Translations under genes and position numbers: made by a program
The notes under the pieces: model-generated
What the model was told of the DNA's origin: nothing
The model's database searches: none
What the model saw: the letters and a program-made list of their open reading frames with translations, nothing else
From: an uncultured delta proteobacterium
GTDB lineage: Bacteria; Desulfobacterota; Binatia; UBA9968
NCBI GenBank assembly: GCA_963737905.1
Contig: CAVTUQ010000022.1
Coordinates: 96,001 to 160,000, forward strand
Direction: 5' to 3'
Length of the DNA stretch: 64,000 nucleotides
Shown here: positions 1 through 64,000 of the stretch, piece after piece
How the letters are laid out: every line of letters starts with the position of its first letter
How positions within the stretch are numbered: the first letter of the stretch is position 1

Positions 1-146
1 GCGACGGAGGACAGGTCAATATCTCGGGTATTCTTGCCGACCCGGACCTCGAGACAGAGATCGCACGCATTGCGAAAGGTGTGGCAGGCGTCACCCAAGT
101 TACGACCGACATCGAGCCGCCGCCCATTGAATATATGCATCCTTAA
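1..146 (+). CDS. 3' end of a BON-domain-like protein (partial)
   Basis: Manual translation from nt 3 gives DGGQVNISGILADPDLETEIARIAKGVAGVTQVTTDIEPPPIEYMHP*, matching the BON pattern G.V.l.G...A..V.GV..V. Confidence 0.5.
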   Translation, partial: DGGQVNISGILADPDLETEIARIAKGVAGVTQVTTDIEPPPIEYMHP

Positions 147-329
147 TCGTTCCAATCATTTCCTCGCGGCGGCTGTGTATTGTTCTCGATTCACACAACC
201 ACCCTAGTCTTGAGTAATAACTGGCGAGCAACGAGCAAGGGACAAGTCGTCCGGATCGAATTATCCGGTCTAGTGTCAGGCGGAATTTTCTTAGCTTTTG
301 GTTTTGTGCTATCGTCGGAGGTCTTGATA

Positions 330-847
330 GAGCCATTTGCCGATAACGATCTTAAAGACGCGCGGTACATGCGTGTAGCCTTGGACGAGGCAAACAAAGC
401 CGCAGCCAGTGGAGAGGTGCCGGTGGGTGCCGTTGTCGTTTGTCGAAGGCGAAATCATCGGGAAAGACCACAACCGGCGGGAAGAGCTGCAGCAGCGCGT
501 TGGCACATGCAGAACTGCTGGCTATAGAACGGGCCTCTCGTCATCGTGGTCGTTGGCGGTTGTCCGATTGCCAGCTTTACGTAACCCTCGAACCGTGTGT
601 CATGTGTGTGGGAGCCATCGTGCAGGCCCGGATCGGGCGGCTTGTTTTTGGCTGTCTTGATCCTAAAGGGGGGGCGGTGGAATCCCTGTATCAACTCTGC
701 GACGATATTCGCCTTAATCACCGGCTGCCGGTTGCAGGTGGGATGCTCTCTGGAGATTGTTCCGCAATGCTTGAGGACTTTTTTAGCCGCTTGAGGCAGA
801 AGAAACGGGACCTAACAAAAAGCGGAGAGGTGGCCGAGCCCGGCTGA
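330..847 (+). CDS. tadA: tRNA adenosine(34) deaminase, split by frameshifts (probably sequence errors); start approximate
   Basis: MRVALDEA..AAASGEVPVGAVVV, AHAELLAI, LYVTLEPCVMCVGAI and LNHR motifs spread over three frames. Confidence 0.9.
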
Positions 848-915
848 AGGCGCTTGACTCGAAATCAAGTTCACCCGGAAGGGTGACGGGGGTTCAAATC
901 CCTCCCTCTCCGCCA
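824..915 (+). tRNA. tRNA-Ser(CGA)
   Basis: GGAGAGG/CCTCTCC acceptor stem, CTTGA-CTCGAAA-TCAAG anticodon arm, long variable arm TCACCC-GGAA-GGGTGA, TTCAAAT T-loop, encoded CCA. Confidence 0.97.
858..915 (+). repeat. attL, 58-bp direct repeat (tRNA 3' half)
   Basis: Matches 10482-10539 with 2 mismatches. Confidence 0.95.
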
Positions 916-1056
916 AACCTTAAATAGGCGATTTAGCGTGAGTTTACCCCGGTTTCTTGATACCCAGTGAAAAGCCTGTGCAAGAGAAATCAACTTCCCC
1001 TTACCCTCGTAAAGTGCCCTTTTGTGAAGGAATTTGAAGGAACTTTTAGATACACG

Positions 1057-1852
1057 TTAAGCCGTTTCTCCTTTTAGCGGAATAACCTTCCGATTCTCCG
1101 CCTCTTTCTTTAGGTGCTCCTGGACGCGGTTCATGCTGTCGGTTAAGTCCTGATCGTCACGGATGTTGTAGCGCTCGTAAACACTTCTAGTTAGATGGCC
1201 CGACAGCATCATCCCGTCACCCTCGGACAGCCCCGCCTTGCGGAAGTTTCTCACCGCGCTGCGCCTGATATCGTGAGGCAATAAGCCCTCGTAGCCGATC
1301 TCCTTGGCCGCCGCCTTGAATGCTTTGCGAAACGATTTTATTGCCTTTCCGGCTCGGTGAAACACATACTGACAGTCTAGCGCCTTAGCTTCTGCCTCCG
1401 CTCGATAACGTCCATCAGTGTGCCGACGATTGGAAACGATCTGTCTTTTTGTTCTTGGCGATCTCCTTCGGGACCCTGATCATATTGCCGTCAATCCACG
1501 ACCACTGAAACGCCTTGGCTTCGATCGAACGCCAACCGGCATGATAGAGAAACTCTACAATGTCCCGCACGTCTCCACCCTCGATCTTCTCCAGCAAGGC
1601 GTCGAACTCAGCCATGTTAATGAACCCCTTGCGAACGTTTGTGTCATCATAGAGCTTGATTAACGGCACTGTGGAGATCATCCGCTTTTCTAGCATCAGC
1701 TCAAAGCCACGCCGTAGACAAGCAAGCTCGTAATTGATCGAGGCCCTGGCGGCTTTGGCCTTGAGCCGCTTGTCCCCGTAGTCCGCGATCTTCTATGAAG
1801 TGATGTCGATCACGCGATAGAATTTGAAGGCATCCTCGGCCTCCAGGTGCTT
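1057..1852 (-). pseudogene. Tyrosine integrase; N-terminus deleted, internal stop and frameshift
   Basis: GWRSIEA (R), HDIRRS (HxxR), SGH and VYERY (Y). The frame extends upstream as ASINYELACLRRGF with an in-frame TAG at about 1793-1795 and stops being integrase-like at about 1852. Confidence 0.88.
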
Positions 1853-2021
1853 GCTTTTCGCGCTTTAACTCTTCCACCTGTGCGGGCAAGTCGCGAATTG
1901 TCCGCCGTAGTGCGTCGCGCTGACTTTCGAGATCTGCGATTTCCGCCGTAGCCAAAATCGCTGGAGCGAAATCTTTGAGGGGCGCGAGTGCCTTTCTAAT
2001 TTGATCGCTTGTCATTGTCAT
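1853..2021 (-). pseudogene. N-terminal fragment of a coiled-coil hypothetical protein fused to the integrase remnant
   Basis: ORF 1701-2021 has an AAGGA RBS; its 3' part is an alternative frame of integrase sequence. Confidence 0.45.
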
Positions 2022-2243
2022 GTTAAAAATTCCTTTTTACTGGGGTTAATGGTTTAATATTTCCGCTTCCCTTGCCCGGCCAACGGGCGACGGTGTCAGC
2101 GCCGCCCTAGCCGAAACGAAAGGAAAGTCAATTTACCCCTGCTCATCCGCCGTCGTCACTTCCGCGATAACTTCCGGCCCGATCGATCGGGTTCCGTAAC
2201 TTGTAACACCTCATCCCCGGCGAAAACTCCCCGCTGAAGATCG

Positions 2244-3649
2244 CTACGTCAAACTTGCCGTCGGGGTAGCTGAAGGTGACGAGTTTTTCGATCGGGAGAG
2301 GCGGCAGCGGCGGGAGATTCCCCCCAACTCTCTGGAAATTGTTACCAGTCGGTCACCACCTCTGGCGAAATGTATCTTCCAACCTAGTAATGTGAGATTC
2401 GGGCGAACCTCACGCAACTTTTTACCCAGTGCCGCCGGTGTCGATGGCAACTGTTTCTCTTGGATCTGTAGGGACGACACATGTCCCTTAAGAGCTGCGT
2501 GTAGGTCATGGGGTTGACCGGACCATTCTGATTTATCCTTGAGCCAATCGAGGAGAACGGTAGCGACCACCGACTCCGCCACCGCTTCGGAATTTTGCCG
2601 ACCAACGTTTACCTTGTAATCGGCCAAGAATTGCTTAACATCGCCGGTCGCCGCCATTGCCCAGCGAGCAAAGTCCGCCATGCGCGGCAATCAAGGACTT
2701 TTTACATTGTCATACTCTCTGATCGCGCCCTGGAGAGCTGCGTAAAGATCGCGCCCAGGATCGCGGGGCGCTTCGGATGGAAGTCTTTCCACAACTCTAG
2801 TTCCTCGCGCCGACCATCATCGGAGATACGGTCGAGCTGGATTAAGAGACTTCTATCGAGTAGATCGGGCTTGCTGATTGCGACATTGATACCATTGAAC
2901 AGTAGAGCGGGGCGGTAGCTATATATAATGTCGTCATCGTCGGTAAAGAGCTGTCGTTTCGTGAATCCGTCGCCGGTGATCGCGCAACACAAAAGATCCG
3001 AAAGCCAAACGGGTAAACTTGACACGTTGTCAAGAACCGCCGCGTATCTGTGGGCTAATGCTTGCACAAGCTCAGATGCATCCCGCGTGCGCAAACATGG
3101 AGTTGAACTCGGCTCAACAAGTTCAAGTAACATTTTCTCCGCGGTGGTTTTGGCGCTTCCCTGATCGCCGTACACAACAAGCATTGGGCGCGGGATGTTT
3201 GGAACGTACGCCGTTACTAGCCACGACTCCATGAGTCTCCGGTCCGCTTCCTCTCTGACGTTAATAAAATCCCAAATCGCACTGAGATTCCCGCCCTGGA
3301 CCGGCTCGGCTTGCGCGAGCGTATTTGAGTACCGACGAAACCTAACCGGAGGCTCACTGATTATCTCCCAGCACGGCCGCATCTATTTTCACTGCACGCC
3401 ACTCACTGTCCGCGAGGTCGTAATAGAGGGCATCCTCATACCATGCCGCCCTGAACTAAACTTCTCGTTCGTCGCCTTCACATGCCGCTTTTGCTTCAAA
3501 TACATTCAACGCTGACTGCATCGCTTCGCTGTTCGGGGCTTTTCTGGTTGCGCGATAGAATCTACTCGTGATCCATCGCCGCGTTGCCCTTGATCGAATC
3601 GGCCAGGTTTCATCGTGATCGCCGATTGAGAAACTGATAAATTGCTCAT
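2244..3649 (-). CDS. Phage/satellite replication ATPase (primase-associated helicase), frameshifted
   Basis: Walker-A-like GDQGSAKTT, VLDNVS, TGDGFTKRQLFTDDD, PDLLDRS and PRMADFARW across ORFs 2702-3382 and 2244-2690. Confidence 0.75.
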
Positions 3650-4081
3650 CTGTCGGCGTGTGAAAAAACTCCGCGCCCGAATCCTCGATAATCTTGACCA
3701 GCAGATCCGCCTGACTCTCGCGTCTCTCCTTTTTCTCGCTCCCAGAGGCTTCGGTATTTTTGCCGCCCGTGCCGTTGGTCTCGCAGGCCGTTTAACTCGA
3801 GCCCAACTTGCTCGACGGCGTCAACAATATCGGGATTGTCTCGGGCGATCGCGTCGGAGGTCATAACTCGATCCCCTCGGTAATCGCTTCAATCGTGGAC
3901 CGGATCGATAGGAGGTCCGCAGCATTGCGCGAGATGTCCAAGTCCTCGTAAAGGTCGCGGCGAAGGATCGCTCGCGGAGAAAGGATTCAGCTAATTCGAT
4001 GTCGTGGATATCGTCGGCAAGGTCGATCTGTTCAAGAACGTCGCCCAACAATAGATTGATCTTACGCCGCTGCTCGCGCAT

Positions 4082-4370
4082 CTATGCCGCTGCCGACTCT
4101 GCGGCTCGACGTTGCGCTGCGGTAACTATAGGTCGGTAATTTGGCTTTGTGTCTATGCCAAGGATGGAAAGCGCTTCCTTGAAGGAAACCTTCTCGGCTA
4201 TCTCGATGAACCTGATAACATCACCGCCACTTGCACACGGATCGCAATACCAGAGTTGCTTGTCCGGATTCACCCGCAAGCTCGGGCGGCGGTCATTGTG
4301 ACATAATGCTAAGCCGAAGAACTCCCGGCCGAATTTTCTGAGCGAAGTATAGCGCGATATGATTTCGATT
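4082..4370 (-). CDS. CHC2 zinc-finger (primase Zn-binding) domain protein; start approximate
   Basis: ...LCHNDRRPSLRVNPDKQLWYCDPCASGGDVIRFIEIAEKVSFKEALSIL. Confidence 0.8.
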
Positions 4371-4447
4371 GGTCATCTGTGCCTCTCTGATTTCTGACCG
4401 CCTCGAAGTCGTGCCTCGGGCGTTCGCATTTTAAGACTTCAACCATT

Positions 4448-4690
4448 TTAGTCCGCTGCCGAGGGCGCGGGGTGTTGTGCTGATGATTTTGCAGCCAACG
4501 CCCTAACGTCGCTTTCCTTAAACAGACGCCTACCGCTGGCGGTTCTTATCGCAGCGAGCTTCCCTTCTTTCTCATACCAGCGCACCGTCTGCTCGCTCTT
4601 GCAAAGTATCTTCGCCGCGTCATTGACCATTAACAGAGTCTCCATCGTGGCCACCCTCCTTTTTTGTTTGCTGCGTTGCTTTTCAGACAT
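4448..4690 (-). CDS. MerR-like/excisionase-type HTH protein
   Basis: LLMVNDAAKILCKSEQTVRWYEKEGKLAAIRTASGRRLFKESDV. Confidence 0.85.
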   Translation of the reverse strand: MSEKQRSKQKRRVATMETLLMVNDAAKILCKSEQTVRWYEKEGKLAAIRTASGRRLFKESDVRALAAKSSAQHPAPSAAD

Positions 4691-4766
4691 CTTGAGTCTA
4701 ATATTAGTAGCAAGTCACAGGGATTCTAACATATGCCCGCTACGGTGATTTGAAAAAAAACAACGA

Positions 4767-5504
4767 ATGACCCGAACATTAGAAGATTTGAAGGTCCTAG
4801 TGGGCTTCCTGAACAACGAACCAGTTCGAATCGTTCACGCTCCGGTGGGGGAGTTTGCGCTCCTTAGAGATTGGTACCACAGCACCCGACTAAAGGCCGC
4901 TTACAACACATTGCGCTATGCGCTCACGGATTTACTCGCGCCTACCGTGGCAATACCACGAACATGGAAATCCGCAATGCGCAAGAAGCAGACTGCCTTT
5001 ATGAGTTACTATCGTCCAAAGGTTGGCCTAAAAGTGCTTTTGGACGAGCTGAACAAACACGCAGAAAAACCACGTTGGCGAGGAATCCCGACTACCAAGC
5101 AGTTTGCGAGGATCTCGGTACCTGGATTCACTGGCGCAATCGTAAAGCGGGAATTTTCTAACTTAGTCTGGCAAACAATCGCAAACCTACTCGAAAGCGG
5201 TGACATTTTCTTGATCGGCCTCTGTTCGATATGCGAGACATTTTTCGTGAAGAACCGCGACTGGCAAAAGTGTTGCCCCAAAGCATCCTGCCGGAAAACG
5301 CACGAGCACCGACTCGCGGCCGATAGGCAAGCGCGGGTGCGAAGAAAAAGAAAAGCAAAATTGACTGCGGTTTATGATATAAGGCCGCATGGCCAAAAAG
5401 TACACCATGACCGAGGCCGCCAAACATCTCGGGATCAGCCACGCGGCACAAACCTGAAAGCGTTAAGGGAATTGCAAAAGAAGGCTAAAGCGAAACCGAA
5501 GTAG
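4767..5504 (+). CDS. Hypothetical protein with C-terminal CGNR-like zinc finger (probable regulator)
   Basis: CSICETFFV...CCPKASC followed by a basic helix; divergent from the Xis-like gene. Confidence 0.6.
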   Translation: MTRTLEDLKVLVGFLNNEPVRIVHAPVGEFALLRDWYHSTRLKAAYNTLRYALTDLLAPTVAIPRTWKSAMRKKQTAFMSYYRPKVGLKVLLDELNKHAEKPRWRGIPTTKQFARISVPGFTGAIVKREFSNLVWQTIANLLESGDIFLIGLCSICETFFVKNRDWQKCCPKASCRKTHEHRLAADRQARVRRKRKAKLTAVYDIRPHGQKVHHDRGRQTSRDQPRGTNLKALRELQKKAKAKPK

Positions 5505-5543
5505 AAAAGTAAAAGGCGCTTCCGGCGGTTGCGCTAACAACCG

Positions 5544-7106
5544 TTGATCCAAAAAAGCGCCCGACATGCTGGAACAGTTGCGACAGCTGTTTCTCTCTTT
5601 CCACAACGAACTGGAATTGCGCTGAGGACAGTGTTCATCAAGACACTTGTATTTGGTCTCTTGGCCGCTGTGCTGCTGCTCATTTATTCCCCGGTGTGGC
5701 GCACCGACTATGCAAGCGCGGACGATTTCTCCATGCTTGCGCATCACCTGCTTGGAATGATGGCTGCCCAACAAATACTCAGCATTGCGGGAGGCCGTCC
5801 GACAGATGCGTTGCTTACGAGTTTTGCCCTTGCTTTTGTGAACAGGATTGAAGACCTGTGGTGTCTCCGTCTCGTCAGCGTTATAGGCATCACGCTTCTC
5901 GCATGGAGTCTGTGTCAAACGCTGAGGAAGGCCGGATGGGATATCTGGGCGTCTGTTTCTTTAGCCCTGATCATCTGTACCATGCCAGCTTTTCAGCAAT
6001 ATGCGGCATGGATGGTCTTAGCGTTTGCGTCTTTTGCCGCCCTTTGTGCAGGTGGAGCAGTGTCTTTCGCCGAGCAATCCTTTGCGGAGTCGCGCCGATT
6101 GCGAAAATGGACGCTTGCAGCTGGTGCGAGCCTGCTCGAGCTGATCGCACTGACGATATATCAGCCGGCGGCCATGTTCTTCTGGGTTTTTGCTGCGCTT
6201 GTACTGTTCAAGCCAGGACGGACGCTGCCAGATTTCTTCCGTCGGGTGTTATGGCACGGCTCTGTCATGGGTGTCGGTCTCGTGCTTGGGTTTGCCACGT
6301 ACAAGCTCGGCTTGGCTTTCTATGGTGACAAACTCGCGCCTCTTCGGTCTGCCTTGGTCACCGATGTGGTGGAGAAAATATATTGGTTCATCCACGAGCC
6401 ACTACTGACGGCTTTGAACCTTGCCAACCTCGTGCCCCGCGGTTGGCTTGCTGGATGTGTTGCGCTCTTCATTACCGGGGGTCTAGCCGGATATTTTCAG
6501 GGCACCGCCAAAGAGCGACTTGGTCAGTCCTTGGTCGCCTTCTTCTTTCTTCCCCTCAGTTACTTGCCCAATTTGGTTGTCGCAGAGAGTTGGGCTTCCT
6601 ATCGTACTCAGGTAGCGTTGACCTCTTTGCTTGTTGTCTACGTGTGTTTTGCTTTGTGGAGTTATGGGCAAATGTGCTGTCGCCTGGCTGCGCCGATAGT
6701 GCTCCGTATCACACTTGGCTTTGCTGCTCTGAGTGCGTGTCTGGGCGCGGCCTATAACGTGCACGCCTATTTTACTGCGCCTTTGGCCGTTGAGTTAACC
6801 GTCCTTCGTGAATACTTGACCCAGCAGAACCTGGCTACGGTGCGGCACATTTATGTTATTGGTTCCAGACCGGAAGACTCCCTGGCGCCGGGGGTCCGGT
6901 ACGATGACTTTGGTCGCCCTTTTTCATCGAGCCCATGGGGCGCGTGGTCCGCAATCTATGTCGTACTCCGTGAGATAAACCCTGAGCACGCTAACTTCTC
7001 TTTTGAAACCGTCCTGCCTGATGATGCCATTCAGCCGCGCTCGGATGCCCTGGTTGTGGATATGTCAAGGCTTTTAGGGACAGCCAAGGGAAACGAGGGA
7101 AGATAA
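5544..7106 (+). CDS. Polytopic GT-C-fold glycosyltransferase (GtrII-like)
   Basis: About 11 hydrophobic segments; DYASADDF acidic pair after TM1, GRP motif, IYQ motif; soluble C-terminal domain. Confidence 0.65.
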   Translation: MIQKSARHAGTVATAVSLFPQRTGIALRTVFIKTLVFGLLAAVLLLIYSPVWRTDYASADDFSMLAHHLLGMMAAQQILSIAGGRPTDALLTSFALAFVNRIEDLWCLRLVSVIGITLLAWSLCQTLRKAGWDIWASVSLALIICTMPAFQQYAAWMVLAFASFAALCAGGAVSFAEQSFAESRRLRKWTLAAGASLLELIALTIYQPAAMFFWVFAALVLFKPGRTLPDFFRRVLWHGSVMGVGLVLGFATYKLGLAFYGDKLAPLRSALVTDVVEKIYWFIHEPLLTALNLANLVPRGWLAGCVALFITGGLAGYFQGTAKERLGQSLVAFFFLPLSYLPNLVVAESWASYRTQVALTSLLVVYVCFALWSYGQMCCRLAAPIVLRITLGFAALSACLGAAYNVHAYFTAPLAVELTVLREYLTQQNLATVRHIYVIGSRPEDSLAPGVRYDDFGRPFSSSPWGAWSAIYVVLREINPEHANFSFETVLPDDAIQPRSDALVVDMSRLLGTAKGNEGR

Positions 7107-7508
7107 TTTAAGTTTTTCCTCCTAATGGCCGTCTCTTGTGCGGTGAATTGATCGAACCGTGATTGAAAGTCAGCCCCGCCATGTTTCCACGCCTTTTGAT
7201 GGCGGCTCGCATATTGGCAGCTAAGACGATGAATTTTGACGCCCTGTCGTCGTTATGGCTGCGAAAGCTCACGATGTAGACCTTAGCCACAGCGGGCGTG
7301 AAAATAGCGAGAAAACAGGAGGGAGTGCAACACCCAAGAGCCGGGTTCGCGCCCGGTCTCCCGCGCCGTCAAGGTTTCGTTTTGGACTATGGCCTTGAGA
7401 AACTAAACTATCGCGGAGACGACCGTTCGTCGTATTTGACGACCCCTATTTCGGCCGCGGCAGATGGGCACGCATTTACCTATCGCCCCGCGCTGACGGA
7501 CCATTGAT

Positions 7509-7814
7509 CTATTTTCTGCGGGTCACCCGAAGAATGGTGCCGTTCGCTTTGCCAAATTCTCCGGGATCGACCTGGTATTCGATCTCGATGACGGTGTCTT
7601 GGTTAAACGCGTCGCGTAGCAGGTCGAGCATCCCAGCGTGGGCGAAACGGTTGTTGTCGTTGCGCAGGGTGCAGCCAAATCCTCCGTCCCTTCCCTTTAC
7701 GCCGCAGACAACTTCGATGTCGATAAAATCCGAGGGCGGTCCGAAACCGGTGCCAACCTCATGAACACGGAGGAAGGCGAGTTTGCCGGTGGCAACTCTG
7801 ATCTCTGTAGCCAT
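7509..7814 (-). CDS. Conserved-looking hypothetical beta-rich protein
   Basis: 101-aa ORF with AAGGAG RBS; no recognised family. Confidence 0.6.
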   Translation of the reverse strand: MATEIRVATGKLAFLRVHEVGTGFGPPSDFIDIEVVCGVKGRDGGFGCTLRNDNNRFAHAGMLDLLRDAFNQDTVIEIEYQVDPGEFGKANGTILRVTRRK

Positions 7815-7978
7815 TTGAGTATCTCCTTTTCTACTCAGTTATAACGCAACCGTCATGCCATCCGAGAATTGAAACTCGGATGCGCTATTCCTCAGGAAAT
7901 TCAAAACTATACACAGTCACTGGAGGGAAGGTTGGTCTCAAAAGGAGTGTCCAAATAGATATAGGGGAGTAAAAAAAA

Positions 7979-9247
7979 TCACACCTCTGGGCCACAGCCG
8001 GCGGAAAATACCGAGAAAAGAGGGGGAGAGTAAGGGGGCGTATGGCCCCTCTTTTTACTTGCGTCCCGGTCGAGGCCGGTATATGCAGGATTTGTCATGC
8101 TGATTTTCCATTGTTCCGTCTGTAACGTCTGGGCCGAGCGCGCCATCTGATAGGGGTCGACGAGGATCTTCTCAATGCGGGCGTTGGGGTTACTGTAGAC
8201 ACGCCTTAGATAGAACTCGACCGAAGCCTCGAGGTTGATCGGCTGCCCGGGTAAAGGCTTCCAAATCTTGTAGTCTGCCAGCAGCAACTGATCGCTCTCC
8301 TCCGCATACTTGAGACAAACGACAGCGGCATTGTCCTTCCGAACCGCGGCGTCGACACCGATGAAGAGGCTCCCGGATAGATCGGGATGGCCGTCCACGA
8401 CACAGGCGTCGTAGGTCTGTTCGTCGATGAACCGACTCTCGGATGATACCCACTGGTTTTGATGCAGCCGCTGAAACGTTGCCGCCCGAAGGGTCCGCCT
8501 CTGGGCGTCGTAATACGCCGGGGTCTGCCATGGCATACGGGCCTCATGGTCCCAATAGCAAAAGATCCTTGCTTCACGATTGACGTAGATCGGCAAAGTT
8601 GGATGAATGCGCTCTCCCTGGCCTTCGGGATGCTCGTCCTTGCCTACGGCCTTCTTGTAGAGGTCCATCAAAAGCTCCGACTCGCCCTCAAAGCCTGCAT
8701 AGATCGCGATGAACTTGACAGAGTTTTTGCGGGTCGGGACGCTGGTCAGCTCTTCAAACAATCGCCGCCCGTTCTCGGAGGTCACCGCCCAAATTTCTTC
8801 GTAAGAAACCCACCCATGATTGCTACCTGAGGCGCCCTGATAATCCGAGCTGATACGCGTGATGGTTGACCCATTGGCTAGAAAGATATTTTTCTGCTGG
8901 ACCTCGCATTCGGCTTGAAGCTCCGGGTTGTAGGTGATGAGTTTTTCGCAGGAGGCGAACGCCCTCGCCTTTGATTGTTCCAGATCGTTGGCCGCCAATA
9001 TGAGTTCGTTCGGCGGCTCCTGGGTCAGAGCCCAATACAAAGTCAAAGCCGCGTTGATCGTGGTTTTCCCACTCTTCTTGGGACAGCTGTAGATAACCGT
9101 GTCGTAGGGCAGCCGGCCGTCCTCATCGAAGGCAAAGGCAAGATTCAAGATCTCTTCTTGAAACGGCATGAGCTTGAAGGGCTTACCGAGCTCGGACTCC
9201 TTGATCACACGGCGGATGAACTCTACAGGGGAAATGGTCTTCTTCAT
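7979..9247 (-). CDS. Phage terminase large subunit, C-terminally truncated
   Basis: Q motif LMPFQ, Walker A PKKSGKTT, Walker B VSYEE, nuclease IGVDAA..KD, VDPYQ; similarity is lost after about 8120. Confidence 0.88.
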   Translation of the reverse strand: MKKTISPVEFIRRVIKESELGKPFKLMPFQEEILNLAFAFDEDGRLPYDTVIYSCPKKSGKTTINAALTLYWALTQEPPNELILAANDLEQSKARAFASCEKLITYNPELQAECEVQQKNIFLANGSTITRISSDYQGASGSNHGWVSYEEIWAVTSENGRRLFEELTSVPTRKNSVKFIAIYAGFEGESELLMDLYKKAVGKDEHPEGQGERIHPTLPIYVNREARIFCYWDHEARMPWQTPAYYDAQRRTLRAATFQRLHQNQWVSSESRFIDEQTYDACVVDGHPDLSGSLFIGVDAAVRKDNAAVVCLKYAEESDQLLLADYKIWKPLPGQPINLEASVEFYLRRVYSNPNARIEKILVDPYQMARSAQTLQTEQWKISMTNPAYTGLDRDASKKRGHTPPYSPPLFSVFSAGCGPEV

Positions 9248-9658
9248 GGTCTAAATCGCTTCAGCGAAGGGGTTAAGTAGCCATAGGCTGTTTTTGTCCC
9301 GCTCCAAACTCAATGAAATCAAGCATCCAGCACCCCCCCGTTTAGGCTGCCTGTGACATCTTCCGCTGTACTCTTTTCCTGCATGCCGGTGAAGCCCACT
9401 TTTTTCGATCAAAGACAGCCTGCCCGCATCCACAAGCACTTGCGTCATGACGTCCTATCGAGTCTTGATGCAACATGGACGTGTAGAACTCCAAAACGCT
9501 ACGATGTGGAATCACCACAGCTGCACGCTGGGCTTGAAAGACACGATGAAAGAACTCTGACGGCCGCTCGATCTTGTTCGTGAAGCGCTCGGCTAAATAC
9601 TCCGGTGTGCGTCCGCGCCTACTTGCCAGCTTGGCGAAGTCGCCAAAGGTAACTTCCG

Positions 9659-10108
9659 TTATCGTGCACCATCATCCGTCGCGCCGGTGCCGTTAGCTGG
9701 CTGATCGTCGTCTTTGGCGAGGATCTCAGTCAGGCTCAAGTTTTTAGCCACGGGTCTTAAGCCCAATGTCTTTAGGTTTTCTCTAAGATGGGCGGATAGC
9801 TGCGTACGGATCGCAAGCACTGGATGCGGCCGGCCTTTACGTACCAGCGACTTCAACCCCATCAGGTAATTATCCAGGCTCGCGATGTAGAGTATGTTTT
9901 TAACCGAATCCCCGATGATGGCCTGCTCCTGCGGTGATGGATCGCCGCCGAGGGCTTTGACTAACTCCTGCTCCTTCTCTCGTATTGCTTTGAATAGCGA
10001 CGTTCTTTCATCTAAGCCGTCGCCATTCAGCATGGCTTTGTAGGTGTGAAGCCCATGTTTAAGGGCTTTCTTGTTGCCTGCCACCCCTGGCGTGATGAGT
10101 TTTGACAA
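9659..10108 (-). CDS. Putative terminase small subunit-like protein
   Basis: N-terminal GNKKALKHG motif, helical, HPVL motif, upstream of terL on the same strand. Confidence 0.55.
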   Translation of the reverse strand: MSKLITPGVAGNKKALKHGLHTYKAMLNGDGLDERTSLFKAIREKEQELVKALGGDPSPQEQAIIGDSVKNILYIASLDNYLMGLKSLVRKGRPHPVLAIRTQLSAHLRENLKTLGLRPVAKNLSLTEILAKDDDQPANGTGATDDGAR

Positions 10109-10481
10109 TCTCGGTTGATTCGTTGTGATTCATGCTGCCGCTAGCCCGGTGTGATTGTTCTTCAAGTTCTTACACAATCGTTGCACAGTGCCAAAAAAAC
10201 TTTGAAACGTTCGTGAGTTAGAACGGGGCACTTGATTAGAAGTCAAATGAGAAACACGCGACTTGAGGCGAGATTCAAGAAGAGTAGACGGGATTCGCTC
10301 GCTGCGACCAGGCTTTCGCCCTGTTGGAATTGTAAGAAGCGCGTCGACGGGTGATTGTGAAAGAATTGTGAAAGATCTACTGACGGGAGCTTACAGAAAT
10401 TAACAAACGCGAGGGTAGGGGAGAGCTGTTTCTCACTGCTAATTTTTTTCTGCGTTGTCTGCGTCGCTGATCCTGGCATAT

Positions 10482-10539
10482 CTCGAAATCAAGTTCACCC
10501 GGGAGGGTGACGGGGGTTCAAATCCCTGCCTCTCCGCCA
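10482..10539 (+). repeat. attR, displaced 3' half of tRNA-Ser
   Basis: CTCGAAATCAAGTTCACCCGGGAGGGTGACGGGGGTTCAAATCCCTGCCTCTCCGCCA. Confidence 0.95.
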
Positions 10540-10772
10540 ACAAATTCGTCAGCTATCCCTTGCCAAAAACAGCCATCGCAAGAATCGTCAGACTTTGATG
10601 TGCATTCTTTGGCGAAGTTAGTAACTCGCCCGCGGGCATCCCGTATAAGTGTCAACTACACGGAGCGAACAATTGTTGGATATGGCAGTTCCGGTTGGAA
10701 TGCAGAGAGACAAAACATGACACTGCTCCCCGACTATTCTGTCCGGCGTGATGATAATTGACGAAATCGTTG

Positions 10773-11054
10773 TTAGTGAAGTCTTCGGCGTTCTAAAGAC
10801 CAGGCGCCGCGATCATCAAAAACGGCTTCTTTGAAAAGAGTGTCGTAGAAAACTTCTATCATTTCCCCGTTGCCGCGAAATCTGGCGGTTCGGAGAGATT
10901 TCCAGACGTCACCCCAGGGTATCAGCTTCATACCGACATAGGCTGCCTCTTGCCGTAGCGCGTCGGCCGGGGCAAATCGTTCGACAGATTCCTCTGGACG
11001 GTTTTTCCGATGTGCGGTTTGTGGTCCGATATTTCTGTCAGATGATCGCGCCAT
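10773..11054 (-). CDS. Hypothetical protein
   Basis: 93-aa ORF with AAGGA RBS. Confidence 0.5.
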   Translation of the reverse strand: MARSSDRNIGPQTAHRKNRPEESVERFAPADALRQEAAYVGMKLIPWGDVWKSLRTARFRGNGEMIEVFYDTLFKEAVFDDRGAWSLERRRLH

Positions 11055-11762
11055 GGGTGTTCCTTGCTTTGATGGTTGATCCGATCCTTACGGTCGCATC
11101 AGAATTTTACCGTGCTCTTATATTCTTAACGAAAGAATTTAGCAAGTGAGATGCCACCTTGCGGACTATCCAAATTCAAGTACTTCGATCGATGGTGGAA
11201 AATGATAATGTATGCAGCCCTAACAACCGAAAGACGAGTTGGTGATGTGGTTTGGCTGCCGGCAAAAAAAACAGCTGCAGAGAGTATTTAGCGGAGATTT
11301 CTCTCAAATTGGAACTATTCCTAAATGTAAGTTCGATTGACATGCTGTAATCGAAAATGGAACGCTAGATAAAGTAACCCGCAGCGGGTTGAAAGTGTAA
11401 TCTGTTTCTAGAAAACTTGGATACACTGAATATTCCCCCCGATGTCGCCAATCAATTCACCCGTTGTGGCCAATCACGCAAGTTGCGTCCGGTTCGACGC
11501 GAAAGTGGAAGCCCGAGGTTTGAAAGCACCATCCGGCCATTTTTGTACTGAACTTTATCAACAATCTAATATGTGCCCATCCACACCCAGCGTCTTCCAA
11601 GAGCCCTTTGATATGGATTAGCTTTCTGGAGGCTTACCGTGCGGGAGAGAAATCAATTGCAGATTCCTTAAGGCGGGAAGTTGATCCCTTTTTGCAGAGT
11701 CTGCAATTTATGCCTCCTCGTTAAATTGCAGGAAGCACGAAGGCCTGACAGCCGCATACCTC

Positions 11763-11946
11763 GTGAAAGCAAAGACTTCAAATGCCCTCCCTTTCGCCAA
11801 GCTCCGGTTCATTGAACCGATGTATGCCCGGCTGGTTCAGAAGTTTTGCCGGAACGTGACGAATGGCTCTATGAAGTCAAGTTCGATGGCTCCGCTGTCT
11901 CGCCGGGAGGGATTCGACCGGAGTGACGCTCTGGTCCAGGCGGGGG
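11763..11946 (+). pseudogene. ATP-dependent DNA ligase (LigD-type) N-terminal fragment
   Basis: FIEPM, EWLYEVKFDG (KxDG adenylation motif), RCLAG..GVTLWSRRG across frames. Confidence 0.8.
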
Positions 11947-11955
11947 ACGAAGATA

Positions 11956-12769
11956 ATGTTTAAGGGAACCGTCACATTCTGTGCAACAATCAAAGGCAAT
12001 GGCCTGACATTTCCTTTGGTTGAGTTTAACCCGCACGAGCCAGGCATAGACAAGGTCGAGATCGAAGCAGATCAATTAGAGGTGGGAGATTGGCAGCACG
12101 GTGCATCTTGCTGCTGTTCAATCATGTAAGGCCAGGGATGGGCTGCTGCAACGAAGGTCAACACCGCAGCCCTCAAACCGCCTTGCTTTCTTCGAGAACA
12201 TCGCCATCGAGAATGCTCGCGTGGAGCGAGAGGACTTTTCCTCGTTGGACGATCAACCCGGCACCCACGTGCTCGTTGCAGGTACGGGCCGGTACTCGCT
12301 AATAGGTGGTGCTGTGAAGTTCGTTGTTGGTCGATCTCCCGAGCGGCTCAAAGAGAAGTTGGAGCAAGCAACGGTTCTGAGTGAGCGCTACTATGGACTC
12401 TTTCGGTCGGCCCGCCAGTCGATAAGTCCGGTTGAGGAGTTCATGCATCTCTATCACATTCTCCTGATGCTCTTCAATGACCGTCCAGGCCGAGTGGAGA
12501 TTTTATTCGAGAGAAGATCTGATGTTCCGCTGACACCGGACCCACACAAGGATCGAGAGTAGAGAATGGAGACGGTCTACACGCGGCTCCGAAACGAACT
12601 GGCTCACCAGCGAGCAGGTGTAAACCTTGACAACACCAAGGCAGAGATGTCGAACCGTCTGAGTCGATTGATCGCACTTACGAAGCGAGCAATCGAGTTG
12701 CAGGTTTTAGAGACTCGTCTTATTCTGGCAAAAAGCCCTCATCCCGTTTCGCACAAAGAAATCTTGTAG
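11956..12769 (+). pseudogene. HEPN-like (ApeA/MauJ-type) protein, frameshifted
   Basis: PVEEFMHLYHILLML helix and C-terminal Rx4H motif LRNELAH. Confidence 0.55.
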
Positions 12770-12854
12770 CCGCGAATCGGATGACAGATGACACCTCGTA
12801 TCACCCGTCACCACCTACCAGGATGTTCCGGTCATGCAGGCGACACTTGGTTAA

Positions 12855-13166
12855 CTATTTTTTTACCTCAAGATGATTGACGACTGTCTGAACGCCAGCC
12901 ACTTTCCATGCGAGTTTGATAGCATGTTCTCTCGCCTCCAGTGACGGCACAGTACCACTCAAATCGACTGATCCGTCAGTGGTTCTCACGTTTACATCTG
13001 TCAAATCTACTGACTTATCTTTAAGCAAGGTTTCTTTTACCGCTTTGGTAATGGCTGCATCTTTGTCACTCTCCCTGCGCGTCATTTCAGTAATCGTTTG
13101 GCAGCCTAATACAAGTGAAAAGATTACCACTAGCTTTACCGCAATGAGTTGTGGAACGAATTTCAT
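12855..13166 (-). CDS. BON-domain lipoprotein
   Basis: Lipobox VLGC; DAAITKAVK..L, V.TTDG.V.LSG.V, A.KVAGV..V.NHL. Confidence 0.88.
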   Translation of the reverse strand: MKFVPQLIAVKLVVIFSLVLGCQTITEMTRRESDKDAAITKAVKETLLKDKSVDLTDVNVRTTDGSVDLSGTVPSLEAREHAIKLAWKVAGVQTVVNHLEVKK

Positions 13167-13272
13167 AGATTTCCCTCCTGTCCTATTGGAACTGGAGAAT
13201 ATCCACATCTCCAGGATCGACCGGGAAAACCGCAGAAGAAGTAGGTTTTATAAAAACGATCAAAGTAGTGGG

Positions 13273-14571
13273 CTAATTCGCGCGCGACTGAGCCCCTGAT
13301 CCGGAACGAGGAAATCTTAGGATCGTCGAACGATTTTCTGCGACCAAGGATTTTAGAGTGATTCCATCCAACGCGTTTTGGACGGCTTGATCACGGCGCA
13401 GCAAGATATCGGCAGCAGGTCCGGAGTTCTTGTCGTCTTGTGTGGCTGAGTCGCCCACGATGTCCAGAATATCCTTAACGGCCAAGGTTTCGGGTGGTCT
13501 TGCCAACGCGACTCCCTCTGGTTCTGCGGACCTGAGCAGAATACCGGCTCTGACAAACTGGTCAACGAAATTCTCCAGGCTCGAGACTCCGAGATAGCCC
13601 GCCAGTTCGGTAGATTGCCAAGGATTTTCGCCGGAAAAATGGCGTCGTGTAATCTCGATTAAGGCCGAAAGTGCCAACCATTCCTCGAATCGATGCCCTC
13701 TCCCACCACGGAGTGCTTCGTGCACGAAAACGGAAGGGTATTGGTGAAAGTAGGTGACCTCAGCCCCGACCAAAAAAATCAGCCATCCGACATAAAGCCA
13801 GATGAGAAACACGATGATAATAGCAAAACTCGAATAGACGGCGGCGTACTGAGCGGAGTTAGCTACAAAGGCCGCGAATGCCATCCCGACCAGTTGCCAC
13901 AGAACCCCCGCCGTCGCGCCGCCGATAAGCGCCGAACTGAAGCGCACCTTCGTGTAGGGCATCAACTTGTAAAGAAATGTGAAAGTGGCACACAGCAGAA
14001 CGAACGGCATGACGCTGGTCGTCAGGGTAAAGATGTAACTGAAAAAGCCTATCTCAAAGAGGCGCTCTACGAGCCAGTAACTTTGCGCCGAGGCGATAAG
14101 CGTCAACGCGGTAAAAACCATCACCGGTCCGACTAAAACCACACTCAAATAGGTCGTGACTCGCTGCGGCCACGTGCGCGACCGCGGCAAACGCCAGATC
14201 TGATTCAATGCGTCTTCCACCTTGGCGACAAGCGTGACGACCGTGTAAAACAACATGGCCACGCCGACCGCGCCTAAAATACCAACCCGAATGTTGTCAA
14301 CAAACTTGATGATTCTGTTGGCGACCTGTGATGCTTCTTGTCCGAGTGGCTGAAGCATCTGCGTTAAAAAGGGTTCGAGCACATTCTGTACTTCAAAAGC
14401 CTTTAATACGGAAAACATTACGGCAAGGAAGGGGACGAGCGATAGTAACGTCGAGTAAGTCAAACTCATCGCCTGAAGATTCAAAATGTCATCGCGATAT
14501 CTTGCATTGGCGACGACGGTCGCCCGGTAAATAGCGCTTTGAATTTTGGTGAGAATCCCAGGCATGATCAA
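13273..14571 (-). CDS. YihY/BrkB-family membrane protein with C-terminal Rrf2-like HTH
   Basis: LTYSTLLSLVP, EDALNQIW, YSSFA..LIWLY..W.IFLVGAE; C-terminal LARPPETLAVKDIL. Confidence 0.9.
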   Translation of the reverse strand: MIMPGILTKIQSAIYRATVVANARYRDDILNLQAMSLTYSTLLSLVPFLAVMFSVLKAFEVQNVLEPFLTQMLQPLGQEASQVANRIIKFVDNIRVGILGAVGVAMLFYTVVTLVAKVEDALNQIWRLPRSRTWPQRVTTYLSVVLVGPVMVFTALTLIASAQSYWLVERLFEIGFFSYIFTLTTSVMPFVLLCATFTFLYKLMPYTKVRFSSALIGGATAGVLWQLVGMAFAAFVANSAQYAAVYSSFAIIIVFLIWLYVGWLIFLVGAEVTYFHQYPSVFVHEALRGGRGHRFEEWLALSALIEITRRHFSGENPWQSTELAGYLGVSSLENFVDQFVRAGILLRSAEPEGVALARPPETLAVKDILDIVGDSATQDDKNSGPAADILLRRDQAVQNALDGITLKSLVAENRSTILRFPRSGSGAQSRAN

Positions 14572-14740
14572 CCGTCTTGCCTTGAGAACATTATTCCATT
14601 GTGAACGGAAAACAACGCGTCGCCCACTCCACCTTGCGCGGGTATATTGGCTGCCAGTGTTCGTGCGATTATGGTTTACGTCGTAAAAAGAGCAAAGCTT
14701 CCTTTTGTGAAAAGTTTGCGAAGAGATGACTCTATTTATT

Positions 14741-15328
14741 TTAAAACTTTGGTAGCGCAGCTTTCTCCTGATCCGAGTACTTCGACATCACCGCCAAATC
14801 TTCCAAGGTGATTTGGATATTTCCGCTCAGCTCGTGCTTGAAATTGAGAGCGGAAGCGCCGTCGTTCCAATCCGCGGTTCGCCCTTCGCCTATAGGTGGC
14901 CCGTATTTGTCGGTAGTCTGCTTGACTAACTGTTCCCAGCCGCCGAGTCCGAAATCACGATAATCAATCATCATCAAAGCCAGTCTGCCTGCAACGAAAA
15001 GAGCACCCATATTGATCGCTCCCTCCGGAAGAGTTCCGGTACATCGATAGTAGTTTCCGTCAGGACCGATTTTACCGGCATAACCTCCCTTTTGAGCGGC
15101 TTTGAATGAAGCTTCATCATCACCGAGCGTAAGGCCTGCATGACTTCTGTCTAGAGCTCGGCGCGCATTTGGCTTTGGCTGATCTGCGTTTGGAGCTTGA
15201 GGGCGACCTGTTCCAATCGCCTCATAGTGGACGATACCCTTTCCGTCCACCCACTTTTTGACTTGGGCGAAAGCGGGAATGGAAGACAAAGTTGATAGAA
15301 TCGCGAGAACGGAAATTATAAGTCGCAT
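14741..15328 (-). CDS. Secreted DUF4124-like protein
   Basis: Signal peptide followed by QVKKWVDGKGIVHY. Confidence 0.7.
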   Translation of the reverse strand: MRLIISVLAILSTLSSIPAFAQVKKWVDGKGIVHYEAIGTGRPQAPNADQPKPNARRALDRSHAGLTLGDDEASFKAAQKGGYAGKIGPDGNYYRCTGTLPEGAINMGALFVAGRLALMMIDYRDFGLGGWEQLVKQTTDKYGPPIGEGRTADWNDGASALNFKHELSGNIQITLEDLAVMSKYSDQEKAALPKF

Positions 15329-16547
15329 TGGACCTCATCCTTTCTCGGCGGTCAGTGCCCGGAACTGTTGCCACAGGCTTTCCGGAAAACTTTCTTTAAT
15401 TAATAATACATCGACGGAATCGATAGAAAAGATATTTCACCGCAACGATTCAAGGTTTTCGGCTTTGCCCCGATGGATGCACGATGACCAATCACTCACT
15501 TCGGTGATTCAATAATTCACCCGCCCTATTTCCACGCTGCGAAGATTTCCGGCGTCCGCTGTTGGCATGCAAGGTTTTTGGCTGAAACAGTTCAAAACAC
15601 TTTGCGAGTTCGAGAACCGGTAAATTCGGGATATCGGCGGGGGCCTTATCGCCGAAGACCTCTTCCAAAAAAGGATGTTCTCGAATATTCTCCCTGTCGT
15701 TGTTTTTTCGTGACGGCGAGCCATAAACATCTCCTTATTAGCAAAAAAGTTCCACTGGGCTGATGAAAGACGGGTTTAAAACCACGCGTCCGTTGTCCAA
15801 TAATTCTCCCCTCGTCGCAACGAACCTTGCAAGATTTATCCGCAAGACATATGCCACAGTAAATCTCGCTAAATATCATTCTAGCTTGCGGAATTTAGAT
15901 ATTTCAGATTTTGTTGTATGAATTTTCCTGCACGATCGGTTAGGAAAATCTGAACACTAGAAATTACCCGAGCTGTGCCCATTTATCTTTTTCGGGGATT
16001 CAGCCCCAGAAAAACTTCTGATTAGTCGTCGTAATTATTGGAAATGAGAACGATGTGCAAAAACGAGAAAGAGAGAAGAATCACGCGGCCAATAAGTATA
16101 GGGGTCATTACTCATGATCATCCGGCCGTTCTTTCCCAGATTGTGAAGCATATCTCATACTACCTTCCGCAGAAAAGCTATGCGGCCGGGTTGTAAAGGA
16201 CGCCCAAGAATACGCAACACTTAAAATGAGGGTGACCACGGCGAATTCAAAAGGAATGGCAGAGTACCTCGAAGGGAAGCAAAACTACATCGACCGAATC
16301 ACCCACACGGCTCTAGCCCAAGGCTACGGGAGACTGAATGCCTAACCAGAGGGTCGTGGCAAATCGGAGCCACAGTTTCACGGATAGGAATGGAATTTGT
16401 GGGTGTCTTTAGGTAGACCCGTCTGAGACGCGTAACACGCCCTGAAATCCTACCGCGTTCGGGGTAAAAGAAGCCGAGGAGACGACCGGGGCCAAGCATA
16501 GAAGCTAGGCCATTCAGCCAAATAACGTTGGAGCCGGCTGTTTTCAG

Positions 16548-16766
16548 TTAAATGCGCGGTCGGTGCTGGTGACTCCCTCGGTTTCGAGCTGAAGTCTGTT
16601 TGCTTCTAATATCGACTTCCTCTGCATGAAGATGGAGCCTTTTTGCCTCTTCAAAACAGGGGGAGCAAACAATCAGGTCAAGCAGGGTGATGCCTGCTTC
16701 TTCGCTCGTAACGCGATAGGCGTTACCTACTATCGACCCACCGCAATGTTCACAAGTGTGTTCCAT
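16548..16766 (-). CDS. Small zinc-finger-like protein
   Basis: CEHC...CSPC. Confidence 0.55.
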   Translation of the reverse strand: MEHTCEHCGGSIVGNAYRVTSEEAGITLLDLIVCSPCFEEAKRLHLHAEEVDIRSKQTSARNRGSHQHRPRI

Positions 16767-17023
16767 AATTGTCTTTCACTGGCAAACAAGATGCCATATT
16801 GGGACTGATTGTCACGAATATTGGATCGGGTAAATCCGTAGCCTTTACGGATTACGAAGGCATTTTATCTACCAAACAAGTATGACTCTCGTCGATTCGA
16901 TAGTAATAGATGAAGGAAATTCCCATCGTCAACTAAATTTTTGTAAGCTAATCGTGTACAAAAACTCTCTCGTCATTTTGAGAGGGCTGTCGGCCTATTT
17001 CACGGGTGCCCTAAGGATTTGTC

Positions 17024-17302
17024 TTAGTGCAATGTGCGGGAAAGTCTGATTGCCTCTTCGATCTCAGCGACAGCCTCAGGGCAGTACATCTCAGCAGCAG
17101 CGAGAATCATTCGTGCATGAAATTTATCGCAGAGGACCGCAACGGTTCTAATTTCGTTATCTGTTTCAAAATGGTGCAATACTAGGCCATTTTTTAGAAT
17201 GGCGTAAATGCGAGACTCCTCGTCAAACTCGCTCAGTATACGGTCGTAATGTTGTGGGGAAATGTCGAGCAATATTTTCACGGGAGTCGCATTATTATAC
17301 AT
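17024..17302 (-). CDS. Small hypothetical protein, paralog family A (CD..A..L...A..YCPE)
   Basis: Shares its C-terminal motif with 21231-21458 and 22961-23215. Confidence 0.7.
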   Translation of the reverse strand: MYNNATPVKILLDISPQHYDRILSEFDEESRIYAILKNGLVLHHFETDNEIRTVAVLCDKFHARMILAAAEMYCPEAVAEIEEAIRLSRTLH

Positions 17303-17698
17303 CCTTAAACGCCACGAGCAACGAGCGATGATCAAGGTTTTTAGCTGGAACTAGAAAAATTTGGTGCTTATCTCCCTGAATGGATTGCCTGCCTGTCTTG
17401 GTGCAACTGAGGCTACGGCTGCTTTGTTTCTCAACAGGGCATCGCGCCATTGGCGTCCGGCCGATCAATTTATAACCATCACCTCAGGTCGAACCACCAG
17501 CGGCTGAATAAACCTTGGTTTCGCATCGACGTAGCGACCGCCCTTGACGAGTCACAAATATCAGTCATTATTTTCTTAGACCATCTACCGGCAACGGCTG
17601 GCAGAGAGCTGCGAATACGAAGAAGGAGTAAGTGCCATGTTCGTCGAGAATTGACGATGATTATTGGCAGACGGGATCTCTTTCCCGAGGGAGGCTCT

Positions 17699-18241
17699 AT
17701 GCAATCAAAGACTCGCGCTATTGTTATGGTAGTGATCATGGGGTTAATGGTCGGCTGCAGCACAGGATCAGTCACTAAGGAGGAAGGAGACTCTCTCTTG
17801 AAGAGTGCCCAGGCTTCAAGGCAGGAATGGAACAAAGTGGATCCGCAGTTTGAGGCCTTTGCCAAGAATGGTTATGGCTACGCTTTTTTCCCAGAGATCA
17901 CCAAAGGCGGCTTGCTCGTGGGTGGAGCCAATGGTCGAGGTGTCGTCTACGAGAAGGGCCAACACATCGGTTACGCGGACTTGACCCAGGTATCAGCCGG
18001 CTTTCAAGCCGGCCTTCAGGACTATAGCCAGCTTATTGTGTTCGAGAACCAGGCGGCGATGGACAAATTCAAACGAAACGAGATTGATTTTGGCGCCAAC
18101 GCCTCCGCAGTATACGCGGATAAGGGCGCCGCAGCGAATGCCCAGTTCGTTGATGGTATAGCGGTATTTGTCAGGCCGATACGAGGTGCGATGGCGGAGG
18201 CATCCCTTGGCGGACAGCAAATAACGTATCTGCCGAAGTGA
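17699..18241 (+). CDS. YSC84/SYLF-like lipid-binding lipoprotein
   Basis: GGAGG RBS, lipobox MVGC, FPEITKGGLLVGGANGRG, SAGFQAG, GAMAEASLGGQ. Confidence 0.8.
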   Translation: MQSKTRAIVMVVIMGLMVGCSTGSVTKEEGDSLLKSAQASRQEWNKVDPQFEAFAKNGYGYAFFPEITKGGLLVGGANGRGVVYEKGQHIGYADLTQVSAGFQAGLQDYSQLIVFENQAAMDKFKRNEIDFGANASAVYADKGAAANAQFVDGIAVFVRPIRGAMAEASLGGQQITYLPK

Positions 18242-18339
18242 TTGCCATAACCAAGTTCAATGGTCTCACGTTAGTTGACCTTTTCTACTTAGCGGTTTTC
18301 TTCTTCTGGAGGAGTGTAAGCAAAAACTGAAAAAACCTT

Positions 18340-18495
18340 TTATATTCTCCGCCGAGTCTCGTGTTCTTCCCAAAAATAGGAGTAGTGACCGCGAGCAGAT
18401 TCATAGATTCCCACTTCTGTCTCCCAGTCGATTTTGGTTAGGGGAAGCCCGCACTCTTTACCGTCAACGAGCACCAGGCAGATCTTGTCTTTCAT
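18340..18495 (-). CDS. Small hypothetical protein
   Basis: MKDKICLVLVDGKECGLPL...; starts 15 nt from the IS end. Confidence 0.4.
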   Translation of the reverse strand: MKDKICLVLVDGKECGLPLTKIDWETEVGIYESARGHYSYFWEEHETRRRI

Positions 18496-18632
18496 ATCGC
18501 GCCGTCTGGATGCGTATTCCGATGAAATCGGCACCGATTCCGAAGCAAATCGGCAATCCGAGGAGTCGGAGCGAAGCGACGCTGGGATTTTGTTCATAAC
18601 CTAAGGGTCCTGTTGGTTGCAAGTCCGTTAAA

Positions 18633-19361
18633 TCATTTCTTGGTTTTTCTGATCGACTCTCCTTTCAGTTCGATTTTGTAAGCGTGGTGCAGCAAGCGAT
18701 CCAAGATGGCATCGGCGACGGTGGGTTCACCGATGATGGTATGCCAGTCTTTGATCGGGCACTGGCTGGTGATGACAGTGGGATTTTTCTGATAGCGGTC
18801 CTCGATGATTTCGAGCAGATCGTTACGTTGCGAATCATCGAGTGGAGTCAGAAACAGATCATCGAGGATAAGCAGTTGGACCTTGGCCAAGCGGGTGAGC
18901 ATTTTGAGATGGGAGCCGTCGGCTTTGGCTTGAAGGAGCATTTCGAACAGACGCGGAGCGCGCAGATAGAGTACAGTGTAACCGTGGCGCGCAGCGAAGT
19001 TGCCGAGCGCGCAGGCGATGTAACTTTTGCCGACGCCCGTGGGGCCGGTCAGGAGCACGGTATGGTGGCGGGTGATCCAGTCCGTAGAGGAGAGTTCCAA
19101 GATCGTCTGTTTGTTTAAGCCTCTGGAATGTTTGTAATCGATGTCTTCGAGACAAGCGGGTTGGGTGAGCTTGGCGTTAAGGAGGAGACGTTTTAAGCGA
19201 AGATTATCGCGGTAGGTTTTTTCGTCTTGAACGATCAGACCGAAGAACTCCGGGTGGGAGAGATCGGCGGATGCGGGATGAGCGATCTTGTCGCCGAAGC
19301 TTCGTGCCATGCCGAAGAGTTTTAAAGCGTTAAGAGTTTGCAGAGTTTGTTCGTTGAGCAT
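18633..19361 (-). CDS. istB: IS21 helper ATPase
   Basis: GPTGVGKS, LLILDD, ADAILDRL. Confidence 0.96.
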   Translation of the reverse strand: MLNEQTLQTLNALKLFGMARSFGDKIAHPASADLSHPEFFGLIVQDEKTYRDNLRLKRLLLNAKLTQPACLEDIDYKHSRGLNKQTILELSSTDWITRHHTVLLTGPTGVGKSYIACALGNFAARHGYTVLYLRAPRLFEMLLQAKADGSHLKMLTRLAKVQLLILDDLFLTPLDDSQRNDLLEIIEDRYQKNPTVITSQCPIKDWHTIIGEPTVADAILDRLLHHAYKIELKGESIRKTKK

Positions 19362-19492
19362 CGGAGATTTTCCTTTCGTGTTTGGGTTGTGGTTGCAATG
19401 GGGGGAGAGTCTACCCCTTCACCCCATTGAGAACGTTCGTTAATGAGGCTTTAAACGCGTCATTTTTTGTTTCGGTCATCTGATTTTCACCC

Positions 19493-21040
19493 TCAGTGGT
19501 AATACTGGCCGCCGCGGATGTTGTCGTGCGCGGGCAGTGTCGTCGTCGAGCCAGAGTCTTTTTCTTCCAATCGATCGAGTCCGTTCTCCAACATTTTGCG
19601 CAGCGCTTTGAGCGAGAGATTGGAGTAGCGCAGCGCCCGAGCGGCGGCGTTTTCCAGACGTTCTTTGGGGTAATGTTTATCGAGGCGCAGGATCCCCAAG
19701 CACGAGCGATAGCCTTGCTCAGGGTGGGCGCGACTCTCGATGATGGTTTGCACCAGCCGAGCGGTGTGGGGACCGGTCTTCTGCGCCCAGTGGATGAATC
19801 GGGCGGGACTCCATTCAGAATACTTCTGGTGTGCTGGCGGCATGTGTTCCTTGAGGGTGGTGTGTTGATGGGGCACATAGCTTCGGACATGGCTGGCCAC
19901 GCGTTCGCCTTTTCGGAAGGCCTCCACGGTGTGGGCGGTCAACCGAACTTGGAGCTTTTCGCCCTTCAGTTCATGCGGCACGCTGTAGTAGTGATCGTCG
20001 ACTTCAATGTGGTAGTCGATGCTGACGGTGGCGATCTTCCACTCGGCGTATTCGTAAGCTTTCTGTGGCAGTGGCAAAGCGTTGGGCTGATCGAACAGAA
20101 CAAAGAGTTCGCGGCGCGATTGTTTGAGTTTGCGCAGCGCTCGGTTATTCAAACGTTCCAGCAATTCACCAATGGCCGTATTGAGATCGGCCAGGGTGTA
20201 GAACCTGCGGTGGCGTAAGACGGATAAGATCCAGCGCTTGGCGATCAGTACGCCGTTTTCGACCTTGGCCTTGTCCCTGGGGCGAGCGGGACGTGCCGGT
20301 ATAACACAAACGCCGTAGTGGCTGGCCATGTCCGCATAGGTTGGATTTATCTCCGGCTCGTAGCGGCAGGCGCGACTGACGGCGCTCTTGAGGCAATCGG
20401 GCACCACAACTTTGGAGACACAGCCGAAGTAATCAAACGCTCGGGTGTGCGAGCCAATCCAATCCGGCAGTTGCTGAGTGAGAGAGGCTTCGGCGAAGGT
20501 GTAAGTCGAGGCGCCCCAGACGGCGACGAAGAGCTCGGTTGAGATCAGATCGCCGGTTTGCGGATCGACCAATGGTAGCCCTTCGCCATAGTCGATAAAC
20601 AGTTTCTCGCCGCCCTTGTGGTCCTGACGCATCGAGTAATCGAGCTTGGATCGGTAATCGCGATAGAGCTGACAGAACTGCGAGTACTGGTAGCCGTCAG
20701 GATGTTGTTCCCGATACTCGCGCCAGAGCTGATCGAGGGTGAGATTGAACTTCTTGTGGGCTTTGAGCTCGCGGTAGATGTAATCGAAATCCGGCAGCGC
20801 TTTGGCTGGTGCTTCAACAGAGACTGGGGGCGGAAACAGTCTTTGCTCCAACGCCTCTTCGGTTAAGTCTTCGGGCAAAGGCCAGGACAACCCCGCTTTC
20901 TGAGCCCGCTCTTGATAGTTTGTGACGGTGCTGCGGCTGATGTTTAAGCTCAGCGCCACTTGCCGCGTGTTCAGATGAGTGTCGTGGGTCAGACGCAGAA
21001 CATCTTTGATCTTACGCATGGATAACCTCGTATTGGCCAT
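19493..21040 (-). CDS. istA: IS21 DDE transposase
   Basis: N-terminal HTH, FIDY, VPDCLKSAV, PRDKAKVE, HDNIRGGQYYH. Confidence 0.96.
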   Translation of the reverse strand: MANTRLSMRKIKDVLRLTHDTHLNTRQVALSLNISRSTVTNYQERAQKAGLSWPLPEDLTEEALEQRLFPPPVSVEAPAKALPDFDYIYRELKAHKKFNLTLDQLWREYREQHPDGYQYSQFCQLYRDYRSKLDYSMRQDHKGGEKLFIDYGEGLPLVDPQTGDLISTELFVAVWGASTYTFAEASLTQQLPDWIGSHTRAFDYFGCVSKVVVPDCLKSAVSRACRYEPEINPTYADMASHYGVCVIPARPARPRDKAKVENGVLIAKRWILSVLRHRRFYTLADLNTAIGELLERLNNRALRKLKQSRRELFVLFDQPNALPLPQKAYEYAEWKIATVSIDYHIEVDDHYYSVPHELKGEKLQVRLTAHTVEAFRKGERVASHVRSYVPHQHTTLKEHMPPAHQKYSEWSPARFIHWAQKTGPHTARLVQTIIESRAHPEQGYRSCLGILRLDKHYPKERLENAAARALRYSNLSLKALRKMLENGLDRLEEKDSGSTTTLPAHDNIRGGQYYH

Positions 21041-21230
21041 TCAACCTCCTTGGCTTTTTAAGCCAGGGAGGATAACAGCCCGGTTATCCAGCGTCGCTTG
21101 CTGGGTTAGCTCACCCTAAACAGGGGTGCCGATTTGCATCGGAACAGAGGAAGAGTGTCGTTTTGCCAGCGGAATGGGTGTCGATTTAGGTCGGAATACG
21201 CACCTGGAAGAGAGATTTAAAGAATCAGAG

Positions 21231-21458
21231 TTAACTGGCGAGCTTGAAAACTGCGTCGATCTCGGAAACCGCTTCGGGGCAATACTTTTTTGCCGCGTCA
21301 TAAAGGATTTCCGCCTCCGACCGATCGCAAACGATCAGATACTTCTGTATGGCCCTGATCTCGACGGCCTTCTTGAAAATAGGCCAAGGTGGAGAAGGCT
21401 GCTTGATCCGACTGAGAAACAACTGATGGGATATCGACGACAAAGAGATGACCATCAA
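21231..21458 (-). CDS. Small hypothetical protein, paralog family A
   Basis: CDRSEAEILYDAAKKYCPEAVSEI. Confidence 0.65.
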   Translation of the reverse strand: MMVISLSSISHQLFLSRIKQPSPPWPIFKKAVEIRAIQKYLIVCDRSEAEILYDAAKKYCPEAVSEIDAVFKLAS

Positions 21459-21508
21459 TACACCGCCTTATTAGCACACCCTTTATTCGTGCTGTCGTGT
21501 GAGCAGGA

Positions 21509-21859
21509 TCAGGCTGCTGGTTTAACGTCTATCTTATCGTTGACCGCAAGTCCCGGTTTTGCGCTCTTTGCTAACCCTATTGCTTTTTTACGTGCGGCAT
21601 GGGTGCGTACAATTCCTGACAATGTTACCTCATTTCTCACCGCGTCAGCGTTCACGCTAAGATAGGCTGATTTTAATTCCGGATCGGTTTCAAGTTTTGC
21701 GTGAATGGCGTTTTCTAAATCGGAGTCTCTCATCGAGGTGTTCAAGCGTTCAAGTTTGTGGATGGATGGACTTGCAGTTCCGATAACTGGTTGTCGACCG
21801 CGTTCGTCGCATCCTATGAACATTAAATTGAGCCCGAAGACCAAAATATATTTTCCCAT
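21509..21859 (-). CDS. BON-domain lipoprotein
   Basis: FIGC lipobox; DSDLENAIHAKL, EVTLSGIV, VNDKIDV. Confidence 0.8.
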   Translation of the reverse strand: MGKYILVFGLNLMFIGCDERGRQPVIGTASPSIHKLERLNTSMRDSDLENAIHAKLETDPELKSAYLSVNADAVRNEVTLSGIVRTHAARKKAIGLAKSAKPGLAVNDKIDVKPAA

Positions 21860-22207
21860 AAGAGCGGTCCCTTTTTATTATAATCATACAAAGGATGTGC
21901 CAACTGTTAACCGATTTATTCCTAGTGAAGAGTTGGTGGTGATTTCTATAAAATTTTCCTGAGTATTTTCTCAGGCAACGTTCACTTCTACTGATATAGA
22001 AATTTCGGGGCCGTATTAAAATTACTGATACTTTGTAAGAGATTGACGCATAAGGAACCGAGTTCAGTGGCCTGAAGCGGATGGAAGAAGCCATTCAGCC
22101 GGTCAAATGATCAAGGCTTAGATTTTAGGGGATGGACTGGAGTAGTGGTGACAACAAAGCGTCGCTTGTAATGCTGCTGCTTAGAGTAGTAGTGAGAGAG
22201 TAAAATT

Positions 22208-22519
22208 CTACAGAGTGCAGGAGAGATCAAGGCTACCTATATCGGCAATGAAATGATCGCAGTGATTTCGTAATACGTTTACGATTTGGCTACAGAATGC
22301 ACGGTCATCGAACAACAAAAAGCCGAGATAGGATGAGCCTTCATAGCAGATCAGCAGAAAGCATTTAATAGCTTGCTGTAACTTAGATAATAGAACCGAT
22401 TTCAGAATTCCCACTTCGCCCGTTGGGTACTCCTCTCTTGGACCGTCGATCCAGATCCAAGTCGGGGGCCAACTAGGAAGCCCTCGATAGGACATCAGCG
22501 GATGGTCTCGAAATAACAT
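22208..22519 (-). CDS. Hypothetical protein, paralog family B (DHPLMSY.GLPSWPP.W)
   Basis: AAGGAGG RBS; paralog at 27527-27836. Confidence 0.75.
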   Translation of the reverse strand: MLFRDHPLMSYRGLPSWPPTWIWIDGPREEYPTGEVGILKSVLLSKLQQAIKCFLLICYEGSSYLGFLLFDDRAFCSQIVNVLRNHCDHFIADIGSLDLSCTL

Positions 22520-22960
22520 GCCGCCTCCTTGGTTTGGGCGCCGATAATTGTCGGCCCACACTTGCCGTGACCCGAAGCAGGTACACTTCGCTTCCCGTTG
22601 ACTTTATGTCGCGCCGTATCGTCGATTTGTTTATCAGAATGCGGCTGCGATTAATTTTCGTGACTTCAGACATGTAGCTTTTGGGTGTGATATTTGGGCG
22701 AGGGCTGTAGAAATGAGAAGCCGGGTTTCCATGCACATTTGGGCTCCCTTCCAGTCGGGCTCCCGGTCTCACCACTGACCCGGCGATTTAAAGCTCGGAC
22801 GTTTTTTTGAAGTTGTCTAGCCGTATATAATTTAGACGTAGAAGTCAGACGCTTCCGTCTTGTTCCCCCCGTCTCTGGTCACGATGACAGTGCAGACGTT
22901 GGTTCGTGCTATTCGTCATCGAGAAGTTGGAATCCTCCCCGCTACGTTTACGCCGGCCTG

Positions 22961-23215
22961 TCAGTCGCGTTGGGCGAGCCTCAGGGCTTCCTGAATGTCG
23001 CGGACAATCTCGGGGCAGTGTTGCTTGGCTGTTTCGAGAAGGATGCGCGCTTGATCTTGGTCACAGGGAATATTGTAACCTTCAAACAGCACCCCCTCGA
23101 CGGCATGATCAATTCGCGTCGCCTTATCGATGGCCTCACGGGCGGGAGACTCGGTAGGGATTTGACTCCGCAATTGCTCATAGTATCGAGGAGCGACTTT
23201 TATGAATATATCCAT
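22961..23215 (-). CDS. Small hypothetical protein, paralog family A
   Basis: CDQDQARILLETAKQHCPEIVRDI; GAGG RBS. Confidence 0.7.
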   Translation of the reverse strand: MDIFIKVAPRYYEQLRSQIPTESPAREAIDKATRIDHAVEGVLFEGYNIPCDQDQARILLETAKQHCPEIVRDIQEALRLAQRD

Positions 23216-23552
23216 CGCAGCACCTCACTTTGGTCGAGGGAGTGGACAGTTAAACAGTTCACAGCGGGTTTCCCAACTCTTGTTTATCTAAACGCATGAC
23301 GCACCAACAGACCAGCTTTTTTGATTTCGGCGGTTGTTCGCTTAAACACATCACGACTGGGCCACACAACGCTTCCCGAACCCTTGCGCCAAAGCCAAAT
23401 CACTGTTGAAAACTCATCCTGAGGAGCTAATGGCGGCTCACGCCGTTTCGCAAATCGTCAACTCAGCGAATTACGACGGGCCCGAGTGTATCCAACCGAT
23501 TTCAGATGACGAAAACACCGCCGGGCCGTCCTTACTGTGACGAGGACTTCTA

Positions 23553-23845
23553 CTAATAGCCCCTAGCCTTCATACACTTATCAAAAACCTGGCGTTTGTC
23601 GCCAGCGCCAGCAAAGGCAGCCTCACGCTCGCAATCGGACAAGTCCTGGTCACGACCTTTATTAATCTGACTCTTGGGGCTGTCGCTTAATCCTGACGGC
23701 TGCTCATTGACTGGGGGCGGTTGACTGACCGGGGCTGCTGAATGACTGGGGGTTGGATGACCGGGGGCGGTTGGATGACTGGGGGCGGCTGGGTGGCGCA
23801 TCCTGCCAGTAACATCACCGCTACGATTAGTGATCGAAACTTCAT
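23553..23845 (-). CDS. Proline-rich lipoprotein with QPPPVI repeats (frameshift within the repeat tract)
   Basis: MKFRSLIVAVMLLAGC lipobox, 15-18-nt repeats at about 23709-23791, C-terminal DCER..FDKCMKARGY. Confidence 0.6.
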
Positions 23846-23921
23846 ACTTCTTAGTTTAGCACCCTTGACTCCCTCCGCTAGACGGCGCTATAGGTGTGGC
23901 CGCTTTTACGGAGTTCCATTC

Positions 23922-24095
23922 ATGATGATCGACGACGATACCCTCAAGCAACTGGTGCGGATCAACGATGAACTGTTGCAGTTATGCAAGTGGCTGAACG
24001 AAAAACGCGACATGGAAACTTCATCCCGCCTTACACCACTCGTGGACGACCTGACGCATATTCTGATAGAAGCGGGCAAGAATAAATTACATTGA
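23922..24095 (+). CDS. Small helical hypothetical protein
   Basis: GGAG RBS; MMIDDDTLKQLVRINDELLQLC...KLH. Confidence 0.5.
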   Translation: MMIDDDTLKQLVRINDELLQLCKWLNEKRDMETSSRLTPLVDDLTHILIEAGKNKLH

Positions 24096-24099
24096 TGCA

Positions 24100-24341
24100 A
24101 TGATGATGCAGCCTACAAGGGATACTTCATAACGAGCAGTGCGATGCCGGTCCATCCGTTTAGCCCGGACTGGTACGTTGGCGGCAGTGTTTTTGTGCCG
24201 GGTCGCTCTAGTTCAATCGTGGAGATCACGCGATTTCAGCTTCAGCGGTTCACCGTGAGCATCAAAGAACTGGCGGAATGGTTCGGGCTGGAGGTTGCCC
24301 GGATCGTGGTGGACGAATGCCTGGTTCCGCGACAGAATTGA
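24100..24341 (+). CDS. Small hypothetical protein, paralog family C (start frameshifted)
   Basis: YKGYFI...W...F...ELAEWFGLEVARIVVD. Confidence 0.55.
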
Positions 24342-24373
24342 ATGGCAAGAGGCTGTTGAATAAGGGGGAGGAA

Positions 24374-24526
24374 ATGAAAAAGTTGATTGCCATATTGCTT
24401 CTTGCTTTCGCTTCGGGATGTTTTCCAAGTTATCATCGTTCTTGTAGTGACCTTGAAGCAGACATGAGCGTTTTACTCGATGAGTTTTATAGCCATTGTC
24501 GCGGTCATAGCCAATGGGCCGATTGA
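24374..24526 (+). CDS. Small lipoprotein
   Basis: GGAGG RBS; MKKLIAILLLAFASGC. Confidence 0.5.
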   Translation: MKKLIAILLLAFASGCFPSYHRSCSDLEADMSVLLDEFYSHCRGHSQWAD

Positions 24527-24642
24527 AAGACGACACGATGAAAGCTGGAAAACTTGGGAGTATGCTGAACCGATTTCCTGCCTTTTTCTTTTATGGTTTA
24601 CTGCGCCCAGTTGACTGTCTATAGTTCAAGTGTAACGGCTAT

Positions 24643-25182
24643 TTGGGAATCGTGGTCCCCGAACGCAAGGTAAAGATAGCTGTGCAGGCGATCAATGGAC
24701 GGTGCTTGAAATGCGGTTATCAGTTGCCACTTCCGCGCCGAATTATTTATTCCCTTGCGTACATTATCCTATTGTTTGTGGGTGTGAGTTTTGCCACGTC
24801 ATCGTTGGCACAGTCAGGGGGACAGGCAACCCTAATTCTAAAGATCCCCGGGCTTCGCTCTGAGAAAGGACAGGTAAAAATCGCCGTATTCAATTCGTCC
24901 GAGAAATGGCTAGGCGAACAACCGATATACTCGTCGACGATTAACGTGGACAGTCAAACCGTCACATGGAGAATCAACGATGTTCCCTATGGGGATTATG
25001 GTGTCGCGGTATTTCATGATGAAAACAGCAACGGCAAGATGGATAAAAATGTTTTGGGGATACCTCTAGAGCCATACGGATTTTCAAATAATGTGAGGAT
25101 AACTTTCGGGCCACCGAAATGGGAAGAGGCTAAATTTACCGTCAAAGGTTCAAAGGCGGAAGTTTCGATAGGGGTGAAGTGA
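24643..25182 (+). CDS. DUF2141-family secreted protein (true start probably downstream)
   Basis: GLRSEKGQVKIAVF, YGVAVFHDENSNGKMDKN.LGIP.EPYGFSNN..FGPPKW. Confidence 0.85.
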   Translation: MGIVVPERKVKIAVQAINGRCLKCGYQLPLPRRIIYSLAYIILLFVGVSFATSSLAQSGGQATLILKIPGLRSEKGQVKIAVFNSSEKWLGEQPIYSSTINVDSQTVTWRINDVPYGDYGVAVFHDENSNGKMDKNVLGIPLEPYGFSNNVRITFGPPKWEEAKFTVKGSKAEVSIGVK

Positions 25183-25309
25183 AAAAGAGCCGCCGTTTGA
25201 ATCATACTTCTCGACCTGCCCAAAGGAGCAGCTCTATCCGTAGTAAGCATTGAATTGATTTCTCCATCGATCAATACCTAAGCCCCGTTGTCGTCGTCCG
25301 CTATCCTAT

Positions 25310-25430
25310 CCGTGGAACCAAGTTGCTCACACATCGAGTTCACCGAATGGACGCCGGATGGTCACCTAAGACATTCAAAGTTTGTCGGGTTGAGGGAGGA
25401 TAAAGAGGCAGGGAGGTTGTGCGGGAGGGT
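25310..25430 (+). pseudogene. LigD-type ligase C-terminal (OB) fragment; boundaries approximate
   Basis: IEFTEWTPDGHLRHSKFVGLREDK. Confidence 0.8.
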
Positions 25431-25530
25431 TAGAGAACCGAATAAACGACGCTTCACAGTTTTACTCTCACGAGTATAGAAACGCAGCAGCGGAATCTGC
25501 TATCAAACAGGACGAGAAAGAGAGCTTTCC

Positions 25531-26397
25531 ATGACAACTCCATCGCAGCCTACGAGCAAATTCGTTACGGTAAACGGCCTGCGGCTGCATTACCTCGATT
25601 GGGGTAATGTCGGTGCACCGCCTGTGGTCTGCGTCCACGGCTACACGTCGAGTGCCCAAGCATTCAATGCGCTGGCCCGGCAACTCCAGGATCGCTTCCA
25701 CGTCATTGCTCCTGACGTGCGTGGTCATGGAGAGAGTGCGTGGTCACCTGCCGGAGAATACCAATTTACCGATCTAGTCAGTGATTTGGCAGAGTTCATC
25801 GACCAGTTGGGACTAATGCGATTCACTCTAATCGGCACCTCAATGGGCGGAATCATAGCAATGGCCTATGCAGGCGCACACTCGGAGCGGTTGTTGTGCT
25901 TGGTGATCAACGACATTGGTCCAGACGTGGAGGCCGGCGTCCAGAGGGTTACGCAAACGGTGGGCAGTAGACCAGAAGAGTTTGCGACCTTAGACGATGC
26001 AATGGCGTACCGCCGCCAAGCAATGCCCGGCATGGCCACCCGCAGCGTAGAGGACCAGCGGGAAATTGCGCTCGGCGTGCTTCGGCAACGACCGGATGGT
26101 CGGTGGCTATGGAAGATGGACCCGGCATACATCCAGCAGCGAATGAAACACCGTGCGCCTTACCTACCACGGCCCGGACTATGGCCTGTGCTTCAGCGCC
26201 TATCCTTCCCAACTTTGATTGTATGGGGAACGGAGAGTGATGTTCTGTCAGAGGCGCAAGCCCAACGAATAGTGAAGGTCCTGCCACATGGAGAGTTGGT
26301 GGCAGTGCCTGGCGTGGGACATGCGCCGACTCTTGTGGAACCCGTGACGATAGCCGCTTTGGAACGCTTCCTTAGTGGGCAGATTAAGAGCGGGTGA
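25531..26397 (+). CDS. Alpha/beta hydrolase
   Basis: HG, DVRGHG, GTSMGG nucleophile elbow, ESD, GH. Confidence 0.92.
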   Translation: MTTPSQPTSKFVTVNGLRLHYLDWGNVGAPPVVCVHGYTSSAQAFNALARQLQDRFHVIAPDVRGHGESAWSPAGEYQFTDLVSDLAEFIDQLGLMRFTLIGTSMGGIIAMAYAGAHSERLLCLVINDIGPDVEAGVQRVTQTVGSRPEEFATLDDAMAYRRQAMPGMATRSVEDQREIALGVLRQRPDGRWLWKMDPAYIQQRMKHRAPYLPRPGLWPVLQRLSFPTLIVWGTESDVLSEAQAQRIVKVLPHGELVAVPGVGHAPTLVEPVTIAALERFLSGQIKSG

Positions 26398-26695
26398 CAG
26401 GTGACAGATAATGACGCTGTTATTGCGTAACTTCCCTATAAATCATCTTCATAGCGGACTTTCTAAAATCTGCGTCACCTAGTGTCACCCGTCACCCCAG
26501 TCAAGCCCCTGCAAACCATAGCTTGACCACCTGGGCTAATTCGCCCGTCACTGTACCTCCTATAGGAATCAGCCGTCCTAACGCTTGTCACTTTAGGGAC
26601 TTTCAGAAAGTCTGCCCCTACATACGAACCTCTTATCCCCATTCTTTAGAGCGGCACTGGCGTTGCTTTCCTTCTCGGCGAAAACGGATAAGACA

Positions 26696-27043
26696 ATGCC
26701 CGAAGAGGTTTTCCTCGTGTTCATTGCTGCGTGCATCGGTCTTTGGCTAGTCCAGCTCGCTACCGAGTGGATTGATCGACGCCGCATAGCACGAGGAACA
26801 GTGATGGAGCGATATCGTAGTCACCTGATTCTTGTAAAAGCGCATCAAGAACCAGACACGGAGGATTGGAGAGCAAGCGTTCACGTTCAATTCAATGAAG
26901 ACACCCTAACCTTTCGAGACGTTCAGCTACCTGGATCGACTTCTTACTTTTCAACAAAGACAGCCGCCGAGAAGCGCGCCCTCAAAGAAGCTAGACGGTG
27001 GGTTGATCGTCGGCTTCGTGAAGCCAAAATATTTGGGCGGTAG
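26696..27043 (+). CDS. Hypothetical protein, family C domain with N-terminal TM helix
   Basis: YRSHLI...W...FSTKTAAEKRALKEARRWVD. Confidence 0.6.
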   Translation: MPEEVFLVFIAACIGLWLVQLATEWIDRRRIARGTVMERYRSHLILVKAHQEPDTEDWRASVHVQFNEDTLTFRDVQLPGSTSYFSTKTAAEKRALKEARRWVDRRLREAKIFGR

Positions 27044-27259
27044 AGTTATCGTATGGAAGCGGTGACCTTCGGACTGGAATGAGCATACAGATCACAGAGG
27101 TCACAATCCATCCAACCAACGATGGTTTAGTCAGAGCCTAAGTGAACATGTCTTCGAAACTGTTTTATGGACCGCGTTAATCTTTGTGATTGTTCACTTT
27201 TAGACTGAACTCAGTGCCGAATCACGATAGAATTTGAAGCGAGAGAAGGGCGAGGATGA

Positions 27260-27478
27260 GTGTTAATGGAAGAACAATACAAAGGGGACGTTATCCGAGT
27301 CACAACAGAAAAGGATAACAGCGCATTTCCCTGGAAACCAATTTGCACAATACTGGATGGAGCATCACGCGAAGTTATTAAACAAATCGACTGGCAGCTT
27401 GGTTACGACACACCTGAGCGAACCGAGAAGGCTGGACTGATAATCTCAAAAAAATGGATTGACGCAGGGAAGCCTTGA
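27260..27478 (+). CDS. Small hypothetical protein, paralog family C
   Basis: YKGDVI...WKP...YDTPERTEKAGLIISKKWID. Confidence 0.65.
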   Translation: MLMEEQYKGDVIRVTTEKDNSAFPWKPICTILDGASREVIKQIDWQLGYDTPERTEKAGLIISKKWIDAGKP

Positions 27479-27526
27479 TCTCTAAGCCTTTACGGAAGCG
27501 GTCGGGGTGCGGCCTACCTTCGCCAC

Positions 27527-27836
27527 CTAGAAAGTATACGTGAGATCCAAGCTACCGATCTCCGCAATGGAACCATTGCAGTAACTTTGCAGTAGTTTCG
27601 TTATTTGAGCACAGAACATCTCGTCATCGATAGCAAACAACCCATGTAAGATGATTCTTCAGAACGAGTCAGCAGAAAGCATCTATTCGCCCGCTGTATC
27701 TTAGACAAAATACCGATCTCAAAATTCCGACTTCGCCTTTTGGGTGTTTGTCTTCGGGGCCGTCTATCCACGTCCAGACGGGAGGCCAGCTGGGCAGACC
27801 TTTGTAAGACATCAACGGATGGTCTCGGAGCAACAT
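27527..27836 (-). pseudogene. Paralog family B copy, frameshifted
   Basis: MLLRDHPLMSYKGLPSWPPVWTWIDGPEDKHPKGEVGIL...IAEIGSLDLTYTF*; span is not a multiple of 3. Confidence 0.75.
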
Positions 27837-28415
27837 AATAGACCTCCCTTGGTTCGGGCTCCCGGTCCTTGTTGACCCCCGGGATTTAAGTTCAGACTCA
27901 ACGATATTCCATTATGAATTGTTGCGCCATGTCCATCTCAACTCGTCGGGTACATGACAATACGAAAAGAATTTAGCGGGCGGTGTTTGGGGCTGAGAAC
28001 TTGCGTGACCGAGAGACCCGCTTGGCCACGCACGGGCTGTCCCACAAGGGTCGAGCCTTCACCAGCGCACCAGCTCCATCTCTTCGCCTTCGTCAACCAT
28101 TACGTCTTCATAACCGGCGATTCTGTCTTTTTCTTTGTATGATTTCTTTTCAATTCATTGGTCCCTGACGGCATAGACCAAAACCTTCACCACTGGATAA
28201 CCCCTCTTGACTCGTCGCCCCTGCAGGCGTATACACGACCGCCGTTTTCAACCGATAGCGGGGCTGTGCACCGGGCGCAAACAATGCGGTTTACGGAAGT
28301 TAGAATCTATTCAACGAACGAGGATTTAGAGCGAGGCATCGCAGAGTACTTCAACGCTGCCGGTCTATTCTCCCTGATAGTAGCAAAAGACCCAGATCCC
28401 GTGCGGATATAGGAA

Positions 28416-28589
28416 ATGAACACGGTCGATTTAGAACGCCTCAAGGAAAAGGAAGACGCCGCAATCAAAATGATTGATAGCTGGCCGCGAATCTTTCAGC
28501 TCCTCGTCTACCGGCAGCTCTACGCTTTCGGTATCCGAATCAGCAATATCGATTCTGAGATTGAGAAAGAATTGAAAAAGGATGCCTGA
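28416..28589 (+). CDS. Small hypothetical protein
   Basis: MNTVDLERLKEKEDAAIKMIDSWPRIFQLLVYRQLYAFGIRISNIDSEIEKELKKDA*. Confidence 0.4.
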   Translation: MNTVDLERLKEKEDAAIKMIDSWPRIFQLLVYRQLYAFGIRISNIDSEIEKELKKDA

Positions 28590-28655
28590 GAAGTCTCAGC
28601 CGGAGTGTGATTCGACGCCTAAGAGTACTCCAATCGCAAACCTACAGAGGGTCCA

Positions 28656-29042
28656 GTGAAGAAAATTCTTATCGTCGAAGATAACAACGACTCTCGTGAG
28701 ATCATGAAATTATTCATAACAAAGCTGGGACATCAGAGCATAGCGGCCAAGAACAGCAATGAAGCGATCGCCTTCGCTGAGGCCGAAGGACCGGCCCTCA
28801 TTTTCATAGATATGCAACTACCGGATATTGATGGAATCAAGACAACCGCGATGCTTAAACAGAATCCGAAAACCGCTCACATCCCCGTCGTGGCACTTAC
28901 GGCGTGGATGTCAGCACTTTGCGAGGAAAAAGCTTTAAAAGTGGGTATTGTAACCTACTTGACAAAACCGGTCTCGCTCCAAATGTTAAAGGAGACAATC
29001 GAGGAACTTACTCACGGGTCACTTACCCGAGGCGAGGTGTGA
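28656..29042 (+). CDS. Single-domain response regulator (DivK/CheY-like)
   Basis: ILIVEDN, IFIDMQLP, VALTA, YLTKP. Confidence 0.9.
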   Translation: MKKILIVEDNNDSREIMKLFITKLGHQSIAAKNSNEAIAFAEAEGPALIFIDMQLPDIDGIKTTAMLKQNPKTAHIPVVALTAWMSALCEEKALKVGIVTYLTKPVSLQMLKETIEELTHGSLTRGEV

Positions 29043-29297
29043 CTTTGAACCTTGCATTTTGTCTTGCCCTTTTTCTTGGTCTCGCTGTCGTTACGCAAGG
29101 CCAGGCCGAGGACTACTACTTTTACGAAGGCCCCAAGGGTGAGCTGTATCTCTAATAAGGAGCCGCCGCCAGGGAGCAAAATCATAAAGCGGCTGCCCGG
29201 CGTGACCCATAGGGAAGTTCCGCAAGCCCCAGAACCCGACAAGCTGCAGCCAAACGGACAGACGGAAAGCCCACCGAAATCGTCCAAGAACAAATAG
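29039..29297 (+). pseudogene. Secreted DUF4124-like protein remnant, frameshifted
   Basis: Signal peptide, AEDYYFYEGPKGEL.ISNKEPPPG across frames. Confidence 0.45.
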
Positions 29298-29305
29298 ATC
29301 GCACG

Positions 29306-29518
29306 ATGAAGCACGTCTCATATCTTGACTATGTAATCACGGTCACGGCCAACAACGAAAAAGGAATGTGGCGACCGCATGTGATTATCACCTGGTACGC
29401 AGGAAAATTTGACTTGCATGATGACGTTACTTTCACAACTGAGACGGAAGCCGAGGAACACTCCATAGAGCTGGGAAAGCATTGGGTGAACAATCGCCTT
29501 CAGTCAATGCAAGGGTGA
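29306..29518 (+). CDS. Small hypothetical protein, paralog family C
   Basis: YLDYVI...WRP...FTTETEAEEHSIELGKHWVN. Confidence 0.65.
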   Translation: MKHVSYLDYVITVTANNEKGMWRPHVIITWYAGKFDLHDDVTFTTETEAEEHSIELGKHWVNNRLQSMQG

Positions 29519-30050
29519 AAGATGAAGCAAAGATCCGTGACGAAAGTTTGTCGGCAATGGTAAAGGCAGAGAGGGTCGCGATGTTTGTGATGTGTTGGCG
29601 CAGGGCTGCGTGCTTGACGTGGCGACGAACTGTGTGAGTGTTCATGGGACGTATATCGCCCTTGAGCCGTCTTTAGACGGAACGGAACCCACCGCCTTTA
29701 AGGCGGTGGTTCTCAGCGAGCATCCACGTGTCTTCCGCATTCAGCGGATCCGCTTTGGGATTGGTCGTCGGCATTTTTCTCGAAAGGCCCTCCTCGTGTC
29801 AGAAATCACGCCGCTCTGGGACCCAGGTAAACTCGGAGCCTATTCTACTCAGCGCATCGGGGGCGTCAAATGAAAAAAACGGAAGGGTCGAGACGTGAGG
29901 AAGGATAGGAGGTATTAGTACTCGGAAAGATATGATTTAATTTTGACCGGGTCGCGCTCCCGTGGTATGGTCGCGGCAATTTTCCGTTCGACAAAGCCCT
30001 GGGCTCAATTGGATCTACAGCGTCGGAGGAGTCGGTCAAAGGAGGGAATC

Positions 30051-31244
30051 ATGAAGCGCTTAAGTTTGACTTGCCTTTCAGTAGCGCTTACGCTTTTCGG
30101 ATTTAGCTCCGGAGGGATTGCTCAAACTATCAAGGTCGGCGCAGTGGTGCCCCTCACCGGGCGATACGCCGCCCTGGGCGCCCAAGTCCGGGCGGGTTAC
30201 GAGATCGCTGTCGAGCAGATCAACGCTGCTGGTGGAGTGAGCGTGGGTGGGAAGAAGATGCCACTGGAGTTGATCATGTTGGATGATGAGTCAGATCCCA
30301 CCAAGACGGTGGCGCGCCTGGAAACCCTGGCTACCCAGGGCGTTGTCGCGTATCTGGGCGGTGCCGGATCCGATCTTCACGCTGCGGCCGCTTCCATCGC
30401 GGATAAAAATAAGATTCCTTATCTCGGCATCGCCTTTGCCTTGAATGGCATTCACAAACAAGGGTTACGTTATCTTTTCTCGCCCTTTCCAAAGTCGCCG
30501 GACCTAGCGAAAGAGACGTTCGTCTTGCTCAACGCTTCGATCCCAGCAGCCCAACGACCCACCAAGGTTGCGCTTTTCCTCGAAAGGACGGACTGGGGCA
30601 AGGAGATGGGCTCGCTTTGGGAAAGTTTCGCCAAACAGAACAAGTATCAAGTGGTGTCGAGCGGGGAGTATGCACCCGGCGCCAAGGACTTCTCTGACTT
30701 GATTCTCAAAGCCAAATCGGCGGGCGCGGATGCGCTGTTTGCTCTTCCTTCCCCACCGGACGGCATGACTATCGTCAAGCAGATGAAGGAGTTGGATTTC
30801 AATCCTAGAGCTGTGGTTTTTATTCGGGCGGCCGATCCGCCGGTGTGGTCGCAGAACCTCGGGAAGGATGGCGATTATTTTCTACTCTCGCCAGGGTGGC
30901 ACTTCGCCGCGCGCTACCCCAAAGTGGCCGAGGTGAATGATGCGCATCAGAAGCGGTTCAATCGCCCGGCTGACCCGATTGTCGGTCCTTCCTACGCTTG
31001 CGTTCAGATCCTCGCCGATGCGATCGCTCGGGCCGGTAGCCTGGATCGCGACAAAATCCGCGACGCCATTGCCGCCACAAAGATGACAACTGTAGTTGGT
31101 CCGGTACGTTTTCGGCCGGATGGGACTGGCGAGGTCAAAGTCTTTTTCCAGCAATGGCTCAAAGGGAAGCAGGAATTGGTCTGGCCTAAAGAGTTTGCTA
31201 CGGCATCGTTTGTCTACCCTGCGCCACCGTTTAGTCAACGATAG
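30051..31244 (+). CDS. Branched-chain-amino-acid-type ABC transporter substrate-binding protein
   Basis: GGAGG RBS, signal peptide, IKVGAVVPLTG, DDESDP. Confidence 0.93.
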   Translation: MKRLSLTCLSVALTLFGFSSGGIAQTIKVGAVVPLTGRYAALGAQVRAGYEIAVEQINAAGGVSVGGKKMPLELIMLDDESDPTKTVARLETLATQGVVAYLGGAGSDLHAAAASIADKNKIPYLGIAFALNGIHKQGLRYLFSPFPKSPDLAKETFVLLNASIPAAQRPTKVALFLERTDWGKEMGSLWESFAKQNKYQVVSSGEYAPGAKDFSDLILKAKSAGADALFALPSPPDGMTIVKQMKELDFNPRAVVFIRAADPPVWSQNLGKDGDYFLLSPGWHFAARYPKVAEVNDAHQKRFNRPADPIVGPSYACVQILADAIARAGSLDRDKIRDAIAATKMTTVVGPVRFRPDGTGEVKVFFQQWLKGKQELVWPKEFATASFVYPAPPFSQR

Positions 31245-31340
31245 CCGAGAGTTGTGTCATTTTGAATTTTGGATTTCAGCCGAAGGACTGATCAGCCTCA
31301 GGCTAAGCCAATTCTGGATTAATCCAAAATCAAAAATCTA

Positions 31341-32069
31341 GTGTCCCTTCTTACTCTCGATAAAATCTCGAAGGCTTTTGGTGGCGTTGCCGCTGTCAAA
31401 GATGTCAGCCTGGCCGTTGAGGCCGGCGAGATTCTCGGCGTGATGGGGCCAAACGGGTCGGGGAAGACAACCCTTTTCAATCTGGTTAGCGGCGCGCTCG
31501 TTCCCGATTCGGGCGAGATTCAATTCCTCGGCGAGCGCACGAACGGTCTTCCACCCCATCGGATCTGTCGCCAAGGTCTTGCCCGAACCTTTCAGTTGGT
31601 TCGGCCTTTTCTCGGCCTGACCGTCCTCGAAAATGTGCTGGTCGGCCTTGGTTATGGCCGGGAGCGGCTGTCCGGAACCGTCGCTCGCAACAAAGCAGCT
31701 GAACTGTTGATGTCGGTAGGCTTGGAGGGTCAGTCGAGCCGTCCCGCGCATACCCTCACCGTGATGGACAGGAAACGCCTTGAGTTGGCGCGCGCCCTCG
31801 GGACTGCGCCCAAGCTCTTGTTGCTCGACGAGTTCATGGCCGGGCTGACCCCGGCAGAGACTGGAGAGGCGATGATGCTTATCCGTCGGCTGCGGAGTCA
31901 AGGGCTGAGTTTGATCCTCGTGGAACACATCGTTTGGGCGTTGCTCGACCTGTCGGATCTTATCGTGGTCCTAAGCGCAGGAGAGAAGATTGCCGAAGGC
32001 CCGCCCGCGAGCATCGCAAAAGACCCACACGTGATCGAGGTTTATCTGGGAGAAAGCGCGACGACTTAG
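31341..32069 (+). CDS. livG: ABC ATPase, LivG-type
   Basis: GPNGSGKTT, RTFQ, LLLLDE, VEH, VIEVYLG. Confidence 0.9.
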   Translation: MSLLTLDKISKAFGGVAAVKDVSLAVEAGEILGVMGPNGSGKTTLFNLVSGALVPDSGEIQFLGERTNGLPPHRICRQGLARTFQLVRPFLGLTVLENVLVGLGYGRERLSGTVARNKAAELLMSVGLEGQSSRPAHTLTVMDRKRLELARALGTAPKLLLLDEFMAGLTPAETGEAMMLIRRLRSQGLSLILVEHIVWALLDLSDLIVVLSAGEKIAEGPPASIAKDPHVIEVYLGESATT

Positions 32070-32075
32070 GCAAAG

Positions 32076-32173
32076 GTTCAAGTCGTTTAAATCGTTGAAG
32101 CAGTTCAAACCGTCGGAAACGGATTTACCTGTAACGTCTTGAACGACTTGAACGATTTGAACTGCTTGAACGG
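32076..32173. repeat. Inverted pair of 9-bp tandem repeat arrays
   Basis: (GTTCAAGTC-like)x4 ... (TTGAACGAC-like)x4. Confidence 0.8.
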
Positions 32174-32189
32174 AGTTCACACAGGAATC

Positions 32190-32915
32190 ATGCTTGAAGT
32201 GGAGAATGTTGCAGTCTCTTACGGCGCGCTGGCGGCGCTGCACAGGGTGAGTCTCACGGTCCGATCAGGGGAGCTCGTCGCTCTGGTCGGCCCCAACGGC
32301 GCAGGAAAATCTACGTTACTTAAAGCCATTGCCGGGCTGATCGCTCCGCGCGCGGGGATGATTCGATGGGAGGGTAAACGCCTTGACCTTGAGGCGCCCG
32401 AGTGGATCGTCGAATGCGGGGTTGCCCTGGTTCCCGAGGGGCGCCGTCTCTTCGCCAGGATGACCGTTCGGGAAAATCTCGAACTCGGCGCGTTCACCCA
32501 GCGCGCCCAAAAGGAACGACGGGCGCAGATGGAGCGAATCTATGCTATTTTTCCCCGGCTCCACGAACGGGAGCATCAGCCTGCCGGATTGCTTTCGGGG
32601 GGCGAGCAGCAGATGCTCGCGCTCGGCCGCGCGCTCATGGGGCTTCCGCGTCTGCTGCTGCTCGACGAGCCTTCCCTCGGACTGGCGCCGAGAATCGTCG
32701 AATCGATATTTTCCGTTCTCGCGGAGCTGCATCGCGAGGGGATGAGCCTGCTTATTGTGGAGCAGAACGTTCACGCAGTCTTGGCATTGGCCCAGCGCGC
32801 CTACATCCTCGAAGGCGGAAAAATCGTTGGTGAAGGTGAAGGTCAAACGCTACTTCAGGACGATTACGTTCGCGCGGCTTATTTGGGTCCGCTGGCGCGA
32901 GGAACGTCCTCATGA
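32190..32915 (+). CDS. livF: ABC ATPase, LivF-type
   Basis: GPNGAGKST, VPEGRRLF, LSGGEQQM, LDEPSLGLAP. Confidence 0.92.
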   Translation: MLEVENVAVSYGALAALHRVSLTVRSGELVALVGPNGAGKSTLLKAIAGLIAPRAGMIRWEGKRLDLEAPEWIVECGVALVPEGRRLFARMTVRENLELGAFTQRAQKERRAQMERIYAIFPRLHEREHQPAGLLSGGEQQMLALGRALMGLPRLLLLDEPSLGLAPRIVESIFSVLAELHREGMSLLIVEQNVHAVLALAQRAYILEGGKIVGEGEGQTLLQDDYVRAAYLGPLARGTSS

Positions 32916-33784
32916 TTCTCACACAGCAACTGATCCTTGGGCTCCTTGTGGGAGGGTTGTACGGCCTTGCCGCGGCCGGTCTCTCTCTGACGTTCGGCGT
33001 TCTCCGTGTCTTGAACATTGCCCACGGCGAGCTGTTGATGTTAGGCGGCTACGGAACGTTCTGGCTTTTTACCCTTTGGGGGATCGATCCCTTTGTCTCT
33101 CTGCTCGGCGTCGGGCCGGCCATGTTTGTGGTCGGGCTGGTTCTCTACTGGGCACTGTTTCAATTCGTCGTGAAAGCCGATGAAGAGATACGCATAAAAA
33201 ATTCGCTGCTGATCGGATTCGGTCTCACCCTGATATTACACACCTTAGCCATCCGTCTTTGGACCGCCGATGAGCGGGCGGTGACCACCGCCTACGCCGG
33301 CGCTGTCGTCAGGGTCGGCACGTTGGCAATTCCTCTTGTCCGTCTGAGCAGTCTCGCGCTCGCGTTCGCTATCCTGGCAGGGCTGCACCTGTTCCTTGCG
33401 AAGGCGCGCTGGGGCCGTGCCATTCGCGCGACTGCCGAGGATTGGGAGGCGGCAGCTCTCATGGGAATTCCGGTGGGGAAAACTTACCTACTTGCGTTCG
33501 CCCTTGGAACTGCGCTGGCGGGCATCGCGGGGGGATTAGTCAGTGTCTCGTATTCGATTAGCCCGTCCATCGGTCTTGAGTGGACCTTAAAGGCGCTGAT
33601 CGTCGTGGTGCTGGCAGGGCTCGGATCCCTGTTTGGCAGTTTCGCCGGCGGTATCATACTCGGGCTCGCTGAGGCGACCAGCGTGGCATTTCTCGGCGGC
33701 CCGTACCGCGAGGTGGTGGGGCTCATTCTCTTTCTCATCATTTTGTTGGTCCGACCTCAGGGGCTGTTTGGAGGGCGTGGGTGA
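32912..33784 (+). CDS. livH: ABC permease, LivH-type
   Basis: GLSLTFGV..LNIAHGE, GRAIRA. Confidence 0.9.
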   Translation: MILTQQLILGLLVGGLYGLAAAGLSLTFGVLRVLNIAHGELLMLGGYGTFWLFTLWGIDPFVSLLGVGPAMFVVGLVLYWALFQFVVKADEEIRIKNSLLIGFGLTLILHTLAIRLWTADERAVTTAYAGAVVRVGTLAIPLVRLSSLALAFAILAGLHLFLAKARWGRAIRATAEDWEAAALMGIPVGKTYLLAFALGTALAGIAGGLVSVSYSISPSIGLEWTLKALIVVVLAGLGSLFGSFAGGIILGLAEATSVAFLGGPYREVVGLILFLIILLVRPQGLFGGRG

Positions 33785-34698
33785 AATCGTTTTTGGGAGG
33801 AGTTTTGCTTGCTACGGGGTTTGCCCTCCTGCCGCTTTTTACCGCGCGCAATGATTTGCTGAACCTTGGAGTACAAATCTTTCTTGCCGTGGCTTTGGCC
33901 CAAAGCTGGAATCTCATGGGGGGCTATGCGGGCCAGATCAATCTCGGCCACGCGGCCTTCTTTGGTCTCGGCGCGCTGGTCACACGCACGCTCTGGGCGG
34001 GTGGTATTCCGCTCTTCTTGGCCCTCGGCGCGGGCGCGCTGGTGGCGACAGCGTTTGGTGTTTTGATCGGAGGGCCGGCTTTCCGTCTCCGCGGCGCCTA
34101 CTTCGCTATCGGCACCCTTGGTCTCGCCGAGATCCTGCGCATCACGGTGGGGAACCTCATGCCGGAGATTTCCACCATCCCCGCCTCCGAGCTTGCGTCT
34201 TACAATATTTTACCGCGTTATTATCTCACTCTGGTTATAGCCGTGCTTTGTGTTTCGGTGGTCGCAGCACTGGTTCCCTCCCGAGTCGGGCTCGGGATCC
34301 AAGCCGTGCGGGAGGACGAGGCGGCGGCGGAAGCTTCGGGAGTCGGAGCGTTCCGCCATAAGCTGCTGGCGCTGACAATCTCGACGGCTATGGTCGGACT
34401 CACCGGCGGCGCTTTCGCCTACTACCATGTCAGTTACTACCCGCAACACACCTTCTCTCCGGCCTGGACGTTCGACGCCGTGCTCATTTCTTTTATCGGT
34501 GGTGTAGGGACGATCTATGGGCCGGTATTAGGCGCACTTTTTTATGTCATCCTGAAGGAAGTTCTAGCGGTTCGACTTGTCGAACTCCACCTTTTGGTCT
34601 TTGGTGCCCTCTTCATTCTTGTCGTGTTGTTTCTACCCGGCGGACTGGTCGAAGCCTGGAACCGAGCACGCCGGCTCCTGGCCGCAAAGAACGCATAG
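33781..34698 (+). CDS. livM: ABC permease, LivM-type
   Basis: WNLMGGYAGQINLGHAAFFG, RLRGAYFAI, REDE.AA. Confidence 0.9.
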   Translation: MKSFLGGVLLATGFALLPLFTARNDLLNLGVQIFLAVALAQSWNLMGGYAGQINLGHAAFFGLGALVTRTLWAGGIPLFLALGAGALVATAFGVLIGGPAFRLRGAYFAIGTLGLAEILRITVGNLMPEISTIPASELASYNILPRYYLTLVIAVLCVSVVAALVPSRVGLGIQAVREDEAAAEASGVGAFRHKLLALTISTAMVGLTGGAFAYYHVSYYPQHTFSPAWTFDAVLISFIGGVGTIYGPVLGALFYVILKEVLAVRLVELHLLVFGALFILVVLFLPGGLVEAWNRARRLLAAKNA

Positions 34699-34756
34699 AA
34701 CTCAAGCGTTCCCTTTGCGATCTTTGCGTTCTCTGCGGTTGGTCCGTTCGTCTCGA

Positions 34757-36868
34757 CTATAGCAAAACCGCCAGAGCGTCGCCCACGACCACGCCCGAGC
34801 CCTCGGGCAAAACAAAAAGAGGATTGATTTCCAGTTCAGCGATTCGTTCTTGCCACTCGCTGGCAAGTTGCCCCACCTGGCACAGCACCTGTGCGAGGGC
34901 CTCTAGGTCGGCGGCGGGGCGGCCACGGAAAGTGGTCAGGATGCGATAGCCACGAATTCTCCAAATCATCTCCCGGGCCTCATCCAGGCTCAACGGTGCC
35001 GGCCAGACCGCAAAATCTCTGATCGCCTCGACGAAAATTCCACCGAGGCCAAAAGTCAAAACCGGCCCGAAGCGCAGGTCCTGCCGAGTGCTGACGATGA
35101 CTTCTCGTCTGTCTCCGCCGATCATTTCTTCCACCAGCACGCCATCCAAGCGTGCCCGCGGATCCCATTTTTTGGCCTTCGCCACGATCTCCTCAAAAGC
35201 GCGGTCTACATCATCCGCGCTTTCAATCCCTAAGCGAATCACCCCGGCCTCTGTCTTGTGAAGCAAATCCGGTGAAGAGGCCTTCAAGGCTACGGCGCCG
35301 CCGATGCTACTGAAGAGAGAACGAGCTTCCGTGGCGCTTCGGGCGAGTCCCCCGCGGGGCACGGCGAGTCCCCAAGCCCTTAGCAAGGTCTTTGCTTCAA
35401 CCTCGGTCAGGGCTTTGCGTCCTTCGTCCTTGGCCTTATCCAGAATCTTTTCGCTCTTTGAACCGGAAATGGGTTTTTTATCGCTAGGGCCTGGCGTAAG
35501 GGACAAAACTCTCTGCCGCGTTTCCACGTACTGAGCCATTTTACCGAGCGCTCGTATGCCCCGCGCCGGCTCCGGGAAAACCGGAACGCCGGCATGGGCC
35601 AGACTTGTCCAGATATCCGTACGGGGTAATGGGAACCAGGTCATCATAACAAGTTTGTCGCTGGCGTGGGCCACTTGCGCCATCGCGGCGGCGAGCTTCT
35701 CGTGCGCTCCCGGCACGATCCCAAAAAACATCACGAGATTATCCACGTTGGGATCCTTGAGAATTACCTCGGCCGCTTGAGTTAGAAGCCCCGGCCTGGC
35801 CACAGCCTCCGCCGTCACGTCCATGGGATTGGCGATGGACGCGAAGGCCGGCATAATTTTTTGTAACTCATCTTTGGTAGCGTCGGAGAGATCTGCGAAT
35901 TCCAGGCCGAACTCGTTTCCCACATCCGCCATCAGAATACCCGCCGCTCCCGAAATCGAAACGACTTGTACCCGCTTGCGGCGCGGTCTGCGGGGAGCTT
36001 GAGCCAGGAGAGCAAGGTCGAAAAGTTCATCGAGGCTTTCAGCGCGGAGCACTCCGTTCTTAGAGAAAACCGCCTGATACACTTCATCCGCGCCCGCAAG
36101 CGATCCCGTGTGCGAAACGCTGGCTTTGGCGCCCGCTTCGGAGCGGCCTGTTTTCATGATGATGAGCGGCTTGTCCAAAACCAAAGCCCTGCGCGCGGCT
36201 GCTTGGAAAGCCTCTCCGTCGCGGGCATCTTCGAGATAGCCGAGCACCAGCCGGACCTCCGGGTCCTCCAACAGGTACTGCAGATAATCGGTAAAACTCA
36301 GCACGCACTCGTTGCCGGTGGTGATCCAGTAACGAAACGCTAAACCGCGCTCTTTTGCCGCGCCGAGAATATAAGAGCTCAGGGCGCCGCTCTGGCTGAT
36401 AAAGGCTGCTGCGCCGGCCTCCGGAAAACCGCCGTCGAGACCGACGCTAAAAGTGGCCATGACTCTCTCTGGAAAGTACACAAATCCGGAGCAATTCGGG
36501 CCGCAGACTGCAATCCCATTCTCCGATGCAATACGCTGCAATTCTTCTTGCAGGCGAACTCCTTCGCCGCCCACTTCGGCAAACCCGGAGCTGATGATGG
36601 CTGCTGCCTTGACGCCTTTGGCGCCGCATTCCGTCAGCGCTTCGGGAACTGCAGTAGCAGGCAAAGTAATCACCGCCAAATCCACCTCACCCGGAATATC
36701 AGACAGCTTCGCGAAACAAGGCACCCCCGCAATCTCGCGATACTTCGGATTGACAGGATAGATGTTGCCGGCGTAGCCGTACTCACGGAAAAAACGAAAG
36801 GGTCGGCCACTGAGCTTGTTTTGTTCGTTGGAGACGCCGATCAACGCCACCGAACGAGGGTGAAACAA
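34757..36868 (-). CDS. NDP-forming acyl-CoA synthetase (acetate--CoA ligase family, fused alpha-beta)
   Basis: PRSVALIG, GPNC, SQSG, SHTGSLAG (phospho-His), HKTEAG, EINPL. Confidence 0.92.
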   Translation of the reverse strand: MFHPRSVALIGVSNEQNKLSGRPFRFFREYGYAGNIYPVNPKYREIAGVPCFAKLSDIPGEVDLAVITLPATAVPEALTECGAKGVKAAAIISSGFAEVGGEGVRLQEELQRIASENGIAVCGPNCSGFVYFPERVMATFSVGLDGGFPEAGAAAFISQSGALSSYILGAAKERGLAFRYWITTGNECVLSFTDYLQYLLEDPEVRLVLGYLEDARDGEAFQAAARRALVLDKPLIIMKTGRSEAGAKASVSHTGSLAGADEVYQAVFSKNGVLRAESLDELFDLALLAQAPRRPRRKRVQVVSISGAAGILMADVGNEFGLEFADLSDATKDELQKIMPAFASIANPMDVTAEAVARPGLLTQAAEVILKDPNVDNLVMFFGIVPGAHEKLAAAMAQVAHASDKLVMMTWFPLPRTDIWTSLAHAGVPVFPEPARGIRALGKMAQYVETRQRVLSLTPGPSDKKPISGSKSEKILDKAKDEGRKALTEVEAKTLLRAWGLAVPRGGLARSATEARSLFSSIGGAVALKASSPDLLHKTEAGVIRLGIESADDVDRAFEEIVAKAKKWDPRARLDGVLVEEMIGGDRREVIVSTRQDLRFGPVLTFGLGGIFVEAIRDFAVWPAPLSLDEAREMIWRIRGYRILTTFRGRPAADLEALAQVLCQVGQLASEWQERIAELEINPLFVLPEGSGVVVGDALAVLL

Positions 36869-37084
36869 TTTCTTGAGATCTATCGACTTTTCACTTCTAG
36901 TCTACGCTTAAAAGTTTTCGAAGTTTTCCCGGCAGTCGTTGCGTTCAGTTACCAGCTAAAGATTTTCCGCGGGAAGACCGAATAGCGGCAAGTCAAGAGT
37001 ATATTTTCTCTTGTGACTTTAGTCTTCGTGGTGAATCTTAGTCTTTCACAGCGGCTCCGCGGCGCTGGGCCGTTTGTGCGAGCG

Positions 37085-38469
37085 TTAACGCTTCACATCT
37101 TTTGGCGCCAGCCAGGAGGCGGGAACAAAGTCTTTCAGGTCCAAGTCGATCGAGGACATCCTTGGGAACGCGTGTGCTTCGGAGTGAAACTGTCCAGGCG
37201 CGGCTTAGCCGTGGCATCGATCCCCATCTTGGCCGTTACTCCGTCCTTCAAGTCGGAAGGATCGAGATCGGAGCCCCCGACATTGCTGATGATCATGACA
37301 TCTCTGTCGGCCTGGCAGCGTGTGCCCACCGCCCACTGCACGCGCTGGTCGTTGAAGATATCGATATCATGGTCCACGACGATCACATGCTTCATGTACA
37401 GATCAGAACCGAGTACCGCCAGGATCGCGTTTTTTCCCTGTCCCTCGGTTTTTTTCTCGATGGAAACATAAACGGTAAACGGCGCCGGGATTCGCACGGC
37501 CTTCACCGACGGGACCATGGCCTTCACGGCGCGGAAGAGATTGGCCTCCATGGGGATCGTGGAGAGCAGCAGATGATCCAGGTGGCCCACGACGATGTCG
37601 TGCAAGAAAGCGTCTTTGCGACGGGTGATCGCCTTGACGTGAAAAACTTCGCGCTTCCGGCTGCCCAGCGAGTAGCCCGTGAACTCTCCGAAGGGTCCCT
37701 CGTCCACTCTCTCAAAGGGCAGTATTTCTCCTTCGAGAATCATCTCCGCTCGGGCCGGCACTTTGAGGCTCAGGGTCTCCGCGGGCACGACTTCCATCGC
37801 TTCACCCGCCAGAGATCCCATAAGATAAAACTCTTCCTCGTCGATGGAACCGATATTCAGCGCTCCCAACGACCACGCGGGGTGCGTGCCCAGAATGACC
37901 GCGATCTCGAGAGGCTGCTTCAACTTTTCCGCATTCGTATAGAACTCCCAGAGATGTTTGGCCAAGGTGAGATGGATGGAGGTGTGGTTCTTGTCGATAG
38001 ACATGAGGCGGTTGAAGCTGCAATTCAGACGGCCGCTTACCGGATCTCTGGCCAGAGTGACGGCGGCGGTCAGATAGGGTCCTGCATCGTCTTGATGATG
38101 GATGATTTGCGGGATGGTGCGCAGGTCCACCTGGTCGCCCTTCAAGATGACTTCTTTCACCGGCCCCGTATCGACTTCTTTCGGCGGGATGAGGCGCTCG
38201 ATTCTCTTTAGATAACCCGCCACAGCGCTGCGTGGCTCGCTGCCGATGGCCGCCGCCAGCCGCCGGCGCGACGCGTGTACATTAGTCACGACTGGAAATT
38301 TCGTGCCTTTGACGTTTTCAAAGATCAGGATGGGAAACCGCCTCTCCTGTTCCAGTTTGACCACCAGTGCCGTGATCTCGAAGCGAGGATCTACCTGCTT
38401 GCTGATGGTTAAGACATCTTCGGGAGTTTCCTGCCGAATTTTTTCAATAAAGCTTCGCAGGTCGGTCAT
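37085..38469 (-). CDS. UbiD-family prFMN (de)carboxylase 2; C-terminal frameshift, end approximate
   Basis: FNRLM, EGPFGEFTGY, VVDHDIDI, LDPS, KMGIDAT. Confidence 0.92.
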
Positions 38470-38580
38470 GTTGGGTTTCGTTTTCGATATGATTTCTTGA
38501 CTCGATAAGTTTGCGGACCTTTAGCCTGTTAGCACAGGCCTACAGCGAAGTAATAAACGGATCCCTAACCATATATTTGC

Positions 38581-38907
38581 TCACAGAGTTAGTCCCAACT
38601 GTACTTTGATTGCCTGCTCAACTGCCTGTAGACCCGAACCGGACAAACGAGCCAATCGATTCTGCACGCGCCTTTTGCTCACCGTTGTTAGCTGATCCGC
38701 CATGGCCTTGTTCTTTTTCCCTTTGACGAGGACGTACGCCTCGCTAGGGTAAAGGTGATCCACCGAAGTGGTCAGAGGCACAACCTGAATACGGTTAAGG
38801 TACTTGTTTGAAGCGTTGTTGCTCACAATCACAGCGGGATGCTGTTTTTGAATCTCCCCGCCTGTCGAGGGCTGGAAATTGATCCACCATACCTCACCGC
38901 GTTTCAT
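38581..38907 (-). CDS. PemK/MazF-family toxin
   Basis: MKRGEVWW...GGEIQK.HPAVIVSN...VVPLT...DQL. Confidence 0.9.
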   Translation of the reverse strand: MKRGEVWWINFQPSTGGEIQKQHPAVIVSNNASNKYLNRIQVVPLTTSVDHLYPSEAYVLVKGKKNKAMADQLTTVSKRRVQNRLARLSGSGLQAVEQAIKVQLGLTL

Positions 38908-39126
38908 TGGCGACGTCTCCGACGGCAGCCTCGGCCCACTCCTGAGCCTCCGTTTCCCGGGCTTTTCTCGCGGCGGCCATTGACGATAGGCTGCTTCCAA
39001 GTCCCGCCCCATCACGTGTGGCCGCGCCAGGGACTCTAGAAATCGACTAATACGACGCCGCCCCACGACTCTGTGCAGTCCTTCATAGACCCGCTCGTCT
39101 AGCGTGATGGTCAACTTTTTCTGCAT
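38904..39126 (-). CDS. Cognate antitoxin (RHH-like); appears fused to the toxin through an indel
   Basis: MQKKLTITLDERVYEGLHRVVGRRRISRFLESLARPHV..DLEAAY. Confidence 0.75.
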
Positions 39127-39328
39127 ATCTCTCTCCAACTGGAATACGTGTGTTCGGACGTATTCTATACACGATGCCTTTAATTTATGCGCATCACGAA
39201 TCGGTTCAGAGTGTCCGTTACCCCCGAACGATTAGGCATACACCAGCAGAATATGCGCAATTACTTATGACGCTATGTATAGTCAAGAGTGCTAGATGAA
39301 ACAAAGTCGGCAATCTAAAATCCAAAAT

Positions 39329-40362
39329 TCATTTGATTACCCTATCCGCCCTTACCAGTACGTTGGGTGGAATGGTCAGGCCGATCTGCTTGGCCGCATT
39401 CAGATTAATCATCAACTCGAACTTCGTCGGCTGCTCGACCGGAAGATCGGCTGGCTTCGCGCCTTTGAGGACTTGTCGACATACGTGGCGGCGCGCCGGA
39501 ACAGATCGTTAATACTCGGCCCATAGGTCATGAGCCCGCCGTCTTCCACATACTCTGGCCTCGTGTATGTCACCGGAAGCCGGCTCTTTACCGCAAGCTC
39601 GACAATTTGTTTTCGATGAGAATTGAAGACGGCGCTCCCCAGCATAACGACTCCATCAGCGCGCCCCTTGGCTGCGGCGCGGAATGCGTTCTCAATATCC
39701 TTGGAACTTAGTACGTCTAGGTATTGAAGCTTCACTTTCAACGCCCCTGCGGCGAGCTCGATCTCTTTTAACCTTTGCGCGTTGCCCGGTTCGGTCAAAA
39801 TTCCGATGACGGTCACGCGGGAGAGCTTAGGAACGATCTCCTTCAAAAGCTCCAGTTGTTTTCCGCTTAGCTCCGGTGCAAGGGTTGACAGTCCAGTAAT
39901 GTTCCCTCCAGGTCGCGCAAGGCTGGCGACAAACCCGCTGGCAACAGGATCGACATCCTGCGCAAAGACAATGGGAATCGTGACAGTTGCTTCCTTGGCA
40001 GCACGGGTTACTGTCGGACCAGTCGTGACGATGACGTCCACCTTCAGACGCGCTAGCTCCGCCGCAAGCTCACGCTCGCGATCCGCTTTTACCTCTGCGT
40101 ATCGATACTCGACGACGATGTTTTTTCCCTCCACGTATCCCAGCTCGCGCAGACCTTGTCGGAACGCCTCGTGGCGGGCCGAGTTAGTGGAAGGGAAGCC
40201 ACCACTTAGGAATCCTATCCGCGGGATTTTCGTTGGCTGTTGCGCCTCGGCGGGGAAGCAGGGAGCAAGGAGCATGGAGCAAAGAGCAAGAAACACTGCG
40301 GCGTAAAGGCCTCGCGCTAAGAGTAAAGCGCAAAGCGTAACACGCATGACGTTCTTTCTCAT
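39329..40362 (-). CDS. ABC substrate-binding protein (ABC_sub_bind/TrpX-like), C-terminal frameshift
   Basis: [45 protein letters not shown], ...RADRVIK*. Confidence 0.88.
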
Positions 40363-40582
40363 ATGTTTTCTCCTGTTTCTTGCACTTGGCTCTTTGCCCT
40401 ATGCGCTTCGATGGTTCGGCATCGCTCACCACAGGTTTTGGATCCTTCGGCTTGGCTCAGGACAGGTTTCCGATTGTCGGAAGAAGAATTCAGCCATCGT
40501 ATCTGAGATCTTTTATTCATTCTCTTCGCCCCCAATCTAAAATCGGCAATCGAAAATCTAAAATATACTAGGTGGCTTCTCC

Positions 40583-40732
40583 TCACTCAACGATCTTTGG
40601 GCTCTCCTCGTCTAAAAACTGGTGGCTGCAATAGGGGCAGAGGAGCTTGATTTTTTTGTGCCGAAGCTCCTGCCAGTGGCAATAGAACTCGCCCTTGCAC
40701 TGGGGGCAGGTCACCCAGAAGATTTTTGTCAT
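40583..40732 (-). CDS. 49-aa zinc-ribbon microprotein (below the ORF-track cutoff)
   Basis: MTKIFWVTCPQCKGEFYCHWQELRHKKIKLLCPYCSHQFLDEESPKIVE*; AGGAG upstream. Confidence 0.75.
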   Translation of the reverse strand: MTKIFWVTCPQCKGEFYCHWQELRHKKIKLLCPYCSHQFLDEESPKIVE

Positions 40733-40919
40733 AGCTCTCTATTCTCCTAGGTCAAGCAATTAATTTTTCTATTTCGCCGAACTTGGCGTTCTTTGCGCCT
40801 TTGCGCGAGAATAATCTTAGTCCGACTCGGAGTTTCTCCCGATCCAAGACGCCAATCGCAAAGGCCCCGCCTACGCCGCTCTTCTTGCGCATTCTATGCG
40901 CGAGTCAAATATTTTTAGT

Positions 40920-42385
40920 CTAGACCTTCGGCAGCCGGTCGAGCAGGGCCCGCGGAATGAAATCTTCGAGCCGGGTTTTCTCCATGGCGGTTTTCGGCAC
41001 CGTGACGCGGGCTTCGTAGGGACGCTGGACCGGCTTCGTGGCGTCGATGATCATCTTCGCGGTCATGATGTTGTCGGTCTGCGAAGGATCCAGCGTGTTT
41101 CCCTTGACGTTTTTGATGACGTCCACGTCCTGGTCCGCTTGCACGCGCGTGGCCACGGCCCACATGACTTCCTCTTCGTTATAGATATCGATATCGGCAT
41201 CGACGACGACGACATGCTTGACGAAGTCGCATCCTCCCAACGCGGCCAATGCTGCTTGTTTAGTCTCGCCGTCGACTTTTTTGTCGATGGAGATGTAGCA
41301 GTTAAAGCGACAACCGCCTGACATCGGGAAATGCACGGCCTTGACCGTCGGCACGACGCCGCGAATCAGATTAAAGAGGCTTCCCTCTTTGGGGATGCCG
41401 CCGAGCACCCAGGTGTCACGGTGGCCGGTAAAGATATGCTGAAAAATCGCGTCGCTGCGGTGCGTGATGGCGCTCACTTCGATGACGTTGCGAAGCCGCT
41501 GCGGGCCGTAGTAGCCGGTAAATTCGCCGAAGGGTCCCTCCACTTCCTTCACATTGGCAAGCACATGGCCTTCGATCACCATTTCGGCGTCGGCCGGGAC
41601 CAAGAAATCTTCTCCCAAAGTTTCTGACGGCGTGAGCCTGAGCGGCGCTCCCATGATGGCGCCGACTTTGGCGTAATCATCGACGCCGAATGGCGAGACG
41701 TTCAGCGATCCCAAATAAAATGCCGGATGATGGCTAATGACGATAGCGACAGGCGTCGGGCGGTTTTTCTCTTCGTTCTTACGGTGGATTTGCCAGTTGT
41801 GTCGCGGCGACATGTGCAGGCCCAGCTTCCTTGGGCCTTTGACCATGTTGCGCTGGAAAGCAATATTGTAGAAGCCTTCGTCGGGATCCTTCATCACCGG
41901 CGTCATGTCGATGTACGGCGCCGGGTCCATGGCGTGGTGCCGGACTACGGGGAGGTCGTAAATATTTGCTTCTTCGCCGCGCTTGACGACTTGTTTGACC
42001 GGCGCCTCCTTCGCAGGGATCATTACCGGCGGAAGCAGCCTGTCCTCGCGCCGGGCATACTCGAGGCTGAGCGGTAGCTCGCTTTCGTTGGGTTTCATGC
42101 CGAGAGACAGCGCGCAACGTTCGCCCTCGTTGGGTTTCATGCCGAGAGATAAAGCGCAGCGCTGGCGGGTCGCAAAGACATTGCTCAGCAGGGGAACGCA
42201 AGGGTTTGCCGTCCATAGATCGAGCGGTTTTCAAAGAACAGGACGGGAAATTTTTTTTGATTCTCGAGATGCTGCAGCAGAGCGGTGACTTCGAATTGAT
42301 GGGGCGCGATAGTTCGCTCAATGCGAACAAAATCATAGGGCAGCCGTTCTTGAAGATCGTCGAGGAAAGCCTCTGAGATCCATGC
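40920..42385 (-). CDS. UbiD-family prFMN (de)carboxylase 1; N-terminus frameshifted
   Basis: AFQRNM, EGPFGEFTGY, VVDADIDI, LDPS, KMIIDAT; the start region reads MDLRGFP(L).D near 42385. Confidence 0.9.
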
Positions 42386-42466
42386 TACATAGTCGTAACT
42401 CCGCTACATGCCGGTTTACTTCCTGGTCTAGCAGGAAGCTGAGAAGCTTTCTCGGAGTCCCGGAGC

Positions 42467-43544
42467 TCAGGACGAACGAAAAGAGTTGATGTCAGATTTT
42501 TTCCGTTCATGCTGAGGTACTCGAAGCATTCCTAACTTTTCATCAGTACTCTGATCTTCTAACCCTGCCACTTGCGCTAAGGCTCTCTGCGTATACACCT
42601 TTGCCATGCGCTTCCGATACCAATAATCCAAATCGGCGTTGTCCAGCGGATGGGAAATTTTTGCCGCGGCATCCGCGACGGCGTCAATCAGCTCCTTTGT
42701 GATTTTCTTACCCTGAAGCAACGTCGATGCTTCAGCGACGACTTTCGGCGCCGACGCGACGGCGGTTAACACCACTCTTGCATGACGGCATTCGCCTTGT
42801 TCGTCAGTCTCCATCGTTGCGGCGACGCCCAAGATCGGAAAATCGAAGGAGCCACGGCGGCGCAATTTAAGATAGACATTGCGCCGTGCCAAGCTTTCCC
42901 GCGGAATGAGTAATCCCTTCAGCACTTCGTCTTTGGCTTTGGCCGAATAATCAATTCCGTCGTCGATATACAATTCTTCGAGCTTGCCTCGCCGCTCGCC
43001 ATTTTTGCTTACCAGGATAGCCTCGGCTCCCAGACTCACGAGAACGGGCGCAGTGTCCGACGAGGCGATCGCCAGGCACTTTGCGCTACCGGGAGCAACT
43101 AAACAAATCTCGCCCGTCCTTTTTCATGCAGAAGCCCACTGCCTGGCGCCAGAAGAAAGTCTGATCGTAGTAATTGCAGCGCGTGTCGACGAGAACATTG
43201 CCGCCGATAGTGCCCATGTTGCGCAATTGTGGCGTGGAGACAGATTCCGCCGCGTGGGCGAGAGCGGGAAAATGTTTGGCGATGAGTCGATGATTCGCAA
43301 CCGCTGTCAGACTTTCGCCGGCGCCGATCCAAAGACCTTCCTTGCTCTGACGAATCCCTTTCAGCTCGCGCAGGTTTCTTAGCGAGATTAAATGCCTCGG
43401 CGTGAATTGCCCACGCTTCATTTTTGGATACACGTCCGTGCCCCCGGCCACGAGCATCGCATCGGTGCCCAATTCGGCCAATGCTTTGGTTGCCTGTTTC
43501 AGCGAGCGCGGTTGGATGTAGTTAAACTCTGGTAGTCGAAGCAT
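42467..43544 (-). CDS. hcrB: 4-hydroxybenzoyl-CoA reductase beta-like FAD/[4Fe-4S] subunit (one frameshift at about 43110)
   Basis: AGGTD, RNMGTIGGN, four-Cys insert DTRC...FCMKKDG.IC...KC, KLRRRGSFDFP. Confidence 0.75.
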
Positions 43545-43706
43545 GGTTCGACTTTATTTAAACTCTGCGATCATGGCAAACTTCACTCTGCCACTGGCGA
43601 TAGCGAGCGCGAGTCGAATCCGAATCTCCCTCGTCCCGCCGTCCGGGAGAGGGCAAGGATGATGGCCGAATCCGACCAAAATCGCCCGAGGATGTTCAGT
43701 TTAACC

Positions 43707-46082
43707 TCAACTCTTTTGCGTCACTTCGATACCTTCGCCAGGTTGCCATTTTATCGGCGTGGGAAATTTAAAATCAGGAATTGACACCGCCTTCAATCGC
43801 CCTTCGAGAGCTCGAAGAATTTTGTCCGGTGTGATCGGAACTTCATGGATACGCACTCCAATGGCGTCGTAGACGGCGTTCGCGACCGCAGGAACCACAG
43901 GCAACAGCGGCCCCTGGCCGGCTTCCTTCGCTCCGTAGGGTCCTTCCGGATCGTTGGTTTCCACCAGGATCGTTTCGATCTCCGGTGTTTCCAGTGTGGT
44001 CGGACTCTTGTATTCCAAAATCGATGGTATTTTATGCAGTCCGTTTTTGCGAAAAATTTGCTCCTCCATCAGCGCTTCGCCGAGAGCCATATAAACGCTG
44101 CCTTCGGTTTGACCTTCGACGAGCAGCGGATTAAAGGCGCGTCCGCAATCGTGCGCGATCCAGACTTTATCTATTTTGATTTGGCCCGTAATGCTGTCGC
44201 AGTGAAGCTCGACGATAGAGGTAGAAAAGCTGTAGGACGGCGTGGGACCGACTCCCGAGCCTTTGAAATCACGCGGATTCTTCGGCGGCCAGTAGCTGCC
44301 GGTGGCGCCGAGCGTCCCATATTTTCCCTCGGCCTTGGTCACCGCGTCAGCGAAGCTCATGCCACGTTCGGGGAAGCTTGAGCTGCGAATCTTGCCGTCG
44401 GCGAATTCGAGATCGTCCGGCGGTACTTCCAGCGCTTTACTCGCCGCTTCGAGCAGCATGGGTTTGAGCTTGCCGCAGGCCTGCACCGCGGCGTTGCCGG
44501 TCATCACAGTCACCCGGCTGGAATAACTGCCTAGGTCCACCGGCGTCAAATCCGTATCGGCGGTCAACACTCTGATGTCGGCAGGATCGATGCCGAACTC
44601 TTCCGCGACGGCATAAGCGAGAATGGAGTCGGATCCCTGGCCGATATCTATGGAGCCGCAAAACACCGCGACTCCGCCGCTGCGGTCGAGTTTGATCTGC
44701 ACGCCGGAGTGGGGCATGTCGTTCCAGTAAATCGGCAAGCCCGCGCCGCTGATATAAGAGCTGGCCGCGAAACCGACGCCGTGGCCAAAGGGAAGCTTGC
44801 GGAATTTATTCTTCCACTCGGCGCGCTCGGCGACGCGCTCGCTGCATTCGCGTAGTCCGGTGGTGCTCACCCGCAGGCCGTTGATGGTCGTTGTGTTGGG
44901 CTCCACAAGCTGTTTAAGCCGGAGATCGATGGGATCGATGCCAAGCTTTTCGGCGATTTCGTCCAGTTGAATCTCCAGAGCAAAGCGCGGCTGCGGCGTG
45001 CCGTGACCCCGCTTTGGCCCGCAGGCGGGCTTGTTGGTGAAGACGCGCACGCCTTCGAACTTGTAAGCCGGCACTTTGTAGGTGACCGTCTGCAGCGCGC
45101 CGGTATAGTAGACGGTCGCCAATCCATAGCTGCTGTAGCCGCCGCCATCGAGAAAAGTCTTATACTGCATCGCCTGAATCGTACCGTCGTTCTTCACGCC
45201 GGTCTTTGCAAACATCTTGACCGGGTGTCTGCCGCGGTGGACATAGAAGGATTCCTCGCGGGTAAGCGTGATTTTCACCGGTCTTCGCGTGATCATGGAG
45301 AGTTTGGCCACTGCGATCTCGTGCGAAAAAGGATCGCTCTTGCCGCCGAAACCGCCTCCCACGGGAGTCGCAACTACACGGATGCGGCTTGCGGGAAGTT
45401 TCAGAACCTTGGCCAAAGCGCGGTGGAGATAATGGGGCGTCTGGGTTGAAGACCAAACCGTGAGCTTATCGTCCGGTCCATGGAAACCCACGGCACAATA
45501 CTGTTCCATGGGCAGGTGGGTGTTGCCCTGATAGAAAAAAGTTCCCTCGAAAATGTGGTCCGAGTGGGCGAATCCGCCTTCGATGTCGCCGAATTCGAAG
45601 GACACGGCCTTTTGAATATTGGCCTGCCGGTTCCACGTGTGAATCCGTTCACTCTCCTCTGTGGAGGCCAGCGCCTCTTCGATAGTGAGAATCGGTTTCA
45701 GAACTTCATATTCGACGTCGAGGTAGCCAAGCGCCTTTTCGGCTAGGCTCTCGCTGGCTGCCGCTACCGCCGCCACCGGATCGCCTGCGTAACGCGCCTT
45801 GTCGGTGACAAGCGTCTCCTCGTCCTGGGTCGAAGGCATGATGCCGAACTTTTCCGGCAAGTCTTCGCCGGTGATCACGGCGAACACGCCTTCGAGCTGG
45901 AGCGCCCGCGTGGCATTGATGCTGAGGACGCGCGCGTGGGGGTGGGGGCTCCGCAAAAGTTTCGCATAAGTCATACGGGGAAGATTGAGATCATCCGCAA
46001 AGACCGTCTCGCCCGCGCACTTGGCCATCGCATCGATCTTGCGGAGCGGTTTTCCGATCACCGAGAAGTTTTTCTTTTTCAT
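43707..46082 (-). CDS. hcrA: 4-hydroxybenzoyl-CoA reductase alpha-like molybdopterin subunit (xanthine oxidase family)
   Basis: RSPHPHA, GGGFG, YTGAL, RGHG, DIGQGS, GSYSSRVT, EGQ, GPYGAKEA. Confidence 0.75.
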   Translation of the reverse strand: MKKKNFSVIGKPLRKIDAMAKCAGETVFADDLNLPRMTYAKLLRSPHPHARVLSINATRALQLEGVFAVITGEDLPEKFGIMPSTQDEETLVTDKARYAGDPVAAVAAASESLAEKALGYLDVEYEVLKPILTIEEALASTEESERIHTWNRQANIQKAVSFEFGDIEGGFAHSDHIFEGTFFYQGNTHLPMEQYCAVGFHGPDDKLTVWSSTQTPHYLHRALAKVLKLPASRIRVVATPVGGGFGGKSDPFSHEIAVAKLSMITRRPVKITLTREESFYVHRGRHPVKMFAKTGVKNDGTIQAMQYKTFLDGGGYSSYGLATVYYTGALQTVTYKVPAYKFEGVRVFTNKPACGPKRGHGTPQPRFALEIQLDEIAEKLGIDPIDLRLKQLVEPNTTTINGLRVSTTGLRECSERVAERAEWKNKFRKLPFGHGVGFAASSYISGAGLPIYWNDMPHSGVQIKLDRSGGVAVFCGSIDIGQGSDSILAYAVAEEFGIDPADIRVLTADTDLTPVDLGSYSSRVTVMTGNAAVQACGKLKPMLLEAASKALEVPPDDLEFADGKIRSSSFPERGMSFADAVTKAEGKYGTLGATGSYWPPKNPRDFKGSGVGPTPSYSFSTSIVELHCDSITGQIKIDKVWIAHDCGRAFNPLLVEGQTEGSVYMALGEALMEEQIFRKNGLHKIPSILEYKSPTTLETPEIETILVETNDPEGPYGAKEAGQGPLLPVVPAVANAVYDAIGVRIHEVPITPDKILRALEGRLKAVSIPDFKFPTPIKWQPGEGIEVTQKS

Positions 46083-46142
46083 GACGTTTCGCTTTTGCTA
46101 TACAGTCAATTCAGTCTGGGATCTTTGAACGCGAGTGAAATC

Positions 46143-46230
46143 AGATCCTTCGCTGTGCTCAGGATGAAGAGAAAGGATACCGAATGAAAAGCCGTCCGGC
46201 CGTCATTCTGAGCCGCAGGCGAAGAATCTC
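46143..46230. repeat. REP-like inverted repeat
   Basis: AGATCCTTCGCTGTGCTCAGGATGA ... GTCATTCTGAGCCGCAGGCGAAGAATCTC. Confidence 0.7.
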
Positions 46231-46265
46231 GTCTTTTTACATCATAGCCGTAGCTTCATTTTGCC

Positions 46266-46775
46266 TTACCCGGCATATTGCTTGGCAGCGAACTCGACCG
46301 CTTGCAAAATTTTTGTATAGCCGGTGCAGCGACAGAGATTTCCAGACAGGGCTTGGCGAATCTCGTCGCGAGTCGGCTGCGGGTTCTTGTCTAACAGGGC
46401 CTTGGCGGTGAGGAGTATTCCGGGAATGCAATAGCCGCATTGTGCTGCGCCAAGATCCGCGAAGGCCGTCTGCAGCGGATGGGGTTTGCCATTCTGTACC
46501 ATGCCTTCCACCGTGACGATTTCGGTGTTTTCCGCTTCGATGCCCAGCATCAGACACGACAGTACCGGCGCGCCATCAACAAGCACCGCGCAAGTACCGC
46601 ACTCTCCCAGCTCGCAACCATGTTTGGTGCCGGTGAGACCCATGTCCTCACGCAGCACCTCTAACAACGTCTTGTTGATCTCAGTGGCGACTTCCTTTGT
46701 CTCGCCGTTGACCCGGAGCTGGAGTAGCGTTTTCGCCAGCTTGCCGTCCGTTCGGTTCTTTTTGCTTATTCTCAT
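46266..46775 (-). CDS. hcrC: 2x[2Fe-2S] small subunit
   Basis: GCELGECGTC, QCGYCIPG, GNLCRCTGY. Confidence 0.8.
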   Translation of the reverse strand: MRISKKNRTDGKLAKTLLQLRVNGETKEVATEINKTLLEVLREDMGLTGTKHGCELGECGTCAVLVDGAPVLSCLMLGIEAENTEIVTVEGMVQNGKPHPLQTAFADLGAAQCGYCIPGILLTAKALLDKNPQPTRDEIRQALSGNLCRCTGYTKILQAVEFAAKQYAG

Positions 46776-46896
46776 GCCCGTTCTGACTAGGGCTGAGCGG
46801 TTTTACTTGGCTTACATTGCGTCTTTGCGCGAGATTATTCTTGTCCTATCGTTTTCCGAAAATGTAACGCGGACTCCCTTATAGTCACACCCGCCC

Positions 46897-48210
46897 CTAC
46901 AACTTGAAGAATCTTTTAGCCTTGAGTTCGAATCTCGGCAAGGTTCCCGGCGCAACCCGTTCAACTTGAGGGCGAAGGCCGATGCGCTCACGTATGCGTC
47001 GGCTCACGTTCTCCGCCAGCAATCCAGTGGAACTCTGGTCGGCGCATGGCTCTATGATGATCCTGAGCTCTTTCATCGCTTCTTTTTCAAAGACTTCCAC
47101 GCGAAACTCTTCGATCTCAGGAAATTCCCGCATGACGTTTTCAATCGCGCTCGGGAACACGTTTACACCGCGGAGAATAACCATATCATCGACCCGCCCT
47201 AACACGCCACCTTGCAAGAGCAAAAACGGCCTGCCGCATGGACACGACTGGTAACTGGGTTGAACTAGATCGCCGGTTCTATATCGGATGACGGGACTGC
47301 CGATCCTGCCGAGATTAGTAATAACCAGTTCACCTTTTTCTCCTTCGGAAACCCCTTTCCCGGTGTCGGGGTCCAGGATCTCGGCAATGAATTCACTTTC
47401 GTTAACGTGGACGGCTCCGGATTGACATTCAAATGCGAAAGCGCCGACCTCGGTGGCGCCGGGGTGATCAAAGCATTTTGCTCCCCACAATTCTTCAATC
47501 ATTTTTTTGGTACTGGGGATACTTGCCCCGGGCTCGCCGGCATGGATGGTGATCTTAATAGCGGACTCTCGCGCCAGATCGATTCCTGTTTTTTTCGCTT
47601 CCGAAGCCATATGTAGCGCATACGTCGGCGTGCAGACAAGCACCGTAGCCCCGTAATCAATTATCGTCTTAAATCGCTGCGACGTCGATTGACCTCCGCC
47701 GGAAATAGCCATGGCTCCTAGCTTTCGCGCTCCCTCCCAGCCCGCCCAAAAACCGATAAAAGGACCAAAAGAAAATGCAAAGTAGATTCGATCCCCAGGA
47801 TGAACGCCCGCCGCTTCAAAGATGACCTTCCAACATGCCGCCCACCAATCCCAGGATTCTTCGGTATCGAGCCAGTACATCGGTTTTCCCGTCGTGCCCG
47901 AGGTCTGATGGATTCGGATGTAACGTTCCAGCGAAAACGTTAACCCGGTGCCAAAGGGGGGATAAAGCACCTGATTCTCGACCAGCTCGCTCTTTTTCGT
48001 AAGAGGCAGACTCTTCAACGTCTCCATGGAGACGATATCGGAAAATTCACGTGCCGAAAACTTCTTTCGGTAAAACGCGTTCGCCGGCAGAGCTAGTTGA
48101 AGCATTTCACCGAGTCGATCGAGCTGTCGGTGCTCCAGCGCGCTGCGGCTGCTTAGTGTATTCATAGGATCCGTCAGCGCCATCCTAGCCTCGGTATGAA
48201 GCCGATTCAA
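46897..48210 (-). CDS. Phenylacetate--CoA ligase-family (PaaK-like) aryl-CoA ligase
   Basis: TSGTTGKP, AGEPG, GATE, RYRTGD, GRVDDM..RGVN. Confidence 0.88.
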   Translation of the reverse strand: MNRLHTEARMALTDPMNTLSSRSALEHRQLDRLGEMLQLALPANAFYRKKFSAREFSDIVSMETLKSLPLTKKSELVENQVLYPPFGTGLTFSLERYIRIHQTSGTTGKPMYWLDTEESWDWWAACWKVIFEAAGVHPGDRIYFAFSFGPFIGFWAGWEGARKLGAMAISGGGQSTSQRFKTIIDYGATVLVCTPTYALHMASEAKKTGIDLARESAIKITIHAGEPGASIPSTKKMIEELWGAKCFDHPGATEVGAFAFECQSGAVHVNESEFIAEILDPDTGKGVSEGEKGELVITNLGRIGSPVIRYRTGDLVQPSYQSCPCGRPFLLLQGGVLGRVDDMVILRGVNVFPSAIENVMREFPEIEEFRVEVFEKEAMKELRIIIEPCADQSSTGLLAENVSRRIRERIGLRPQVERVAPGTLPRFELKAKRFFKL

Positions 48211-48356
48211 GGCAATTTATTGAGCCCGTGATGAACTGCCCGCCTCGATATTTCCCGCATGAGCAAACAACCGATAAATCGTGGCTTGCCGTGGACCCCG
48301 CGTTTGTTGTAAACGTCTAGCCGGTCGCACGTGTAGCGAGTGGATCGGATGCCTGT

Positions 48357-49370
48357 GTGACAGACTCGCGCGACGGAGGACGTATGGTTATCTCTTTTCG
48401 AATCGCAGTTGTGCTTCTGGTCTGTGTCGTGGTTTCCTCTGCGGTGATCGCACAGGAGAAACCCAAGATCTTTTTAGGGGCTTCGAGCAAGACTCTGGGT
48501 TACAGCCCGCTCTGGGTCGGCGCGAGAAAGGGTTTCTTCGAGCAGCAAGGTTTAGATGTGCAGTTGGTGTTGTTGCGCGGGATGCCGATGACCGTTCAGG
48601 CTCTTTCGGCGGGGTCTTTGCATATTGGCTCTGGGGGCGCTGAACCCTATATCGATGCATCGGAGCGGGGCCTGGATTTTATCCTCACCGGCGGCGTCAT
48701 CAACGGCACGGCGCAATTCATTATCGCAGCGAAAAATATCAAGACTTATGAAGACCTCCGGGGGGCCACCTTTGGCACGGCGTCATTGACTGGCGGTACG
48801 ATTACGGTGCTGCGCGAGGCGCTGAAGTTGAAAGGGTTGGAATACCCGCGCGATTATAAACTGTTGATCATCGCCGGGGGCTCGGCGACCAACCTTGCGG
48901 CGTTGCAGTCGGGCCAAATCAGCGCCACCACCGTCGCAGTGCCGTTGAATTATGCCGCAGAAGAAGCCGGTTTCAATGTCATCGGCAAGCTTTCGGACGG
49001 TGTTCCCTATTTTCAAACCAACGTCATCGCAACGCGAAGAAGTTGGGCGGAAAAGAACCGCCCCGTGATGGTGCGTTTCATGCGAGCGATGGTGGAGTCG
49101 CTGCGCTGGCTGCACGAAAACAGAGAAGCTGCCATCGACTTTCTGGCCAAAGAGATGCAACTCAAGCCGGTTCACGCCCGCAAGGGTTGGGAGTTTTATA
49201 CGCAGAATCGCTTCTGGCCGCCCGACGGCGAAGTCACTATGGAAGGACTCAAGTACAATATCCGCATTTACGCCGAGCAAACGGGCGCGAAAGGGCCGCT
49301 GCCCGAGCCCAGTAAATACGTGGACCAGAGTTATCTGTCCGAGGCGTTGAAACAGATCGATAAGCGATGA
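48357..49370 (+). CDS. ABC substrate-binding protein (NMT1/SsuA-like)
   Basis: Signal peptide, PLWVG.RKGFF.QQGLDV, AALQSGQI. Confidence 0.85.
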   Translation: MTDSRDGGRMVISFRIAVVLLVCVVVSSAVIAQEKPKIFLGASSKTLGYSPLWVGARKGFFEQQGLDVQLVLLRGMPMTVQALSAGSLHIGSGGAEPYIDASERGLDFILTGGVINGTAQFIIAAKNIKTYEDLRGATFGTASLTGGTITVLREALKLKGLEYPRDYKLLIIAGGSATNLAALQSGQISATTVAVPLNYAAEEAGFNVIGKLSDGVPYFQTNVIATRRSWAEKNRPVMVRFMRAMVESLRWLHENREAAIDFLAKEMQLKPVHARKGWEFYTQNRFWPPDGEVTMEGLKYNIRIYAEQTGAKGPLPEPSKYVDQSYLSEALKQIDKR

Positions 49371-49504
49371 GACGAGCGAGTAACGAGAGCGCGGCATAGG
49401 ACGTGATACGAATAGCCAGTTATCATAAGTAGGGAAATTGGAATCCGAGAATTTGAAGTTTGGCAGCAGACTCGTTCGCTTCGGTTAGCTAAAATCTCTA
49501 TTTG

Positions 49505-50092
49505 TTATTCCCTGGGCCGCCACATGTACCAGGTCGGAGTGCCGATAAGCAGCTCTTCGCGCCGCACAACGAATCCGAACGTTTTGTAGAATTCAACATT
49601 TTCCGGTTTGTCGGTTTCGAGATAGCCGGCGGATCGCTCCTGATCGAGATGCTCGATGTAACGATTCATCAATGCCGTGCCGATTCCTTGTCCCTGAGCC
49701 TCGGGAGCTACGCCGATGGGTCCCAGGTGGACGTGCGGTTCGTCAGGGTCGAGATGGCACCATCGAGCAAACCACTTGATGACCTGCGGAATTGCCTCGC
49801 CGAGAGGTTTCAATAGGGTTGTAACCGCCAGCGGAATCTCTTCTGGCGCCGGGAGACAATAGGGCGACGCGTTAAAGTGGATATAGCCCAGGACTCGACC
49901 CTCTCCCAACGCGACAAAGGCTTGGCCGGCGAACATATGCCGGAGGCCGATGCGGAAAAACAATCGATTTTGATCGATGCGTTGCGAGCCGAAAGCCGAG
50001 ACATGAAGGGGGTTGGTAACAAACGCCTCGGCTAGCATGGATACCGTAGTGTCCAATCGTTCAGCGGAATACTTTTGAATTGTAGGTGTCAT
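49505..50092 (-). CDS. GNAT acetyltransferase
   Basis: [30 protein letters not shown]. Confidence 0.88.
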
Positions 50093-50333
50093 ACTTATTC
50101 CTGCTCCGACGGGATCTAAAAGGATTATTGCTATCCCGCCTCCCTGGATCATCCGGGAGAGGCTTACCGAAATGCTAGCATCTCTTTGGCCATTTTTTAA
50201 AAGCTTAGCCACTGTCTCGCGAAGCTCGCGGGGCCGTTTCACGGCTGTTTTTCAAGTTCGAATCTTCCCTGTTGCTTTATCCCCCCACCCTCGCTACAAA
50301 ATACTTAGTCTCAGACCTGTAAAGGAGATCCCT

Positions 50334-53030
50334 ATGGCGCAGAAGTACGTCGACAGTTTCGGCACCCGTAAGACGCTAACGGTCGGCAATCAGAACTACG
50401 ATATTTTCCGGCTCGATCTTTTGGAGAAAGCGGGCTTTAAGAACGTCTCCAAGTTGCCGGTCTCTTTGAAGGTCCTTTTGGAGAATCTGCTCCGCCAGGA
50501 AGACAATCATCATGTCAACAAAGGCGACATTCAAGCGCTGGCGAACTGGAGTCCCAAGGCGAAGCAGGACAAAGAAATCGCCTTTATGCCGGCCCGTGTG
50601 CTGATGCAGGATTTGACGGGTGTGCCGGCGGTGGTCGACCTGGCGGCCATGCGCGAGGCGATGAAGCGGTTGGGCGGCGATCCCAAAAAGATCAATCCAC
50701 TGGCACCCGTGGATCTGGTCATCGATCACTCGGTCCAGGTAGACTATTTCGGCACCTCGGATGCCTTCCACAAGAATTCCCAAATCGAGTTCGAGCGTAA
50801 CGTCGAGCGCTACGCCTTCTTGCGCTGGGGGCAGAGGGCTTTCGACAATTTCCGACTCATCCCGCCGGATACCGGAATCTGCCATCAAGTCAATCTTGAA
50901 TATCTGGCGCCGGTGGTGTTTCGCGCCAAGAAAGACGGCGCGATATTCGCCTATCCCGACACAGTCGTTGGCACCGATTCGCACACGCCGATGATCAACG
51001 GCTTGGGCGTGGTGGGTTGGGGCGTGGGCGGCATCGAAGCGGAAGCGGCGCTACTCGGCCAGCCGATCATCATGCTCATCCCTGAAGTCATCGGCTTTAA
51101 GCTTCACGGCAGGCTTCCGGAAGGCGCGACGGCCACCGACCTGGTGTTAACGGTCGTTCAGATGCTCCGTAAGAAAGGCGTTGTCGAGAAGTTCGTGGAG
51201 TTCTATGGATCCGGACTGTCGACCTTGAGCCTGGCCGACCGCGCGACCATAGGCAACATGGCGCCTGAGTACGGAGCAACGATCGGTTATTTCCCTGTCG
51301 ACGACGAGACTCTCCGATATCTGCAGCTTACCGGCCGCGATCCTGAGCTGATCAAACTCGTCGAAACTTATGCCAAAGAGCAGGGGATGTTCCGCACGGA
51401 TGCATCTCCAGATCCGATGTTCACGGACACACTGGAGCTCGATCTCGGCAGCGTGGTGCCGAGCCTGGCCGGTCCCCGAAGGCCGCAGGATCGCGTGCCA
51501 CTGACGGAAAGTAAGGACGCGTTCAGGGAAGCGCTGCCGTCCTTAATGAAGAGCGGCGACGTCGGCGAAAACCGTGGCCGTGCAGATGAACGGCGACAAA
51601 TTCCAGCTAAAACATGGATCGGTTGTGATCTCCGCCATCACGAGTTGCACCAACACGTCGAATCCTTCGGTGCTGATCGGAGCGGGGCTGTTGGCAAGGA
51701 AAGCGGTCGAGAAAGGCCTCACGAGAAAGCCGTGGGTAAAGACTAGCTTGGCGCCGGGATCTAAAGTCGTTACTGAATATTTAACGGACAGCGGTCTTCT
51801 AGCTGATCTAGAGAAAATCGGCTTTCATTTGGTGGGCTATGGATGTACCACGTGCATCGGCAATAGCGGTCCGTTGCCTGAACCCGTTGCCAACGCCATT
51901 CAAGAAGGCGATCTGGTGGCCGCTGCGGTTTTGTCCGGCAACCGCAATTTTGAAGGCCGCATCCATGCTAGCGTGCGAGCCAATTATCTCGCGTCGCCGC
52001 CGCTGGTGGTGGCCTATGCGTTGGCTGGCAGCATGGATGTGGATCTATATAAGGATGCGCTGGGAAACGATTCTGAGGGCAACCCGGTTTATTTGAAGGA
52101 CATCTGGCCGACTCCCCAGGAAGTCCAGGCGGTGATGAACAAGTCGGTGCGGTCCGAGATGTTCAAGAAGGAGTACAGCCAGGCCACCGAGGGCGATGAG
52201 CGCTGGAAGTCGATGCCAGTGCCGGAGGGCGAACTCTTCAAGTGGGATGGGCAATCGACCTATGTGAGGGAAGCTCCCTATTTCGAGAATATGTCGAAGA
52301 TTCCGGGAGAACCCACCGAAATCAAAGGGGCGCGTGTGTTGGCGCTGCTTGGTGACTCGGTCACGACGGACCACATCTCACCGGCGGGTTCCATCGAAAA
52401 GAACGGTCCAGCGGCGCGCTATCTCACGAATAATGACGTGGCGCAGAAAGACTTCAATCAATACGGCGCCCGGCGCGGCAACCATGAGGTCATGATGCGC
52501 GGTACCTTCGCCAACGTCCGGCTGAAGAATGTTTTGGCGCCGGGGACCGAAGGGGGCGTGACGGTACATCTGCCGGATAAGAAGCAGATGTCGATCTACG
52601 ACGCCGCCATGCTGTATCAAAAGGAGGGCGTTTCTTTAATTGTGATCGCTGGCAAAGAATACGGAACCGGCTCGTCCCGCGACTGGGCGGCCAAGGGACC
52701 GCGTCTCCTCGGCATCAAAGCGGCGATTGCGGAGAGCTTCGAGCGTATTCACCGCAGTAATCTGATCGGCATGGGGATCGTGCCCTTGCAGTTCAAGCCC
52801 GGCGAGAACCTCAAGTCCCTCGGTTTAACCGGATTCGAAAAGTTCGATGTCGTTGGCATCTCGGCCGGACTCAAGCTGCGACAGGAACTTACCGTCAAAG
52901 CGACCACCGACGACGGCAAGCTCACGGAGTTCAAGGTCATCTGCCGCATCGACACCCCGGCGGAACTGGATTACTACCGGCACGGAGGAATTTTGGAGTA
53001 TGTGCTGCGGCAGTTGCTGCAGAATTTAGC
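50334..53030 (+). CDS. acnA: Aconitate hydratase A (frameshift at about 51570; stop lost at about 53028)
   Basis: [65 protein letters not shown]. Confidence 0.95.
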
Positions 53031-53097
53031 AGTTTCGAGGATGCGAGTATTGGAGTTAATTCGAGATCTGAACCCGAAATTCGAGAGACTTACGGTA

Positions 53098-54015
53098 ATG
53101 AGACGACGAGAAGCGCTGGCGACCATCGGCAAAACATCGCTGGCGATCCTGGCCGGAACTCATCCATCGATCATTCCGAACTTGCAAGGTGCTGAGAGGC
53201 CCGCTATGACGACACCCAACCACATCCGGCATTACACCGCCAATAATCCCGGCATCATGACTTTACAGGGGACAAACCAATACGTTGTCGGTAAAGAGAG
53301 CGTGCTGGTGATTGACGTGGCGCTGAGCGCGGACTCGAACATGGACGGAATCATCGAGCAAGCAGAGGCGATGGGTGCGAAGAAGATCGAGAAGATTCTG
53401 CTGACGCATATTCATAGCGACCACTGCGGCGGCGCCCTGGCCTTGAGAAAACGCTGCGGCGCGAAGCTGGGCATTCATCGCTCCCGCGCGGGGTATCTCG
53501 GCGGCGAGGACTTTCAATACGGCGACAACGATCGGATTGCATTTGGGGGAGGCGAGCTGCGAGTGCTTCACACGCCGGGCCATGAATCCGGCCACTGTTG
53601 TTTCTATGAGTCGGGGGACAAGGTGCTGTTTAGCGGCGACAATATTCTCGGCTACGGCACGGCTGTGATTCGCCCGCCGGATGGCAACATGACGGACTAC
53701 CTGAGCTCCCTGGAGCGATTGCTTGATTTCAATATCAACTTGATCCTACCCGGTCATGGCCCTCTCGTCGGCAAGCCCGAGGCGAAGATTAAGGAATACA
53801 TCGAGCATCGTGTAATGCGCGAAAAGCAGGTGCTCGACGCATTGCGCAAAGGGCGCAACACCATTGGTGATATCACCGAAATGATTTACGTGGGTGTTTC
53901 GCCTGCTCTCCAGCGGGTCGCGGAGTTTTCTGTCCAAGCGCACTTGGAAAAGCTGATGAGGGAGGGCCGGGTGAAAAACGAGGGCGGACGCTATCTGCTT
54001 CTAAGAGACACCTGA
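53098..54015 (+). CDS. MBL-fold metallohydrolase (LACTB2-like) with possible twin-arginine leader
   Basis: [30 protein letters not shown]; N-terminal MRRREAL. Confidence 0.88.
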
Positions 54016-54127
54016 GTCGGTCCTCTAACCGAGTCGAAGGGGATGACGGACTCGGTCTCCGTGTCCAAATGCTTCCGATGGCGAAGCGAAAAACAGTTCG
54101 GGCCGCCAGCCGGACAAGAACATCCAC

Positions 54128-54835
54128 CTACTTCTCCACGATAATGACCGGGAGGCCTGCTTGTGACAGCTGGCGTGCCCGTTCTTCGGCGGCGTTACGA
54201 TTGGAGAAGGTTCCCAACTGAACCCGATAATAGGTGGCATCCTTTGCTTGCAGCGGGACGATGAAAACTTCCGCATAAGAACTCGCGAGCCTGTCGCGCA
54301 GTTGTTGTGCATTCTCGATTTGGGAGAAAGATCCCAATTGCAAGGTATAGTCGAGAGAAGTGCGAATCGATTGAATGCCATTGGGACCGTCGATCACTTC
54401 AACGCGCACCGGGATCGTGCCGGGACCGATCATCCCGAGAGCTTTTCCTGCTCCATAGGAGAGGTCAATAATTCTACCCTTGGCAAAGGGACCGCGGTCG
54501 TTGATCGTGACTTCGGCGGAGCTGCCGGTTTCGAGATTAGTGACCATGACGCGAGTGCCGAGGGGTAATGTCTGGTGCGCTGCGGTCAGATCGTTCTGAT
54601 CGTAGATGGCTCCACTAGCGGTCGCTTTCCCATGAAAACCTGGGCCGTACCAAGATGCGATGCCCGTCTGGCTAACGCGGCCCGCGGAGGCCGGTGCGGG
54701 CGGCAACTTGACTCTAGACGGGGGCAGGGAACAGGCGGCGAGAAACAAGAACGGCAGGAAAAGCCACACAGACAGAGCATGAGATCGCAGAAGATTCAGC
54801 GATAGATTTCGTCGTGGTGCGGGTTCCTCGAACAT
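54128..54835 (-). CDS. rlpA: Septal ring lytic transglycosylase lipoprotein with SPOR domain
   Basis: LAAC lipobox, GIASWYG, TAAH.TLP, INDRGPF, RIIDLS, SPOR YRVQLG.F. Confidence 0.93.
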   Translation of the reverse strand: MFEEPAPRRNLSLNLLRSHALSVWLFLPFLFLAACSLPPSRVKLPPAPASAGRVSQTGIASWYGPGFHGKATASGAIYDQNDLTAAHQTLPLGTRVMVTNLETGSSAEVTINDRGPFAKGRIIDLSYGAGKALGMIGPGTIPVRVEVIDGPNGIQSIRTSLDYTLQLGSFSQIENAQQLRDRLASSYAEVFIVPLQAKDATYYRVQLGTFSNRNAAEERARQLSQAGLPVIIVEK

Positions 54836-54895
54836 GGAAGCCCGGATTATAGCGAAAGAAGAAAAAGGAAAAAAGCCATCAACAGCGAAATGATT

Positions 54896-55468
54896 TTAGG
54901 ATTCGGATAACAGCAGTCCGACTTGCATGGCGCCGTCGTCACGGTCCGGCACGGCTAGGTGATCCTTAGAGGGGATGAGTGTGCCAAAGACGATGTCGGC
55001 TAGCGGCAACACCACATTGAGATTATTGAAGTGTCGTTTGTGATGCATGTGGTGATGGGAGTCCAGCCAACGGAACCAGGCCGTCGTTTCCAACCAGCGT
55101 CGTTTGGGAATATGCATGCAGTAATGGAGATATTCATAAAGGAAATAATAGAGGGAAAGCGCCGACAAGGCGCCTACGAATAGGTCTGCTTCCAACACCT
55201 TTTGTAGCCAAAGAACGACGGGCGTGTGAAGCAAGATAATAAAAGGCGCGTTCCACCAGGCAAAGCGCACCTTTTGGATAACCTTCGCGTCGGGAAGAAA
55301 ATACTGGGCGCCGGTCCGAAAAAGGCCGTGGTGAACCAACGCATGGGCGCGAAACGGATATCGCCAAAGCGGCATGTGCATCAAATATTTATGCAGGGTC
55401 CACTCGAAGAAACTCGCATACACGAGGAAACAGAGGAAAGCTGTTGTCTCGCTGATGAGGATGGTCAT
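54896..55468 (-). CDS. Fatty-acid hydroxylase/sterol desaturase family protein
   Basis: His boxes HKYLMH, HALVHH, HYCMH, HHHMHH. Confidence 0.85.
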   Translation of the reverse strand: MTILISETTAFLCFLVYASFFEWTLHKYLMHMPLWRYPFRAHALVHHGLFRTGAQYFLPDAKVIQKVRFAWWNAPFIILLHTPVVLWLQKVLEADLFVGALSALSLYYFLYEYLHYCMHIPKRRWLETTAWFRWLDSHHHMHHKRHFNNLNVVLPLADIVFGTLIPSKDHLAVPDRDDGAMQVGLLLSES

Positions 55469-55777
55469 TGAACTCCTTTCAATCGCCCACACTGCGGTTA
55501 TCCCTGCTTCTGCGCCTACAGAATAGAGTTCCGCCGCAGGCTGAGGTGGCAAGAATGTCTGGGAATCGCTTCGCAGGGAGAGGTCTATTAGACTCTTGAG
55601 CCGCTTCCGTCGCTATTTCAGACTGGATGATAAATTCAGAGAGCAATGTACGTGTTTTTTTTAAAGTCGTCAATCAAATCTCCAAACATTCCAAACATTA
55701 AGTCTTCGATTACGCCCGGTTTACGCAGCGGAGGCTTTGTGGTAGTTTAACGCAACTAATTCAGGGAGTTGTTGTTT

Positions 55778-56524
55778 ATGTCCGGTCATTCGAAATGGAG
55801 CACCATCAAGCACAAAAAGGCGGCCAAGGACGCAAAGAAGGGAAGGCTCTTCACCAAGCTCATCAAGGAAATTACGGTGGCGGCTCGGGTGGGCGGCGGT
55901 GACATCAACTCCAACCCGCGTTTGCGCACGGCCGTGATCACGGCAAGAACCAACAGTATGCCGGGAGACAACATTGAGCGGGCGATCAAAAAGGGCACGG
56001 GAGAATTGGAAGGCGTCTCATACGAAGAAATCCAGTACGAAGGATACGGCCCGGGAGGCGCGGCCATCTTGGCGCAGGTGTTGACGGACAACAAAAACCG
56101 TACGGTCTCTGAGATACGGCGCTTGTTTGTCAAACACGGGGGAAATTTGGGAGAGACCGGTTGTGTGGCGTGGATGTTTGACAAAAAAGGTGTCATCACG
56201 GTGGAAAAATCACAAATCGATGAAGACCGCTTGATGGGTTTGGTGCTAGAAGCGGGTGGAGAAGATGTCAAGGACGAGGGTGATCTATTTGAAGTCGTGA
56301 CCCAACCGGAGGACTTCGAAAGAGTCAAAGAAACACTCGACCGGGAAAAGATAGCTCTTGCTAGCGCGCAAATCACGATGGTCCCGAAAAATACGGTCAC
56401 CGTCGGCGAAAAGCATGTGGAACAGATTCTCAAGTTGACCGAAGAGCTCGAGGATCATGATGACGTGCAAAACGTTTCGGCAAATTTTGATATCCCCAGC
56501 GAGTACCTCGAAAAGGCGAGCTGA
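55778..56524 (+). CDS. yebC: YebC/PmpR-family protein
   Basis: [39 protein letters not shown]. Confidence 0.97.
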
Positions 56525-56562
56525 TGGAGAGAGCCCCGGACCGTTCGGCTCGCCGGGCCGTG

Positions 56563-57102
56563 ATGAGTCGCAGAATCCTGGGCATCGATCCGGGATCGGT
56601 GGTGACCGGATGGGGCATCGTCGAGGCGGTCGGAAATTCCTTGAGTCATGTGGCCTGTGGCACCATCGCGACCGTCGGTGCCCAAGGGCAAGGGGCTCGG
56701 TTAAGCCGCATCTACAGAGGCATTCAGGAAATCATCGTGCGTTATCGTCCGCACGGAGTCAGTCTGGAAAAGGTTTTTTTTGCGCGCAATCCGCAAAGCG
56801 CTCTTAAACTCGGCCAAGCGCGCGGCGTGGCCTTGCTGGCGGCCGCAGAAAACCAACTGGATGTCTACGAATACAGTTCAAACGAGATCAAGTCGGCGGT
56901 GGTCGGGTATGGCCATGCGACCAAAGAGCAAGTGCAGAAAATGATCGCGGCGCTTCTCCATGTTTCAGAGAAGATGGCCGCCGATGCCGCCGATGCTTTG
57001 GCGGCCGCGGTTTGTCACGTTCATCGGCAGGCCTTTCAAGCCCGTATCGTAGAAGCTGCGCCGGACTGGCGGCCTGCGGTGCGCCGGCGCAGGGTGCCAT
57101 AA
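56563..57102 (+). CDS. ruvC: Holliday junction resolvase
   Basis: ILGIDPG, E.VF, LGQARG, DAADALA. Confidence 0.96.
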   Translation: MSRRILGIDPGSVVTGWGIVEAVGNSLSHVACGTIATVGAQGQGARLSRIYRGIQEIIVRYRPHGVSLEKVFFARNPQSALKLGQARGVALLAAAENQLDVYEYSSNEIKSAVVGYGHATKEQVQKMIAALLHVSEKMAADAADALAAAVCHVHRQAFQARIVEAAPDWRPAVRRRRVP

Positions 57103-57154
57103 GCGGCTCCGGTGATTGGGGAAGCCCTGTCCTGAGAGAAATCCAAGATTCACT

Positions 57155-57748
57155 GTGATTGCGCAAATTAGCGGAACCCTGGCGCATAAGTGGCCGGGAG
57201 AAGTCGTCGTCGATGTCGGGGGCGTCGGCTATCAGATATTTATCCCGCTCAACGTTTTCTATCGACTGCCGGACGTGGGCGGTTCCGTCAGTCTTTACAT
57301 TCATACTCATCTAAGGGAAGATGCGCTGCAGTTGTTCGGCTTTCGGGCAGCGGAAGAAAAACAGGTCTTTCTGTTGCTTATCGGCGTTTCCGGCATCGGT
57401 CCCAAGTTGGCCGTCAATATTCTTTCTGGAATTCCGGCGGAGGAATTGGTACAGGCGGTCAAGGATGGCGATCAGCTGCGGCTGGTGTCGATACCGGGAG
57501 TCGGCAAAAAGCTCGCGGAACGTATGATCGTCGAACTCCGAGATAAATTCACGACGCTGCAGTCTCGGCCATCAGAAGCGGTTACTCAAAGCAATGATTC
57601 TCAACTCATTCAGGATGCGGTGTCGGCGCTGGTCAATCTGGGTTATAGAAAAGCGGAAGTCGAGAAAAACGTGCGCGAGATGAGCCAGACGGGCAAACGG
57701 ACTTTGGAAGAAGTGATCAAGGACGTGCTCCGGCGAATGAGCCGCTAG
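57155..57748 (+). CDS. ruvA: Holliday junction branch migration protein A
   Basis: [35 protein letters not shown]. Confidence 0.96.
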
Positions 57749-57756
57749 AACCCGCT

Positions 57757-58827
57757 ATGCCGAAACTTGACGACAGGAGCGAGACCTCGATGCCGGCGCG
57801 ACCCGTGGCGCCCAAGCTGGCCGAGGACGATGCCAACTATGACGTGAACTTGCGGCCTCGCGGTTTCGATGAATACGTCGGTCAGGAACAGGTGAAGGAG
57901 AATCTTAAAGTCGCGATTGCCGCGGCCCGCGGGCGCAACGATGTGTTGGATCATATTTTGTTTCATGGACCGCCGGGGTTGGGCAAGACATCGCTCGCCT
58001 ACATTATCTCGCGGGAGATGGGCGTGAACATCAAAGCGACCTCGGGGCCGGTGGTGGAGCGCCCGGGCGATCTTGCCGCGCTGCTCACGAATCTCGAAGA
58101 CGCCGATATACTTTTTATCGACGAGATTCACCGGCTGAACCACGTGGTGGAGGAGGTTCTTTACCCGGCCATGGAAGATTACCAGATCGATATCATGATA
58201 GGTCAGGGTCCTGCGGCCAGGTCGATGAAGCTGCCTTTAAAGCCGTTTACTTTGATCGGGGCAACGACGAGATCCGGTCTTCTTACCTCGCCGCTGCGCG
58301 ATCGCTTTGGACAAATTTTTCGGCTGGACTTCTATTCCACTCAAGCCCTGGCACAAATCCTTAGGCGATCCGCCTCCATTCTGGGTGTCGCCGCAGAAGA
58401 CGAGGGCACGACCGAGATCGCGCGCCGGTCCCGTGGCACTCCGCGAATCGCGAACCGGCTCTTGCGCCGGGTGCGCGATTTTGCCCAGGTCAAGGCGAGT
58501 GGCACGATCACGAAATCCGTTACCCAAGAAGCTCTGCAAATGTTGGAAGTTGACCCCATCGGTCTCGACAAAATGGACACGATGCTCCTCTTAACCTTGA
58601 TCGACAAGTTTTCGGGCGGCCCTGTTGGAATTGAAACACTGGCGGCGGCGATCGGAGACGAAAAGGACACGATCGAGGACGTGTACGAGCCGTTCTTGAT
58701 TCAAGCGGGGTTTCTCAAGCGAACGCCTCGCGGCCGGGTGGCGACGGAGCTGGCCTACGAACATTTCGGGCGCAACCCCGCATCGCCAAAAGGAACCAGT
58801 TCGAAGAATCAACCCAGCCTGTTTTGA
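57757..58827 (+). CDS. ruvB: Holliday junction branch migration ATPase
   Basis: [31 protein letters not shown]. Confidence 0.98.
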
Positions 58828-58874
58828 AATGGGTTGCGCGGCAGTAACAAAATAACGACGGGCGAAATACGCAA

Positions 58875-59087
58875 ATGACCGGATTGGGTAAGACGCTGAT
58901 CTATATCGGAATCGTGTTGATCATTCTTGGACTGATCGTTTCGATGGCTGGCAAGATTCCCTGGTTGGGGCATCTTCCGGGCGATATCACCATCCAACGG
59001 GATCGGTTCACCTTCTATTTCCCATTGACCACCTGTATCCTTATCAGTGTGATTATAACGCTTGTCCTTTATTTCTTTAGACGGTAA
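58875..59087 (+). CDS. DUF2905 small membrane protein
   Basis: LG.LPGDI...FYFPLTTCILIS. Confidence 0.88.
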   Translation: MTGLGKTLIYIGIVLIILGLIVSMAGKIPWLGHLPGDITIQRDRFTFYFPLTTCILISVIITLVLYFFRR

Positions 59088-59125
59088 AATTTGGCTGTCT
59101 TTTTCTCTCCTTAGAAAGTCTGCTC

Positions 59126-61357
59126 ATGGAAAGTTCGGGCACCGTCGAGTCGATCGAGGCACGCCTCAAGCTGGAGGAAGCCAAGCGCCGCAAACGTGAG
59201 GGTTGGGTGATCCTTGCCACTACCCTCATGGTATTGGCGTTTGCGTTTTTTGAAGTGCAGTTGCCCGAGACGGCGCCAGAGTACTCTTTGGGCAACAATA
59301 TCGCTTTCTTTCTCTTGATCAATGTGAACGTTATCCTCCTGGCGCTGCTGGTTTTTCTCGTTGTCCGCAACTTGGTCAAACTTGTCTTCGAACGCAAGAG
59401 AAGGATCCTGGGTTCACGCCTACGGGTGCGGCTAGTATTGGCATTTGTTGCGCTATCGCTTGTGCCCACGTTGCTGTTGTTCGTCATTGCGGGCGGATTC
59501 GTTACCCGTTCTTTTGAAAGATGGTTTGATCTTCAGGTGGAAAACGCGCTGCAAGGCTCCTTGGAGATCGGCCAGACTTATTATCAAAATTCGGCCAACA
59601 ATGCCTTGTTCTATGCGCGGCAGCTGAGTCAACGCATGACTCGAGAGGGGCTCTTCGAGGCTCATCGACTTGGCGAGCTCAAGGAGTTCATCCAAAACAA
59701 ACAGCAGGAGTATAACCTCGGAACCGTTGAATTGTTCTCGCCTGACTATCGATCACTGGTTGTCGCGTTCAACGAACAAGTACCGACGGGAGTCACCATC
59801 AAACCTGAAAAGGAGTTTCTGAATCGGGCGCTCCGGGGTCTGGAAGTGACGCGAACCCAAGCGTTTGGAGAAGGGGACATTATCCGTGGAGGCGTTCCGA
59901 TCTATAGTGGGGACAAGCGCGTGCTCGGAGTCGTGGTGGTCGACTATTATGTGCCCAAAAGCATCACTAAAAGAGCCTTGCAAATTTCCCGTTCCTACGA
60001 ACAGTACAAACATTTGATGTTTCTCAAGGCGCCGATCAAAAATAGCTATATTTTGACCCTTCTCCTCATCACGTTGGTGATTATCTTCGCGGCCACCTGG
60101 TGTGGGCTTTATCTTGCCAAAGGCATCACGGTCCCGATCCAAAAACTTGCGGAAGGAACCCATGAAGTTGCCCAGGGAAACTGGGACTACAAAATCGATT
60201 CCGGAGGAGACGATGAGATTGGGACTTTGGTGGAATCGTTCAACCAGATGACCCGGGATCTCAAGCAGATCAATTTAGAACTGGAACAGAGAAAGCGCTT
60301 TGTGGAGACGCTTCTCGCCAATATCACGGCAGGCGTGATCGCGGTGGATCCCGCGGGAAGAATTACGACGTGGAACAAGACCGCCGAGGAGATGTTGGGA
60401 GTCGAGGCGGTGGGCGTGCTCGGAAGAAATCAGGAAGAGGTCTTTCAGGGCGGACGGCTCCAAGTCATGCGCGACATCCTGGAAAGCGTGAAAGACCGGG
60501 AGAGCGTGGAGCGCCAAATTAAGATTCCTTTACCGGACCAATTGCTTACCGTGGTGGTGACGGCGGCAACCTTGCGCGACGATGAGGGAAAGACCATGGG
60601 GGTCATGATCTTCCTCGAGGACATTACCCAGATTCAAAAGGTGCAGAGAATGGAGGCCTGGCGCGAAGTCGCGCGGCGCATTGCTCATGAGATCAAAAAT
60701 CCGCTGACGCCCATCCAATTGTCCGCCGAGCGGCTCCGAAAACGGTACGCCAAATTGCTCGAGGGCAACGGTGCGGTTTTGGATAAGTGTACTTCGACCA
60801 TCATCCAGCAGGTGGACGAGCTGAAAAATCTCGTCAATGAATTTTCTCATTTCGCTCGATTGCCTGCGGCCCACCTCACCACTAACGACCTGAACGCGAT
60901 CGTTCAGGAGTCTCTGTTTCTCTTCAAGGAAGGGCATGACAAACTCCACTTCCAATTTCGCAACGGAGATATCCCGCCGCTCGAATTGGACCGGGAACAG
61001 ATCAAACGAGTGATTATCAATTTATTGGACAACGCGGTGGCGGCCGTAGGAGAAAATGGCGAAATCAGGATGACCACGAGTCATGATCCCTCTCGGGGAG
61101 TCGTCTTTTTAGAGGTCGCGGATAATGGCTGTGGTGTGGCGCCGGAAGTAAGAACCAGAATTTTCGAGCCTTATTTTTCCACCAAAAAGAATGGCACTGG
61201 TTTGGGACTCACCATCGTCAGCCAGATCATCGAAGATCACCGGGGCTACATCCGGGTGCGACCCAATGAACCCCAGGGGACCCGGTTGACGATCGAGTTT
61301 CCCGTGCCAACGGAGAGTCAGCTTGTCGAGAACAGGAAGAAGGCAATGCATTCTTAG
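59126..61357 (+). CDS. ntrY: NtrY-like sensor histidine kinase (TM-HAMP-PAS-HisKA-HATPase)
   Basis: GSRLRVRL..F, DEIGTLVESFNQM, AWREVARRIAHEIKNPLTPIQLSAERL, N/G1/F/G2 boxes. Confidence 0.88.
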   Translation: MESSGTVESIEARLKLEEAKRRKREGWVILATTLMVLAFAFFEVQLPETAPEYSLGNNIAFFLLINVNVILLALLVFLVVRNLVKLVFERKRRILGSRLRVRLVLAFVALSLVPTLLLFVIAGGFVTRSFERWFDLQVENALQGSLEIGQTYYQNSANNALFYARQLSQRMTREGLFEAHRLGELKEFIQNKQQEYNLGTVELFSPDYRSLVVAFNEQVPTGVTIKPEKEFLNRALRGLEVTRTQAFGEGDIIRGGVPIYSGDKRVLGVVVVDYYVPKSITKRALQISRSYEQYKHLMFLKAPIKNSYILTLLLITLVIIFAATWCGLYLAKGITVPIQKLAEGTHEVAQGNWDYKIDSGGDDEIGTLVESFNQMTRDLKQINLELEQRKRFVETLLANITAGVIAVDPAGRITTWNKTAEEMLGVEAVGVLGRNQEEVFQGGRLQVMRDILESVKDRESVERQIKIPLPDQLLTVVVTAATLRDDEGKTMGVMIFLEDITQIQKVQRMEAWREVARRIAHEIKNPLTPIQLSAERLRKRYAKLLEGNGAVLDKCTSTIIQQVDELKNLVNEFSHFARLPAAHLTTNDLNAIVQESLFLFKEGHDKLHFQFRNGDIPPLELDREQIKRVIINLLDNAVAAVGENGEIRMTTSHDPSRGVVFLEVADNGCGVAPEVRTRIFEPYFSTKKNGTGLGLTIVSQIIEDHRGYIRVRPNEPQGTRLTIEFPVPTESQLVENRKKAMHS

Positions 61358-61374
61358 ATGAATTTAGGAAGGCG

Positions 61375-62679
61375 ATGAAAGAACGGCCGGCACAGAAAAC
61401 GATACTGATCGTCGATGACGAGGACAAAGTTCGGGAGTCGGTCCGAGAAGTTTTGACCGACGAGGGCTATCGCGTTGTGGACACCGCCGACGGCGCTCGC
61501 GTGCTTGAATTGATTGAACGGGAAAAGCCCGGGCTCGTGCTGCTGGATATTTGGATGCCGCAGATTGACGGCATCGATCTGCTTAAGCAGATTAGGAGCA
61601 AGGAGCCCGCGATCCACGTAGTCATGATTTCAGGCCATGGGAATATTCACACGGCGGTGACGGCGACCAAATTCGGAGCGTTCGATTTTATCGAGAAGCC
61701 GCTGTCTTTAGATGCACTGCTGTTGACGGTGCAGCGGGCCTTAGGTGACTATTCGCCGCGCCGCTCCAAAGGGGTCACCGGTAACGGAGGCAGAAAATCG
61801 AAAACCGGGAAGCGCCCACCGGCGACAGCAAGACGCGGAAACTCGAATCCATCCATCAAGCAACGCACCTTGAAGAAGAGTGTTGTGACATCGGGGCAAG
61901 GACTTCACTCGGGAATGAAGACCGGTCTTATTCTCCACCCGCTACCGCCTAATAGTGGGATTCTCTTCACCGGCATTTCTGGTGATGTGCAGGTACCCGC
62001 CCACCTGGATCATGTGGGATCGACCGGATATGCGACTTCACTCCGCGCCAAGGGGTTTGCCGTGGGGACGGTGGAGCATTTATTGGCCGTGCTGCATAGT
62101 TACGGTATCACCAATCTGCTCGTCAAGGTTCAAGGGGAGGTTCCGATCCTGGATGGTTCCGCCCTGGAGTTCTGTAACCTCATTGACGACGTCGGCGTGC
62201 AGGAAGAAAGGGAGGAATGGTCCGAAATAGTGGTTGATCGACCGTATCGAATCGGGAGCCCCGGGGGTGAGTCGATCACCGTCGAGCCTGCGGAAGTCTT
62301 CTCGGTGCATTATGTTTTGAATTATCCCAAGCCGGTGGGCATCCAAGAGCATACTTACACCCACAGAGGTCCCACCTTGTTTAAGGAAGAAATCGCGCCG
62401 GCCCGAACCTTCGGCTTTTTGAGGGACGTCGAACAGCTGCAACAAGCCGGCTTGGTTAATGGCGGCAAGCTCAACAATTGCATCCTCATTGATGACGAGA
62501 AAATCGTCAATACGGATCTACGATTCCCCAACGAGTTAGCGCGCCACAAGATCCTCGATATTATGGGTGACTTTTACTTACTCGGGAAGCCGGTTCGAGG
62601 TGCCATTACCGCTCACATGACGGGCCACTCCGACAATATTGCCCTGCTGCGAGAGCTGCGAAGCGGGATGGGTCTTTAG
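61375..62679 (+). CDS. lpxC: Receiver domain fused to UDP-3-O-acyl-GlcNAc deacetylase LpxC
   Basis: REC motifs IVDDE, LLDIWMP, ISGHG, IEKP; LpxC motifs QRTL, GLHSG, TVEHL, ARTFGF, RHKILD, GH. Confidence 0.92.
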   Translation: MKERPAQKTILIVDDEDKVRESVREVLTDEGYRVVDTADGARVLELIEREKPGLVLLDIWMPQIDGIDLLKQIRSKEPAIHVVMISGHGNIHTAVTATKFGAFDFIEKPLSLDALLLTVQRALGDYSPRRSKGVTGNGGRKSKTGKRPPATARRGNSNPSIKQRTLKKSVVTSGQGLHSGMKTGLILHPLPPNSGILFTGISGDVQVPAHLDHVGSTGYATSLRAKGFAVGTVEHLLAVLHSYGITNLLVKVQGEVPILDGSALEFCNLIDDVGVQEEREEWSEIVVDRPYRIGSPGGESITVEPAEVFSVHYVLNYPKPVGIQEHTYTHRGPTLFKEEIAPARTFGFLRDVEQLQQAGLVNGGKLNNCILIDDEKIVNTDLRFPNELARHKILDIMGDFYLLGKPVRGAITAHMTGHSDNIALLRELRSGMGL

Positions 62680-62729
62680 CAGAGATCGGCAACTTTGCGC
62701 TCTCTGCACCCTTTCCAAACAACAAAAAT

Positions 62730-63179
62730 ATGGTCTCTTCTGTCTCTTTTCCACGACTCTTTACAGTGGGCGAAGCGAATGTGCTGCTGCCCACGGTGCG
62801 TAGGTTGATGGAAAGGATCGAGGAAAATATCAAGCGACTGAGAAACCAAAGCAAAACCATCATCCGCGATGAACAACTCGATCCAGACGCCATGGATTTC
62901 ATGGACCGATTGCAGGAACATAATGAAATTGCTCGGATCGTGGCAGAAGTCAAAGGCTGGGTGGAAGAGATCCAAAGCTATGGTTGCATCTGCAAGGGAG
63001 TGGAACAGGGTCTCGTCGATTTCCCGTGCCTACTAGGGACGGAAGTGGTGTTTCTCTGCTGGCAGTTGGGTGAGCCGACCGTCAGCTATTGGCACCGGAT
63101 CGAAGACGGCTTTGCGGGGCGCCGCGCCTTGCTTGATGTCGAGAAAACGGAATCCGATAAGAAGAGTCCTTACCACTAA
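62730..63179 (+). CDS. DUF2203-family protein
   Basis: FTVGEAN.LLP, KG.EQGLVDFP, LCWQLGE..V.YWH...GFAGRR. Confidence 0.88.
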   Translation: MVSSVSFPRLFTVGEANVLLPTVRRLMERIEENIKRLRNQSKTIIRDEQLDPDAMDFMDRLQEHNEIARIVAEVKGWVEEIQSYGCICKGVEQGLVDFPCLLGTEVVFLCWQLGEPTVSYWHRIEDGFAGRRALLDVEKTESDKKSPYH

Positions 63180-63253
63180 TCGGTCCGTCAATTTTCCGTT
63201 CATCTCCAATCGTGCTTGTTTCGATTCAATCGGTCGGTAGGTTGGGAGGTTTT

Positions 63254-64000
63254 ATGATCGCCCAGGATGAAGACGCGCTATCGCTCCGGGTCAAAGACGA
63301 AGCACAGCGCCTGGGTTTTGAGTTGGTCGGAATTTCGCCGGTCAAACTTCCGCCCCATGAGGAGTCGTTCGCCGAGTGGCTGCGGCGGGGCTTCTCGGGA
63401 CAGCTGGACTATATGAAACGAACCGAGGATCTACGACGTGATCCCCATCGACTCGTCCCTTGGGCGGTGTCCGTTATCTCGGTCGGAATGAATTATTATA
63501 CGCCTTTTTCCCGCCCGCGAGCGTCGGATCAGCCAAAGGGTTGGATTTCCCGTTACGCGTGGGGCGATGATTACCATACTCTAATCAAAAACCAGTTGGA
63601 GTCTCTCCTCAACGGCATTCGACGGATTTGGAACGGACCCGTGGAAGGAAAAGTCTTTGTGGATTCCGGTCCGGTGCTGGAGCGGGAGTTTGCCGGCATC
63701 GCGGGTGTCGGCTGGATCGGCAAAAACACCCATCTCATTTCCCCCCAAAGGGGCTCGTGGTTTTTTTTGGGAGAACTTTTCCTCAGCATACCGCTCGGTT
63801 ATGATCGGCCGATTCGCGATCGGTGTGGAAAATGCGATCTGTGTTTGAAAGCCTGCCCCACAGGGGCTTTCGTGGGACCCTACGTGCTGGACGCGCGCCG
63901 CTGCATTTCCTACTTGACAATTGAGCTCAAAGGCCTGATGCCTCGCCATCTTCGTCCGCTTGTAGGAAATCACATCTTTGGCTGCGACATCTGTCAAGAG
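63254..64000 (+). CDS. queG: Epoxyqueuosine reductase (partial, runs off the window)
   Basis: ISRYAWGDDYH, VDSGPVLER, GWIGKN, GSWFFLG, CGKCDLCLKACPT, CISYLTIE, FGCDICQ. Confidence 0.95.
   Translation, partial: MIAQDEDALSLRVKDEAQRLGFELVGISPVKLPPHEESFAEWLRRGFSGQLDYMKRTEDLRRDPHRLVPWAVSVISVGMNYYTPFSRPRASDQPKGWISRYAWGDDYHTLIKNQLESLLNGIRRIWNGPVEGKVFVDSGPVLEREFAGIAGVGWIGKNTHLISPQRGSWFFLGELFLSIPLGYDRPIRDRCGKCDLCLKACPTGAFVGPYVLDARRCISYLTIELKGLMPRHLRPLVGNHIFGCDICQE

Follow-up and report, generated by a model that had tools for sequence, protein, structure and literature searches.

A receiver domain fused to LpxC beside an NtrY-type kinase: a candidate phospho-switch on lipid A synthesis in Binatia

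LpxC commits the cell to outer-membrane lipid A synthesis and is a major antibiotic target, and its known controls are proteolysis (by FtsH/LapB/YejM, possibly by Lon) together with transcriptional control in a few species. A 64,000-nt stretch of Binatia DNA, hereafter the window, carries a gene in which LpxC is joined to a receiver domain next to a sensor kinase, and an earlier note on this DNA had proposed that phosphorylation might act on the enzyme directly. The host is an uncultured soil bacterium. This locus raises the question of what the fused protein is, how it arose and by which route a kinase could reach LpxC. Its features are as follows:

59126..61357, + strand: NtrY/PlrS-type sensor histidine kinase, 743 aa (Pfam domains and reciprocal best match)
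61358..61374, + strand: intergenic spacer, 17 nt, with a Shine-Dalgarno-like AGGAAGG ahead of the ATG at 61375 (read from the sequence)
61375..62679, + strand: receiver-linker-LpxC ORF, 434 aa plus stop (ORF list, Pfam, NCBIfam and homologues)
61402..61731, + strand: receiver (REC), aa 10-119 (Pfam Response_reg, E 2.5e-32)
61747..61854, + strand: linker, about aa 125-160, basic (10 K/R, 1 D/E), of low complexity and predicted to be disordered
61861..62658, + strand: LpxC (UDP-3-O-acyl-GlcNAc deacetylase) domain, aa 163-428 (Pfam E 5.5e-81; TIGR00325)

The position and length of the ORF and its distance from the kinase gene are exactly those given in the earlier note, whose description of an intact receiver, a basic low-complexity linker and a complete LpxC domain from 61861 (aa 163) is also borne out. 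The PF00072 receiver model matches at 111.8 bits (cut-off 30.2), and the domain possesses an acidic pocket (D14/D15), the phospho-acceptor D58, the switch residues S86 and F105, and K108. Its best NCBIfam receiver model is that of NtrX (NF051870), with 137 bits that come from the receiver part only against a full-length cut-off of 600, and among solved structures 4d6x and 5m7n, which we take to be Brucella NtrX, are its best relatives. Pfam finds neither PF00158 nor PF02954 in the fusion, which places it outside the NtrX/sigma54-activator class. At the other end of the protein, PF03331 scores 272.4 bits over profile positions 1-266 of 268, and the NCBIfam model TIGR00325 (lpxC) scores 247 bits (cut-off 187.25). 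The TVEH, ARTFGF, HKILD and GH motifs line up with P. aeruginosa LpxC, to which E234/H235, T345/F346, H391/K392/D395/D399 and H418 were aligned residue by residue; catalytic and zinc roles of E234-H235, T345, H391-K392-D395, D399 and H418 are presumed here after the LpxC literature. An AlphaFold2 model of the 434-aa fusion (mean pLDDT 86.6, pTM 0.84) has the LpxC fold, and superposition of this predicted model on experimental LpxC structures gives target-normalised TM-scores of 0.84-0.95 and an rmsd of 1.6-2.1 Å over about 275 columns. The pTM hints at a defined packing of the domains in the model, and a complex prediction that treated LpxC (aa 158-434) and REC (aa 1-128) as two chains, run without controls, reached 0.14 where the mark is 0.32 and weighs neither way on contact between them.

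Whether this is the genome's only lpxC, a point raised in the earlier note, can be answered for the available assembly: the fusion is the only PF03331 match detected in the window's genome (87.5% complete, 6.7% contamination), and five closed genomes (G025, G026, G028, G037 and G038) each have one LpxC-covering match among the matches listed. The genes lpxD, lpxA, lpxB and lpxK were also found in the window's genome, and their presence together with the sole-copy status predicts that the fusion is the cell's lipid A deacetylase. It is not the sole copy everywhere, since one genome (G074) has a second, stand-alone lpxC.

The kinase upstream carries five Pfam domains, all above their cut-offs: NtrY_N (31.4 bits, cut-off 23.2), HAMP, PAS, HisKA and HATPase_c. 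Its N-terminus consists of a membrane region (NtrY_N) followed by a putative periplasmic sensor domain; a dCache_3 match at aa 137-272 is weak (21.9 bits, below the Pfam cut-off of 25.7). The H-box in HisKA reads HEIKNPLTPI, of which HEIKNPLT is unchanged throughout a 14-kinase alignment, and the combination of membrane region, HAMP, PAS, HisKA with the conserved histidine and HATPase_c identifies the protein as an NtrY-type kinase. The kinase gene adjoins the fusion in loci L003-L018, which agrees with the earlier view that the fusion sits in the response-regulator slot of such a kinase. In four genomes (G093, G145, G095 and G041) it is unlinked to the fusion and stands without a cognate regulator gene alongside. 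Near the orphan kinase of G145, a weak REC match is part of an unrelated kinase/receiver pair on the opposite strand.

Kinase and fusion are predicted to be co-transcribed, which is probable from the arrangement of the sequence. Scans of positions 58600-63300 returned eight sites resembling intrinsic terminators (5.2 ± 2.3 in shuffles) and two resembling sigma-70 promoters (2.7 in shuffles), with no terminator-like site in the spacer standing out from the shuffles, and no sigma54 promoter was found, at the threshold used, ahead of kinase and fusion in the window or ahead of 11 other fused-operon starts. One contig covers both genes together, evidence of contiguity and not of a single transcript, and the RNA consists of a single 198-nt metatranscriptome contig (62436-62633), too little for a claim of expression or co-transcription.

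Relatives that are not fused indicate where this pair came from. Reciprocal best matches connect the window's receiver (150.5 versus 102.5 bits) and its kinase (627.7 bits, next match 112.8) to a stand-alone system adjacent to lpxC, and by this measure the two are orthologous to a DUF4390/NtrY-like/sigma54-activator system. The stand-alone system has the gene order lpxC-DUF4390-kinase-activator and occurs in several phyla. A scan of genome contigs with the kinase alignment gave at least 600 stretches, of which the best 80 were taken; nine of these 80 named kinase loci, and four more loci (L024-L027), have the system 1.2-2.1 kb downstream of lpxC, and neither D. vulgaris nor S. fumaroxidans is represented among the best 80. 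A sigma54 -24/-12 element precedes lpxC in eight of the nine named loci and in one of L024-L027, the other three of which gave none, with a chance expectation of about 0.02 per region. The link to lpxC is thus older than the fusion, since the unfused orthologous system adjoins lpxC and is predicted to drive it from a sigma54 promoter. In the window the gene 5' of the kinase is ruvB and not a DUF4390 gene, so the locus is not a PlrP/PlrS/PlrR-type three-component system; a search for DUF4390 (PF14334) found none in the window's genome (87.5% complete) or in G001, G026 and G037, and the same search was positive in G094 and G145.

A two-component system with lpxC as its only known target is on record in Desulfovibrio, with the kinase DVU2931 and sigma54 activator DVU2934 in D. 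vulgaris and Dde_3000/Dde_3003 in D. alaskensis G20 (PMC3333781, PMC4045070). There, too, a kinase resembling NtrY and a receiver of the NtrC family are tied to lpxC. The order lpxC-DUF4390-kinase-activator of the orthologous system is the arrangement noted for S. fumaroxidans in PMC3333781, and on the basis of gene arrangement, promoter type and that remark we regard the window's system as putatively orthologous to the Desulfovibrio genes. The Desulfovibrio system differs in that it acts on transcription through a GAFTGA-bearing AAA+ domain and an HTH, whereas the window protein lacks both and has its receiver covalently joined to LpxC. A similar comparison holds for NtrY/NtrX and PlrP/PlrS/PlrR: the window's kinase has the same NtrY_N-HAMP-PAS-HisKA-HATPase_c architecture, its receiver is nearest the NtrX model, and the unfused relatives of the fusion have a DUF4390 (PlrP-type) gene upstream (PMC13001219). 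In R. sphaeroides (PMC7240162) and C. crescentus (PMC12444477), the amount of lpxC transcript is influenced by NtrYX. NtrX and PlrR, however, bind DNA and govern large regulons, whereas the window protein, without AAA+ or HTH, has a single enzyme as its output.

In the trees all fused LpxCs group in a single clade (100% SH-aLRT; outgroup split 99%), which includes long forms of about 700 aa with the architecture REC-AAA+-(HTH)-LpxC. GAFTGA and the Walker B glutamate are each missing from 19 of 19 long forms, which makes these proteins incapable of sigma54 activation; HTH_8 is retained in four of the nine scanned, so part of the fused family may still act on DNA. The AAA+ domain was lost repeatedly while the receiver was retained, with at least three independent deletions (AU test p 5e-50, on 62 rows with LG+G4 out of a full tree of 123 rows, the tested group having been set by domain architecture after the first tree was seen). 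Tree and domain content together show the order of events, in which REC-AAA+-HTH was fused to LpxC at its C-terminus, the AAA+ domain became a pseudo-ATPase, and several lineages, the host's among them, later lost AAA+ and HTH. The short receiver-linker-LpxC protein is, by this reconstruction, a descendant of a sigma54 activator and no longer a member of that class. The earlier idea that an enzyme had replaced AAA+ and HTH is therefore right in that both domains are absent here but wrong as a simple swap, because a full activator was fused first and lost those domains later.

From these comparisons we consider it fairly likely that a regulator was joined to its own target, so that control of lpxC moved from transcription to the protein by way of a phospho-switch, and the membrane sensor kinase probably controls LpxC directly. 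Comparison shows the ancestor to have been a DUF4390/kinase/sigma54-activator system dedicated to transcribing the adjoining lpxC; after fusion of the activator to LpxC, the AAA+ domain shed its sigma54-contact loop and catalytic glutamate. The present two-gene module would comprise a membrane NtrY/PlrS-type kinase and a response regulator with housekeeping LpxC as its output domain. The kinase would set the phosphorylation state of D58, and a conformational or dimerisation switch in the receiver (S86/F105, α4-β5-α5 face) would alter LpxC flux post-translationally. In the version we prefer, catalytic competence would change through receiver-driven self-association or, on the CheB pattern, through loss of a contact between receiver and LpxC; in an alternative version, protein stability would change. 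The broader proposal is plausible but tentative: in Binatia and the other fusion lineages, an envelope-sensing NtrY-type kinase may tune lipid A flux in real time through a phospho-switch that acts directly and reversibly on the only LpxC, without transcription or proteolysis, an arrangement that would have replaced slow sigma54 control, evolved once and been streamlined at least three times.

Receivers flexibly linked to catalytic domains with phosphorylation-dependent activity are familiar from CheB (REC-methylesterase), PleD and WspR (REC-GGDEF) and RpfG (REC-HD-GYP); in CheB an inhibitory contact is released, and in PleD and WspR the mechanism is dimerisation. The enzymes in these examples serve signalling or adaptation, whereas the output in the window is a housekeeping enzyme whose coupling is putative. 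That LpxC accepts a fusion is shown by LpxC-FabZ (PRK13188), in which the partner is a pathway enzyme at the C-terminus, whereas in the window it is a signalling domain at the N-terminus. Our literature searches found no description of a receiver-LpxC fusion, and the terms "response regulator" and "fused" are both absent from the searched text of a 2025 review (PMC12444477). If the proposal is correct, direct two-component control would be added to LpxC regulation as a previously undescribed control mode for the committed step of outer-membrane biogenesis, and one kinase with one fused enzyme would offer a clean, minimal system in which to look for the envelope signal behind lipid A flux. The members of the family also make up an unusually complete series: a transcription factor next to the gene it controls, then a fusion whose pseudo-ATPase is decaying, and lastly a receiver-enzyme stripped to the minimum. 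The series illustrates regulation migrating from DNA to protein.

Among other accounts of the fusion, regulated proteolysis survives best, although we judge it unlikely. Here receiver phosphorylation would expose or hide a degradation signal, with the disordered linker serving, for example, as the entry point for an AAA+ protease, and the kinase would set the amount of LpxC and not its activity, in a two-component version of FtsH/LapB or Lon control. Such control has precedent, since FtsH/LapB/YejM proteolysis acts on LpxC as the lipid A control point in E. coli and, less securely, LpxC is proteolytically controlled in alphaproteobacteria (PMC12444477). The predicted disorder of the linker (pLDDT below 50 at aa 129-157) fits this account, as does the end of the LpxC domain at aa 428 of 434, which leaves no C-terminal tail able to serve as a degron, a difference from the E. 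coli enzyme. Against it, no degron or adaptor was identified and the linker lacks conservation among family members: it is basic (net +3 to +10) in 28 rows of at least 74% identity, whereas in 24 more distant short forms it spans 22-60 aa with a net charge of -3 to +6. This rules out a basic linker with a function common to the whole family, and the variation in length, charge and sequence gives no hint of a common coupling mechanism.

It is quite improbable that information flows the other way, with LpxC acting as a substrate or product sensor or as a tether to the membrane kinase and the receiver as a docking module or phosphate sink. No other regulator gene adjoins the kinase, and the LpxC substrate is lipid-linked, so that proximity to the membrane could matter; but a sensor would control nothing in a system without DNA-binding or other output, and the conserved S86 and F105 argue for a working conformational switch beyond docking.

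Very improbable, too, is a vestigial receiver in a frozen accident with constitutive LpxC. Other parts of the ancestral regulator, AAA+ and HTH, have indeed degenerated and vanished, but the receiver outlasted the deletions next to it and the partner kinase is kept, adjacent or as an orphan. In a 52-sequence family alignment reaching down to 38% identity, D14, D15, S86 and K108 are invariant, D58 is present in 51 and F105 in 49, compared with 52 of 52 for the LpxC catalytic and zinc residues (T345, 51). The receiver diverges no faster than LpxC, with REC/LpxC identities in compared pairs of, for example, 81/81%, 66/65% and 54/59%, and these two observations indicate that both halves are under purifying selection.

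That assembly or gene calling merged separate ntrX and lpxC genes through a deletion is vanishingly improbable, for although separate ntrX-like and lpxC genes exist in more distant relatives, these are the ancestral state in a different order (lpxC first), and a one-frame fusion recurs across closed genomes and many sources. As a full-length match in one frame, it is found in 37 of the 41 genomes of the host's order (the unpublished G006 and G012 included), which confirms the domain architecture and its synteny in relatives; three of the other four are cut at contig ends and one (G020, 71% complete) has no match. A 151-genome sample of the phylum adds 18 further genomes with a full-length match, and both domains are present in 120 of 120 homologue clusters (74-99% identity) among the matches listed. 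Over the junction that the earlier note had singled out (61700-61900), contigs from independent studies bridge the linker without indels or joints, crossing 61489-62094 and 61719-61877. Open frames of 1000-1400 aa in G150, G183 and G116 were considered as hybrid kinase-REC-LpxC proteins and ruled out; the kinase there has a frame of its own, and the extra length comes from upstream read-through where the DNA is rich in GC.

The kinase and fusion genes lie in tandem among neighbours that are housekeeping genes with no evident tie to a two-component pair, as assigned with Pfam:

55769-58827, 5' of the kinase: a yebC-like gene, ruvC, ruvA and ruvB in a row
59126-61357, + strand: NtrY-type sensor kinase ORF, 743 aa
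61375-62679, + strand: receiver (REC)-LpxC fusion ORF, 434 aa
62730-64000, 3' of the fusion: DUF2203, then queG (epoxyqueuosine reductase, running past the window end)

Rechecking the coordinates reproduced exactly the layout described in the earlier note, with 743-aa and 434-aa ORFs on the + strand and 17 nt between them, and a Shine-Dalgarno-like AGGAAGG can be read ahead of the start codon of the fusion ORF. The kinase had been called NtrY-like, and NtrY_N, HAMP, PAS, HisKA and HATPase_c each exceed their Pfam cut-offs. The claim that one ORF holds both a receiver and a complete LpxC was likewise borne out: its N-terminal half matches Response_reg (aa 10-119, E 2.5e-32), its C-terminal half matches LpxC (aa 163-428, E 5.5e-81) and passes the NCBI equivalog model TIGR00325 (247 bits against a cut-off of 187.25), and its catalytic motifs align residue for residue with P. 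aeruginosa LpxC. The receiver half scores best against the NtrX model, whose full-length cut-off of 600 bits is well above the 137 bits obtained, and the solved structures nearest to this receiver are 4d6x and 5m7n, which we take to be Brucella NtrX.

An assembly artefact is rejected by the order genomes, the homologue clusters and bridging contigs, all of which show the fusion. It is full-length and in one frame in 37 of 41 genomes of the order, a sample of 3 families and 27 genera (35 of 39 without the unpublished genomes G006 and G012); contig ends interrupt it in three (G003, G014 and G031), and the 71% complete G020 is the sole genome in which it was not found. Both Response_reg and LpxC domains are present in every one of the 120 homologue clusters listed (74-99% identity, 424-444 aa), which derive from NCBI, JGI, ENA and Logan, and three of them bear the name Candidatus Binatia bacterium. 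Contigs from public sequencing runs span the junctions, including the interval 61700-61900 named in the earlier note, without indels or joints:

61245-62750: run X1, record 3
61489-62094: run X9, record 15, from another study
61719-61877: run X4, several records

Since X1 is possibly the source sample, X9 and X4 provide the independent support for the junction.

The fusion is also the only detected LpxC of a genome with lipid A genes. PF03331 matches the fusion locus alone in the source genome, G000 (6.7-Mb assembly, 87.5% complete, 6.7% contamination), in which lpxD, lpxA, lpxB and lpxK are grouped on contig 7, and for the order's closed genomes (G025, G026, G028, G037 and G038) only one LpxC-covering match is listed apiece. 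G036 has an additional partial LpxC at a contig end. G074, from the phylum sample, encodes a fusion of 41% identity (G074:C11:39482-40771) plus a stand-alone lpxC (G074:C33:20144-20962), making it a natural case for asking what a fused copy contributes. The LpxA C-terminal domain, PF13720, has two matches in G000, one within the lpxD-lpxA-lpxB-lpxK cluster (G000:C7:165184-165429) and the other on contig 3 (G000:C3:58958-59200).

Both halves of the protein are under constraint. In an alignment of 52 short-form (REC-linker-LpxC) proteins with 38-90% identity to the window protein, receiver residues D14, D15, S86 and K108 are invariant (52/52), as are E234, H235, F346, H391, K392, D395, D399 and H418 of the LpxC half; the phospho-acceptor D58 and T345 are each present in 51 and F105 in 49. 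REC diverges no faster than LpxC, with REC/LpxC identities of 81/81%, 66/65% and 54/59% at loci L005, L017 and L014. The linker varies freely across the family, being 32-37 aa with a net charge of +3 to +10 in 28 close relatives and 22-60 aa with a net charge of -3 to +6 in 24 distant members. In an AF2 model (mean pLDDT 86.6) both domains are predicted to fold well and the linker to be disordered at 129-157. The LpxC half of the model can be overlaid on experimental LpxC structures with a target-normalised TM of 0.84-0.95; none of the listed structure matches spans REC and LpxC together. Its pTM of 0.84 is higher than a confidently placed LpxC domain by itself (63% of residues) could yield, a hint of a defined packing of the two domains.

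When 1.84 billion cluster representatives were searched, the best 150 comprised about 22 complete short REC-LpxC clusters (412-505 aa), 15 complete clusters of 650-736 aa, and fragments. By Pfam the long forms consist of REC, Sigma54_activat, AAA_lid_14 and LpxC, with HTH_8 above its cut-off between lid and LpxC in four of nine scanned; in a 491-aa form, REC and LpxC are separated by a weak HTH_8 match below threshold. Source labels include Deltaproteobacteria MAGs (734 aa), Nitrospinota (681 aa), Candidatus Entotheonellia (491 aa) and Candidatus Binatia (434 aa). Alignment with unfused regulators showed that all 19 long forms lack both the GAFTGA loop and the Walker B glutamate, and that 17 keep the Walker A P-loop; the retained AAA+ domain is thus a pseudo-ATPase, incapable of sigma54 activation. 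In a 123-row tree of LpxC domains, a branch with 100% SH-aLRT support has all fused LpxCs on one side, while 58 of 62 stand-alone LpxCs fall on the other. Short forms are interspersed among long ones (P0132, of 491 aa, is sister to the 735-aa P0142 with 100% support), and an AU test on a 62-row subset rejected a tree holding all 35 short forms together against the 19 long forms (delta lnL 325.5, p-AU 5e-50). Starred branches force at least three architecture changes, and a parsimony count requires nine; regain of AAA+ at the same position being implausible, short forms arose from long forms repeatedly. All 7-8 rows of the window's clade (96-97% support) are short forms. Four receiver-less LpxCs of about 285 aa (P0161, P0169, P0199 and P0228) nest inside the fused clade and are either fragments, from truncated gene calls, or the result of a later splitting of the fusion.

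The tie between this kinase/regulator system and lpxC predates the fusion. Four phylum-sample genomes have the order stand-alone lpxC, DUF4390, NtrY-like kinase and REC-AAA+-HTH regulator (453-474 aa); their kinases are 43-46% identical to the window kinase, and their regulators have receivers 54-59% identical to the window's and an intact GAFTGA and Walker B. In G000, the first match of the stand-alone system's receiver is the window fusion (150.5 bits versus 102.5 for the next) and that of its kinase is the window kinase (627.7 versus 112.8 bits), reciprocal best hits that link the window pair to the lpxC-adjacent sigma54 system. Among the best 80 of 600 stretches matching the kinase alignment, all at named loci, a REC-AAA+ regulator follows the kinase in 60, a long fusion occurs in two, and nine have lpxC in the same orientation 1.2-2.1 kb upstream (Deltaproteobacteria MAGs, Syntrophobacterales, Syntrophales, Candidatus Acidoferrum and three Rokubacteria MAGs). 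A sigma54 -24/-12 element (GG-N10-GC, matching the consensus at 9 or more of 11 positions) stands 35-73 nt ahead of lpxC in eight of these nine, with 0.025 expected per region, and in only one of the four phylum-sample loci (L024-L027). This stand-alone system agrees with PMC3333781, in which the sigma54-dependent regulator DVU2934 shares an operon with the kinase DVU2931 and targets lpxC alone, and lpxC of S. fumaroxidans lies directly 5' of the orthologous operon. DUF4390 is described in PMC13001219 as PlrP, the third, periplasmic component of NtrYX-family PlrSR systems; it was not found in G000, G001, G026 or G037 by a search that was positive in G094 and G145. DUF4390 lies just 5' of an NtrY-like kinase in 16 of the best 80 loci (L038-L117; e.g. 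L047, L050, L072, L081, L087 and L051), in Desulfogranum marinum and MAGs labelled Nitrospirae/Nitrospiria, Acidobacteriota, Methylomirabilota and Deltaproteobacteria, which goes beyond the proteobacterial distribution covered by PMC13001219.

The earlier note had placed the fusion in the NtrX slot with an enzyme replacing AAA+ and HTH. The fusion does follow the kinase immediately in L003-L018, but these domains were not swapped outright, as long REC-AAA+-LpxC forms, which follow a kinase in L020 and L021, came first. In G093, G145, G095 and G041 the two genes are unlinked, and each genome has its kinase orthologue (35-47% identity) at another site with no cognate regulator gene next to it, which leaves REC-LpxC as the kinase's obvious partner. 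A weak receiver match near the G145 kinase is part of another kinase/receiver pair, unrelated to this one and encoded on the other strand.

The fusion reported in the earlier note is borne out, and the interpretation given there is upheld in part. Comparison gives good support to the reading that an lpxC-dedicated regulator fused to LpxC and then shed its transcriptional machinery; an intact receiver, the partner kinase and an intact enzyme were kept. The phospho-switch itself we infer: it is plausible that the kinase phosphorylates D58 and so sets LpxC post-translationally. We favour altered catalytic competence, which would arise through receiver-driven self-association or through freeing of a receiver-LpxC contact, a release proposed by likeness to CheB. 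The main alternative is that phosphorylation regulates LpxC stability rather than catalytic competence. Enzymes are already known as outputs of response regulators, so the newness of REC-LpxC would lie in a new output domain and, if the switch holds, a new mode of LpxC control. No account of a receiver-LpxC or NtrX-LpxC fusion turned up in full-text literature searching, and databases label the fused proteins simply LpxC or NtrX. A 2025 review of lipid A regulation (PMC12444477) mentions NtrYX only for its effects on transcription in two alphaproteobacteria, and lacks the terms "response regulator" and "fused".

One kinase locus, L045, on a MAG labelled Candidatus Binatia bacterium, encodes the unfused form at 677-4500: a kinase 43% identical to the window's and then a REC-AAA+ regulator with GAFTGA and a receiver 58% identical to the window's; no LpxC was found in the 10 kb downstream. 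With other Binatia fused, the Binatia label spans both states.
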